In this document: one piece after another, positions 1-64,000 of the stretch
Position numbering within the stretch: position 1 is the stretch's first letter
How the letters are laid out: each line of letters begins with the position of its first letter
NCBI RefSeq assembly: GCF_963921235.1
Contig: NC_086097.1
Location: forward strand, 118,174,001-118,238,000
DNA: 64,000 bases
Origin: Mobula hypostoma
Lineage: Eukaryota
Direction of reading: 5' to 3'
The notes under the pieces: generated by a model
Told to the model about the DNA's origin: nothing
Databases searched by the model: none
The model's input: the letters and a program-made list of their open reading frames with translations, nothing else
Made by a program: the position numbers and the translations under genes

Positions 1-779
1 CATGTTCACCACGGGTGTATAAGGGAAGACCTCAGATGACGCAGTTTAGTTTTTAGTTTTAAGATTTCCAGCTAGAACATACTGTGTCTCCGTTTCTGTT
101 GTGTATTTGTTTTTATGACGCAGTTTCACTTTTAAAGCGGTTGTAATGTTCTGTTGCAAGGTACAATAGTGCTGGATTGGCAATTTTTGCTAGATGTGTT
201 GATGTACCTTATTCCAGCAGTAGTACGGGAGAGTGAAGACTTTATCAAAGCACAGGACCTCAAGGATTGAAGGGGAGTTGGTATTGTTTGGCAGTTTAAC
301 GAAGGATCGACCTTATTGAGTCTTTGTTGAAGGAGTAGCGACCTGCATCAAATATAACTCTTGCCAAAAGAGCAAGATAGCTCATGCAAAGGTTTGCTCT
401 CTAGAATTTAAGGTCAGTTGTTTTTAACTGTTTATTTCCTGCATCGTGAATCCTTTGTACAGAACCAGCAGGAACGTCACGTCTATGAAGAAATCCTTCT
501 CCAGAGAAGTCTCTCCCAATTGAACGTATAAATCTGTTGGACTTTCGAATTTACCATTTTAAGAACTATATCTGACTTTAACACTTTAAGAACTGTTTCC
601 TCATTTAACGCTTTAAGAACCAGTGCCAAGTGATGATTTGTTGAACGGTTGCATTAGCGGTTAACTTCCGGTTACGGTTTTCGTTTGTTTATTTTATCGT
701 TCATCTGTCTGTAGTAAATGTTTGGTTGTTTTTATATAACCTGTCTCAATTGATATTCATTGTTGCCGGTTACGTAACA
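1..779 (+). mobile_element. 3' part of an LTR (likely solo LTR) inserted in the ERV pol; left end outside the window
   Basis: Ends in ...TTACGTAACA (779), directly followed by retroviral pol codons. TATAAG near 18, AGTAAA near 713, three TTTAAGAAC subrepeats at about 558-620. TSD cannot be checked. Confidence 0.6.
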
Positions 780-823
780 ACCTATACTGTAGTAACGAAG
801 GAGGGTACTACAATGCGGTAGTA

Positions 824-1534
824 ATGCAGGACCATGGGGACACTAGAAGGCTGGTGGCCTATTACTCTATGAAACAGGACCCCGTTGCAGCAGGACTCCC
901 CCGCTGTGTTGCAGCTTTGGACTGCACCGTGTGGGCTGTGCGAGTAAGCAAACCAGTTGTGATGATGGGGCAACTGATCCTACACACACCCCGTACCATT
1001 GTAGAGCTCCTGAACACGAGGAGGCTGAGGGTAGTCACCGATAGCCGAAGGGAAGCTTGGGAGGCAGTTCTCATCCCAAACGACAAATCAGTAACTATAG
1101 TTAGAGACACGGAAGATCCTGCGAGCGCCATCCTAACAGAGGGAGAAGCACGTGAGTGCCAAATAGAAATTCTCAAGGAGGAAGATATCGGTGTGAAGGG
1201 AACACCTCTGAAAGGAATAGCAGATGAAATCTTTATAAATGGGTCTAGGAGGTACATAGATGGGAAACCACGAACTGGGTGGGCCGTGGTAAAGGAAACA
1301 CGTGAAGAGTTAGCTTCAGGAGCACTGCCGGGGGGTTGCTCAGCTCAGGTAGCAGAACTGGCCGCTCTGATAGAAGCTCTACGCTGCAGTGAGGGCAGAC
1401 GGGTAAATATATATACCGACAGCCAGTATGCATTCGGGGTGGTGCATGATTACCTAATGGCTTGGGCACGACGAGGATTCACAACTTCAACAGGTGCTAA
1501 TATTCAGCATGGGCACCTAATACAACAGCAGTGA
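824..1534 (+). pseudogene. pol: ERV pol fragment: connection (degenerate RNase H) plus RNase H
   Basis: The dual RNase H layout is typical of vertebrate retroviruses. The first catalytic Asp reads Asn (INGS) and the frame ends prematurely. Confidence 0.85.
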
Positions 1535-1829
1535 GCCTGCCAGAAGAGGTGGTAGTGATTAAGGTGAGAAGGGTCAGAGCATGAAACAGAAGGGAAGTGA
1601 GTGGGCAGATGTTGCTGCGAAGAAGGCAGCAGAGGAACAAGAGGCAATTGAAATTGCAAGTGTGCAAGAGGAAACGACAGAAGCCAGCTTAGTAAAATTA
1701 TATGAAGAGGTAGAGGCAGAAGAGAAGGAAAAATGGAGGAGGAAAGAAGCAAAGGAGGGACAAGATGGGTGCTGGACACACGAGGAGGAGAGTCGCGGTG
1801 GCCCCACCCTGTATTAGACAGATACTACT

Positions 1830-2810
1830 AAAGTTATACCATGGGGTGATGCATCAGGAAAGGCAGAGCTTGATCACAACCCTCTGGCAGGACTGGTTGT
1901 CCTGGGATGGGCGGGGATGTTGAGAAATTCTGCCGCCGTTGTATCATTTGTGCCCAGCATAACCCTGGTAAGGGCAGAAAGCTACAGTTGGCAAATCAGC
2001 CTCGGCCGAGGGGACCCTGGGAAAACATCCAGATAGACTTCACAGGGCCCCTGCCAAAAAGCAGGGGCAAAAGCTACTGTCCAGTAATTGTGATCACTTC
2101 ACCCGGTGGGTAGAGGCTTTCCCAACAAGGGACTGCACCGCCCGCACCGCTGCATGGATCCTAGTTCAGGAAATCCTCCCAAGGTGGGGAACCCCAGTCC
2201 AGGTGGATTCAGATCAGGGAGCACATTTCCCGATGAAGGAAATGTGCCAACTGCTAGGGATTCAACAACGGTTCCACGTACCTTACCACCCCCAGGGTTC
2301 AGGGATGGTAGAAAGGATGAACTGAACAATCAAGAAGGCGTTAGCCAAAGCTATAGCTGAGACAGGAAAGACATGGGTTGATGTATTACCAGGAATCCTG
2401 ATGAGATTGCGTACAACCCCGAACCGCACATTGGGTCTCAGCCCCTACGAATTATTGATGGGGCGAGAAATGCGACTCCCTTATGGGGTAATTATGGATG
2501 CGGGGAGCCTGGGGCTTACAGGGATAGAATAAACCAATATGTGAAAGACCTTTGTAACCAATTTAAAGTGTTGAAGGACTGAGCGAAACAACAGCAGTGA
2601 ATCGCTGATCAGAGAGAGCTAGAGGGAAAGGGGATAGTCCTTCCACAGCCCGGCGAGCAAGTTGTGGTGAGGGTGCTGCCGCAAAGGCCGGGGTTTGCCC
2701 CCGGGTGGATAGGACTACAGACGGTACTCTTAACCAATGATACGTGTGTCTGCGTACAGACTCGGAGAGGCAGCCAGTGGAAACACTGGAACCAGATTAA
2801 AACATACGAC
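1830..2810 (+). pseudogene. pol: ERV integrase remnant (Zn finger, DDE core, C-terminal part), frameshifted
   Basis: CxxC, QIDF, SDQG, VERMN and SPYELLMGR motifs spread over different frames. Confidence 0.85.
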
Positions 2811-4084
2811 TCACCCTCTCGTTGCTCCCACAGACAGAGCGGGGAACCAAGTGTACCCAGTAACCATGTAATTACAGAGAACCTAAGAGAGGAACACCAG
2901 CCGGCCATGCCAGACTTGATCACAGCTGATGAAAACACCTGGAGGAAACGCAAAGGCAGAAAACGCCAAGAGCGTGGCAGAAGACACGGACAGTGTGTTG
3001 GAAAACCATGAATAGCCTGCTGAAGTGTGGTGATAATGGCACTCTGTAAAGAAGGCTGGTTGCTGAAGATTAATTTTATAGTATAGTATAGAAACTTATT
3101 GGGAAATAGACGGGGAAAGATTTCTGAATTAAAGCAGAGACAGCAAGTTCCACCACTTCGATGGCATTTCAGACTGCACACGGCATCTGGAAGCAGTCAC
3201 CCCAAGTCTGAGGAGCTGGGCCCTTTTCAGCAGTTGGGCCAGTGTTCGACCGGACAGTTCGGAAGAGGGTGCCACTGGGGAGAGGTCCTTGCAGACGTTT
3301 ATGTAGAGGCCACCCCAACCCCTTCCTGTACATCAATGAGAAGCCCTGTGGGTGCTCCTGAAAGGAGAGTTTAAGTGACCAGAGGATAAAGGGCTGAAGA
3401 CAAAGGAATGTGGTTAAGCTGCAGTCAGCCTGCAGGGAAAGAGCCGACAGGCACACGAAAGGAACCGCATTTCTAAAGACTTGGAACAGCCTCTCTGCTT
3501 AACATTTGGTAGGTAGTGATTAGAGAATGCTAGCATAGATATCGGGTACTTAAAATTGGGAGGGAATTTTGAGCAGGGCATTTTTGCTGCCCTATTTGAG
3601 CAGATCCTCCTAGGTTGGCCTTTCCTGGTACAAATTTAATTTTTTGTCCAGGAGGGCCATGGGGACGGACTGTTAGAGTGAGTTTTTGGGTAGATGATTC
3701 ATTTACACTTAAATGACTCTGGCCACCAGTCTTCTGTTTGACAAAGTACTGTGGCTGAGTTCACAACAATGCATTTCCTAAAAGCTGTGAATATCGGGAT
3801 ACTAGCCAGGCGCTGCGGATGGAAGTGTGAAGTTTACAGGTAGTTTCAAAGACAGTATTATCTATACTTTATAATATTAATTGTCCTCTATGTTAGCACA
3901 TAAAATACCAAATAAATGTGTTGTGGATTTGACTTGCACTCCTAAAAACTGTGAGTACCAACTCAGACATGTTGGCGTCAGGAGGAAAGGATGAAGTCAG
4001 AAGCTGTTTTGTTTTGTACGTAGCTTCAGAAGGAAGCATTGTCTATAACTTCGTAAGTAGCTATTGCCTTTTGTGTTAAGCATA

Positions 4085-4784
4085 TGTAGCCCCCCCCCCC
4101 CAACCACCCTCAGGGTCGCTCGGCTCGCTGTTGTCTAGGGAAACAGCCTCGGCCCCGGCAAACTGTGTAATTCGTTTGCGTGGATGCTGTGGGAGGTACC
4201 CCACCCCGCCCAAATAACAGACAATACACCAGATGCAATTAAATGATATACAGTTTATAGATATTAGTGGAACGATATAATTAAAAGAGAATAAAATATA
4301 AAAGGAAAATAAAAGGCGCCACACTCATCAAAGTTCAATCTCTTCGTGCACAAAAACCGTTGGAGCTCAAGGACCTTCTTCTTCACCCTGCGACCCCCTC
4401 GGACCACCTCGACCGGCCGCCTGGCACCAACAACGGTGGTCGACCAGACGCTCCACACGAGTCCGTCTCTGTCTCCTCGCCGAACGTCCCGCTCGGGGTC
4501 CGACCCCGTTAACAGACTCACAGCACCTTGTCCATCCTCTGTCTCGCTCTCCCGCCTTCTTCCCCAAAACCCCGCGCATACAGTATCTTCAAACACACCA
4601 AAGCCATGACAACTATCCCAATTGGTTAATAGCACTCTCTTATCACACTCCAAAGAGAAAACAAGCTGCTAGTGCAAACTTTCTCAGCATTTAACACAAC
4701 AAAGCCGCATTCCCCAGATTAACATAACAAAGACGCCATTTTAATTAGCCTCCGCAGTAACATAAAAGTCGAAACCCCCTTACA
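4085..4784 (-). repeat. 3' LTR of the nested Gypsy element
   Basis: Direct repeat of 7482-8180 (about 35-40 differences counted by eye). Preceded on the minus strand by the PPT GGTGGGGGGAGAG (4785-4797). Confidence 0.95.
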
Positions 4785-5278
4785 CTCTCCCCCCACCAAA
4801 TAAAGTCATGTCCTCATGACTTCTAAATAACTCGCCAACCAGTCCTGCAGACAAACAACGCACACATACACAGGTACACACAGTGACAGTGCTCCCCAAA
4901 CAGTGGACCTTACTCCCGTCCCATGGGCACTACATACGCCAACCTATCTGGGAGCTTCTTAACCCTCCGAGACCTCCGTACCCCCTCACCTAAACCCAAA
5001 AGGCTCAGACACTACTAGGGATACCTGGGGTCTGCTTGCCAACTCTTCTCTCACTCAGGCCACCATTACAGCTCAGAGCCCCCTGTCCCGTGTCCGAGGC
5101 CCCGCCTCTCCTCTGTCCTGATCCTGCCGTAACTCAGACTGCCCACAGCTAGCCCTCCCCACTACAACTGACTCAGTGGGAGAAGGGCCAAAGGTCTCTT
5201 CCTCAATCACGGGAAAGTTAGCGAAAGGTAGCATGTTCCACATGTGCAGCACATCATCCTTCGAATCCGTATCCTTCC

Positions 5279-6238
5279 TCATTCCCTCGATCGATAGCTG
5301 CTGGTTAAGTTTCTCCAAATTGAAACATTTAGCCGGGCTACCCCTTCAGCCTCCTGCAGTCGAGACGTCAGCTTCTTCGGGGACCCCTTCAACTCTCGCC
5401 ACAGTCTCAGCAGTTCTGACTCAGGGTTCCTGGCCATCTCAGTCTGGGACGCAGTTACCCCACCAGCTTCTTCCACCCTGACCTGAAAAGCAGCAGTTAA
5501 AGAACGTTCAGCCTCCGGTTGTTTCTTCCTGAGGGTGTCTTCCAGGTCAACTTTCAGTTTTTCAAATTCATTTAAACTCGCAATAGTCACCTTCAAGTTC
5601 CTTTCAAGTGTCCGCCTCCCTTTTCCGAGATCCGCCCTCCATTTCTTTACCTCCTCGAGAGTGTAGTCAAACTCCCCTCCCTGGGCCCTCGGTTTTCTGT
5701 TGACTTTAGTCAGAACACTTCCTTGATCTTCCCCAACTTGCAAGTCTTCCAATCTGTTCTGAATCGACGTCTTGAGTTTCTGCTGATCCCTTCGAAGGTG
5801 GGTCATTGTTTCTGCTTGCTGGATTAATTCATCAGTACATGACCGCAGTGCGGTGCAAATCCCCTCTCTTCCCTGTGTCTCATTCAGGTTGACGTCCTGG
5901 GTTTCCATCCCCCGGTCCACCACCGTCTGTTCCAACACCAGGAAGTTCAACTGGTATGTTGGGTCATTTTTCTCACATTGCACCAAACTCCTCCGGCCAA
6001 AAACTCCTCCACATTTGACACTTCGCTTCGGTCGCCCGGGCTCAGCCACTCGCCTCGCCTCATAGTCCCCCCAGGCAAATCCAAGCTCTAGGCGGTCATC
6101 CACATACGTCAAAACTCCACACACCTTCACTTCCCCCATGGTCTTCCTCATGCCCCGTGGGAAGGATGCAGGGGCTCCGGATATGCCCTTGGGCATCTTT
6201 TCGGATCGGAAGAATCCTAGGGAACTAGTAAAGGCCAT
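5279..6238 (-). CDS. Chimeric 319-aa ORF: RT remnant (aa 1-60), RNase H remnant (aa 78-107), myosin heavy-chain coiled coil (aa 109-300)
   Basis: [18 protein letters not shown] (RT); [29 protein letters not shown] (Gypsy RNase H-like); [78 protein letters not shown] (myosin rod). Expression unknown. Confidence 0.75.
5286..5914 (-). pseudogene. Transduced, intronless, internally deleted myosin heavy-chain rod fragment (MYH16-like)
   Basis: Colinear by eye with sarcomeric myosin LDDLQAEEDKVNTLTK..LEQEKKLRMDL, RLEEAGGATSAQIE and KKLAQRLQEAEE..AKCSSLEK. After a 1-nt frameshift near 5335 it continues as [16 protein letters not shown]. Confidence 0.85.
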
Positions 6239-6530
6239 CTTCAGCTCAACAGCAGCACTCCTCAGGATCTGTCAACATCCACCCCTCAGATGCAGCACAT
6301 TAAACCACATCACATAATCCACACACACGCTACCTGCATCATCCACGCCGCCAGGATCCAGTTGCCGCGACCTCTCTCTCACTGAGGTGTCTTCAGCGGT
6401 CAACTCCCCTCCCTTGTGGTAGTTCGGAGCATCTACTAAGAGGGTCTCACCCTCAGCTACTTTCCCCAGACCGTACCACCGCTGGGTCTTGTTTAAATTC
6501 GGTACTGGTTCAAGGCTGCTACACACGTCC

Positions 6531-6790
6531 TCAGAAGCAACTCGACACACTGGGTGCCTCCATGACTTCCAGGGTCATTAACCAATCATCGTCTTCTGGA
6601 TAACTACTGCCACTAGTACCCAAAGTCTCCAGTGCCTTTGCGGTTTTCAAGGGTAAATGCTTCAGACACCAGTTGTAAAACGAACTGTACAACAACTTGA
6701 CCTGCACTCCGGGGTCAAGGATGGCTTTAGCATCGCTTCCCTCTATCCGTAATGACACCCTGGGGTGAGGTCCCTCTAAGCCTTCAGGAA
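6531..6790 (-). pseudogene. Aspartic protease remnant
   Basis: [35 protein letters not shown], a degenerate LDTG motif. Confidence 0.7.
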
Positions 6791-6977
6791 TAGGGTCTTT
6801 TCCTTTCGGAAGTTCATCGGTACATTGCTGGGAACGTGCTTCCCCAGACACCCCAAGCCGTTCCCCCACTGGGCTCCACTAAGTTTCCCGACACCTCTCT
6901 GATCAGCTGAACAACTGAAGGAGGGGCTGATCCCCTGAAATGATCCCCCTGGCACTACAAGCAATTTAGCTGCCCTC

Positions 6978-7340
6978 CTAGCCAGAGAAGACACACTGAA
7001 AACTTTCCCCCTCTTTCAAATAACTGACAGCTGTCACTACGGTGTAAGTGAACCTGACAGCTCTAACACCGTCACCAGCCCGCCTACTCAATCTTTCAAC
7101 CAATCCCTGTCGCTCTCCCTCAACCGAGCACTGCCACTCATCTAACAACTGAGAGATCCGCTCCACCCAGGTCTCGCACGCCTCCGCCCCTCTTGGTGTG
7201 GACACTATCCCAAGTGCCAGGCGAAGACTGCCAGAGCTAGAACATTTATTCGCAGACACTACCTCCAAATCAGACCACTCTTTCCTCTCTCTCCCAACAG
7301 CATAGGCAGCCCCGACTGCCACCTCCAACTCGTCAATGCC
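6978..7340 (-). pseudogene. PNMA/Gypsy gag-like remnant
   Basis: ETWVERISQLLDEWQCSVEGERQGLVERLSRRA resembles the PNMA-type capsid region; truncated. Confidence 0.7.
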
Positions 7341-7459
7341 AGCCTGAACTCGAACAAAGACTGCACCCACCACGCATGCAGCAATAACCAGCAAACAACC
7401 CACAGAGACACACATTACTGATTTAAACAGGGCACCCACACAGCATACCAGCAGACTCA

Positions 7460-7478
7460 ATCTCGGACAAAGCCCCCA
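7460..7478 (-). promoter_or_regulatory. Primer-binding site, tRNA-Pro-like
   Basis: Minus strand TGGGGGCTTTGTCCGAGAT versus canonical tRNA-Pro PBS TGGGGGCTCGTCCGGGAT, 3 nt after the 5' LTR. Confidence 0.8.
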
Positions 7479-7481
7479 CAA

Positions 7482-8180
7482 TGTAGCCCCCCCCCCCCGG
7501 CCACCCTCAGGGTGGCTCGGCTCGCTGTTGTCTAGGGAAACAGCCTCGACCCCGGCAAACTGTGTAATTCGTTTGTGTGGATGCTGTGGGAGGTACCCCA
7601 CCCCGCCCAAATAACAGACAATACACCAGATGCAATTAAATCATATACAGTTTATACATATTAGTGGAATGATATAATTAAAAGAGAATAAAATATAAAA
7701 GGAAAATAAAAGGCACCACACTTATCAAAGTTCAATCTCTTTGTGCATAAAAACCGTTGGAGCTCAAGGACCTTCTTCTTCACCCTGCGACCCCCTCAGA
7801 CCACCTCGACCGGCCGCCTGGGACCAACAACGGTGGTTGACCAGACACTCCACACGAGTCCGTCTCCGTCTCCTCGCTGAACGTCCCGCTCGGGGTCCGA
7901 CCCCGTTAGCGGACTCACAGCACCTCGTCCATCCTCTGTCTCACTCTCCCACCTTCTGCCCCAAAACCCTGCGCATACAGTATCTTCAAATACACCAAAA
8001 CCATAACAATTATCCCAATTGGTTAATAGCACTCTCTTATCACACTCTAAAGAAAAACAAGCTGCTAGCGCAAACTTTCTCAGCGTTTAACACAACAAAG
8101 CTGCATTCTCCAGGTTAACATAACAAAGACACCATTTTAATTAGCCTCCGCAATAACATAAAAGTCGAAACCCCCTTACA
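7482..8180 (-). repeat. 5' LTR of the nested Gypsy element
   Basis: Direct repeat of 4085-4784, followed on the minus strand by the PBS. Confidence 0.95.
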
Positions 8181-8662
8181 CATATAAGTATTGAGCCCAC
8201 ATTGGGCTAGCAAACCTTTCTACTGAAAGCGCCTCCGTCCATATGATGCCTGCTGTGCATTGTTGTGCTGAATAAAGAAGCTACTTTGTAGCTACCAGTG
8301 ACTCTGTCTCTCCGGTGATTTCATCCACGCTACAATAATGCTCACCACTCTCTGAGTGAAGAAGATCCCCCTTGTATTCCCCTTAAACATTTCACCTAAC
8401 TTCACTGTTAGTTAAAGGGGGCATTCCTACACAGAACAAGTGTAGCCCGACCACCTGACCCTGCTCTCCCTGTTCTTCTGACCTAATGACCTTTCCCAAT
8501 CCTATTATTGTTCCATTGTTTGGCTATTGGCTAATTGATTTTTTTTTTCTTTCCCCTCCATTAATATTATTGATCCAGCATCTCCAAACAACAACTGATC
8601 TGCTGAATTGATTAACAATAACCAGGCCAAAAGCCTCTTGTCCAACTTCCAATGGGACTCAC

Positions 8663-9330
8663 AAACAGGAGAATATCTGCAGATGTCGGAGGTCCAACAA
8701 ATGCACACAATATACTGGAGGAACTCAGCAGGCCAGGCAGCTTCTATGAAAAAGTGTGAACTGTCAACATTTTCAGCTGCAATTTTTCATCAGAACTGGG
8801 AAGAAAAAGATGAGAAGTCAGAGTAAGAAGGTGGAGGAAGGGGAGGAAGAAGTTCTAGGTGGAAGGTGATAGGTGAAACAGGGAAAGTGGGGTGAAGTAA
8901 ATAGCTGAGGAGTTGATTAGTGAACGAGATAGAGGGTTGGAGAAGAGGGAATCTGATAGGAGAGGATAGAAGAGCATGGAAGAATGGGAAGTGAGATGAG
9001 CACTAGAAGGAGGTGATTGGCAGGTAGGGAGATAAGGTAAAAGACTGGAATGGGAAATGGTGCGGGGGGGGCGGGGAAATTACTGGAAATTTGAGAAATC
9101 AATGTTCAAGCCATCAGGTTGGAGGCTACTCATATGGAATATAGGATGTTGCCCCTCCATCCTGAGTGTGGCTTCATCGCAGCAGTAGGGGAGGCCACGT
9201 ATTGACACATTGGAATAGGAAGAAGAATTGAAATGGGTGGCCACCAGGAGATCGCACTTTTTCTGGTGATTAGATTATAGGTGCTCAGCTAGGTGGTCTC
9301 CAAACTTACGTTGGGCCTCACCGATATACA
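8663..9330 (-). mobile_element. Old Penelope-like element 3' fragment
   Basis: Minus strand YIGE..F.EHL GIY-YIG C-terminal remnant, pyrimidine-rich 3' region, and a terminus resembling the copies at 18361-18410 and 21470-21525. Confidence 0.8.
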
Positions 9331-10016
9331 GCCTTGGGACCTTTGGATTTCTAAAGGGGATGTCATTCCTTAAGAATTCAGCTGACTGATTTAGAAGTCA
9401 CGGTGCAAGCAAATAGGGAATTTCTAAGAATATCTGCAAAGTTAGCCTGCACTTTAAGCAGTCCAGGCTAACTTTAAATTAGAGCTAACCTCCCTAATCT
9501 TGCTTCTATTGCTCATATGTATGCTATCAAAAAGAATTTGGTAAAATCTTGTTTAAGGATCAACTTTATTCCCCTCATATATTTACATGTATTAGGAATT
9601 CGTTGTGACATGCAACAAAAAGAACATTCAACAATTATAAAGAATTATATTAAAAATAAAGCTAGAGTTTTATGTACAGATAGGAATAAAATGTGTGTAA
9701 ATATGCGTTATTACAACATAAATGGTATTATAAAACTTACTGGCCTATAATTTCCCAGAATAGCAGGAAGAGTTTGGAGAACTTATTAAACACTGTGCCA
9801 TTCAGTTGCATAGACTCAACGTAAGTTATGCTTTAATATACTTTCTACACATGGGACAATTTGAAATGATACGCTCCTTCATCAGTAAAGCTGAAGCAAT
9901 TAATTCAAATAGTAGAACTATTTTGAAAAGATATAAACATGATCTTTGGACTGGATAAATGCATGAACATTATACATAAAGAAAGGTGCAACAGAGCTAA
10001 TAGAATTCAAAACAGT

Positions 10017-11240
10017 TTGGTTACCAGGAAAATGGATGAAGGGAAGGCAGTGGATATTGTCTGCATGGACTTCAGTAAGCCCTTGACAAGGTCCCGCATG
10101 GGAGGTTAGTTAGGAAAATTCAGTCGCTAGGTATACATGGAGAGGTGGTAAATTGGATTAGACATTGGCTCAATGGAAGAAGCCAAAGAGTGGTAGTAGA
10201 GAATTACTTCTCTGAGTGGAGGCCTGTGACTAGTGGTGTGCTACAGGGATCAGTGCTGGGTCCATTGTTATTTGTCATCTATATCCATGATCAGGATGAT
10301 AATGTGGTAAATTGGATCAGCAAGTTTGCTGATGATACAAAGGTTGGAAGTGTAGTAGACAGTGAGGAAGGTTTTCAGAGCCTGCAGAGGGACTTGGACC
10401 AGCTGGAAAAATGGGCTGAAAAATGGCAGATGGAGTTTAATACCGACAAGTGTGAGGTATTGCACGTTGGAAGGCCAAACCAAGGTAGAACATACAGGGT
10501 TAATGGTAAGGCACTGAGGAGTGCAGTGGAATAGAGGGATCTGGGAATACAGATACAAAATTCCCTAAAAGTGTCGTCACAGGTAGATGGGGTCGTGAAG
10601 AGAGCTTTTGCTACGTTGGCCTTTATTAATCAAAGTATTGAATATAAGAGCTGGAATGTTATGATGAGGTTGTATAAGGCATTGGTGAGGCCGAATCTGG
10701 AGTATTGTGTTCAGTTTTGGTCACCAAATTACAGGAAAGATATAAATAAGGTTGAAAGAGTGCAGAGAAGGTTTACAAGGATGTTGCCGGGTCTTGAGAA
10801 ACTCAGTTACAGAGAAAGATTGAATAGGTTAGGACTTTATTCCCTGAGGCGTAGAAGAATGAGGGGAGATTTGATAGAGGTATATAAAATTATGATGGGT
10901 ATAGATAGAGTGAATGCAAGCAAGCTTTTTCCACTGAGGCAAGGGGAGAAAAAAAACAGAGGACATGGGTTAAGGGTGAGGGGGGAAAGGTTTAAAGGGA
11001 ACATTAGGGGGTGCTTCTTCACACAGAGAGTGGTGGGAGTATGGAATGAGCTGCCAGACGAGGTGGTAAATGCGGGTTCTTTTAGTAACATTTAAAAATA
11101 AATTGGACAGATACATGGATGGGAGGTGTATGGAGGGATATGGTCCGTGTGCAGGTCAGTGGGACTAGGCAGAAAATGGTTCGGCACAGCCAAGAAGGGC
11201 CAAAAGGCCTGTTTCTGTGCTGTAGTTTCTATGGTTTCTA
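10017..11240 (+). mobile_element. 5'-truncated CR1 LINE (RT, 3' UTR)
   Basis: MDFSK..DKV, GVLQGSVLGPLLF, KFADDTK, RPNLEYCVQFWSP, FFTQRVV; TTTCTATG tail. Confidence 0.95.
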
Positions 11241-11284
11241 TTCCTGGAAGTCTGTGCTGTTGTCTCATTCTGTCCACAGTGGTG

Positions 11285-11345
11285 CTGTTGTTGTTGTTGT
11301 TGTTGTTATTATTATTTTGTTATTATTATTACTACTATTATTTAT
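11285..11345. repeat. (GTT)n/(ATT)n microsatellite within a LINE/SINE 3'-tail remnant (about 11241-11520)
   Basis: Visible trinucleotide runs; the remnant ends in GAACTTT repeats. Confidence 0.8.
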
Positions 11346-12464
11346 TTTTGTATTTGGACAGTTTGTTTTCTTTTACACACTGGTTGCTGCAGCCCTTCAA
11401 TGATTCTATTATGGTTATTGGTTTTACTTAGTACACTCCCAAGAAAATGAATGTCAGGGTTGTATATGGTGTCATATATGTACTTTGATATTAGATTTAC
11501 TTTGGAACTTTGAACTTTAGAAGATAGAATTTTACGAACTGATGCAGGAAGCACTGTACATCTGCTGAGCCCTTTTTGTTAATAAAGGAGATATGGTTCT
11601 CCCAAATGATTCTCCTGTAAAATAATGATGTCCAGGAATCTGCATGTTGAGATGATGCTAAGTGCAGAGTTATTGATGAAGAGTGGGTGTAGTGGAGACA
11701 CATTTCTCCTGAAGTCAATATGCATCTCTATGGTTTTGAAGTCATTCAGCTCCAAGTGCCTGGTGGTACTTGGATTGTTGCCACTGGTGATTTGTCACCA
11801 GATGGTGACAGTGTAATATTTACAAGAATATTAGCAAGAGTGAGACTAGAATACAAGATAAATTACTGGAGTTGGCTGGAAAACTGGCAGAGCAACACAA
11901 AATAAAAAGAAAGATAAAATTGGCAGGTACCTCCTTATCAGAATGTGATATTACTCAAGGTGCTAGTATATTGGTCTCTGTTATACCCTGTATTTGTAAC
12001 AATCATACATCAAAAAGTCTTATCATAGTTTTCCAATGATTCACAGATAGTTTGGACAATGTACAGTGTAAATGAAAGCATTGAATAATAAAGGAATATC
12101 AATGGATTAAGGGAATGAGTGAAACTCTTGCAAGTAGATTTCAAGACAGGTAAATAAGAAGTTATTCACTTTTGAACGATAAAGAATTGAGTATTTAACA
12201 TAGTATTTTCTCAATGATGGAAAGCGATAAAGAGTGAAAGTCCAAAGGTACTCCTGGGTCTTTGTTCATCAGTCATTAAAGTGCCAGGCACACCCACACA
12301 AAATAAAGTGTAGGCACAAAATTAACAGAAAATCCAATATTCTTTACAAAGAGATTGAATTTATGCAATGACTAATGGACAGCATATCTTGACCTTAATA
12401 GTGGTACAGTGCAGATTTACTAGGTTGATACATAGTCTTTCAAAATAGAGTTCCTTGAAGAATT

Positions 12465-12735
12465 TATTTATTTATTGACATAGAGCACGGAAAAGGCCTT
12501 TCCAGCTCTTCGAGCCTTGCTGTCCAGCAATCCCTGATTTAATCCTAGTCTAATCATGAGACAATGTACAATGACCAACCGGTACGTCTTTGGACTGTGT
12601 GAAGAAACCAAGAGTGCCCAGAAGAAACCCATATGGTCACAGGGAGAACATACAAACTCCTTACCGGCAGCAGTGGGAATTGAACCCCACTTGCCCGGAC
12701 TGTAAAGCATTGTGCTATCCACTATGCTACTATAC
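12465..12735 (-). mobile_element. tRNA-derived V-SINE (HE1-like)
   Basis: Minus strand B box GGGTTCAATTCC and V-domain-like GAGTTTGTATGTTCTCCCTGTGACC..GGGTTTCTTCTGGGCACT. Related copies at about 14105-14195, 22450-22600, 40260-40540 and 42965-43230. Confidence 0.8.
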
Positions 12736-13057
12736 CATACTAAATTATATTCTCTAGCTCAAGAGTCAAAGCTGATCAACAAGATCGAAGAAATTGAGCT
12801 AGGCCTTCCAGAAGTAAAGTTTGGAAACCATAAAATTGTTTTGTTTGCATTAAATCTGACATTGATATAATTTTTACAGGCACTGAAGTTAAAGGATATG
12901 CAATGTTATGTATATTGATTTCAGTCACCAAATTGCTATTTTATCTTTGGAATGACTGACTTGAGCAAGAGCTAAAACTCCAATTTAAGATTAGTTAATT
13001 GATCTAATGCTCTTGAGGAGAAGAAACGTACTGGTTATGTTACAAGGAGATGGAGCT

Positions 13058-13820
13058 TAGTAGGGTTAATGGCACCTAACGGTGACTCCTTTGCTTGCAC
13101 CTTTGAAAGATTTCCATCTTTAATATCTCTATTTTTCCCTTTCAGGGTTCTTTTGAAGTTACACGCTAACTATGGTTCTTTGTGGGAATGGGACCTGCTC
13201 TCGGGGTTTCATATTGGCCGTTATTCAGCTCGCCTTTGGAGGGCTGAGATCTCATGGCTCTGGAGACGGGCGTACCGAAGGTCGGTTTCACAGCAGGAGA
13301 TCGGTGTGTCATCGTGGGAGTCAGAAGATCTAAGGCTATATGCCCAGAGACCTGAGACCTTTAGGCACAGAGCTAGGAAAAAGCAACACAATGGACTTTT
13401 AACATTATAAACAAGCAAGCTGTTTGTTACGTCTCCCCTCTCACTGTGAAATGGAGATATCTCTTTCTCCATTATTCGGGAGAGAGAGAGTTTGTGGTAT
13501 GTCGAATGCCAGGTGAAAAATGTGGTCTTTGGAGTACTGCAAGTCTGTGTCTTTGCTGTTGCCTTGCTCACGCTTGAGTGCTCGATGGCGGGTGCTGATG
13601 CTTTTTTTTGCCGGTGATGATGGGAAGGGGGATTGTTGTTTGCTGCTGCTTCCATGCGGGAGGGAGGGGAGCTGGGGGGGGACTTTGGAGTTTTAACATT
13701 TAACTGTTGCTCATTCCTTGGGGGCACTCCTCTGTTTTTCGTGGATGGTTGCAAAGAAAACGCACTCAGGATGTATATTGTATAAATTTCTCTGACATTA
13801 AATGTACCTTTGAAACCTTT
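13058..13820 (+). mobile_element. Non-autonomous retroelement with a LINE-type 3' tail (family unresolved)
   Basis: GC-richer body ending in CATTAAATGTACCTTTGAAACCTTT, a tail style shared with other repeats here. Confidence 0.45.
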
Positions 13821-14929
13821 GGATTTATATTTGTATAGAGAGAAGAGTTTGGCCCACAGTTTTATCAGTACTGATGCATCTTCTGCAGAATGCCTCACGT
13901 TCATTAGTCAGATTGCCATGTTTTGATCCAGTTTAGGGTTTTGCATACTTTACATAATAGCCCCAAACTAGGGATGTTTATTCTTATATCAGAGATGAAG
14001 TGCTCATTTTGGATTGTGCAGTCATTGCATGCTTTCCACCAAATTGCTGCACTCTCCTCTCTACAACTAAGCAGCCATGATTCACTGAAAAGAATTGTGT
14101 TTTAGGGCAGCATGGTAATGTACAGATTAGTGCAATCACTTTACAATGCCAGGAATCACCGATTGGGGTGTGATTCCCACTGCTGTCTGCATGACTTCTA
14201 AGGGTACCATCATACTAGGGAGGTTATACTATATCCATCTACTCTTCAAGGACTAGCTTACACCCCTGTCTAGTCTCTGCAATAAGGTTTAATGCCAATA
14301 TCCACTGTTTGAGTGGTGCCCCCCCCCCCACCACCAAGGAAGAGGCACTTCCAGCTCACAAAGTAGCTTAAACACAGTTATGTTGTTTTTAATTATATAC
14401 ATTTAAAATAACACACATTGAACACTTACAAAGGATTTTTAATTTAAGATTTCCAAATTACAAAAGATTTACAATCTACAAATGGTTTCCAAACACAGGT
14501 ACATGGGTACATCTCTTACAAACTAGAAGAACATAGCATCAATTACAAATGAATGAGACGCTTGTCGCAGAAACCGAGGAATGAATTCTACTTCTTCTTT
14601 CTGTCGCCCCATCTTTCTGTCATTCTCCTTGTTTTTTCTAGCAATCCCTCTGTCTATCAGAAGATAGTCATATTATTTTTTCTAGATAGCATCTTCTGTG
14701 TGTGATGCTTTCCAGTTACTTTTTCTGGACAAAGTTACTCACACAGATGACCTTAAAAGCTTCTGTGGATCAAAGGGTGGATATACAATTTTCACACAGA
14801 AAGTACAGGAGATAGCTATTGAAGCTAGGTCATTGGATCTTTGAACCATTGGCTCTACCAGATGCACCATTATATTGCCAAACTGTGTCACAGTTGAAAA
14901 GTAAGTATTTTTTCAGATATAGTAATCCC

Positions 14930-15170
14930 TTAGCAGGTGGTGGATGGTCATATGAGCAGCAGGTGCCTATCACAAATCCTGGTTATGCATTGATGCCAGG
15001 CAGACAATCTCTGATGAGTATTGACAATGGCTGGGATCACCCATCTTGTAAAGACAATGCCCAGAAGAAGGCAATTGTAAACCACTTCTGTAGAAAAATT
15101 TGCCAAGACCAGTCATGGTCATGAGAGTATGATCATTTGCATCATATGACACGGCGCATAATTATGATGC
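14930..15170 (+). mobile_element. SINE fragment with an RTE-like segment
   Basis: GAAGAAGGCAATTGTAAACCACTTC..GCCAAGA resembles RTE/Bov-A-type sequence; ATG-repeat tail. Confidence 0.5.
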
Positions 15171-16746
15171 TGAGTAATCCCATATCTCTCAGATATTCAT
15201 TATGAATGCAAGTTTCTGCCTCTGTCATATTACTGTGAGAGTTGTCTATTAAAGCTGACAATCTTCTTTACAGCGATAAAAGGAACTACCTATCCTGATC
15301 CTTCTCAACCTGCCTGCAGCCTGTGATATGGTTTCCTACTTCTGTCCTGCAACATCTGTACACTGTTTCCAGAGTAACACATAAAATATTGAAGGACGCC
15401 CAGTTTGTGTAGGATAGACTCATCTGGTTCTATACATGTTGAAAATCAGCAACTTTGTAATTAAAACAGAAAGCACTGAAAAGACTGTGCAGCTAAGGCA
15501 GAAGCAAAGTTAACAATCTAGGTCAAAGGCTAATGTCAGATCTTTTCTTAACTAACTAGTTGTAGCCAGATGATATCCTGTAATGGCTTTAGTTCTTACT
15601 CATACACCATTTTCCATTACCTCTGGCAATCCACAGAGTCTTATGTAGCTCCTGTTTATTTCATTACTGCAAACTTCCTACTCGCTGATAGGCTCTACAA
15701 TTCTGTTTTAGTTTCTAAGGCCCACTCTATCACACCAACTTTCTTACTGTCTCCAAGTGGTCAGACTACTTACCTAACATCATCTGGTAATGGATGGCAG
15801 AACTTTCTACAAAACGTTGGGAAGACCAATGTCAATCTTTTAGTTCTCTGCCACATGTCTCTTTTATCTCTTGACTCTCTCCATCACCTTGACCATCGCA
15901 CAAATCTTTTGCAGAACTATTCACTGAATTGTTGTCATTTTTGATTTGGAGATGATCTTTCTATCATATAGCTCCCTGATTATTATTTCCAGCACTCTGA
16001 CACTATTAGATTCCTTTTATTTCCAGTGAATGTGATGTCGAAAACTTTCACCTGGTCTTTAGTCACTATTGACCTGACCCCTTGTGATCATCTGTTCTTT
16101 TTTGTATGTTCAGTAACCTTAATCCTATCTGCCACTTTGCTGCCCAAACACACCACCCTACTCAAATGTTTTCTGTGCTTTCTGACCAGATCTGGTTCCT
16201 AGATAAACAACTCCCTTATGTTATCCATCTTATTCTTGCTTTGAAATCATTTCACTGTCCTCTTCCTGCCCCTATGATTTCTTCTTGGCCCCCAGACACT
16301 GGCAATATTATCCTTCTGCATTTCTGACTTCGTGGATGTCCCTAAATTTACTGTTTTATATTTATATTTACGCGAATTTAGTAAATCACTAAATTTGAAG
16401 CAGTGTTTTTAACTTCCAAAGACAAACATCCTAAACCTCTCTCTGTCTTTCTCTCTCCTTCTTCTAAGTCACTTCTTAAAACATTGAACAAGAATTTGTC
16501 ATCTGTCCAAGTATTTCCCAATGCCTTCTGGTAATGGTTTATATCTGTTACTCCTTCTGTAAGTAACTTGGGGATGTTTCTGTCGTGAGTCCTGTGCCCT
16601 CTGTGGCTTCCCACAGAGCTTTGCGCTTCTAGGGTTCTTGAGCACCTGTATTTGCGAATCATTATCTAAACTAGATCTGTTAAGCCCCATACATCAAAGT
16701 TGCTGGTGAACGCAGCAGGCCAAGCAGCATCTGTAGGAAGAGGTGC

Positions 16747-16800
16747 AGTCGACGTTTCAGGCTGAGACCCTTCGTCAGGACGAGACTCTTCGTCAGGACT
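16747..16800 (-). ncRNA. Minimal type I hammerhead ribozyme with a duplicated 5' core
   Basis: Minus strand agtc-CTGACGA-agagtctc-gtc-CTGACGA-agggtctcagcct-GAAAC-GTC-gact. Confidence 0.75.
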
Positions 16801-17069
16801 AACTGAAGGAAGAGTGAGTAAGGGATTTGAAAGTTGGAGGGGGAGGGGGAGATCCAAAATGGTAGGAGAAGACAGGAGGGGGAGGGATAGAGCCGAGAGC
16901 TGGACAGGTGATAGGCAAAAGGGGATACGAGAGGATCATGGGACAGGAGGTCCGGGAAGAAAGACAAGGGGGGGGGTGACCCAGAGGATGGGCAAGAGGT
17001 ATATTCAGAGGGACAGAGGGAGAAAAAGGAGAGTGAGAGAAAGAATGTGTGCATAAAAATGAGTAACAG

Positions 17070-17981
17070 ATGGGGTACAAGGGGGAGGTGGGGCCTCTCA
17101 CAGCTGACTCTCACAGCTATCTGGACTATTCCTCTTCTCACCCTGTCTCTTGCAAAAACGCCATCCCCTTCTCGCAATTCCTCCGTCTCCGCCGCATCTG
17201 CTCTCAGGATGAGGCTTTTCATTCTAGGACGAGGGAGATGTCTTCCTTTTTTAAAGAACGGGGCTTCCCTTCCTCCACTATCAACTCTGCTCTTAAACGC
17301 ATCTCCCCCATTTCATGTACATCTGCTCTCACTCCATCCTCCCACCACCCCACTAGAAATAGGGTTCCCCTGGTCCTCACCTACCACCCCACCAGCCTCC
17401 GGGTCCAACATATTATTCTCCATAACTTCCGCCACCTCCAACGGGATCCCACCACTAAGCACATCTTTCCCTCCCCCCGTCTCTCTGCATTCCGCAGGGA
17501 TCGCTCCCTACACAACTCCCTTGTCCATTCGTCCCCCCCATCCCTCCCCACTGATCTCCCTCCTGGCACTTATCCGTGTAAGCAGAACAAGTGCTACACA
17601 TGCCCTTACACTTCCTCCCTTACCACCATTCAGGGCCCCAAACAGTCCTTCCAGGTGAGGCATCACTTCACCTGTGAGTCGGCTGGGGTGATATACTGCG
17701 TCCGGTGCTCCCGATGTGGCCGTTTATATATTGGCGAGACCCGACGCAGACTGGGAGACCGCTTCGCTGAACATCTACGCTCTGTCCGCCAGAGAAAGCA
17801 GGATCTCCCAATGGCCACACATTTTTATTCCACATCCCATTCCCATTCTGACATGTCTATCCACGGCCTCCTCTACTGTAAAGATGAAGCCACACTCAGG
17901 TTGGAGGAACAACACGTTATATTCCGTCTGGGTAGCCTCCAACCTGATGGCATGAACATCGACTTCTCTAACTTCCGCTAA
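17070..17981 (+). CDS. Penelope-like C-terminal protein: RT thumb/linker plus GIY-YIG endonuclease
   Basis: DSHSYLDYSSSHP..KNAIPFSQFLRLRRICS; CxxxxCxxC linker; GVIYCVRCSRCGRLYIGETRRRLGDRFAEH; E..LGSLQPDGMN. Frame uninterrupted. Confidence 0.9.
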   Translation: MGYKGEVGPLTADSHSYLDYSSSHPVSCKNAIPFSQFLRLRRICSQDEAFHSRTREMSSFFKERGFPSSTINSALKRISPISCTSALTPSSHHPTRNRVPLVLTYHPTSLRVQHIILHNFRHLQRDPTTKHIFPSPRLSAFRRDRSLHNSLVHSSPPSLPTDLPPGTYPCKQNKCYTCPYTSSLTTIQGPKQSFQVRHHFTCESAGVIYCVRCSRCGRLYIGETRRRLGDRFAEHLRSVRQRKQDLPMATHFYSTSHSHSDMSIHGLLYCKDEATLRLEEQHVIFRLGSLQPDGMNIDFSNFR

Positions 17982-18277
17982 GGCCCCACCTCCCCCTCGT
18001 ACCCCATCTGTTACTCATTTTTATGCACACATTCTTTCTCTCACTCTCCTTTTTCTCCCTCTGTCCCTCTGAATATACCTCTTGCCCATCCTCTGGGTCA
18101 CCCCTCCCTCCTTGTCTTTCTTCCTGGACCTCCTGTCCCATGATCCTCTTGTATCCCCTTTGCCTATCACCTGTCCAGCTCTTGGCTCTATCCCTCCCCC
18201 TCCTGTCTTCTCCTATCATTTTGGATCTCCCCCTCCCCCTCCAACTTTCAAATCCCTTACTCACTCTTCCTTCAGTT

Positions 18278-18313
18278 AGTCCTGACAAAGGGTCTCGGCC
18301 TGAAACGTCGACT
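18278..18313 (+). ncRNA. Hammerhead ribozyme motif with core mutation (CTGACAA, G8>A)
   Basis: agtc-CTGACAA-agggtctcggcct-GAAAC-GTC-gact. Confidence 0.65.
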
Positions 18314-20672
18314 GTACCTCTTCCTACAGATGCTGCTTGGCCTGCTGCGTTCACCAGCAACTTTGATGTATGTTGCTTGAATTTCCAGCATTTGCAGAAT
18401 TCCTGTTGTTTCTGTTAAGCCCTCATGCTTTCAGTTCAATCTTGTCAAGTTAATTGTCACTGGCAAGTTATCCCTACAGTCTATGATTAGTTAGAGGACT
18501 CTCGTCTAGTACCTTAGCAGAATCGCTGTGTTCGGGAGAATGAATTGTCTCATGGTGCCACTTCCGAGCCTCTGTTGGTATTCCTATGTCCAACTTTTTA
18601 TTTCCGTCTCCTCATGGCAATTCTGACATTCCTCAGCTCCTGGGCTGAGCTGTGAGTTTGCTATCCGCAGCTTCTGGGTTGAGTCTGTGCCAGTGACCAC
18701 CACGACAGAGAAAGCCTGCCATTACTCCACATTTAGGTGCAGTCCTTTGAGAATGTACCATGATAGTTTCAATATCTTAAAATTGGTGTTTGAATAGTTG
18801 CTGAATATTGAATCCATACATACTGTAATAAAATCCATCATAAAATATTTCTACAGAAGAATTGATCAAAGGTGGATTTTGTTTAAAAAACATTTTTTTT
18901 TACCAGTTCAATACATTCTAGTGGAAAGCATTATGTTATAAAGTGGTGCATTTATTTTAGGTATCTGTTCTACCACATCATTGAACTGTTTAGGATATTA
19001 TTAGGCTAAGTCTTATTCTTTACAATGTACTCTGCTTATCCATCAGTTTTAATTGTTTTGCATTACTACTCATTGTGTAGATCACAACTTTTTTATGCCA
19101 TGGACCAATGCCAAGGGGTCCATGGATGCCAGATTAGGAAATTTTGAGTCTAGCAGATACATTATAGGTAGGTACGGTATAAGCAGCTGAATACAGTGCT
19201 TCCTAAATATTCCAACTCATAAATGGCTAACTTCAATCTGTTGACTGAAAGTCAGGATAAAAATATTGCCTGGCTAGCGCTGTTTGCTGGCACTTTACAT
19301 CTCTGCATTTCAGAGCTCCTCAACCACTAGGTCAACACCTTCAACTGTCTTGAGATAACCAATGTATTAATACCTCCTACAAAATCCTACCTTAGCACCT
19401 CACCGTGGCGTAGGAGTGACACTGGCCGAACATCAGCGAAGCACGGTGGAGATTTGTTCTCTGGCAGGTCTAACCTAGCCGTGAAGGTGATGTTCCATTG
19501 GTGTACTACTGGACTAGATCTAGTAGTAGGATCATGGATAGCTCAGTCAAGGAGGTAAGCATGCCTTTGCTTCTTTGTAAGTTATGCCTCTTCAGGCAAA
19601 GGCTGCACCCAGTGAGGACACTGGCAGCAGGGTGTCTGATGGTGTCTGTGGCAGATGAATCCAAAAGGGCCAATGGTACAGCCACCTTGGTGGCATGCGG
19701 AGGAACCAGAGTGCTGGTCAACGGATGGCATCACTAGACTAGTTAGTTGTCACTGTGGGACAGTTCCCTTATCCACTAAGTCTGTTACACTCCTGTGTAC
19801 CACGCAGCATCAGATTTGGAAGCCCAGAGAGACTGTATGGTGGGGGCACGACACCGTCTGTCTTATTACTGTGCAAGGCGTGTTGGAGTAAAAACTCTCA
19901 GCACAGTCAACATCGAAATCAATGGACAACCCAAGAAGAAGAAGAATATTGGGTGTCATTTAGCCAAATCTGAAAGACAATGTCTAAATTCTGCTCATCA
20001 AGATTGTATTCTCAGAATAAAACTAACCTTGCTACTATTGAGCTTCTTGGCACAATCTCTTCCTAATGCTCGTCAACTAATCTATTTTTAAGTACTCAGC
20101 ATTAATGCAGGGAGTCACAGAATACTTTGTGCAGAAAATAAAACAGGTAGAAAGAGAGAAGTTCATCATTACTTAATTCAGAGATACAATTTGACATAGT
20201 AGCTGGTGATAATAAAAGCAATGGTGTAGAATTCAATGCTATTGTGTTCCTTTATTTGGCATTAGATCATAAGAATTGAATATGGTAAATAGGTTATCAT
20301 GTTCCATATGAGTCTGATATGTGGCAATATTGGTATAAAAAATAACTCTGTGTTCAGTCCGCCATAAGCAGAGTGTGTCACATTTGCTCTGAACACTACT
20401 GCAGGAACCTCGTCAAGGTGACATGCAACATTATGGCAAGAAAGATTGAGAGAAATGATGGAGAAATGACATGATCTTGTTGGATATGGGTCTTCACAGA
20501 TGTTGGTTCCCTGTGGACAGGTTGTTTATGATCGTGTCCTGCAAGCTATTAAGATTGAGTCAAATTTCTGAGATCAACAGAATTTGAGGAGAGTACTCCA
20601 AAATCCTCCTCCCACCCGCTCATTAACATAGTCAAATGCTTCAGTAAGGCTAAATCAGGGCCAAATATAGAG

Positions 20673-21525
20673 CAACACACATAAAATGCTGGTGAAAGCA
20701 GCATCTATAGAAAGAGGTACAGTCGATGTTTCGGGCCGAGACCTTTCGTCAGGACTAACTGAAAGAAGAGATAGTAAGAGATTTGAAAACAAGAGGGGGA
20801 GAGGGAGATCCAAAATGATAGGAGAAGACAGGATAGGAAATGATAGGAGAACGCAGGCTCAGAGACCATTTCGCTGAACACCTACTCTCTGTCCGCTAGA
20901 GAAAGCAGGATCTCCCAGTGGCCACACATTTTAATTCCATGTCCCATTCCCATTCTGATATGTCCCTCCAAAGCCTCCTCTACTGTCAAGATGAAGTCAC
21001 ACTCAGGTTGGAGGAACTACACCTTATATTCCGTCTGGGTAGCCTCCAACCTGATGGCATGAACATTGACTTCTCTAGGTTCCGTTATTGCCCTTCCTCC
21101 CCTTCTTACCCCATTCCTTATTTATTTATTAATTTTCTCCCCCCCCCTTTCTTTCTCTCTCTTTTTTCTCCCTCCGTCCCTCTCACTATATCTTCCTCTG
21201 ATGCTCCCCTCCCCTTTCTTTCTCCCTAGGCCTCCCGTCCCATGATCCTCTCCCTTCTCCAGCCTTGTTTCCCTTTTGCCAATCAACTTTCCAGCTCTTA
21301 GCTCCATCACTCCCCCTCCTGTCTTCTCCTATCATTTAGGATCTCCCCCTCCACCTCTGACTTTCAAATCTCTTACTATCTCTTCTTTCAGTTAGTCCTG
21401 ACGAAGGGTCTCGGCCCAAAACGTCGACTGTACCTCTTCCTATAGATGTTGCCTTGCCTGCTGCGTTCACCAGCATTTTATGTGTGTTGCTTGAATTTCC
21501 AGCATCTGCAGATTTCCCCATGTTT
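20673..21525 (+). mobile_element. Short Penelope-like element with inverted 5' segment
   Basis: Inverted arm 20673 to about 20850, GIY-YIG C-terminus (ATHFNS..LGSLQPDGMNIDF), 3' pseudo-LTR; TSD GCCAAATATAGAG (20660-20672) / GCCATATATAGAG (21526-21538). Hammerhead motifs at 20721-20756 (-) and 21394-21429 (+, GAAA>AAAA). Confidence 0.9.
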
Positions 21526-23183
21526 GCCATATATAGAGGTTGATGCTTCATCCACTGTCTATATTGGAGGAACCGCGGGGTGTAGATTATGGCCCTAGAT
21601 GGATAGAATCCACATGAATTCAGTGAGTACCTTTCCAGCTGCTGAGAGCAAGATGTTGAGGAGAACCCTGGTGATGACATCCACTGTGAAAAGCAACAGG
21701 AAGCTACCATAGCTAACATATTACCATGGGACTTATCTACTTTCCTGTGGCTAATCATGATCATAGCATCTTTGACAGCCCCTTCCTACCTGAATTAGAT
21801 GACAAGGTTGTGATTTCAAGACTGAAGCTTTTCACCTGAGTTTTAAAACCTCATTAAGGATGCTGTCTACCTCTGAGTCCTCGTTATTCAATGGAAAGGG
21901 GATGAAGTTGAAACTATGGAAGCTACAACAATTACACTACAGAAGCAAGGGCACATAGATCTCAATATTTCAGTTGTAGAACGCAGATACGAATTGCACA
22001 TGGTCTATTCAGTGGCCAAGCTCCAATTAACTCATTCACTGAAGGATATAAGGGGACACACCTTAGACTTAAGGAAAACCTGTCCCCATTGTTCAACAAT
22101 ACTGATATTCAACACTAAATGCTCACAGGGTGACTCTGGGAAGCATGGGATTCTTCTTTCATCCCAACTTCCAAGAAAAGCAGAAATCAATGTTGAAACT
22201 CACTTCAATGTGCCAGCATAGCTTTTGATCTACTGAGGTAGAGGATCTTCATAGGTTAAGATTTCAAATGTAAAATAAATCTTACGGTCTACCAGGTAGC
22301 AGTGAACTGGGCTATTGACTAAGTTATGTGAAGGACTGCAAGAATACCACCAACACCTTCACTATGAACTCATCTATATTCACTGAAGAGGTCAGAAAAT
22401 CAATGTCAACATCCATGCCAATATCTCTATAAATGATCAACAAACATGGTTGTACGTTCTGTCCATGAGTGAGTGGGATTCCTGCAGGTGCACTGGTTTC
22501 CTCCCATATTAAGATACCGGTTAGTAAGTCAATTCGTCATATGGGTGTAATTGGGTGGTGCAGGCCTGTTGAGCTGGTACTGCACCAAATCTCTAAATAA
22601 AATGTGTAGCGAGTCTCAAGCACAAGCATTCTCAGTGCACAGAAGTTGGGCATTAATGGCAGAAGGAATGCACTACTTCACCTAAGGGGCCTACACTGAT
22701 GGATTCCTCTTGCCCCACTTGTGGTGGTCCAAGTGACACTGCCAGTAACATTAGTAGGACTAAGAATGAGATTTTGCAGAAAACATTTGAGGTAAATAAT
22801 TACAGTCTCTCAAACAATAATCTCTAGATTACCACATAAACCAATCAAAAATTGGAATAGGTTCTAATGTACAAATTTGATTGTGTAAGTGTGGAATTGG
22901 AGACCGATATTTCACATCTTGGCACCAGTCATCAGGAAAGAAGGAAATAGTTTTTAGTGTTTAGTGTTGGTAGGACTTGAATGTAATATTTCCCCAGAAC
23001 AATCCTCAGACTGTGCTGGTTGTTGATGCAAAATGACAGATTGCACTGTATGCTGTGATGTTTTGATATATACGTAGCACATAAAGCGAATTTTATCCCA
23101 AGTATAAGGACAATTACTGAGGTGAGGGCAAGGCACAACATTAGATTCTGAGATCTCTTCTACTGAAGCTTGGAAAAATATTT

Positions 23184-25368
23184 AACCATATAACCATATA
23201 ACAATTACAGCACAGAAACAGGCCATCTCGACCCTGCTAGTCCATGCCGAACTCTTATACTCACCTAGTCCCACCGACCGGCACTCAGCCCATAACCCTC
23301 CATTACCTTCCTGTCCAATTTAACTTTAAACGACAACGTCGAACCTGCCTCAACCACTTCTTCTGGAAGCTCGTTCCACACAGCTACTACTCTCTGAGTA
23401 AAGAAGTTCCCCCTCATGTTACCCCTAAACTTTTGCCCTTTAACTCTCACCTCATGTCCTCTTGTTTGAATCTCCCCCACTCTCAATGGAAAAAAGCCTA
23501 TCCACGTCAACTCTATCTATCCCCCTCATAATTTTAAATACCTCTATCAAGTCTCCCCTCAACCTTCTACGTTCCAAAGAATAAAGACCCAACTTGTTCA
23601 ACCTTTCTTTGTAACTTAGGTGATGAAACTCAGGTAATATTCCAGTAAATCTTCTCTGTACTCTCTCTAGTTTGTTGATATCTTTCATATAATTCGGTGA
23701 CCAGAACTGTACACAATACTCCAAATTTGGCCTCACCAATGCCTTGTACAATTTCAACATTACATCCCAACTCCTATACTCAATACTCTGATTTATAAAG
23801 GCCAGCTTACCAAAAGCTTTCTCCACCACCCTATCCACATGAGATTCTACCTTCAGGGAACTGTGTACCATTATTCCTAGATCCCTCTGTTCTACTGTAT
23901 TCTTCAATGCCCTACCATTTACTATGTATGCCCTATTTTGATTAGTCCTGCCAAAATGTAGCACCTCACATTTATCAGTATTAAACTCCATCTGCCTTCT
24001 TTCAACCCACTCTTCTAACTGGCCTAAATCTCTCTGCAAGCTTTGAAAACCTACTTCATTATCCACGACTCCACCTATCTTAGTATCATCTGCATACTTA
24101 CTCATCCAATTTACCACCCCATCATCCAGATCACTAATGTATATGACAAACAACATTGGACCCAGTACAGATCCCTGAGGCACACCACTAGTCACCGGCC
24201 TCCAATCTGACAAACAGTTATCCACCACCACTCTCTGGTGTCACCCATCTAGCTACTGCTGAATACAATTTACGACTTCAATATTAATACCTAACGATTA
24301 AACCTTCCTAACTAACCTTCAGTTTGGAACCTTGTCAAAGGCCTTACTGAAGTCCATATATACAACATCAACTGCTTTACCCACGTCAACTTTCCTAGTA
24401 ATCTCAGCAAAAAATTTGATGAGATTTGTCAAACATGACTTTCCACGCACAAATCCATGTTGTCTGTTCCTAATCAGACCCTGTCTATCCAGATAATTAT
24501 AAAAACCATCTCTAAGAATACCTTCCATCAAGTTACCCACCACTGACGTCAAACTCACTGGCCGATAATTGCTAGGTTTACTCTTAGAACCCTTTTAAAA
24601 CAATGGAACAACATCAGCAATACGCCAACCCTCCGGCTCCATCCCCGTTTCTAATGACACTTAAAATATTTCTGTCAGAGCCCCTGCTATTTCCACACTA
24701 ACTTCCCTCAAGGTCCTAGGGAATATCTTGTCAGGACCCAGAGACTTATCCACTTTTATATTCCTTAAAAGCTCCACTACTTCCCCTCCTTTAATCATCA
24801 TAGTTTCCATAATTTCCCTACCTGTTTCCCCCATCTTACACAATTCAATATCCTTCTCCTTAGTGAATACCGAAGAAAAGAAATTGTTCATTATCTCCCC
24901 CATCTCTTTTGGCTCCACACATAGCTGTCCACACTGATTCTCTAAGGGACCAATTTTATCCCTCACTATCTTCTTGCTATTAATATAACGGTAGAAACCC
25001 TTGGGATTTATTTTCAGCTTACTTGCCAAAGCAACCTCATATCTTCTTTTAGCTTTTCTAATTTCTTTCTTAAGATTCTTTTTACATTCTTTATATTCCT
25101 CGAGCACCTCATTTACTCCATGCTGCCCATATTTATTGTAAATATCTCTTTTTTTCCGAAACAAGTTTCCAATATCCCTTGAAAACCATAGCTCTCTCAA
25201 ACTTTTAACCTTTCCTTTCAACCTAACAGGAACATAAAGATTCTGTACCCTCAAAATTTCACCTTTAAATGACCTCCATTCTCAGTAAAATTCTTCCCAT
25301 ACAATAAACTGTCCCAATCCACTCCTTCTAAATCCTTTCACATCTCCTCAAAGTTAACCTTTCTCCAA
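23184..25368 (-). mobile_element. 5'-truncated CR1 LINE, frameshifted ORF2
   Basis: ORF pieces 24661-25254, 24319-24558, 23452-24231 (GVPQGSVLGP, KYADDTK) and 23265-23510; TTATATGG tail. Confidence 0.95.
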
Positions 25369-25899
25369 TTTCTTGAACATTGATCTCATTATTTATTGTT
25401 GTTTGTTTATATTTGCATTTGCACACTTTGTTGTCTTCTGCACTCTGCTTGAATGCCCTAGTTGGACGGCCTTTCATTGATTCTGTTATAGCTACTATTC
25501 TATAGATTTTTTTTGAGTGTGTCTGCAGGTCAATGAATCTCAGGGCTATATACGTACTTTATGGTGACGTATGTCTACTTTGATAATAACATTTTCTTTC
25601 AACTTTGAACTTTTATCTGACAGGAATTGTGTCAGATGTGGGGATTTTCAGATCTAAAAGTTTTTTCAGATATATAAAGAATAAAAGAGAGGCAAGAGTG
25701 GATAAGGTACCATCAAAAAATGACACTAGAGTGGTAGTAATAGGGAACAAAGAAGAGGAGGAGTGTTTTGAACAGTGGCCAATTAGAGATCAGAAGAGGT
25801 GACTCACACATGCCATTAAGTATATATTAAACAGTGGCGCTTCACAGGAGTTTGGGAACTTGAACAGTGCCGAATCAGAGATCAGGATTTATTAGCAAG

Positions 25900-28800
25900 G
25901 GCAAATAAAAATAAGGCAGCGGCAAGTGGAACAGTCTTTGTTGGAGTAGACAGTGTTAGAGTGGGGATTTGAGGCTTTAGCGAGAGGATGCTTCAGTAAG
26001 TGAAGGTGAAGAGCTGTAGGTAGACTTATTTTGATATATTTATTGTTTCCTTCTTTATAATTGCACAGTTGAGACACTAGGTATGCCACACATGCTAGTT
26101 GAATGCTGCTCTAGTGGGATGTGGGAAGGCAGGGAGACCTTTAGTGTCCCTGACAACTTCACTTGCAAGAAATGCAACCAGAGCAGCTTCTAACACTCCA
26201 CGTAAAGTAGTTGGACCTGGAAATGGATGAACACCTGATTATTCAGAAGGTTGAAGGGGTGAGCTAAAGGACATACTGAGAGTGAGTTACACCCAAGGTG
26301 CAGGACACAGGAAATTGGGTGACAGTCAGGAGGGTGAAACGGATTAAACAGCCAGTGCAGAGTACCCCCATGGCCATCCCCTTCAACAACAGGTAAACCA
26401 CTTTGGATAGTTTTGAGGGGGATGACAAAGCAGAGAAAAGCCACAGCAGTCATGTCTCTGGCATTGAGTCTGGCTCTGTGGCTCAGGAGGGAAGGGGATG
26501 TGGTGAGCTATGGTGATATGGAGATTCATCAGTTAGGAGAACAGAAAGATGGTTCAGTGGATGAGAATGAGATTCCTGGAGGGTATGTTATCTCCCAGTT
26601 GCCAGGGTCAGGGACGTCTCAGATTGAGTCCTCAACATTCTTAAGTGGGAGGGTGAGTAGACAGAGGTAAGGATCCATAGAGGTACCAATGACATAAGCA
26701 GGAAGAAGTATAATGCTCTGCGAAGTGAGTTCAGGAAGTTAGATGCTCAGTTAAAAGACAGGACCTCCAGGGTTGTGATGTCAAGAATGCTACCCATGTC
26801 ACATACTTGTGAGCTAGAAATAGGAAGATCATGCAATTTAACATGTGGCTAAGGAGTTGATGTAGGAGGGAGGGCTTATATTTTGGGATCATTGGGCTTT
26901 CTTCCAGGGAAGGTGCAACTTGTATAGAAGAGATAATTTGCATCTAAGCTGGAAGGAACAAATATCATTGTGGGAAGGTTTGCTCATACTGTACAGGGGT
27001 GGGAGAGTGGGGTTGAGGTTGAAACTACAGTTGTAGAGGGATAGAAACCAAAGTGCCAGAACAGATCGTGGAGAGGTTGTGGAGAAAGATGATGTTAAGA
27101 CCTCAGACAAATTCAGGAGGCAAATGATTGAGCGTGGTGATACTAATGTTCTGAGTAGCGTATATTTCACTGCAAGAAGCATCGCAGGAAAGGCGCATGA
27201 GCTCAACGAATGGATCAACACCTGAAATTATGATATTGTAGCCATTAGTGAGACTTGGTTGCAAGAGGGGAAGACTGGTAGCTCAATTTTCTAGGGTTGC
27301 ATTGTTTTAGACGTGATAGAGCAGGAGGGATAAAGCGGGAGGGGTGGCATGACTAGCCATGGAAAATGTCACGGCAGTGCTCTGTCACGGCAGACTAGAG
27401 AGCTTCTCTAGTGAGGATATATGTGTGCAAATAAAGAATAAGAATCTATGACCATGTTAATGGGAACAGTCAGTGGGATTTTGAGGAACAAATTTGTAGC
27501 GAGATGACAGACTGTTGCAAGAAACATAAGGTGTGATAGTAGGTGATTGTGACTTTCCACATATTGACTGAGACACTTATACTGCAAAAGGACGAGATGG
27601 GATAGATTTTGTCAAATGTTTGCATGAAAGTTTCCTTCATCAGCATGTGGAAGCTCCAATGAGAGTCTTTGCAATACCCCTGTGAGGGAATGAGACAAGG
27701 CAGGTGACAGATGTTTGTGTCGGGGAACATGTTGCATCATAATACCATTAGTTAGAACATAGAAATCCATAGCACGTTACAGGACCTTCAGCCCACAACG
27801 CGGTGCTGACCATATAACCTACTCTAGAAACTGTCTAGAATTACCCTACCGCATAGGCCTCGATTTTTCTAATCTCCATGTACCTCTCTAAGAGTCTCTT
27901 AAAAGACTATTGTGGAATTCATTGCTGGACCCGATGCCTCCACCATTGTCATCAGCAGGGCATTCCACAACTTTCTGTCTGAAAAACTTACCCCTGACAT
28001 TCCCTCCGTACCTACTTCCAACCACCTTAAAACTATGCTCCCTCAGCCATTTCAGCCTTGGGAAAAAGCCTCTGGCTATCCACATGATCAATGCCTTTCA
28101 TCATCTTTTATGCATCAATCAGGTCAAGTCTTATCCTCCACCACTCCAAGGAGAGAAGGCTAAGTTCATGCAACCTATTCTCATAAGGCATGCTCTTCAA
28201 TCCAGGCAACATCCTTGTAAATCTCCTCTGCAGTCTCTCTATAGTACCCACATCCTTCCTGTGGTGAGGTGACCAGAATTGAACACAGTGCTCCAAGTGG
28301 GATCTGACCAAGGTGTTATATAGCTGTAACATTACCTCACGGCTCTTGAACTCAATCCCATGATTGATGAATGCCCACACACCATACACCCTCATAACAA
28401 CATTGTCAACCTGTGCAGCAGCTTTGAGTGTCCTATTAAAAAAATCATAAATCAGGATATAAAGATAATAACTTTTTTTGTTGCTTACAGAGTAATTATG
28501 GAAAAGGATAGTTCTGGTTCTTGGGTTAAGACTCTAAACTTGAGAAAGGTTGATTTTGATGGCATCAGAAAGATCTGCAAGTGTGGATTGGGAAAGGCTG
28601 TTTTCTGTACTTGGTAAATGGGAGGACTGCAAAAGCAAAATTTTGAGAGCACAAAGCTAACCTGTGCCTATGAGATTAAAAGGCCAAGATAACTTGTTTA
28701 AGGAACCTTGGAGCTCAAGAGATATTGAGGCCCTGATTAAGGTAAAAAAGGAGGTGCGTAGCAGGTATAGGCAAGTAGGAACAAATGAAGTACCTGGAGA

Positions 28801-30575
28801 ATATAAAAAACGCAAGAGAACACGGAAGAAAGAAATCAGCTGGACTCAGAAAAGACATGAGGTTGCTCTAGCAAACAAGGTGAGTCAGAATCCTGAGGGC
28901 TTCCATAGATATTTTGAGAGCAAAAGGATTGCAAGGGACAAAATTGGTCCTCTGGAAAATCAGAATGGTTATCTATGTGTGGAGCCAAAAGAGATGGGGG
29001 AGATATTAAATGGAGTGTTTGCATCTGTATTTACTCTGGAGATGGACACAAAGTCTATAGAAGTTAGGCAAAGTAGCAGTGAGGTCATGGACCCTATACA
29101 GATTTCAGAGGAGGTGTTTGCTGTCTTAAGGCAAATTTGGGGGGACAAATCCCAGGGACTGACAAGGTGTACCCTCAGACCCAGTGGGAATTAGGTGCAG
29201 AAATTGCAAGGGTCCTAGCGGAGATGCTTAAATCATCCTTAGTGACTAATGAGGTATTGGGTAACTGGAGGATAGCTAATATTGCTCTGCTGTTTAAGAA
29301 AGGTTCCAAGAATAAGAGAGGAAATTATAGCCCAGTGAGCCTTACATCAGTAATGGAAGGTGTTCTAAGGGGCCAGGTACATGAGTGTTGGGACAGCCAA
29401 AGACTGATTACGGATAGTCAGTATGGCTTTGTGCATGTTAAATCGAGTCTAATTAATGTTATAGAATTTTTCAAAGATGTTACCATCAAGGCAGTGGACA
29501 TTGTCTACATAGACTTCAGCAAGGCATTTGACAAGAACCTGCATGGGAAGTTGGATAAGAAGTTTCAGGTGCTTGGCATTCAAGATGAGATAGTAAATTG
29601 GATTAGGCATTGGCTTTGTGGAGAAGCCAGAGTGTGGTAGTAGAGGGCTGCCTCTCTGACTGGAGGCTGTGAAAAGTGGAGTGCCACAGCTGGGTCCATT
29701 GTTGTTTGTCATCTAGATCAATGATCTGGATCAGCAAATTTGTGGGTGACACCAAGTTTGGGGTGTAGTAAACAGCAAGGAAAACTATTAAAGCTTGCAG
29801 CAGGATCTGGACCAGCTGGAAAAATGGGCTGAAAACTGGCAGATGGAATTGAACACAACCAGGCAGGACCAATCAGGTCCTGTCTTACACAGTAAGTAGT
29901 AGGGCAATGAGGAGTGCAGTGGAACAAAGGGATCTGGGAGTACAGGTACATAATTCATTGCAAGTGGTGTCACGGGTAGATGGGATTGTAAAGCAAGCTT
30001 GTGGCACATTGGGCTTCATAGATCAAAGTACTGAGTACTGGTGTTGGGATATTATGTCGAAGCTATATAAGACATTGATGAGGCATTTGGAGTATTGTGT
30101 ACAGTTTTAGTCACCTTCTTACAAGAAAGATGTAAATAAAATAGAAAGATGCTTACAAGGATGTTTCCGGGACTAGAGAACTTGAGTTATAAGGAAGATT
30201 GAATAGGTTAGAACTTTATACCCTAGAATGTAGAAGATTGAGGGAAGATTTGGTAGAGGTATACAAAATAGTATTAGATAGGATATAAATAGGGTAAATG
30301 CAAGAAGGCTTTTTCTCCTGAAGTTGGGTGAAACTACAACTAGAGGTCATGGGTTAAGGGTTCAAGGGGAACATGAGGAGAAACTTCTTCACACAGAGGG
30401 GGGTAAAAGTGTAGAATGAGCTACCAGCGCAAGTAGTGCATGAAAGCTCGATTTTAACATTTATGAGGGGTGGAGAGCTATGGTCCAGGTGCAGTTCGAT
30501 AAGACTAGACAATTTAAATGTTTTGGTACGGACTGGATGGGCCAAAAGGGCTGTTTCTCTACTGTAGTTTTTTTT
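25900..30575 (+). mobile_element. Near full-length degraded CR1 (ORF1 esterase remnant, ORF2 APE-RT) with an antisense CR1 3' fragment inserted at about 27753-28430
   Basis: ORF1-like GTND region near 26680; ORF2 YFTARSI start near 27160; RT motifs 29140-30110; minus-strand CR1 tail TAGAACATAGAAA at 27752. Confidence 0.85.
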
Positions 30576-30629
30576 TGTGACTATGACCCTTAAACTCTAG
30601 AGACTGTTGTGTGTGAAAATCCTAGGAGA

Positions 30630-32795
30630 TAGATAACAAGGTAGACAAAGGAGAGACAGTGGATGTTTTTATTTGGATTTTCAGAAAGCCTTTGACAAGG
30701 TGACATATATGAGGCTTCTTAACAAGATAAGAGCCCATGCTATTACAATAAAGATACTGGTATGGATAGAAGATTGGCTGACTGGCAGGAAGCAAAGAAT
30801 GGGAATAAATTCAGCCTTTTCTGGTTGGGTGCCAGTGACAAGTAGTATTAAACAGGGATTGACGTTGGGTCTGCTTTTTTAACGTGATATGTCAGTGATT
30901 TAGATGAAAGAATTGATGGCTTTGTGGCTAAGTTTGTGGATGATATGAAGACAGTTGGAGGGGTGTGATGAAATTGGGTTTGTTGACCGCAAGGTCCTAA
31001 GTCAATGTAGACGTTCAGCCCTATCAGTTGCAAATAGCCACAAGTACTCTCACTAAAGAGAGATTATACAGCAACTATCTAATCTTCAAAGATTAGTTTC
31101 CTTCTCTATTTATTCCTCATGGCAAGTTTAGCTGCCAATATTGAAATATTCAAGTAGTGGTTGCCCTCTTCCGCCCAAGGAGAAGATTCTTCCAGCTAAA
31201 AAGTAGTTCCTAATACAAACCGTGTTTCTTTTACGTTTCTTCTTGATGTTCCTTACCCCATTTTTAATAAACCTGAATTGTTCTCTATAAATATCCCCAT
31301 TTTCTCCTACTTGTTTGACTTCTCACAAATATGATATTTCCTCAGATACCTTTACAAATGCTCTAAAAGCATCTTTGGAAACATAGACCTCAGTTTAATG
31401 TTCATAGTTCACAATTAATGCTGTGAAGCTTACTTCCCTGGGTGCATAAAACCTTCCAATTATAAACACTTCAGTTACTGATATGCTAAATTATATTATT
31501 CATCTGGTTTGCAAGCTTTCCTAAACCAAGTAACTTAGAGTCAGTTTGCCTGTTTGAAACAGCCCAAATTAAACAACCCACTGTCTCATAGTGCATTTTG
31601 AGAAGCAATAAAGCAGGTGTTTTGGGCTACCATCTGCTCCTATAGACAAAGTGCCTGTGCTGTAAACAGAGATGGTTTGTGAAGCTGTGTTTTTTAACTT
31701 CAAGCTGATTACTGCTTTCCATTTACATTTTAAATATTGAAAACTGACTCTCTTTTACAACCATAAAATGACCAAACTGTCAGTTGAAAGTTTACTCACA
31801 ATTGTTTCAATCTTACAATTGACAGATACCGTGTTTAGACAGCTGAGATCAGCAAACAAATTAGGGGCCAACTGGCCAAGGAGTGAATATCCATCACAGG
31901 AGCAGGTAGCTTTGAGGAAGTGGGGAGTCTATTAAAGAATTTAGACAGATTTGTAAAGAAGTGGCAGATGAAATATACAGTAGGGACAAATATGGCCATG
32001 CACTCTGGTAGAATGAATAAAGGCAAAAAGAATTTTCTAAACCAAGAGAAAATTCAAAAATCAGAGGTGCAAAGGGACTTGGGAATCTTCGTGTAGAATT
32101 CCCTATAAGGTTAACTTGAAGTTTCAGTCGGTGGTGGAGTAAGGTAAATGCAATGTCACCACTCATTCCAAGAGAACTAGGATATAAAGTAATGCTGAGG
32201 CTTTATATAACATTGACCAGACTGCACTTGGACTATTGTGAGCAGTTTTGGGCCTCTTATCTAAAAAAGGATGTGCTGGCATTGGAGAGGGTCCAGAAGA
32301 AGTTCATGAGAATGATTGCAGGAATGGAAGAGTTAATATATGAGGAGCATTTGATGGCCTGGACCTGCACCCACTGGGGTTTAGAAGAATCAGTGGGGAG
32401 GGGTGGGGGTGGGGGATCTCATTGAATATTGAAAGGCCTAGATAAGGTAGAAGTGGAGAGGATGTTTCTTACAGCGAGGGAGTCTATGACCAGAGTACAC
32501 ATTCTCAGGATAGAGGAATGTCCATTTAGAACAGAGATGAGGAAGAATTTCTTTAGCTAGAGGATAAAGAATCTGTGGAATTCATTACCACAGACAGCCA
32601 CAAAGGCCAAGATATTGGGTATATGTAAAGCAGAGGTTGATAGGTTCTTAGTTATTCAGGGCATCAAAGATTACAGGAAGAAAACAGGAGCTTAGGGATG
32701 AAGGGGATAATAAATCAGCCATGATAGAATTGCAGAGCAGACTTGATGGGCCAAATGTCCCAATTCTGCTCCTACATCTTTTGGTTTTATGGTCT
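30630..32795 (+). mobile_element. Degraded CR1 RT fragment interrupted by a solo LTR, itself inserted in a Tc1-like remnant (about 30585-33005)
   Basis: DFQKAFDKV..KFVDDMK, resuming at 31899. Flanks match the Tc1 element at 41981-42516, and ORF 32692-32889 reads KKCDLSDFDCGKIVGARWGGLSISE. Confidence 0.8.
30964..31898. mobile_element. Probable solo LTR (about 935 bp)
   Basis: Terminal inverted TGTGATG..CATCACA, flanked by GGGG/GGAG, cleanly interrupting CR1 RT coding sequence. Confidence 0.7.
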
Positions 32796-33074
32796 TAGGG
32801 AGATGATCATTTTCTGAGATACTCAAACCACCCCATCTGGCACCAACAATCTTTCCACAGTCAAAGTCACTTAGATCACATTTCTTCATTCTGATGTTTA
32901 GTCTAAATTACAAATGAACCTCTTGACCATGTCTGCATTCTTTTATGCATGGAGTTGCAACCACATGATTGACTGAGTGCATCAATAATGTAGCCATTGA
33001 GAATATAAATATATTCCCCAAGTGAAGAATTAATGGCTTAAATTTATTTGATTTAATACCCCATTGCTGAGAAC

Positions 33075-33430
33075 AGGTTGCAGGAAGTCCTGTTAATTGG
33101 GCATCATTTAATCAGGGCAGCCACTTATCTGGAACAACACTTAAAATAGCTGAGAAACAGCTGGAATTCCCTTCCTTTATTTGGGATACTATGCCACTTA
33201 ATTGGAACAGAAAGCTGTTGCCAAACTGCTTCTAATAATTGTCAGTCGTGTGCACTTGTGTGGCCATTGGACACTAAACCATGCTTAGAATGAATGTCAG
33301 TCGTGTGTGTCTGTGTTCAAAACGCAGTGATTATTGACACTGATAATTGAATAGAGAAAAGCCGTAAGACAATTCAGAACTGTTTTTCTCACTGTGATTT
33401 CAATATATCAGGCTTGGAGACGCCAGAAAC
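33075..33430. mobile_element. Fragment of the TIR element family seen at 45561-61500, followed by a CR1 3' fragment (33430-33770)
   Basis: Reverse-complement similarity to 61130-61500. Confidence 0.65.
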
Positions 33431-34589
33431 AGGTAGCTGTGAGGATGTTACCTATACTGGGGGAAGCTTGGACCAGAGGGCCCAGTCTCAGAAAAGAACA
33501 TCAATTCAGAAGGAAGATGAGAAGGAATTTCTTTAGCAAGAGAGTTGTGAATACATGGAATTTGTTGCCACACATGACGGTAGATGCCAGGACATTGGAG
33601 ATATTTGAGGCAGAGGTTGAGAGGTTCTTGATTAGTCAAGGCTTGTAAGGTTACAGGGAGAAGGCAGGGGAATGGGGTTGAGAGAGAAATTGAATCAGCC
33701 ATCATGAAATGGCAAAGCAGATTCAATAGCCTAATTCTGCTCTTATCTCTTATGGTCTTATTATGGTCTTGTGTACAGTTCTGGTCTCTTTATTTGAGGG
33801 ATATACTTGTGTTGATTACAGCTTAGGGAAGTTTCACATTTTGGATGAAGGTGAGAAAAGCCTAACAAATAAAGTGATCTTACTGAAGTATATAAGATTA
33901 GGAGAATTGTTAACTTAAATGCTGAGAGATTCTCTCCTCTGGTGGGGAAGTCTGATGCTGGGGACCATATTGTTTGCTTCTGGCTGCTCACAGAGAAACA
34001 ATTCTATCATGTTATGATCATCAACCAGAAGATTATAGATTACTGTGTCTGGTTATACTGTACCACGACCAAAATAACTTGTTTTTACCGACTCTTCGGC
34101 ACTTTCTTTCTAGAAAACTGTCTTAAATGCATCCCATCAATGTGTCCTGAAGATGTTTATATCAATTTATTTTGTGTTCTGATACAGGATCTAGAAAGTA
34201 CCATTCTCAAGTGCTAACAGATAGAGGTTAAATTCTCCATTGATTGCTACATTTCTGTGTGCCCCTCTAATTTCCTCATTTGTTATCTGTCACAGAATGA
34301 TTAATGTTAGTGGTCTTCAAATTACTCCCACTATAGCATTAAGTTCTCAGTTGTTTTGTGGCTTCACTCAAACTAATTTTAGATTCTGATGTTTTTTAAG
34401 TCTAGGATCATTTCTCAATACTGCTCTGCAGTTTTTTTTATTATCAGGACTCTCCCATCTCTTTTTCAATTTTGTCTTTCTTTTATAAAAGTCACCGACC
34501 CTGTGAGACAATGGATTTGAGTTAGTCTCCACCTCCATTCTATCTCGGCTTTTCAACATGCGATAGTTTTTCACTCATTGAGTTGAATG

Positions 34590-37500
34590 AAACTCATAAG
34601 ATTTTCACTCATTATTCTAAATTACAGTGAGTACCAGGCCCAGAAAATCAAACACTCCACATATGATAACCCTTTCATTACCAGAATCATCCCCATGAAC
34701 CTCCTCGTAACCCTGTCCAATATCAGCACATCTTTTCTTAGATAAGGGGCTCAAATCTGCTTGCAATACTCCACGTGAAGCCTCATCAGTGCCTTATAAA
34801 GCTTCAGCATCACATCCTTGCTTTTATATTCTAGTCCTCTCCAAATGAATGCTAACATTACATTTTCCTTTCTTACTACAGACTCAATCTCAGAATCAGA
34901 ATTATTTTCAATAACACTGGCATATGTTGTGAAATTTGTTGTCTTTACGGCAGCAGTATAATGCAATACATAATAGTAAAAGAAAAGATGTGAATTACAG
35001 TAATATATTATAAATATACATATATTTATATATTTAAATTAAACATATAGTGCCAAAATAAAAATAAAAATTACTGAGTTGTGCTCATGGGTTCAATGTC
35101 CATTGAATCTGCAAGTTAACCTTTAGGAAATCCTACAAGTTAACAAGGACTCCCAAGTCACTTTGCACCTTAGATTTTTGAATTTTCTGTCTTTTAGAAA
35201 GTAGCCTATGCCTTTTTTTTAAACTTCTACCAAAGTACATGACTATACATTATATTCTATCTGCCACTTCTTTGCCCATTCTCCTAATCTGTCTAAGTCC
35301 TCCTGCAGCCTTTCTACTTCCTTAACACTATTTGTCCCTCCACCTATGTTCGTATTGTCTGCAAACTTGACCACAAAGCCATCAATTTATTATACAAATC
35401 ATTGACATATAATGTACAAAGAAGCAGTCCCAACACAGACTCCTGGTGAGCACCACTAGTCACTAGCAGCCAACCAGAGAAAGCTCCTTTGTTCCTACAC
35501 TTTGCAACCTGCCAATCATCCGAAGCTCTCTCCTGTAATACCATGGGTCTTATCTTGTTAACAGCCTCATAGGCAGCAACTTGTTAAAGGTCTTCTGAAA
35601 ATCCAATTACACTACTTCTGCTGATACACCTTCATCTATCCTGCTTGTTATTTCTTTCAAGAATTCCAACCGATTAGTCAGCAAGATTTTCTCTGAAGGA
35701 ATTCATGCACATTTTATCATGTGCCTTCAAGTACCTGAAAGCCTCATCCTTAACAATCAACTCCAACATCATCCCAAACCACTGAGATCAGGCTAACTGC
35801 CCTATAATTTCCTTTCTTCTGCCTTTCTATTTTTTTGAAGGGTGGAGTGACATTTGCAAATTTCCCCTTATGGGCTCAATGACAAGCTTCTTTAAATAGT
35901 GATCTCATAGGCATTCTATAAATTCTTTCTCTTGGTATCCAGCACCAACTTGAATTTACCCAATCCATGTGCATATTGAAATCCGTCATGATTTTCCTGA
36001 CATTGACCTCTTGGCAATGCATTTTATAGCTCCCATTACAATTTGTAGCCAACATCCACACTACTGTTTAGAGGTCTGTATATAACTTCCATTAGGGACT
36101 TTTTACCCCTGCAATATTTTCACTCTACCCACAAAAATTCTGTAACTTCCCATCCCATATTACTTCTTTCTAAGGGTTTGTTTTCATTTTTTACCAACAG
36201 AGTCACTACAGTCCCTCTGCCTACCTGCCTGTCCTTTCAATACAATGTGGTCCATTGGATGTTAAGCTCCCAACTATGATCTTTCAGCCACGACTCAGTG
36301 GTGTCCACAACATCATACCTACCAATCCCTTACTGCATGTTTAGATCATCTACCTTATTCTGTCTATTGAATGAATTCAGTCCTATATTCATCAGCCTTT
36401 ACAGTTCTGTCCCCATGTTACATAGAAACATAGAAAACCGAAGCACAATACAGGCCCTTTGTCCCACAAAGCTGTGCCGAACATGTCCTTGTGTTAGAAA
36501 TTGCCTAGGGTTACCCATAGCACTCTATTTTTTTGACCTCCATGTACCTGTCCAGGAGTCTCTTAAAAGACCCATTCATATCCACCTCCACCACCGTCAC
36601 CGGCAGTCTATTCCGCGCACTCACCACTCTCTGCATAAAAAAAGTACCCCTGACATCTCCTTTGTACCTGCTTCCTAGCACCTTAGAACCGTGCCCTCTC
36701 GTGCTAGCCATTTCAGCCCTGGGAAAAAAGCCTCTGACTATCCACACGCTTAATGCCTCTCATCATCTTATACACCTCTGTCAGGTCACCTCTCATCCTT
36801 CATCGCTCCAAGGAGAAAAGGCCGAGTTCACTCAACCTATTCTCATAAGGCATGCTCCCCAATCCAGGCAACGTCCTTGTAAAACTCCTTTGCGCCCTTT
36901 CTATGCTTTCCACATCCTTCCTATAGTGAGGTGACCAGAACTGAGCACAGTACTCCAAGTGGGGTCTGACCAGGCTCTTATATAGCTGCAACATTACCTC
37001 TCGGCTCCTAAACTCAGTCCCATGATTGATGAAGGCTGATGCACCATATGCTTTCTTAATCACAGGGTCAACCTGCGCAGCAGCTTTGAGAGTTTTATGG
37101 ATTCTGACCCCAAGATCACTCTGATCCTCCACACTGCCAAGAGTCTTACCATTAATACTATATTCTGTCATCATATTTGACCTACTAAAATGAATCACAT
37201 CACACTTATTTGGGTTGAACTCCATCTGCCACTTCTCAGCCCAGTTTTGCATCCTATCGATGTCCCGCTGTAACCTCTGACAGCCCTCCACACTATCCAC
37301 AACACCTGCAACATTTGTGTCATCAGCAAATTTACTAACCCATCCCTCCACTTCCTTATCCAGGTCATTTATAAAAATCACAAAGAGGAGGGGTCCCAGA
37401 ACAGATCCCTGAGGCACACCACTGGTGATCAACCTCAATGCAGAATATGACCCATTTACAACCACTCTTTGCCTTCTGTGGGCAAGCCAGTTCTGGATTC

Positions 37501-39420
37501 ATAAGGCAATGTCCCCTTGGATCCCATGCCTCCTTATTTTCTCAATAAGCCTTGCAGGGGTAACTTGTCAAATGCCTTGCTGAAATCCATGTACACAACA
37601 TATACTGCTCTTCCTTCATCAATGTATTTAATCACATTCTCAAAAAATTCAGCTATGCTTGTAAGGCACAACCTACCTTTCACAAAGGCATGCCGATTAA
37701 TCCTAATCATATTATGCATCTCTAAATGTTCATAAATCTTGCCTTTCAGGATCTTCTCCATCAACTTACCAACCACTGAAGTAAGACTCACTGGTCTATA
37801 ATTTCCTTGGCTATCCCTACTCCCTTTCTTGAATAAGGGAACAACATCTGCGACCCTCCAGTCCTCTGGAACGTCTCCCGTCCCCAGTGATGATACAAAG
37901 ATCATCACCAGAGGCTCATCAATCTCCTCCCTTGCCTCCCACAGTAGTTTGGGGTACTTCTCGTCCGGTCCCGATGACTAACCCAACTTGATACTTTCCA
38001 AAAGCTCCAGCACACTCTCTTTCTTAATATCTACATGCTCAAACTTTTCAGTCTTCAACTCATCCCACTGATGGCAATTTTGCCCTATCATCCGCTTGTC
38101 TGTCCTGACAGTCTCACTGCACGCTGCATCTAGTTGTATACCAACTGCCCAGCTTCAACTCTATCACTTAACTTCACACCTCACTCTCAAATTAGTTTAA
38201 ACCCTCCCCAACTGCTCCAGCAAACCTGCCCACAAGGATATCAGTCTCCCTCAGATTTTGGTATAACCCATCCATTTTGATTAGGTCATACCTTCACCAG
38301 AAGATACCCAATGATCCAGAAATCTGTACCCTATCCCCTGCACTAGATCCTCAGCCACTCGTTCATCTGCCAAATCTTCCTATTCTTAACCTCACTGGCA
38401 CGTGGCATCAACCCGGAGAAATCTACCCTGGAGGTTCTCTTTCAGCTTTCTACCACACTCCCTGAGTTCCCTCTTCAGGACCTCTCCCTTTTTCCTACCT
38501 ATTGGTGCCAATATCTACCAAGACTTCTGGCTGTTCACCCTTCCCTTTTAGAATGCCGTGGATGTGACCCAAGACATCCCTGACCCTGGCACCCAGGAGG
38601 TAATATACTGTCCGGGTACCTCTTTAATGTGCACAAAACTTCATGTCTATTCCTCTAACTATGGAATCCCCTATCACTGTTGCGGTCTCTTCTCTACCCA
38701 TCCATTCTTTGGCACAGCACAAGTCTCAGTGCCAGAGACCCGGTCACTGAGGCTCCACTTCCCCCCCCACCCAGCAGTATCCAAAACTGTAAACTGTATA
38801 CTTATTATTGAGGGGAATAGACACAAGGGTATTTTTCACAGACTGCCAATTTCCATTCCCCCTCCTAATAGTTACCCAGGTATCTTCCTCCTGCAACTTA
38901 GTGGTGACTACCTCCCTGTACTCCAGTCTATCACCTCATCAGTTTTCCTTATGAACTGAAGGTCATCAAGCCTCAGCTCCAGTTCCTTAACACATTCTTT
39001 GGGGAGCGGCTGCTCGGTGCACCTGGTGCAGAGATGGTTATTTGGGAAGCTGGAGATCTCCCAGAATTCCCACATCTCACATAAAGAATATAACACAGCC
39101 CCAGGAGCCATTCTCACTGCACTAACTGTGCACTAACAGACAAAAAATGAAGAACAAGAAACTTCCTTGCTCAAACCTATTGAGCCAAAACCTGCTCTTT
39201 TTAACACTGGCCCACTCACACAATGGCCACTCCAACAATGGCTGCTCTCCTTGTCCCTACCTTCTCTTTATTTTCCCTTGCTAATGAATTGTGATTTGAT
39301 TAGGCTGCTGGAAAAAGCCAGCAGCCCGTGAACACACTGTTTTTAAACCTTTTGCCCTGACATATGTGTAACCATCTCTCTTGATCTGATTGGACCACTG
39401 AAAAAAAAACACTCCCACTG
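34590..39420 (-). mobile_element. Old degraded CR1 containing a younger 5'-truncated CR1 (36421-38052, minus)
   Basis: Inner copy: ORFs 37534-37908 and 36800-37465 (GVPQGSVLGPLLF, KFADDT), TTCTATG tail at 36421. The outer copy resumes at 38053 and includes an ORF1 CxxC..CxxC N-terminus (38908-39117). Confidence 0.85.
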
Positions 39421-40959
39421 TGATCTTATCAAGGTCCTGGTATCAAAAAGCTTCCCTACTTACATGCTTCATTCCTCTTCCAAAACAGGTTTACATCCTA
39501 TTTGTCGTTTTAGTTACTTGCTGTACTTGCATTTTAACTCTCTGTCCCTTGTATAAGAACAACCAGATCTCTGTGTGGAGTGTTTTACCACATAAATAAT
39601 ATCATCCTTTTCTGTCCTTTCTGGCTCAGTAGATAATTTCACATTGGTCCATGTTACATTCGATCTGCCTTCACTTTAACCTCTTGCCTAAGCTGTCAAT
39701 TGCAGATCTATTTGTCCTCCTTCCGTCTATCCATGCATTGTCAGCAAAATTAGTCAAAGCAACATAGTATCATTAATATTGTAATTCTTCTTGTAGTGGT
39801 TTCATTCTTGCATGTGGCAGCTTTTCAAATGCTTTTTGTAGAGCCAGCATTCATGACTTTCCCATTTGTCCATTCTATAAGTACTATTCTCAAAAAAAGT
39901 TTCAACAGAATTCTTTTTTTTTTCAAAAATTATTGAATATTCTGAATTTTCTTATGATTTGCAAGTACCCTTCTTTAACTATGCAACTCTAGATCTTTTG
40001 ATATCAGATAGTTAATGTATTGGTTAATGGTGCCCTGGTTTCTATAAGTCTGCTTTTTGAACAGTGCTATTACATTTTCAGCTTCCCATTCTAGCAGGAT
40101 CTAGAAAATCTTACAACATCACAAACAATGCATGCATGATGATGGCAACCATTTCAGTTACAGCCCATGTCCAACTAATCTGATTGCTTATGATTCATTT
40201 CAGCTCAGGCTAATCAGGCAGATTGATTCATGGCTGTTAGCTTCATCGGTATTGGAGAGATGGAGTCGTGCACTGGAAACAGGCCCTTTGGCCTATTGAG
40301 TCTACACAAACTACCGAGAACACATCTTCATCAATTTAAGCTCATCCTCCTTTATTCTCCCTAACTCCCCCAAGATTCTAATAATTCACCCACCCACCAG
40401 GGACAACTGACAATTGGCCAATCTCTAACGTGCTTCTGGGATGTTGGAGGAAAGCGGAACTCCTGAAGAGAGCACGCACTTCCAAACCTCACTCAGACAG
40501 TGTCAGAGGTCAGATCAGACTCAGATCAATGGAGACAGGAAACCAACTTCAGTCTTCCCAACCTGTTGAACACGTTTGGACGAGAGGGTTACCAATTTTG
40601 AGGTTGGAGGCCCGAAGTCTGCAAGCCCGAGAATCTGGGGTCAAGGTCTTGAGGTCAGAAGCCCAGAGATGGCCTGTCATGGTACACTAATGTTCACAGA
40701 ATTCCAATCTAAAAAAAACAGCCCTCCACTACCACCTTCTGCCTTCTTCCATTGAGCCAATTTTGTAACCATTGGGCTACCTCACCTTGGATCACATCTG
40801 ACCAAACTCTATAGGATACTGTCAAGAGCCTTGCCAAGTCCACATAGACAATATCTGCCAGATTGCTTGTCGATTCTTTTGGCCACTCTTCAAGAAACAT
40901 AGTTGAATTCATGGTATGAATTTCATGGCTTCCTCTACTAACATGACCTGGCCAAACTT

Positions 40960-41356
40960 GGGTTGGAGGAGCCACACCTCATATTCTAGCTGGATAGCCC
41001 CCACCCTGATAACATGAACATAAATTTATTTTACTTCTGGTAATTACTTCCCCCTCCCTCTTTGTTTGTCCATTCCCTATTTTAGGATTCCTCTCACTCC
41101 TTCTCCTCACCCGCCCATCACTTCCTTTTTGTTTCCCTCCTCCTTCCCTTTCTTCTGTGGTCCATTGTCCTCTCCTATAAGTTTCTTCTTCTTCATACCT
41201 TTACTTCTATCACCTATCCCCTCCCAGCTTCTTACTTCATGATCTCTGTCCAACAACCCACCTTCCCCTTCATCTGGTCTCACCTATCATCTGTCAGCTT
41301 TTACTCCTTCCCCTCCTCTTCTTTCTTTTTCTGGTCCTGATGAAGGGTCTCAGCCC
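40960..41356 (+). mobile_element. Old Penelope 3' fragment inside a minus-strand CR1 remnant (about 40710-41610)
   Basis: RLEEPHLIF-like codons and a pyrimidine-rich UTR; ends in a truncated hammerhead CTGATGA-agggtctcagccc (41337-41356). Confidence 0.7.
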
Positions 41357-41980
41357 CACACAAAGTCATGCTGGCTCTCCCTAATTAGGGCATGATTTTC
41401 TAAGTGCTCATAAATCCCATCCCTGAGAATTCTCTCCAGTAACTTCCCTACCACTGTTGTGAAACTCATCAGTCTATAGTTTCCAGGAAAATCCCTGGTT
41501 TCTTATTAAAAGAAGGACAACATTAGCTACTCACCATTCCTCTGGGAGCTCTCCTGTGTCTAGAGGGGACACAAAGTTATTGGGCAAGTTCCCAGCAATC
41601 TCTTCAAGTCATTACTTAGGCTTTTATAGCCTTTCTAAACCCTGTCCTGCCATGCAGCATCCACCCTGCCTAAGTATGCCCAGGCATGCCAACAAGATAG
41701 AAAATTTTTCAGCTTGCATTGTGGGCAACATTTTAATTGACTTGAATTATGAATTATAATAACAAATATAGGTGATTTTTTTAAAGGTGTGTGATATGGG
41801 AATTTCATGGTGATTTTCATGATCAGCAGCCTACAATCCATAAGATACACCCAAAAGCATCCAGGAATCAAAATAGTTGTAGTCTAGTAATCTCAGAGAT
41901 ACTGAAAATAGAAAACAAAACTGGAACAGTTCCAACACCTGTGAAAGAAGAAGCTGATTCAGCATTTTGATTCAATTATA

Positions 41981-42516
41981 CATTCAGTGGCCACTTAATT
42001 AGGTACCCCCTGTACCTAATATAGTGGCCACCAACTGTATGTTCATGTTCTTCTGATGCTGTGCCCCATACTCTTTAAGGTTTGACATGTTGTGCATTCA
42101 GAGATGCTCTTCTGCACATCGCTGTTGTAACGCGTGAGTTACTGTCACCTTCCTGTCAGCTTGAACCTATCTGGTCATTCTCCTCTGACCTCTCTCATTA
42201 CAAAGGCATTTTTGCGCACAGAACTGCCACTCACTGGCTGGTGTTTGTAAACTCTAGAAAGCATTTTGTGTGAGAATCCCAGGAGATCTGGAGTTTCTGA
42301 GATATTCAAACCACTCTGATTGTCACCAACATTCATTCTGCGGTCAAAGTCACTTAGATCATATTTCTTCACCATTCTGATGTTGGGTCTGAACAACAAC
42401 TGAACGTCTTGATCATATGTGCATATTTAATGTACTGGGCTGCAGCCACATGATTGGCTGATGATATATTTGCATTAACACCAGGTGTATAGGTGTACCT
42501 AAAGCAGCTCTGAGTG
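41981..42516 (-). mobile_element. Tc1/mariner internally deleted element
   Basis: TA on both sides; degenerate TIRs (CATTCAGTGGCCAC..TAGGTAC / GTACCTA..CTGAGTG); minus-strand transposase N-terminal HTH DLSDFDRRMNVG..GLNISETPDLLGFSH..SRVY. Confidence 0.85.
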
Positions 42517-43279
42517 TATTCCCACAAAACCACAGAGGTTAATCATGTGCAATTCATCAAGTTTTTCCCCAGTCTGTTCTGTCTCTATAAAACCCTTCAC
42601 ATTAGACTTCATTACTGTCCCTTCACAACAGGAATTAGCATATTTTAGATAATAGGCTGTGTTCTCTACACTCATTCTTTCCACTTTTCTAGTGTGGATA
42701 AATGTTAATTGGTTCTGAAGCTTGGGCGGTTGGCAGATGGTCAATCACCAGCTGAAAATCTGAATCGTGGAACTGGAATTGGAATTCATTATCCCATTTA
42801 GTGAGCTGACAGGTTAAAACAAAGACATAAACTGATGAACTGCCCAGCAGGATCTCAGCCTGGTTTGGGATTGGTGACAATATTGTACCTGCTGTAGTCT
42901 ATATTGTGCTATGTTGTGGCCCATGATTCTGCCCTGCAAATTTTGCTATTTCTTTTTTTATTTTACTTAGAAATACAACACTGAACAGAATCTTCTGTTC
43001 CAACTCAACAACCGACCTATTCAACACTCTCCTAATTACAGGACAATTTACAATGACCAATTAACACCTTACTGTACTATGGGAAGAAACCAGAGCACAA
43101 AGAGGAAACCCACACATTCACAGGGAGGACATACAAGCTCCTTACAGGCAGCCCTGGAATTAAACTCCAAACTCCAACCTCCCGAGTTGTAAATGGCTTC
43201 ACGCGAACCACTGTGCTACCATGGCACCCTCTTTCTAGCTGAGTGTGGGTTACAGTTTATTATTAAATTTTTCGTGGAG

Positions 43280-44075
43280 CTAGGATCAGTTTTATTCACC
43301 ATATATGTATTAAGGATTTGCTGTTGTGCGTTGGTGCTATATGCAACAGGAAACAACAATATTCAACAATTATAAAGAATAAAGAATTACTTAATAATAA
43401 AGTTAGAAGAAAGAGTAGAGAATAAAATGCAGCAACATGCACTTACAATGTAAGCAGCATTATAAAATGTAGCTAAATGTGTTTACAGTTCAGTGCTGTA
43501 CCAAGGAAAGAGATAGAGGTGGCTGGGGCAAATTAGACTAAATTAACTGCCTTGGGGAAGAATCTTATAAGATGACATGAAGCTTTTGATTTAACAGCCC
43601 TATTGTGCTCTCCAGAAGGGAGCTTTTGGAAAAGGCATTTTGCTGGGTGGGTAGTGTCCACAATGATTTACCTGCTCACTTCTTTGTCCTGTACACATAC
43701 AAGTCCTGCGGTGCTGGTAGACTGCAGACAGTGATCTTTCTGTTATTCTGGCAGTCCACTATAGTTTTTATCTATATTGTGAGAAGTTGCTGAACCAAAC
43801 CAGACAGTAATGGCTGATGTGAAGATACTCTCTATGATGGCAGTGTAGAATTGCACCAGTAAGTTCTGGGGAAGATGGAATTTTATCAATTGCTGCAAGA
43901 AGTGCATTCCTTGCTGAGGCTTTTGGTAAATGAAGGACTGTTGGTTCTCCTAGGTGAGGTCTGGAGAAATAAAGGTGCCTAGGAACCTGAACAATACTAA
44001 CTGCAGTGTTGTTGATGATGAGTGGCTGGAGTGGAGACATTTTTCTCCTGAACTTCATATGTAATTCCACATTTA
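43280..44075 (-). mobile_element. Rex1/Babar-like LINE 3' fragment
   Basis: Minus strand PLIINNTAVSIV and QRMHFL..FYTAIIESI..ITVWF-like codons; 3' tail shared with 9555-9740 and 45520-45560/61503-61760. Confidence 0.7.
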
Positions 44076-44410
44076 TGAGGGCATTGTGAAATTGAAAACA
44101 AAGTTAAAGCTCCCTCAGGGTCTTCTGAAGTGTTTCACACAAATTGTCACAGCAACTTTTAAACGAAACTTGATAAAAGAAGTAAACACCCTCCCCAGCT
44201 GCAACTGGATGGTTGCAAATGCATGGTGGCATGACTGAGTGTAATTTCATTGAATTATCTACTCTGGATGCGGGCTATTCATCCCCAAAAATCCACAGTG
44301 GTGTTCACATGCTATTCACCTTCCTTGCAATGTTGCTCATCTTTCTCCATCTATCTCTTAATTTCTTCTTTTTTCCTCGTATACTTATCAAGATTCCTCT
44401 GCTTGTACAG

Positions 44411-44422
44411 ATGCTGCAGCCG
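44411..44422 (+). other. Candidate 12-nt microexon of an unidentified host gene
   Basis: Long pyrimidine tract, ctcTGCttgtacAG | ATGCTGCAGCCG | GTGAGT; frame-preserving with no stop in any frame; embedded in non-repetitive sequence. Confidence 0.6.
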
Positions 44423-45134
44423 GTGAGTGTATTTACTTCTTTTCATCAGGTTCAAAAAATTACTGACATGGAAAATAAAGTAGCTGATTAGCTACACTAT
44501 TGTTTACAAGTTGCTGTGGAAATTTGCGTGAAACATGAATTAAGCAATTTACAAGGTCCAGAGGGAGTTTTATTCTGTTCCTAATATCACAATATTGCAG
44601 TGCAGCGTGAAACAAGACAATAAACTCAAGTCGAGTGTTTGCTTCTATTAATTTATTCAGCACAATGATTTAGTGTAATCTCAATAACATGTGAATAGTT
44701 GATGAGTTTGCATTGTTCAGTATGTACAGACATATGTATCATAACCACCTAAAATACTATAGTGCTTAATATTTCAGTGCTTTTTTTCAGGTTACCTCCG
44801 GTGATACAAAAGCTTTTGTGAATTTGTTCTGGTTGCAAGCTGAAGACAAATACTCTTGCATCAGTCTAAGGCCAGCACTCTAAATCTGAGGCATTAATGT
44901 GGTCCCTTCAACCTTCAACAGGTTGTGTCATGCAAAAGGTGATAGCTGAAATGCAACAGTTTATTTTGATTTACATTTAACACAAAATTGCTGTCAGGCA
45001 GTTGTAGATTGGGTTAGTTTGTGACTGAACTGTTTAAGTACAGCCCCTGGCACTAGTCTTTAACACTGCACCTTATAGGAGTTCAATGTAACAAAGCTGT
45101 TGTATGCTAACACAAGTGAGTCAGCTATTCATGA

Positions 45135-45270
45135 ATAAAGTAGTTTCTGCAGATGGTGGAAATCCAAAGTAACACACGTGCAGAATGCTGGAGGAACTCA
45201 GCAGGTCAGGCAGCATCAATGGAGAGGAATAAAGAGTCGATGTTTCAGGCCGAGACCCTTCTTCAGGAAA
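45135..45270 (-). mobile_element. Penelope terminal fragment with a hammerhead motif
   Basis: Minus strand CTGAAGA-agggtctcggcct-GAAAC-ATC-gact (45235-45266) plus the pseudo-LTR terminus. Confidence 0.75.
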
Positions 45271-47598
45271 TGACCAGATCAGTCGGCAGATTGTATGAAT
45301 ATACATTCATTCTCCAGATGTCATCTCATTACCGACTGCAAGCACAAGCTTTTGACATGCACTCAGTACCTTCGGTAGAGCAATTGCAAAATAGGAAACA
45401 ACTGGTTTAATGGTAATGTTTAATGGAGTGAAACTGGTGGCTGGTGTTTTAAAGGCATGTAATTCCTGGACATATAGTACCTACCTATAGGTGGCCGCAT
45501 AATGGTAAGCAGATCTGAAAGATATCAAGAATCAGAGATCGACTTTATCTGCCAAATGTACAATGGACTCTGGTTAATTGAGATCCATCAGAACAAGTAC
45601 AGTTGGCCCAATTAAGCGGATGCCCCAATTAGCCGAATTTTCATGGAATTAGTTAAGAAGGTATAAAAAGACAAACTACCATTTAACTGAGTAATGCATT
45701 ATGTATTTAAATGAAATACAGAACAAATCAGAACACCACCAGTACGATAAAACTGTGTGTTCGTGTCTAATAGTTATTGACGGAGAAATTCAGGTGTATG
45801 CTGCTGTGTGTAGGGTGTCCAGGGAGGGGTAACTCCTCCGGTGAAGGGCCTTGTATGTCCATTCTTGGGCAGCTCACTCATCTTTGGTCCCCACTGGACA
45901 CTCAGTTCTCACCTGTGGCTCCAAGTAGCTGTTTGCAAGTGACAGTGGCCACACCCCAGTACACCGCTTTGACAGTGGGCTAAACCAGGTGAAGGTCACT
46001 GGTGGGCCTCAAACCCTAGTGAACTTGGGACATGGCTGTTCTGACATGTGAAAGCTCTGGCAGACAGTGAGGGAAAGGAGAGTATCAGGTAGTGGAGAGC
46101 ACCCCTGTGGCCATCCCCCTTAACAATAAGTACTCCATTTTGAGTACTGTTGAGGGGGTGACCTACCTGGGGGAAGCAACAGTGGCTGTGCCTCTGGCAC
46201 TGAGTCTGGCCCTGTGGCTCAGAAGGGTAGGGAAAGGAAGAGGATGGCAGCAGTAATAAGGGACTCTATAATTAGGGGGACAGATAGGTGATTCTATGGG
46301 TATGAAAAAGAAACAAGAATGGTAGTTCGCCTCCCAGGTGTCAGGGTTTGTGATGTTTCTGAACTAATCCAAAATATCCTGAAATGGGAGGGTGAGCAGC
46401 CAGAGGTGGTGGTACATATTGGTACCAATGACATAGGGAGTAAAAGAGAACATGTCCTGAAAGCAGAATACAGGGAGTTAGGAAGGTAGTTGAGCAGCCG
46501 GACCTGAAGGATAGTAATCTCGGGACTGCTGCCTGTGCCATGCGACAGTGAGTATAGAAGTAGAACGTGGTGGAGGATAAATGAGTGGCTGAAGGATTGG
46601 AGCAGGGAGCAGGGATTCAGATTTTTGGATCATTAGGACATCTTTTGGGGCAGGTGTCACTTGTACAAAAATGATGGGTTGCTCTTGAATCCGAGGGAGA
46701 CCAATATCTTGGCGGGAAGGTTTGCTAATGCTGATGGGGAGGGTTTAGACTAGATTTGCAGGGGGGTGGGAACAGAAGTGAAGAGGCAGAGGATGGGGCA
46801 GTTGTCGCACAAGTAGAGACAGCTTGTAGAGAGTTTGTGAGGAAGGATAGGCAGACGATAGAACAAAGATGCACTTAGCCTGATGGTTTGAGATGTGTCT
46901 CTTTTAATGCAAGGAGTATCATAAACAAAGCAAATGAACTTGGAGTGCTGCTCAATTTGTGGAAGTATGATGTTGTGGCCATTACAGGGACTTGGATGCC
47001 TCAGGGGCAGGAATGGCTGCTGAGTGTGCCAGACTTTAGATGTTTTAAAAGGACAGGGAGGGAGGCAAAAGAGGTGAGGGTGTGGCATTACTAATTATGG
47101 GTAGTATCACAGCTGTAGAAAAGGTGGAAGTCAGGCAGGGATGGTCTGCTGAGTCAATGTGGATATAAGTCAGAAACAGGAAGAGGGCAATAACTCTACT
47201 GGGAGTTTTTTTTATAGACCTCCCAATAGTGACAGAGACATCAAGGAGCAGATAAGGAGGCAGGATTGGAACAGTGCAATAATAATAGGGTTAGTATGAT
47301 GGGAGATGTTAACTTTCCTAATATTGACTGGCATCTCCTTACAGCAAGAGGTTTGGATGGGGTGGAGTTTATTAGGTGTGTGCAGAAAGGTTTCCTGATG
47401 CAATATGTAGATAAGACAACCAGCGGTGAGGCTGTACTTGATCTGGTATTGGGAAATGAACCTGATCAAGTGTCAGATCTCTCAGTGGGAGAACATTTTG
47501 GAAGGAATGATCACATCTCTATCTCCTTTACCATAACATTGGAGAGGGATAGGACTAGACAATTTAGGAAAGCATTTAATTGGGGTAAGGGGAAATAT

Positions 47599-49080
47599 TT
47601 TCAACATCTCCATTAGTCAAGCTATTGTCCCCAGATGCTTCAAAACCTCCACAATCATCCCTGTAGCAAAGAAATCAGTTGTAGCCTGTCTGAATGCTTA
47701 CCGTCCCATTGCCCTGACCCCCATAGTGATGAAATGTTTTGAACGGCTTGTCAAGCCTCATATCACAGCCAGCCTCCCCTCATCACTGGATCCTCTGCAG
47801 TTTGCTTATCGTCCAAATCACTCTACGGAGGATGCAATATCCACCACACTGCACACAGTTCTCTCTCACTTGGACAACAAAGACACTTATGCCCGAATCC
47901 TGTACATTGATTTCAGTTCAGCGTTCAATACCATCATCCCGCAGAGACTAGTGGAGAAACTGTCGCTGTTTGGCCTTAGCACTGCCATGTGTCGCTGGAT
48001 TCTGGATTTCTTAACAGAAAGACCACAGTCAGGCCGTGTTGGCAGGAACATCTCTGACTCCATCACACTGAGCAGTGGATCCCCACGAGGCTGTGTGCTT
48101 AGCCCACTGCTGTTTACACTGCTAACACATGCCTGTGCAGCCAGATTCACTGAGAACCTGATCATTAAATTTGCAGATGATACCACAGTGGTGGGGCTCA
48201 TCAGCAAAAATGATGAAACAATGTACAGGGAGGTGGTCAAACACCTAGAGAGCTGGTGCAGGGATAACAACTTGATGCTTAATGTCACCAAAACCAAGGA
48301 GATGATCGTCGATTTCAGACGGTCTCAGTCTGAGCACACACCCCTCAGCATCAGCGGCTCCACAGTGGAGAGAGTGGAAAACATCAAGTTCCTTGGGGTG
48401 CAGATCTCGGACAATCTCACCTGGTCCAGGGACACCACTGGGATTGTGAAACGGGCCCAGCAGAGATTGCACTTTCTGAGGAAGCTTAAACAAGCATCAC
48501 ACCCCACTAACATCTTAACTATATTCTACAGAAGCGTGGTTGAGAGTGTGCTGACCTTTTGCATCACAACCTGGTACTCCAGCTGCAGGGCTGTCGACAA
48601 AAAAGCCTTGCAGAGGGTGGTTAGGGGAGCAGAGAAGGTTATTAGGGTCTCCCTACCTTCTGTCCAAGACCTCTTTCAGAGTCGATGCCTCCAGAAGACA
48701 CGGTACATCATTAAAGACGCCTCACACCCTCTCCATGAACTGTTCGTTCTTCTGCCATCAGGGAAACGTTACAGGAGCATCAAAACTAAAACCACAAGGC
48801 TACGAAACAGCTTCCTCCCACAGGCAGTCAGACTGCTAAATAGCTGCTCCACCTGACTCTGCTTTGGACACTTTTAACTTGCACTGGACACTTATAACTG
48901 ATTTTAACTGACGTGTGGCTGTTGTGTTTTACTATTTATTGTTATGTTTATTATTTAGTGTTGCGTTTGTTATGTTATGATTGCACTGCTCCTCGGAAAC
49001 GTTGTCTCATTCTGCCCTGCAGAGCTGATGTACGGTTAGAATGACAATAAAGTTTTCTGAATCTTGAGTCTTTGAATCTT
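47599..49080 (+). mobile_element. 5'-truncated Rex1/Babar-type LINE
   Basis: RT ORF 47726-48856, AATAAA and a (TGAATCT)n tail; flanks AAATAT/AAACAT. Confidence 0.9.
47726..48856 (+). CDS. Rex1/Babar-type reverse transcriptase (N-terminally truncated)
   Basis: [71 protein letters not shown]. Confidence 0.9.
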
Positions 49081-49289
49081 AAACATGATGCTATTGGGCA
49101 GGAATTTGGCAACATAAATTGGGAGCAGATGTTCTTAGGGAAATGCACAGCAGAAATGACCTGGAAGACCATGTACGGAATCTGGAGCAGCAGCTGGATG
49201 ACCTTCGACTCATAAGGGAGAATGAGGCAGTCATAGATGAGAGCTACAGGGAGGTAGTCACACCTAGGCTGTCGGAAGCAGGTTGTTAG

Positions 49290-49994
49290 GTGACAGTCAG
49301 AGGGGGGAAAGCGAAGGTGAGCAGACAGTTAGTGCAGAGCACCCCTGTAGCCATTCCCCTGAATAATAAGTTTACCGTCCTGGATACTGTTGGCGGGGAT
49401 GACCGACCAGGTGTGAGCCACGGTGGCAGGACTTCTGGCACTGAGTCTGACCCTGTGGTGCAGGAGTGTGGGACGGAGAAGAGGAGAGCTGCCGTCATTG
49501 GAGACTCTATAGTCAGGGGAGCAGACAGGCGACTTTGTGGACGTGAGAAGGACACCCGCATGGTTTGTTGCCTCCCGGGTGCCAGGGTCCGGGATGTCTC
49601 TGACCGGGTGCACGACATCCTGGTACGAGAGAGAAAGCAACCAGAAGTCGTGATACATGTTGGGACCAACGACACAGGCAGGAAGAGGGATGAGGTCCTG
49701 AAGTGTGTGTTTTGGGAATTAGGCAGAAGGCTGAAGAACAGGACCTCAAGGGTGACGTTCTCAGGATTGCTGCCAGTGCTACGTGATAGTGATGGTAAGA
49801 ATTGGAGGAGATGGCAGTTGAATGCGTGGCTGAGGAGTTGGTGCAGGAAGCAGGGTTTTAGATTTTTAGATCATTGGGATCTCTTCTGGGGAAGGTGGGA
49901 CCTGTACAGATTGGATGGGTTGCACCTGAACTCCAGGGGGAGCAATATCCTTGCAGGTAGGTTTGCTAGCATGGTTCGGGAGAGTCTAAACTAA
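49290..49994 (+). CDS. CR1 ORF1 SGNH/GDSL esterase domain
   Basis: VIGDSIVRG, CLPGA, IHVGTND, DGLHLN; an upstream in-frame TAG truncates the N-terminus. Confidence 0.9.
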   Translation: MTVRGGKAKVSRQLVQSTPVAIPLNNKFTVLDTVGGDDRPGVSHGGRTSGTESDPVVQECGTEKRRAAVIGDSIVRGADRRLCGREKDTRMVCCLPGARVRDVSDRVHDILVRERKQPEVVIHVGTNDTGRKRDEVLKCVFWELGRRLKNRTSRVTFSGLLPVLRDSDGKNWRRWQLNAWLRSWCRKQGFRFLDHWDLFWGRWDLYRLDGLHLNSRGSNILAGRFASMVRESLN

Positions 49995-50137
49995 TTTGTG
50001 AGGGGGATGGGACCCAGAGCGATAGAGCAGTGAAGGAAGTGCATGGAGTAAAGCCAGTTCTAACATACAGAGAGGCTTTGAGGAAAAAGAAGCAGAATAA
50101 ACGGTGTAAAGACAGGAAGGTAGGAGGGCTGAAATGA

Positions 50138-52921
50138 GTGTACCTCAATGCAAGAAGCATCAGGAACAAAGGTGATGAACTGAGAGCTTGGATACATACA
50201 TGGAATTATGATGTAGTGGCCATTACAGAGACTTGGCTGGCACCAGGGCAGGAATGGATTCTCAATATTCCTGGATTTCAGTGCTTTAAAAGAGATAGAG
50301 AGGGCAGAAAAAGGGGAGGAGGGGTGGCATTACTGGTCAGGGATACTATTACAGCTACAGAAAGGGTGGGTAATGTAGCAGGATCCTCTTTTGAGTCAAT
50401 ATGGGTGGAAGTCAGGAACAGGAAGGGAGCAGTTACTCTATTGGGGGAATTCTATAGGCCCCCTGGTAGCAGCAGAGATACAGAGGAGCAGATTGGGAGG
50501 CAGATTTTGGAGAGGTGCAAAAATAACAGGGTTGTTATCATGGGTGACTTTAACTTCCCTAATATTGATTGGCACCTGATTAGTTCCAAGGGTTTAGATG
50601 GGGCAGAGTTTATTAAGTGTGTCCAGGATGGATTCCTGTCACAGTATGTGGACAGGCTGACCAGGGGGAATGCCATACTAGATCTAGTACTAGGTAATGA
50701 ACCGGGTCAAGTCACAGATCTCTCAGTGGGTGAGCATCTGGGGGGCAGTGACCACCACTCCCTGGCCTTTATAATTATCATGCAGAACGATAGAATCAAA
50801 GAGGACAGGAAAATTTTTAATTGGGGAAAGGCAAATTATGAGGCTATAAGGCTAGAACTTGCGGGTGTGAATTGGGATGATGTTTTTGTAGGGAAATGTA
50901 CTATGGACATGTGGTCGATGTTTAGAGATCTCTTGCGGGATGTAAGGGATAATTTTGTTCCGGTGAGGAAGATAAAGAATGGTAGGGTGAAGGAATCATG
51001 GGTGACAAGTGAGGTGGAAAATCTAGTCAGGTGGAAGAAGGCAACATACATGAGGTTTAGGAAGCAAGGATCAGATGGGTCTATTGAGGAATATAGGGAA
51101 GCAAGAAAGGAGCTTAAGAAGGGGCTGAGAAGAGCAAGAAAGGGGCATGAGAAGGCCTTGGTGAATAGGGTAAGGGAAAACCCCAAGGCATTCTTCAATT
51201 ATGTGAAGAAAAAAAGGATGACAGGAGTGACGGTAGGACCGATTAGAGATGAAGGTGGGAAGATGTGCCTGGAGACTGTGGAAGTGAGCGAGGTCCTCAA
51301 TGAATACTTCTCTTCAGTATTCACCAATGAGAGGGAACCTGATGATGGCGAGGACAATATGAGTGAGGTTGATGTTCTGGAGCATGTTGATATTAAGGGA
51401 GGGGAGGTGTTGGAGATGTTAAAATACATTAGGACAGATAAGTCCCCGGGGCCTGACGGAATATTCCCCGGGCTGCTCCACGAGTCGAGAGAAGAGATTG
51501 CTGAGCCTCTGGCTAGGATCTTTATGTCCTCGTTGTCCACGGGAATGGTACCGGAGGATTGGAGGGAGGCGAATGTCGTTCCCTTGTTCAAAAAAGGTAG
51601 TAGGGATAGTCCGGGTAATTATAGACCAGTGAGCCTTATGTCTGTGGTGGGAAAGCTGTTGGAAAAGATTCTTAGAGATAGGATCTATAGGCATTTAGAG
51701 AATCATGGTCTGATCAGGGACAGTCAGCATGGCTTTGTGAAGGGCAGATCGTGTCTAACAAGCCTGATAGAGTTCCTCGAGGAGGTGACCAGGCATATAG
51801 ATGAGGGTAGTGCAGTGGATGTGATCTATATGGATTTTAGTAAGGCATTTGACAAGGTTCCACACGGTAGGCTTATTCAGAAAGTTAGAAGGCATGGGAT
51901 CCAAGGGAGTTTGGCCAGGTGGATTCAGAATTGGTTTGCCTGCAGAAGGCAGAGGGTGGTGGTGGAGGGAGTACATTCAGATTGGAGGATTGTGACTAGT
52001 GGTGTCCCCCAAGGATCTGTTCTGGGACCTCTACTTTTCGTGATTTTTATTAACGACCTGGATGTGGGGGTAGAAGGGTGGGTTGGCAAGTTTGCAGAGG
52101 ACACAAAGGTTGGTGGTGTTGTAGATAGTGTAGAGGATTGTCAAAGATTGCAGAGAGACATTGATAGGATGCAGAAGTGGGCTGAGAAGTGGCAGATGGA
52201 GTTCAACCCGGAGAAGTGTGAGGTGGTACACTTTGGAAGGACAAACTCCAAGGCAGAGTACAAAGTAAATGGCAGGATACTTGGTAGTGTGGAGGAGCAG
52301 AGGGATCTCGGGGTACATGTCCACAGATCCCTGAAAGTTGCCTCACAGGTGGATAGGGTAGCTAAGAAAGCTTATGTGGTGTTAGCTTTCATAAGTCGAG
52401 GGATAAAGTTTAAGAGTCACGATGTAATGATGCAGCTCTATAAAACTCTGGTTAGGCCACACTTGGAGTACTGTGTCCAGTTCTGGTCACCTCACTATAG
52501 GAAGGATGTGGAAGCATTGGAAAGGGTACAGAGGAGATTTACCAGGATGCTGCCTGGTTTAGAAAGCATGCATTATAATCAGAGATTAAGGGAGCTAGGG
52601 CTTTACTCTTTGGAGAGAAGGAGGATGAGAGGAGACATGATAGAGGTGTACAAGATAATAAGAGGAATAGATTGAGTGGATAGCCAGCGCCTCTTCCCCA
52701 GGGCACCACTGCTCAATACAAGAGGACATGGCTTTAAGGTAAGGGGTGGGAAGATCAAGGGGGATATTAGAGGAAGGTTTTTTACTCAGAGAGTGGTTGG
52801 TGTGTGGAATGCACTGCCTGAGTCAGTGGTGGAGGCAGATACCCTAGTGAAGTTTAGGAGACTACTAGACAGGTATATGGAAGAATCTAAGGTGGGGGCT
52901 TATATGGGAGGCAGGGTTTGA
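50138..52921 (+). pseudogene. CR1 ORF2 (APE endonuclease plus RT) with premature stops
   Basis: YLNARSI, ITETW, MGDFN, SDH, NYRPVSL, DFSKAFDKV, GVPQGSVLGP, KFAEDTK (YADD-type motif altered). TGA at 50135-50137 and 52673-52675; frame otherwise continuous. Confidence 0.95.
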
Positions 52922-54350
52922 GGGTCGGCACAACATTGTGGGCCAAAGGGCCTGTACTGTGCTGTACTATTCTATGTTCTATGTTCTATGAAATGTGGCA
53001 AATGTTCAGGGAACGTTTGCATGGCGTTCTGCATAGGTATGTTCCATTGAGATAGGGGAAGGATGGTAAGGTAGAAGAACCATGGTGTACAAAGGATGTG
53101 GAAAATCTAGTTAAGAAGAAAAGGAAAGCTTATGAAAGGTTCTAGAAACTAGGTACTAATAGAGTTCTAGAAAATTACAAGGTTGCCAGGAAGGAGCTGA
53201 GGAGTGAAATTGGGAGAACTAGAAGGGGCCATGGGAAGGCCTTGGCGAGCAGGATTATGGAAAACCCCATGTCATTTTACAGGTATGTGAAGAGCACAAG
53301 GATAAGCCGTGGGAGAATAGGACCAATCAGGTGCAACAATGGAAGCATGTGCATGGACACAGAGGAGGTAGCAGAGGTACTTAATGAATACTTTGCTTCA
53401 GTATTCACCGGGAATAGGGCCTTTGCAATTGTGGGGAAGACTTACAGCAGATTGAAAAGCTTGAGCATATAGATATTAAGAAAGAGGATATGCTGCAGAT
53501 TTGAAAAGCATTAAGTTAGATAAGTCACTGGCACTGGATGAGATATACCTCAGATTACTGTGGAATTGAGAAAGGAGATTGCTGAGACTCTGGTAATGAT
53601 CTTTGCATCATCAATAGGGACTGGAGGATGAGAGGTGACCTGACAGACGTGACAAGGATGAGAGGCATTGATCGTGTGGATAGCCAGAAGCTTCTTTCCA
53701 GGGCTGAAATGGCTAACACGAGGGGGCACAGTTTTAAGGTGCTTAGAAATAGGTACTGAGGGAATATCAAGGGTAAGTTTTTTCACACAGAGAGTGGTGG
53801 ATCCGTGGAATGCACTGCTGACGACGATGGTGGAGGCAGATACAATGGGACCTATCTAAGAGCCTCCTAGGTAGGTACATGGAGCTTAGAAAAATAAAGG
53901 GCTATGCAGTAGGGAAATTTTAAGTTGTTTCTAGAGTAAGTTACATGGGTGGAGCAACGCTGTGAGCTGAAGGGCCCGTAATGTGCTGTAGATTTCTATG
54001 TTCTATGTTCTAGTGAGGGTTAATGGCCAAGAAGGCAGTTCTGCAATGGAACTGTCCCAGTCCAACAGCTTTTCCACTTGAAAACTTCTCCCACACAGGT
54101 TTCACTGTTGTTGTCAGATGCAACAGACGACCAACACCCTGCCATGTTCTTTTGATTGACTGTAAATGAACAAAACCAGCTCAGACAGCTAGTGCATATT
54201 ATGTTTGTTCGTTGTAAAGACAAACTGAATGTGCGTTTAATGCTAGAACATTTTATTCTGAACACTGTTCAACCCCAAGCATTTGTGATCAGCTCACCAA
54301 CGTCATTTCTGGTTTCCTGTCAACTGTCCACATTACCCACTGAAAACTGA

Positions 54351-54515
54351 GGGGGGAGGGAACGTCGAATCAGACCATGAGAGGCCTGTGTGGGGCGCCA
54401 CTCCTCGCACAGAGTAGATCAATGTGTGATTAAGTGCCTTGGCCACAGCTGAGGCTCGAACTAGTGACCCTGAGATAACTAGACGAACGCTTTAACCGCT
54501 TGGCCAGATGCCCAA
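54351..54515 (-). mobile_element. Short tRNA-derived SINE inserted in the Gypsy 3' LTR
   Basis: Minus strand A box TGGCCAAGCGG and B box AGTTCGAGCC; TSD CACTGAAAACTGA (54338-54350) / CACTGGAAACTGA (54516-54528). Confidence 0.8.
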
Positions 54516-55141
54516 CACTGGAAACTGAAGTTGTTTATTATGAACACAAAATAATGCATCTTCCTCCTTTAAAGAAGATAAACACAATAATATGTCCTTT
54601 TAAACCTGCAATGAGCAATAATCCTTTCCAACAAAGATATCTACATTAACTTTTATTGCAATGAGCAAATATAATCCCTTATCATTCATCAACTTTCAGT
54701 CTTTTACTTTCACTCAGTCTCTGAGATGGTTTCTGCTCTGTTATCTTTTTTCCATGGATACTGTATGTTGCTTTCATTTGCTGCGTCACTATTCGTGTCT
54801 TCTTGAGAACTCTGATCATCAAGTTGATTTTTTACATCTGCTGGCCGCTTTGGTGTACTGACATGTGCCATGTGGTGGCTTTGGCTTGGAGCTTGTGGTC
54901 ATAAATCCACATGGTTCCTTCTCAGAGGTGTCCCTTGCTCCATCTGGACCTGGTAAGAAGGTGGAGCTACTTCCTCTTGCACATATCCTTGCATGGACCA
55001 TGTGCCACTCTCGTGGGCTCAGATTCACACTTGATCCACAGGGTTCAGGAAAGGTAGGCTTTTTGCAACCTTGAGGTACTGTTTCTTCTTTCCTTTCCTT
55101 TCCACTTCAACCAGTTTGATCTTGAGTGCTCCTTTCCAACT

Positions 55142-55460
55142 ATGATAAGACTGAGTTACAGTTTGAGGATAAAGGGGAAGCCTTTTAGGACCGAGATTAG
55201 GAAAAACCTCTTCACACAGAGAGTGGTGAATCTGTGGAATTCTCTGCCACAGGAAACACTTGAGGCCAGTTCATTGGCTATATTTAAGAGGGAGTTAGAT
55301 ATGGCCCTTGTGGCTAAAGGGATCAGGGGGTATGGAGGGAAGGCTGGTACAGGGTTCTGAGTTGGATGATCAGGCATTATCATACTGAATGGCGGTGCAG
55401 GTTCGAAGGGCCGAATGGCCTACTCCTGCACCTATTTTCTATGTTTTCTATGTTTCTATG
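55142..55460 (+). mobile_element. CR1 3' end fragment
   Basis: FTQRVVNLWNSLP, 3' UTR, TTTCTATG tail. Confidence 0.85.
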
Positions 55461-56365
55461 TTTTGGTGTCAACAGTTTATCGTGCACTGGAAAGTTAGTG
55501 TGTATGTGTCAACACATCAGCCTCTGGGCTGGTGAAAGGCCATTCTGCAGTGGCAATGATCAGAATTTTTTGGAAATCCTCTCAAGCATCTCGCACTTTT
55601 CATGAGCCCCTTCACTACCTTGACCAAACTCTCTGCTAGGCCATTAGATTTTGTGTGATGTGAGATGGTAGTTGTATGCTGAAGCCCCTAATCAATGGCA
55701 AAGGACTCAAATTCACAGCTCAAAAATTGTGGTCCATCGTCAGATACCACTTCACGAGGAACTCCATATGTTGTAATCACATCTTTCAGCAAGGTAAAGA
55801 CCGCTTTGCTGGATGTTGATTGCAGTGTTGCAAACTCTGGGTGATTGGAAAACTAGTCTGGATCAACAATATGATTCTTCCAATTTCAATCAAACAAATC
55901 CACTCCAAATGTGAAGTACGGTCTGTCTGGTACAGGGTGCAGTTCTGCATGCTGCTTCGGTCTGTAGGTAAGGCTCATTTTATATGAAGCAATGGTCTGA
56001 CTGATGCCTTAGTTCACTCTTAGCCAGTACATCACTTCACGAGCTCTACATATACATTTTTCCTGACTGAGGTGCCCTTTGTGTATTTTCTGGATCATTT
56101 CCACAGCTTTTCCACTTGAAAACTTTAAAATCGAGGGATGAACTTAGCCAGGTAAGTCATCATTTCTAAGAAATATCTCACCCTTTCTTTGTTTTGGACC
56201 CTCTCCATGTTTTCAATGGCTGGCATCTTTCCTGGATCAGGTTTCATTCCCTCTTCCAATATGACTCTCCTATGAAAGTCAGTATCTTAACACCACATTC
56301 ACATAACATACATCAAAGTTGCTGGTGAACGCAGCAGGCCAAGCAGCATCTATAGGAAGAGGCGC

Positions 56366-56401
56366 AGTCGACGTTTCAGGCCGAGACCCTTCGTCAGGAC
56401 T
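56366..56401 (-). ncRNA. Minimal type I hammerhead ribozyme, intact core
   Basis: agtc-CTGACGA-agggtctcggcct-GAAAC-GTC-gact. Confidence 0.8.
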
Positions 56402-57279
56402 AAGTGAAGGAAGAGTGAGTAAGGGATTTGAAAGCTGGAGGGGGAGGGGGAGATGCAAAATGATAGGAGAAGACAGGAGGGGGAGGGATAGAGCCGAGAG
56501 CTGGACAGGTGATAGGCAAAAGGGGATACGAGAGGATCATGGGACAGGAGGCCTAGGGAGAAAGACGGGAGGGGGGGACCCAGAGGATGGGCAAGAGGTA
56601 TATTCAGAGGGACAGAGGGAGAAAAAGGAGAGTGAGAGAAAGAATGTGTGCATAAAAGGAGTAACAGCTGGGGTACGAGGGGGAGGTGGGGCCTAGCGGA
56701 AGTTAGAGAAGTCAATGTTCATGCCATCAGGTTGGAGGCTACCCAGACGGAATATAAGGTGTTGTTCCTCCAACCTGAGTGTGGCTTCATCTTTACAGTA
56801 GAGGAGGCCGTGGATAGACATGTCAGAATGGGAATTCCACATCCCATTCCCATTCTGACATGTCTATCCACGGCCTCCTCTACTGTAAAGATGAAGCCAC
56901 ACTCAGGTTGGAGGAACAACACCTTATATTCTGTCTGGGTAGCCTCCAACCTGATGGCATGAACATTGACTTCTCTAACTTCCACTAGGCCCCACCTCCC
57001 CCTCGTACCCCAGCTGTTACTCCTTTTTATGCACACATTCTTTCTCTCACTCTCCTTTTTCTCCCTCTGTCCCTCTGAATATACCTCTTGCCCATCCTCT
57101 GGGTCCCCCCCCCCGTCTTTCTCCCTAGGCCTCCTGTCCCATGATCCTCTCGTATCCCCTTTTGCCTATCACCTGTCCAGCTCTCGGCTCTATCCCTCCC
57201 CCTCCTGTCTTCTCCTATCATTTTGCATCTCCCCCTCCCCCTCCAGCTTTCAAATCCCTTACTCACTCTTCCTTCAGTT

Positions 57280-57315
57280 AGTCCTGACGAGGGGTCTCGG
57301 CCTGAAACGTCGACT
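57280..57315 (+). ncRNA. Minimal type I hammerhead ribozyme, intact core
   Basis: agtc-CTGACGA-ggggtctcggcct-GAAAC-GTC-gact. Confidence 0.8.
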
Positions 57316-57679
57316 GCGCCTCTTCCTATAGATGCTGCTTGGCCTGCTGCTTTCACCAGCAACTTTGATGTATGTTGCTTGAATTTCCAGCATCTGCAGA
57401 ATTCCTGTTGTTGACCACATTCACATTTCTCTTTATTTGTTTTCAAATTGACATTCCATGTCACATCAAGCACCTGTCTCAGTCTTGTATCATGTTCATC
57501 CTTGGTGAACCCCATTTGATGATGTCATCCATCGTGGTCTCAACACTAGATATGCCCTCAAAGATTGTGTAGATAGTTTTATGGTAGACTTCTGGCGCAG
57601 ACCATATCTCACACAATAGCCAAAGAAAACAATATTTTCCTTGTGTGTTAAAAGTACATGGTGTCGAACTTGCTTCAAC

Positions 57680-58518
57680 AGCTTCCCACTCCCTGGATTA
57701 CAAATATGAAATATTAAAAATGGTAAAAATTAGTAAATATTAAAAATTTAAATTATAAATCATAAATAGAAAATAGAAAAATGGAAAGTAAGGTAGTGCA
57801 AAAAAAAAACCGAGAGGCAGGTCTGGATATTTGGAGGGTACGGCCCAGATCCGGGTCAGGGTCCGTTCAGCAGTCTTATCATAGTTGGAAAGAAGCTGTT
57901 CCCAAATCTGGCCATATGAGTCTTCAAGCTCCTGAGCCTTCTGCTGGAGGGAAGAGGGACGAAAAGTGTGTTGGCTGGGTGGGTCGTGTCCTTGATTATC
58001 CTGGCAGCACTGCTCCAATAGCATCCAGTGTAAAGTGAGTCCAAGGACGGAAGATTGGTTTCTGTGATGTGCTGTGCCATGTTCACGATCTTCTGTAGCT
58101 TCTTTCGGTCTTGGACAGGACAACTTCCATATCATGTTGTGATGCACCCTAGAAGAATGCTTTCTACGGTGCATCTATAAAAATTAGTGAGGGTTTTAGG
58201 GACAGGCCAAATTTCTTTAGTTTTCTCAGGAAGTAAAGGTGCTGGTGGGCCTTCTTGGCAATGAACTCTGCTTGGTTGGAGCAAGTCAGGTCATTTTTGA
58301 TATTGATCACAAGGAACTTAAAGCTTTTGACCTGTTCCACTTGCGCACCCCTGATGTAAATTGGGTTGTGCGGTCCGCTACTCCTTCTGAAGTCAAACCA
58401 ATTCCTTCGTCTTGCTGACGTTGAGGGATAGGTTATTGTCTTCGCACCATACCACCAGGTTCTTAATTTCCTCTCTGTACTAAAAATCGTTATTACCCGA
58501 GATACAGCTTACAATTGT
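57680..58518 (-). mobile_element. Rex1/Babar-type LINE 3' fragment inserted in the Gypsy RT
   Basis: Minus strand LPSLDSLY..RIIKDTTHPANTLFVPLPSSRRLRSLKT..NSFFP; Gypsy RT sequence on both sides. Confidence 0.85.
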
Positions 58519-59833
58519 ATGCTCTCTTATATGCTCTCTCTTGAAGGCTTTATTGAGGTCCCTTGGGTCTTGGCACATCTGCAATGCTTCATTTTTCTTT
58601 TGTCCAATGACAATGAAAGAATCTGTTGGTTCTTCAGTTTTCTGTATGACATTCATCTGTTCCATGCATGCTAGTTCTTGTTTTGAGTTTCTCTCGAAGT
58701 ACAAACGAAACTTGCATACATGCATGGACAACAGGAGCTACTGTCTCATCTTCATGAATTTTGTGTACACCAGGTAAGCGTCTGAGCACCTCAAAGACAT
58801 TTGCGTACTCTTTCGTGAGGGAAGTGTGGTTGTCTTTGGGCAGTGAAGCCATTATGAAAAATCTTTCCAGCAGGTTGAGCGTTTCTCATGTACTCATACC
58901 TAATATTGGCTGCACTCGCTTTTCAACAATCAGTAGCTGTGCCCTTAGTTCTGTCCCTTGTGCTTGAAGGTCACTATACAGCCCCTTTTACTGAAATATT
59001 CTGTGGATTATAGCCTGTCACTTTTAACTTCACTGGGTAAATCTTGCTCTTTACTTTGAGAGACTTGTAATCATCCATGGTTAACAGATTCACCTGGACT
59101 CCAGTTTCAAGCTTGAATGGAATTACTGTCCCATTCACAGTCACTGGAACAACCCATTCTGCTTTACCAACACCAGCAATCAGTACAGAATCCACAAAAA
59201 ACTTCCTCCATTTCCTCAGCAATCATGTGCCCCTTTCTCCTGGTAGCCCTAGCTTTGCAGCACTTTGTAAAATGATTCTTCTTCCCACAATTATTTAAGG
59301 ACTTTCCATAAGCAGGACACATCCTTGGAGTGTGGTTACCTCCATATTTGATGCATTTCATGTTTAAGCCTTCATTTTTGCATTGCTGTTGCCTTGGGAA
59401 ACACCTTGTTCATTGCCCCTCTGTTTTCACAGTACGTACTATTGTTCAGTTCTGTGCAGCTCCTAAGCTTGTGCTCATATGGTCTTTGCTGCCCTACACA
59501 TATCCACAGCCCTTTTCTGTGTCAAATCTTTTTCATGGAGCAGGCTTCCTCTGAGTCCATCATCAGAAATCCTGCAAACTATTCTGCCTAACTAGTGAGT
59601 TTCTCAAATCTCCAAACTTACAGGACTTTACTCAGTGTGTGAAGCTCAGCTAAATATTGGTCAAAGTTAGCACCTTGTTTCTGGTCACAGGAAAATAAAC
59701 TTGTATCTCTCAAAAGTAATGTTTTTACTTGGGAGAAGATACTCATCAAATTTTGTCATTAGAGTGTCCAATGTAAAAGCTGTCTCATCAACTTTAAACT
59801 GTTGTAGATGTCCAAACCACCTTTGCCAATTAT

Positions 59834-60489
59834 AGAACAACATAGAAATCTACAGCATATTACAAGCCCACAATGTTGTGCCGACCATGTTACCTACTCT
59901 AGAAACTGCCCAGAATTACCCTACCGTATAGCCCTCTATTTTCCTAAGCTCCATATACTCTTAAAAGACCCTATTGTATCTGCCTCTACCACTGGCAGTG
60001 CACTCCATGTACCCACCTTATTATAAGTATCCGTTAGACTTGTGAGACCATGGATTCATGCCTTGGAAGGTTTCCAGGGCGCAGGCCTGGGCAAGGTTGT
60101 ATGGAAGACCGACAGTTGCCCAGGCTGCAAGTCTCCCCTCTCCATGCCACCGATGTTGTCGAAGGGAAGGGCCTTAGGACCCATACAGCCTGGCACCAGT
60201 GTCGTCACAAAGCAATGTGTGATTAAGTGCCTTGCTCAAGGACAAAACACGTTGCCTCAGCCAAGGCTCGAACTAGAGACCTTCAGATCAATAGATGAAC
60301 TTTTTAACCACTTGGCCATGTGCCACCACTCTCTGTTTAAAAAGCTTTACCCCTGACTTCCCCTCTGTACCTGATTCCAAGCACCTTAAAACTATGCTTC
60401 CTGGTGTTAGCCATTTCAGTCCTGGGGAAAAAAGCCTCTGACTATCCACCTGATCAATGCCTCTCATCATCTTATACACATCATATTAT
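59834..60489 (-). mobile_element. CR1 3' fragment in the Gypsy gag, containing a tRNA-SINE (about 60018-60324, minus)
   Basis: TSD AATTAT (59828-59833 / 60490-60495); YKMMRGIDQVDSQRLF; the SINE is a reverse complement of 61950-62265. Confidence 0.85.
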
Positions 60490-61949
60490 AATTATGTGCA
60501 GAAAATGGATGCTTTCAATTTTTCATCAGCTAGCCACTAAATATATATTGAATTGCTGTTTGAAGCATTTCCAGTTGTCCATAAGATTGCCGGTAAACTG
60601 TGTAGATGTGGGAGGACTTAGGTTATCTATGATGGGAATTTCAGCCTCTCACTGAATCCTTTGTGAATCCAGTACAACGTGCTCTCTTGCCTTGCTGACT
60701 AGTTTTTTTCTCTCCATCACTAGTGTCTTTTCTTTTGTCATGCATGTTATTAATTTGCTTTCGTGTTTGGACCTCATGCCAATTTCTGACACAATGTTAT
60801 ATTTGTTCTTAATAAAAACAAGCTTAGTGTTGGGTTTAATGCTAGGACCTTTTATTCTGAACACTGTACAACACTGAGCGCGTGCGACCAGCTCACCAAT
60901 GTCACTTCCGGTTCCCGTTCACATCGCCTACTGAGAAATGAAGTTCTTTATTATGTACACACATAATAACACAGTGCAGATAATGGACTCCTTTCATACT
61001 ACGCTTTCAAAGATTGCATCCTTCAGATGTACATTTTCATTGTAACATTCAAGACGATTGTTGATACCTTCGAATTCTTTGTAGTGCCTAACTTGTTGAA
61101 GTAGTGAGATCATTTCATTTTCACTCCTGCTGTTCCTGGCATCTCCAAGCCTGAATGCTTGAAACTGCAGTGAGCAAAACAATTCCAAATTGTCTTAATG
61201 TTTATTTCTCACCAATTATCAGTGACAGAAATCACTGCTTTTTGAACACAAATGCATGCAAATGACGCTATTTAAACACTGTCTGCTCTAAGCATGGTGT
61301 AGCGACTAACAGCCGCACACGTTTATGTGACTGATGCTAGTTAGAAACTGTTCAACAACAGTCTCTTGCCCCAGGCATAGTGTCCCATATAAGTGAATGG
61401 AATCCTGTCTAATTTCTCAATTAGTTTTCATTCTTTAAGAGTTGTCCCAAATAAGTGGCAGACCCAATTAACTGATGTACCAATTAATCAGAATCTATTG
61501 TATTAGGAATTTGCTATGGTGTGTTCGTGACTGCACGACATGCAACAAAGAAAAACAATATTTTACAGCTATAAACAATAAAGAATGGTATAGTAAGTAA
61601 AGTTAGAGGTTTATGGACAGATATGGAAAAAAATGTGTATAAGTACACTACATCAGTACCAGCATGTACTTACAATTTAAACAGCATCATGAGAAGTGGT
61701 TTGAAGTGCCTACAAAACAGTGCCGTGACAGGCTAACTAGAATGGTTGATCAGATTATGCAGCCTCACTGCCCATCTGCTGCGGTATTCTGCTCACGGCT
61801 GGGAGAAAGACTGATTTCTCATTGATGTATAAGCAGTTTCACGATCTAACGTTCAAGGAAACTAAATTATTTTTGTAGAACTTATTTTATATGTTTCCAA
61901 TATCTTAAATGCTTAATAACATTTAAATGTGTTTTAATCATTTTAAAGT

Positions 61950-62265
61950 GGGCACGTGGCCAAGTGGTTAAGGCATTGGACTAGCAATCTGAAAGTTGTG
62001 AGTTCAATCCCCAGCCGAGGCAGCTTGTTATGTCCTTGAGCAAGGTACTTAACCACACAGTGCTCTGCAATGACACCGGTGCCAAGTTGTATGGGTCCTA
62101 ATGCCCTTCCCTTGGACAACATCGGTGGCGTGGAGAAGGGAGACTTGCAGCATGGGCAACTTCCGGTCTTCCATACAACGTTGTCCGGGCCTGCGCGCTG
62201 GAGAGTGAAGACTTTCCAGGTGCAGATCCATGGTCTCGCAAGACTAACGGATGCCTTATTAATAA
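61950..62265 (+). mobile_element. tRNA-derived SINE with a CORE-like segment
   Basis: A box TGGCCAAGTGG, B box GAGTTCAATCC, GTCCTTGAGCAAGGTACTTAACC, TAA-repeat tail, ATTTTAAA on both flanks. Confidence 0.85.
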
Positions 62266-62770
62266 TTTTAAAATAGTAAATTTTCAAGAATAAATTTTAG
62301 TATTGAATTATTGATAAATATGTCTGTTTTTCACTATATTTTCAATACTCTGACAAATCCTCATTGATTTTGTCAGAGTTTCAATCTTAGCCTTGCATCT
62401 TGTTGCAAGATTTTAGGGGGGTCTTGAAGTGGAAGCACAACTGCCCACATTGTGGGAGGTGTATTTTCACAATAGTGGTCTAGGCATGGGATAGTGCAGT
62501 GTTGGAAGGTGGGAATAATACAAAAACCCATCACTCTGATAAAATATTAGGCAAACAAAGGTGTAGCTTGGAGAGTTAAACTGTAAAAATCTACAACATG
62601 CATTTCAAGGCAATGTTTCGGAGTGAAACAGTGGAGTAGTATGTTTAATAACATGTTGATGAAACACTGTCATGGTGTCTGAATAGTATTGTTTACAGGT
62701 AGGATTACTATATCAGATATGATAAGTGTTGAAAGGATCTATGCCACAAAGTAAAGGTAAAAGGTATCTG

Positions 62771-62902
62771 GCAACACACATCAAAATTGCTGGTGAACGC
62801 AGCCGGCCAGGCAGCATTTCTAGGAAGAGGTACAGTCGACGTTTCAGGCCGAGACCCTTCATCAGGACTAACTGAAGGAAGAGTTAGTAAGAGATTTGAA
62901 AA
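62771..62902 (-). mobile_element. 132-bp Penelope pseudo-LTR fragment with an intact hammerhead (62834-62869)
   Basis: Minus strand agtc-CTGATGA-agggtctcggcct-GAAAC-GTC-gact; TSD AAAAGGTATCTG (62759-62770 / 62903-62914). Confidence 0.85.
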
Positions 62903-62933
62903 AAAAGGTATCTGTTATGCTTTGTAACTTCAA

Positions 62934-64000
62934 AACAGTAGTAGTGAGGTCGGAGATGGTATTAAACAGGAAATTAGAAAAGTGTGCAATAAAGGAACAG
63001 CAGTTATAATGGGTGACTTCAATCTACATGTAGACTGGGTGAACCAAATTGGTAAAGGTGCTGAGGAAGAGGATTTCTTGGAATGTATGCGGGATGGTTT
63101 TTTGAACCAACATGTCGAGGAACCGACTAGAGAGCAGGCTATTCTGGACTGGGTTTTGAGCAATGAGGAAGGGTTAATTAGCGATCTTGTCGTGAGAGGC
63201 CCCTTGGGTAAGAGTGACCATAATATGGTGGAATTCTTCATTAACATGGAGAGTGACGTAGTTAATTCAGAAACAAAGGTTCTGAACTTAAAGAGGGGTA
63301 ACTTTGAAGGTATGAGACATGAATTAGCTAAGATAGACTGGCAAATGACACTTCAAGGATTGACGGTGGATATGCAATGGCAGGCATTTAAAGGTTGCAT
63401 GGATGAACTACAACAATTGTTCATCCCAGTTTGGCAAAAGAATAAATCAAGGAAGGTAGTGCACCCGTGGCTGACAAGAGAAATTAGGGATAGTATCAAT
63501 TCCAAAGAAGTAGCATACAAATTAGCCAGAGAAAGTGGCTCACCTGAGGACTGGGAGAAATTCAGAGTTCAGCAGAGGAGGACAAAGGGCTTAATTAGGA
63601 AGGGGAAAAAAGATTATGAGAGAAAACTGGCAGAGAACATAAAAACGGACTGTAAAAGCTTTTATAGATATGTAAAAAGGAAAAGACTGATAAAGACAAA
63701 TGTAGGTCCCCTGCAAACAGAAACAGGTGAATTGATTATGGGGAGCAAGGACATGGCAGACCAATTGAATAATTACTTTGGTTCTGTCTTCACTAAGGAG
63801 GACATAAATAATCTTCCAGAAATAGTAAGGGACAGAGGGTCCAGTGAGATGGAGGAACTGAGCGAAATACATGTTAGTAGGGAAGTGGTGTTAGGTAAAT
63901 TGAAGGGATTGAAGGCAGATAAATCCCCAGGGCCAGATGGTCTGCATCCCAGAGTGCTTAAGGAAGTGGCCCAAGAAATAGTGGATGCATTAGTGATAAT
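62934..64000 (+). mobile_element. 5'-truncated young CR1 ORF2 running off the window
   Basis: Frame NSSSEVGDGIKQEI..IMGDFNLHVDW..LGKSDHNM..KSPGPDGLHPRVLKEVA with no stop seen. Confidence 0.9.

Follow-up and report, generated by a model that had tools for sequence, protein, structure and literature searches.

The minus strand of positions 4085-8180 of the window (the whole stretch of 64,000 nucleotides of Mobula hypostoma DNA that was analysed) holds a 4.1-kb copy of a non-autonomous LTR retrotransposon of the Ty3/Gypsy type, whose features are collected in Table 1. The two LTRs are 94.6% identical, with 37 mismatches (32 transitions and 5 transversions) and one gap (K2P 0.0555), and the 19-mer that resembles a primer-binding site presumably fits the 3' end of a Pro-type tRNA.

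Table 1. Features of the retrotransposon copy and its flanks, in window coordinates.
Feature	Position	Strand	Basis or remark
Target-site duplication CATA, left	4081..4084	.	direct reading; same 4 bases at 8181-8184
3' LTR (element sense), 700 nt, TG..CA ends	4085..4784	-	direct repeat, aligned
Polypurine tract (PPT), sense GGTGGGGGGAGAG	4785..4797	-	adjoins 3' LTR; function inferred from position and composition
Tail	4798..5285	-	common to all subfamilies
Coding part of tail, remnant of post-integrase Gypsy pol C-terminus	5073-5285	-	then untranslated down to the PPT
Myosin-rod-derived insert, from spliced host MYH16-type mRNA	5286..5908	-	~207 codons
RNase H remnant, P0001 residues 91-120	5912..6001	-	blastp to P0047 1167-1196
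RT remnant with YVDD, P0001 residues 1-80	6032..6271	-	blastp to P0047 916-995; Pfam RVT_1
Further degenerate pol remnants (protease-like region and RT N-terminal remnants)	6272..6980	-	
Gag remnant, PNMA-like N-terminal domain only, without capsid part	6981..7640	-	Pfam PNMA
Primer-binding-site-like (PBS) 19-mer, sense TGGGGGCTTTGTCCGAGAT	7460..7478	-	3 nt after 5' LTR
5' LTR (element sense)	7482..8180	-	direct repeat, aligned
Target-site duplication CATA, right	8181..8184	.	direct reading

The coding remnants align to a full stingray Gypsy Gag-Pol (P0047, with PNMA, zf-CCHC, RVT_1, RT_RNaseH, Integrase_H2C2 and rve domains) in the order PR-RT-RNase H, and the position of the integrase is taken by the insert. 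The gag remnant matches P0047 157-217 and scores 23.9 bits for Pfam PNMA (E 3.1e-5; cut-off 25); in the relative L076 about 35 residues lie between the PNMA-like domain and the protease region, compared with about 220 in P0047. The further pol remnants are split in the window copy into frames at 6272-6574 and 6531-6878, in which a Pfam search found no domain. They are colinear with a 724-aa frame of the relative L075, residues 43-167 of which match P0047 437-563 at 46%. Since the element has no integrase of its own, its RT has 121 residues compared with 180 in P0047, the RNase H of the window copy is reduced to 30 residues and gag has lost the capsid part, we class it as non-autonomous.

The RT and RNase H remnants share one reading frame with the insert. 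This minus-strand frame (P0001) runs from 5279 to 6271 and encodes 330 amino acids from stop to stop; the initial annotation had placed it at 5279-6238, of which the lower end stands and the upper end has to be moved out to 6271. The first 80 residues are 46% identical to the RT of P0047 (E 6.6e-17; Pfam RVT_1 is weakly matched, E 0.084), and the RNase H remnant is 50% identical to its counterpart (E 3e-5). Myosin-like sequence begins at about residue 122 (nt ~5908), so that the limits proposed for the insert, 5286-5914, were correct within two codons. A frameshift near 5330-5345 closes the frame in the window copy; the frame of the family runs on through 5073-5345, with the last myosin block reaching to ~5286 and the tail thereafter.

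Both junctions can be placed on Gypsy pol. In L072, a relative that has lost less, RNase H continues to an ..ALSR motif (P0047 1194-1258, 68%) and about 15 further residues that match Gypsy pol, and then myosin begins, about 100 residues before the position of the P0047 integrase zinc finger. Local blastp finds the tail motif (..TDSK.DE.EVWYMLPF) again in the C-terminal region, past the integrase, of four Gypsy pols: P0051 (1718-1737 of 1863, E 0.004), P0055 (1339-1359 of 1384, E 0.029) and, more weakly, P0049 and P0053. A search for tail homologues in long proteins gave 39 candidates, none at E<=0.01, and an ESM Atlas search with the tail returned no usable match. Everything in pol between the RH-IN linker and the post-IN tail is missing, and the segment therefore replaces a part of the ORF and does not interrupt it. 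These alignments uphold two proposals of the initial annotation, namely that remnants of Gypsy RT and RNase H lead in frame into myosin and back to a Gypsy tail, and that the myosin segment stands in place of the integrase.

The myosin descent of the insert is established by a chain of nucleotide identity that leads from host exons through the subfamilies of the element to the window copy. At the protein level, phmmer against PDB returned 14 sequences at E<=10, 11 of which are sarcomeric myosin heavy chains (E 5.8e-8 to 2.7e-6); these matches fall on MYH7 975-1087, with weaker collinear blocks near 1150-1182 and 1385-1403. Pfam Myosin_tail_1 (PF01576) had no match in the window copy at E<=1, and the less diverged L072 matches it at E 6.4e-10 (38.0 bits; cut-off 38.1) and E 3.3e-4, which leaves the curated score unreached by the window copy and by this best relative. 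The source-type protein P0038 itself scores 19.6 bits. The window insert is 21-23% diverged in nucleotides from host-like subfamilies and, compared with older ones, has lost several internal segments through in-frame deletions. The missing Pfam match in the window copy is what a generic coiled coil would give, and a processed pseudogene inserted into a single element after its integration might be imagined as well; such readings carry next to no probability, because the blocks are ordered along MYH7, spliced host exons match subfamilies at up to 95.8% nucleotide identity and both junctions recur in 29/29 copies. The host-exon identity and the common junctions refute them.

Sequence identity marks a host gene at ~14.61 Mb of contig C68 as the source of the insert. 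Two of its exons, X and Y, lie at 5359-5504 and 8501-8591 of locus L074; the intron that separates them is 3 kb long and has GT-AG borders. Spliced X+Y (237 nt) aligns without gaps to L070 (95.8%), L069 (94.5%), L071 and L066 (93.2% each) and L073 (91.6%), and with 12 gap columns to L072 (87.9%); host exon matches over 157 nt were found for L075 (81.5%), L076 (76.4%) and the window copy (75.8%, exon X). Other host MYH paralogues match over only 41-69 nt, at 71-80%, and the source gene is distinct from the sarcomeric genes at C68:15.3-15.9 Mb (~50% amino acid identity). A tblastn search with the ORF against the first myosin loci taken, which are non-muscle-type genes, gave nothing at 1e-3. The elements read straight through the X-Y join without the 3-kb intron, and the intronless copies cover myosin positions 898-1155, a stretch that holds four exon borders of sarcomeric paralogues. 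The gapless join and the four borders spanned without introns show a spliced mRNA source, as the initial annotation had supposed, and its attribution of the insert to myosin is borne out by the match to the host exons and by phmmer.

The transfer might also be read in reverse, with the 'host gene' at C68:14.61 Mb as an exonised fragment of the element. Gene models of the source-gene type in Narcine are indeed short (225-234 aa), and no motor exon near C68:14.6 Mb came up in a myosin-head search, a strict first look that is no proof of absence. We nevertheless consider this direction highly improbable, since the two GT-AG exons have borders that are also present in a sarcomeric paralogue, no element sequence lies beside the exons in L074 (where only two exons were found), the intron is missing from the elements, and the element copies share residues with the gene of this genome and not with the Narcine protein. 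For the host gene, which we continue to take as the source, the MYH16 label comes only from the NCBI names given to genes of its type and to element copies: the Narcine counterpart is named 'putative uncharacterized protein MYH16', a name borne in Hypanus by an element copy, and 'myosin-16-like' is the annotators' name in Mobula. The source gene appears to be headless or short in rays.

The chimera is present in many copies. First-look counts gave 843 to ~1,300 places (1,154 and 1,312 in protein-level first looks), and the 40 candidates scored from among the 843 all match, 39 of them elsewhere in the genome, at 94-95% identity. Both junctions are colinear in 29/29 fetched copies, 26 of which form one unbroken alignment ending at the LTR edge. 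Because these 29 copies at different places have both junctions in common, the chimera underwent secondary retroposition, and the multicopy family foreseen by the initial annotation exists. The analysis drew on the copies that scored best and headed the ranked lists, a choice that favours intact frames. Pol remnants, insert and tail are also common to the diverged loci L066 and L070-L073; in L069 the insert is present and aligns only in part. Relatives annotated as "myosin-like" are found in Mobula, Hypanus and Hemitrygon. Literature searches covering main texts found nothing on this myosin-carrying family of rays.

Identity to the host ranges from 76 to 96% among the subfamilies and the window copy. 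This gradient needs either an active lineage that changes about ten times faster than its inserted fossils or later recombination with host mRNA. The replicating lineage appears to evolve at about that rate. Recombination belongs to a scheme in which the myosin piece was captured repeatedly, or in which exchange with host myosin mRNA kept renewing it; in addition to the breadth of the gradient, it could account for the pair L070 and L071, whose RT remnants differ by a dS of 0.60 and whose inserts differ by 0.22, a hint at mosaic elements. This scheme seems to us decidedly unlikely, because in L066, L070-L073 and the window family the last myosin block leads into the tail, L071-L073, the three loci that still have the RNase H/linker-myosin junction region, resemble one another there, and the deletions are nested, as one ancestor would give. 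Moreover, the host-like subfamilies are few and old, and L070 shares no more than 90% identity with its nearest relatives, which fits early fossils better than a recent new capture. APOBEC- or ADAR-type hypermutation was considered as a cause of the fast divergence and rejected, since transitions make up only ~60% of the changes and all four types are present.

In 21 of the 29 copies, at least 95% of the 629-nt stretch remains in one frame. In frame, pN/pS is 0.53 when lineages are compared and 0.49 inside the family; the shifted-frame controls (0.65/0.91 and 0.90/0.62) exceed these values only modestly, and the alignments were picked by protein similarity, which biases the in-frame value downward. 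Amino acid constraint on the insert thus appears weak (pN/pS ~0.5). The core of the tail is conserved at the nucleotide level (pN 0.144, pS 0.132; pN/pS 1.09). An AlphaFold model of the insert is helical but broken, with a mean pLDDT of 57, and the L075 insert has 7 prolines in 225 residues; a conserved coiled-coil function is doubtful for both reasons.

These values invite the view that, with capture and family both real, the insert is a wholly neutral passenger whose open frames reflect youth and the choice of the best copies, without translation. The in-frame values lie near one shifted-frame control (0.62-0.65), the tail core has a pN/pS above 1, prolines have piled up in a former rod with a low-confidence model, and the copies were drawn from the top of ranked lists. 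We think this rather unlikely, though it is the most probable of the alternatives. The founder is ~20% diverged from the source yet has no stop in ~190 codons, while a neutral simulation gave a 0.4-2.3% chance of 190 stop-free codons at p = 0.24, before indels are counted. The frame is preserved at both junctions and across at least six later deletions, and about 82 of 148 element matches at 32-50% amino acid identity are stop-free (counted by eye). In addition, A>T changes in the sense strand are rare compared with A>C (4 vs 18), a bias that the whole element does not show in contigs from sequencing runs.

The frame has been stop-free in the replicating lineage, and the fused gag-pol*-myosin-tail product is therefore probably translated, with selection presumably holding the frame open. 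Our favoured guess as to the cause is that the open frame protects the RNA from nonsense-mediated decay. A more specific idea is that selection keeps the myosin segment, within a translated Gag-fusion polyprotein, as a helical spacer or an oligomerising arm that could let the defective element bring its own RNA or protein into the particles of autonomous Gypsy helpers. This is speculative, and we would sooner bet against it; if true, the family would parasitise other retrotransposons by means of a captured host gene, and its success and its frame, open over a long radiation, would be accounted for. No sequencing run recorded as RNA contained the stretch; four small runs, presumed to be RNA, gave contigs that span the entire element, and such contigs cannot show transcription.

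We infer that the founder arose by LTR-mediated retroposition with template switching, a known mechanism described by Tan et al. (2016, Genome Res 26:1663, PMC5131818). In a virus-like particle, RT would have jumped from the element RNA to a co-packaged, spliced host MYH16-type mRNA about 15 residues past the end of RNase H, and would have returned to the element RNA immediately ahead of pol's acidic post-integrase tail. The integrase would thereby have been lost and myosin rod residues ~893-1185 plus 1385-1420 gained, with both ends in frame. The chimera, which retained LTRs, PBS and PPT, would have been copied in trans by autonomous Gypsy elements, and further in-frame deletions would have led to the many subfamilies, on the order of a thousand copies in all. 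The insert would be mainly a passenger, with the fused frame held stop-free in the replicating lineage. Autonomous Gypsy elements are very abundant in this genome; a gag search for the partner gave 9,328 first-look candidates, and among the 150 scored (identity 69-89%; frames of 170-440 aa in nearly every case) there was no clear partner. To the whole account, that is, Gypsy capture of a spliced MYH16-type mRNA, spread in trans and a stop-free fused frame, we assign a probability of roughly 85%.

The family combines traits of several known systems. Like LARD/TRIM-type elements, it keeps LTRs, PBS and PPT and is presumably supplied with enzymes in trans; in the available descriptions those elements are typically without coding capacity, whereas the ray family has a frame of at least 700 codons made of degenerate gag/pol and a host segment. 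A plant non-autonomous LTR retrotransposon likewise has transduced host gene fragments fused into its internal reading frame; this plant element carries pieces of three genes, has a low copy number and differs in host gene and lineage. With acute transforming retroviruses the family would share expression of the host sequence in a gag-fused frame and propagation by helpers; those viruses are short-lived infectious agents, whereas the ray family is germline, long-lived and multicopy, with no cellular phenotype evident. As far as the available part of the source describes them, these viruses (v-onc, PMC5131818) are similarly replication-defective and have traded pol/IN functions for spliced host sequence.

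The closest parallel is with the LTR-mediated retrocopies of animals, as presented in the available part of Tan et al. (PMC5131818). There, too, part of the ORFs inside an LTR element has been exchanged for an intron-free piece of host mRNA, both LTRs are retained, the mRNA is copied only in part and the chimera is capable of further retroposition as a pseudo-LTR element. Microsimilarity of mRNA and element at the junctions is a hallmark of those retrocopies, which are young or polymorphic and show signs of secondary retroposition. The ray family differs from what that part of the paper reports in having about a thousand copies, many diverged subfamilies, a distribution over several ray genera and an open frame that has long been maintained.

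Most known examples of host-gene capture by LTR retrotransposons are young or low in copy number. In the ray family the amplification after capture was unusually large and long-lived: a captured vertebrate gene fragment rode a defective element to about a thousand copies in several ray genera. As the source gene is still present, the date of the capture, the rate of the lineage and the constraints on the cargo are directly measurable. Host-like subfamilies, with up to 96% identity to the exons, might possibly feed small RNAs against the source gene. Finally, annotation pipelines call the copies myosin genes ('myosin-16-like' or 'myosin heavy chain, striated muscle-like'), and the myosin family is thereby inflated in ray genomes.

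The repeat-rich DNA of the window, part of a eukaryotic genome of 3.48 Gb, holds a 4.1-kb non-autonomous Ty3/Gypsy-type LTR retrotransposon (4085-8180). A purine run directly adjoins the inner edge of its low LTR repeat, and a 19-mer beginning TGG lies three bases inside the high one, which places the element on the minus strand. The gag remnant aligns to the same N-terminal domain in P0047, a full Gypsy Gag-Pol of a stingray, and the frame singled out in the initial annotation is myosin-like from about residue 122 onward.

Features of the myosin-carrying element and of other elements in the window
Feature	Position	Strand	Description
Neighbouring retroelement	740-1531 and 2601-3008	+	one frame with RT_RNaseH and RNase_H domains, E 2e-14; downstream frame resembles integrase C-terminus by eye
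CATA	4081-4084 and 8181-8184		target duplication pair, identical 4 bases each side
LTR	4085-4784	-	direct repeat ~700 nt, begins TG, terminates CA
330-codon frame	5279-6271	-	frame of the initial annotation
Myosin-rod insert	5286-5908	-	
RT with YVDD	residues 1-80 of 330-codon frame		P0047 916-995, 46%, E 6.6e-17
RNase H remnant	residues 91-120 of 330-codon frame		P0047 1167-1196, 50%
Protease-like and RT remnants	6272-6980	-	broken
Gag remnant	6981-7640	-	Pfam PNMA, E 3.1e-5, weak, under curated cut-off
LTR	7482-8180	-	direct repeat ~700 nt, begins TG, terminates CA
GIY-YIG match	17067-17978	+	weak, E 2.6e-4, under cut-off; may be a Penelope-like element
LINE-type elements	47537-48853, 49290-49991, 50138-52672	+	one frame with RVT_1 and ALKBH8_N-like stretch; GDSL-esterase-like frame, then 845-aa frame with endonuclease and RT domains

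A Pfam scan of the window copy gave no Myosin_tail_1 match, a result that by itself would have counted as a refutation of the myosin named in the initial annotation; it is overridden by three other lines of evidence. phmmer against PDB retrieved 14 sequences at E<=10, 11 of them sarcomeric myosin heavy chains, with the best block at MYH7 975-1087 (E 5.8e-8) and weaker, collinear blocks following near 1150-1182 and 1385-1403. HMMER, run in full over 1.84 billion representatives, yielded 35 proteins at E<=0.001. Among the 19 inspected, 14 are short chimeras of this type, and in several of them the RT remnant comes first; the remaining five are P0014 (a protein of the source-gene type), one MYH16-like fragment and three ordinary myosins, and the best full-length myosin reaches just 29% identity. 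The decisive line is the match to host exons across a splice junction. In the host gene on contig C68 (~14.61 Mb), two exons with canonical AG/GT splice borders are separated by a 3-kb intron. Spliced together (237 nt), these exons align without gaps across the junction to element loci of related subfamilies, namely L070 (95.8%), L069 (94.5%), L071 and L066 (93.2%) and L073 (91.6%); L072 shows 87.9% identity with 12 gap columns, and the first 157 nt match L075 (81.5%), L076 (76.4%) and the window copy (75.8%). Other host MYH genes match in short parts alone, at 71-80%.

The exon borders of the C68 gene are also found in a sarcomeric paralogue, which implies that the introns are ancestral and were lost by the elements. 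Two intronless copies among those most like myosin cover myosin positions 898-1155, a stretch with four exon borders in the paralogues. On these alignments the insert is a copy of a spliced mRNA, as had been proposed from the absence of introns, and its source is the C68 gene. The label MYH16 for this gene comes solely from the names given by NCBI annotators, who call Narcine proteins of the source-gene type 'putative uncharacterized protein MYH16' or 'myosin-6-like', and the Mobula element copies 'myosin-16-like' and similar.

The original layout of the junctions between pol and insert is kept in less deleted relatives. In L072, RNase H reaches its C-terminal end (..YRPGSRNIDVDVLSR; 68% identity with P0047 1194-1258) and about 15 more residues are still P0047-like before the sequence passes into the myosin rod, at about MYH7 position 893; the integrase zinc finger of P0047 lies ~100 residues beyond this point. 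The rod in the element relatives reaches ~1185, jumps to ~1385 and stops near 1420 (MYH7 positions), and both sides of the jump read (D/E)LEE(A/S). The last rod block is followed by a tail, ..EKEKNTDSK.DE.EVWYMLPF.., whose motif is found post-integrase, near the C-terminus, in four fish Gypsy Gag-Pols: P0051 (residues 1718-1737 of 1863, E 0.004), P0055 (residues 1339-1359 of 1384, E 0.029) and, with weaker matches, P0049 and P0053. Each match is weak singly, and their weight lies in the recurrence at the same relative place. The L072 junction and the tail motif together indicate that the insert stands in for the RH-IN linker and the entire integrase, in frame at either end, in agreement with the earlier reading that myosin had taken the integrase's place. 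The window subfamily shows further in-frame deletions, of most of RNase H and the first ~25 rod residues, of 34 residues following ..ICTA and of 9 residues within the ISSVNTKLE stretch; rod positions ~1100-1148 are absent from it, as from L073 and dasyatid copies.

A genome DNA search with 5286-5914 gave 843 first-look candidates. All 40 that were scored match, 39 of them at other places with 94-95% identity spanning 624 or more of the 629 bases. The suspected multicopy family is borne out by the 29 fetched copies, which are all colinear with the window over both junctions; in 26 of them a single alignment at 91-93.6% identity covers everything from the LTR outer edge (4069-4104) to where the fetched stretch ends. 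Beyond the LTR edge, similarity to the window copy ceases, as expected for independent insertions. Protein searches with source-type myosin fragments gave 1,154 and 1,312 first-look candidates, and the 150 scored in each are nearly all intronless, with 32-74% identity and many in frames of 200-730 codons. Loci of diverged subfamilies have the upstream pol remnants and the downstream tail in common, which points to one capture and a later radiation of the family. Annotated relatives are found in Mobula birostris, M. hypostoma, Hypanus sabinus and Hemitrygon akajei. Since diagnostic residues of the elements agree with the M. hypostoma host gene and not with the Narcine protein, the capture was probably later than the split from electric rays. 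The genome is extremely rich in Gypsy elements, with 188,432 first-look candidates for a 181-aa RNase H query and 9,328 for the gag remnant of the myosin-carrying family.

In LTR-mediated retroposition, as described by Tan et al. 2016 (PMC5131818), RT jumps to a co-packaged mRNA and back, and the acquired segment takes the place of internal ORFs instead of breaking them up; the product is a partial mRNA copy with both LTRs kept and secondary retroposition possible, and the authors name the maize element Bs1 and oncogene capture by retroviruses as parallels. The ray myosin family matches this mechanism; it is set apart by its ~10^3 copies, many subfamilies, occurrence in several ray genera and maintained frame. 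Literature searches turned up no account of a myosin-carrying ray element family. The observation in the initial annotation is confirmed and its interpretation supported.

Host-like subfamilies are few and old: L070 diverges by 4% from the host exons, and even its nearest relatives do not exceed 90% identity with it. Divergence from the window copy is ~5.6% for the other copies of its family. The window copy's own LTRs are 5.5% apart, with 37 differences over 700 aligned sites (32 transitions and 5 transversions; K2P 0.0555); if neutral change is assumed to run at 0.5-2e-9 per site per year, the copy would be ~14-55 million years old. Because the insert changed by ~20% while inserted or fossil copies changed by only a few percent, the replicating lineage seems to evolve roughly ten times faster. 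Many error-prone replication cycles would account for this; editing-type hypermutation does not fit the mixed substitution spectrum of the insert (~60% transitions).

At least 95% of the insert lies in one open frame in 21 of the 29 copies (frame lengths 112 to 786 codons), and under a random-substitution model from the host exons, which leaves out indels, 190 codons would stay free of stops at 24% divergence with a probability of only 0.4-2.3%. The insert has few sense-strand A>T changes, which make stops in Lys/Glu codons (4 versus 18 A>C), a depletion not seen in contigs covering the whole element. The reading frame is preserved at both capture junctions and through the later deletions. In-frame pN/pS has a median of 0.53 over 21 pairs of lineages and is 0.49 for pooled comparisons within the family, against shifted-frame controls of 0.65/0.91 and 0.90/0.62, modest differences from alignments picked by protein similarity. 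These observations, made on top-ranked copies, argue for some constraint. Against a conserved protein function stand the modest pN/pS, the selection of copies and alignments, the seven prolines per 225 residues of one-time rod in L075, the AlphaFold model of the insert (broken helices, mean pLDDT 57) and the equal pN and pS of the tail. On balance we lean towards a long fused frame that must remain open in the replicating lineage, its sequence itself largely free; a plausible guess at the reason is that the genomic RNA thereby escapes nonsense-mediated decay.

In the first ~40 codons of the tail (window 5073-5285, compared with L075 3205-3330 and the homologous parts of L066-L073), between-subfamily pN is 0.144 and pS 0.132, pS elsewhere in the element being 0.31-0.60. 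Equal conservation at synonymous and non-synonymous sites points to an RNA/DNA signal, or to recombination or exchange between subfamilies, rather than to protein constraint.

Intronless, stop-rich matches to the later myosin tail (Pfam ~514-992) were also seen at L031 (C18:48.745 Mb), L032 (C50) and L033/L034 (C184, C157), and further such stretches at L035/L046 (C21:138.69 Mb) and L042/L043 (C12:196.94 and 197.10 Mb). They are of the non-muscle myosin type, not of the element family, and probably processed pseudogenes; at L033 and L034 the myosin match continues into sequence that by eye resembles a Tc1-type transposase end. Finally, the public proteins P0011 and P0013 are gene models in which myosin or tail sequence from the element is joined to parts of unrelated host proteins, either annotation chimeras or exonised copies.
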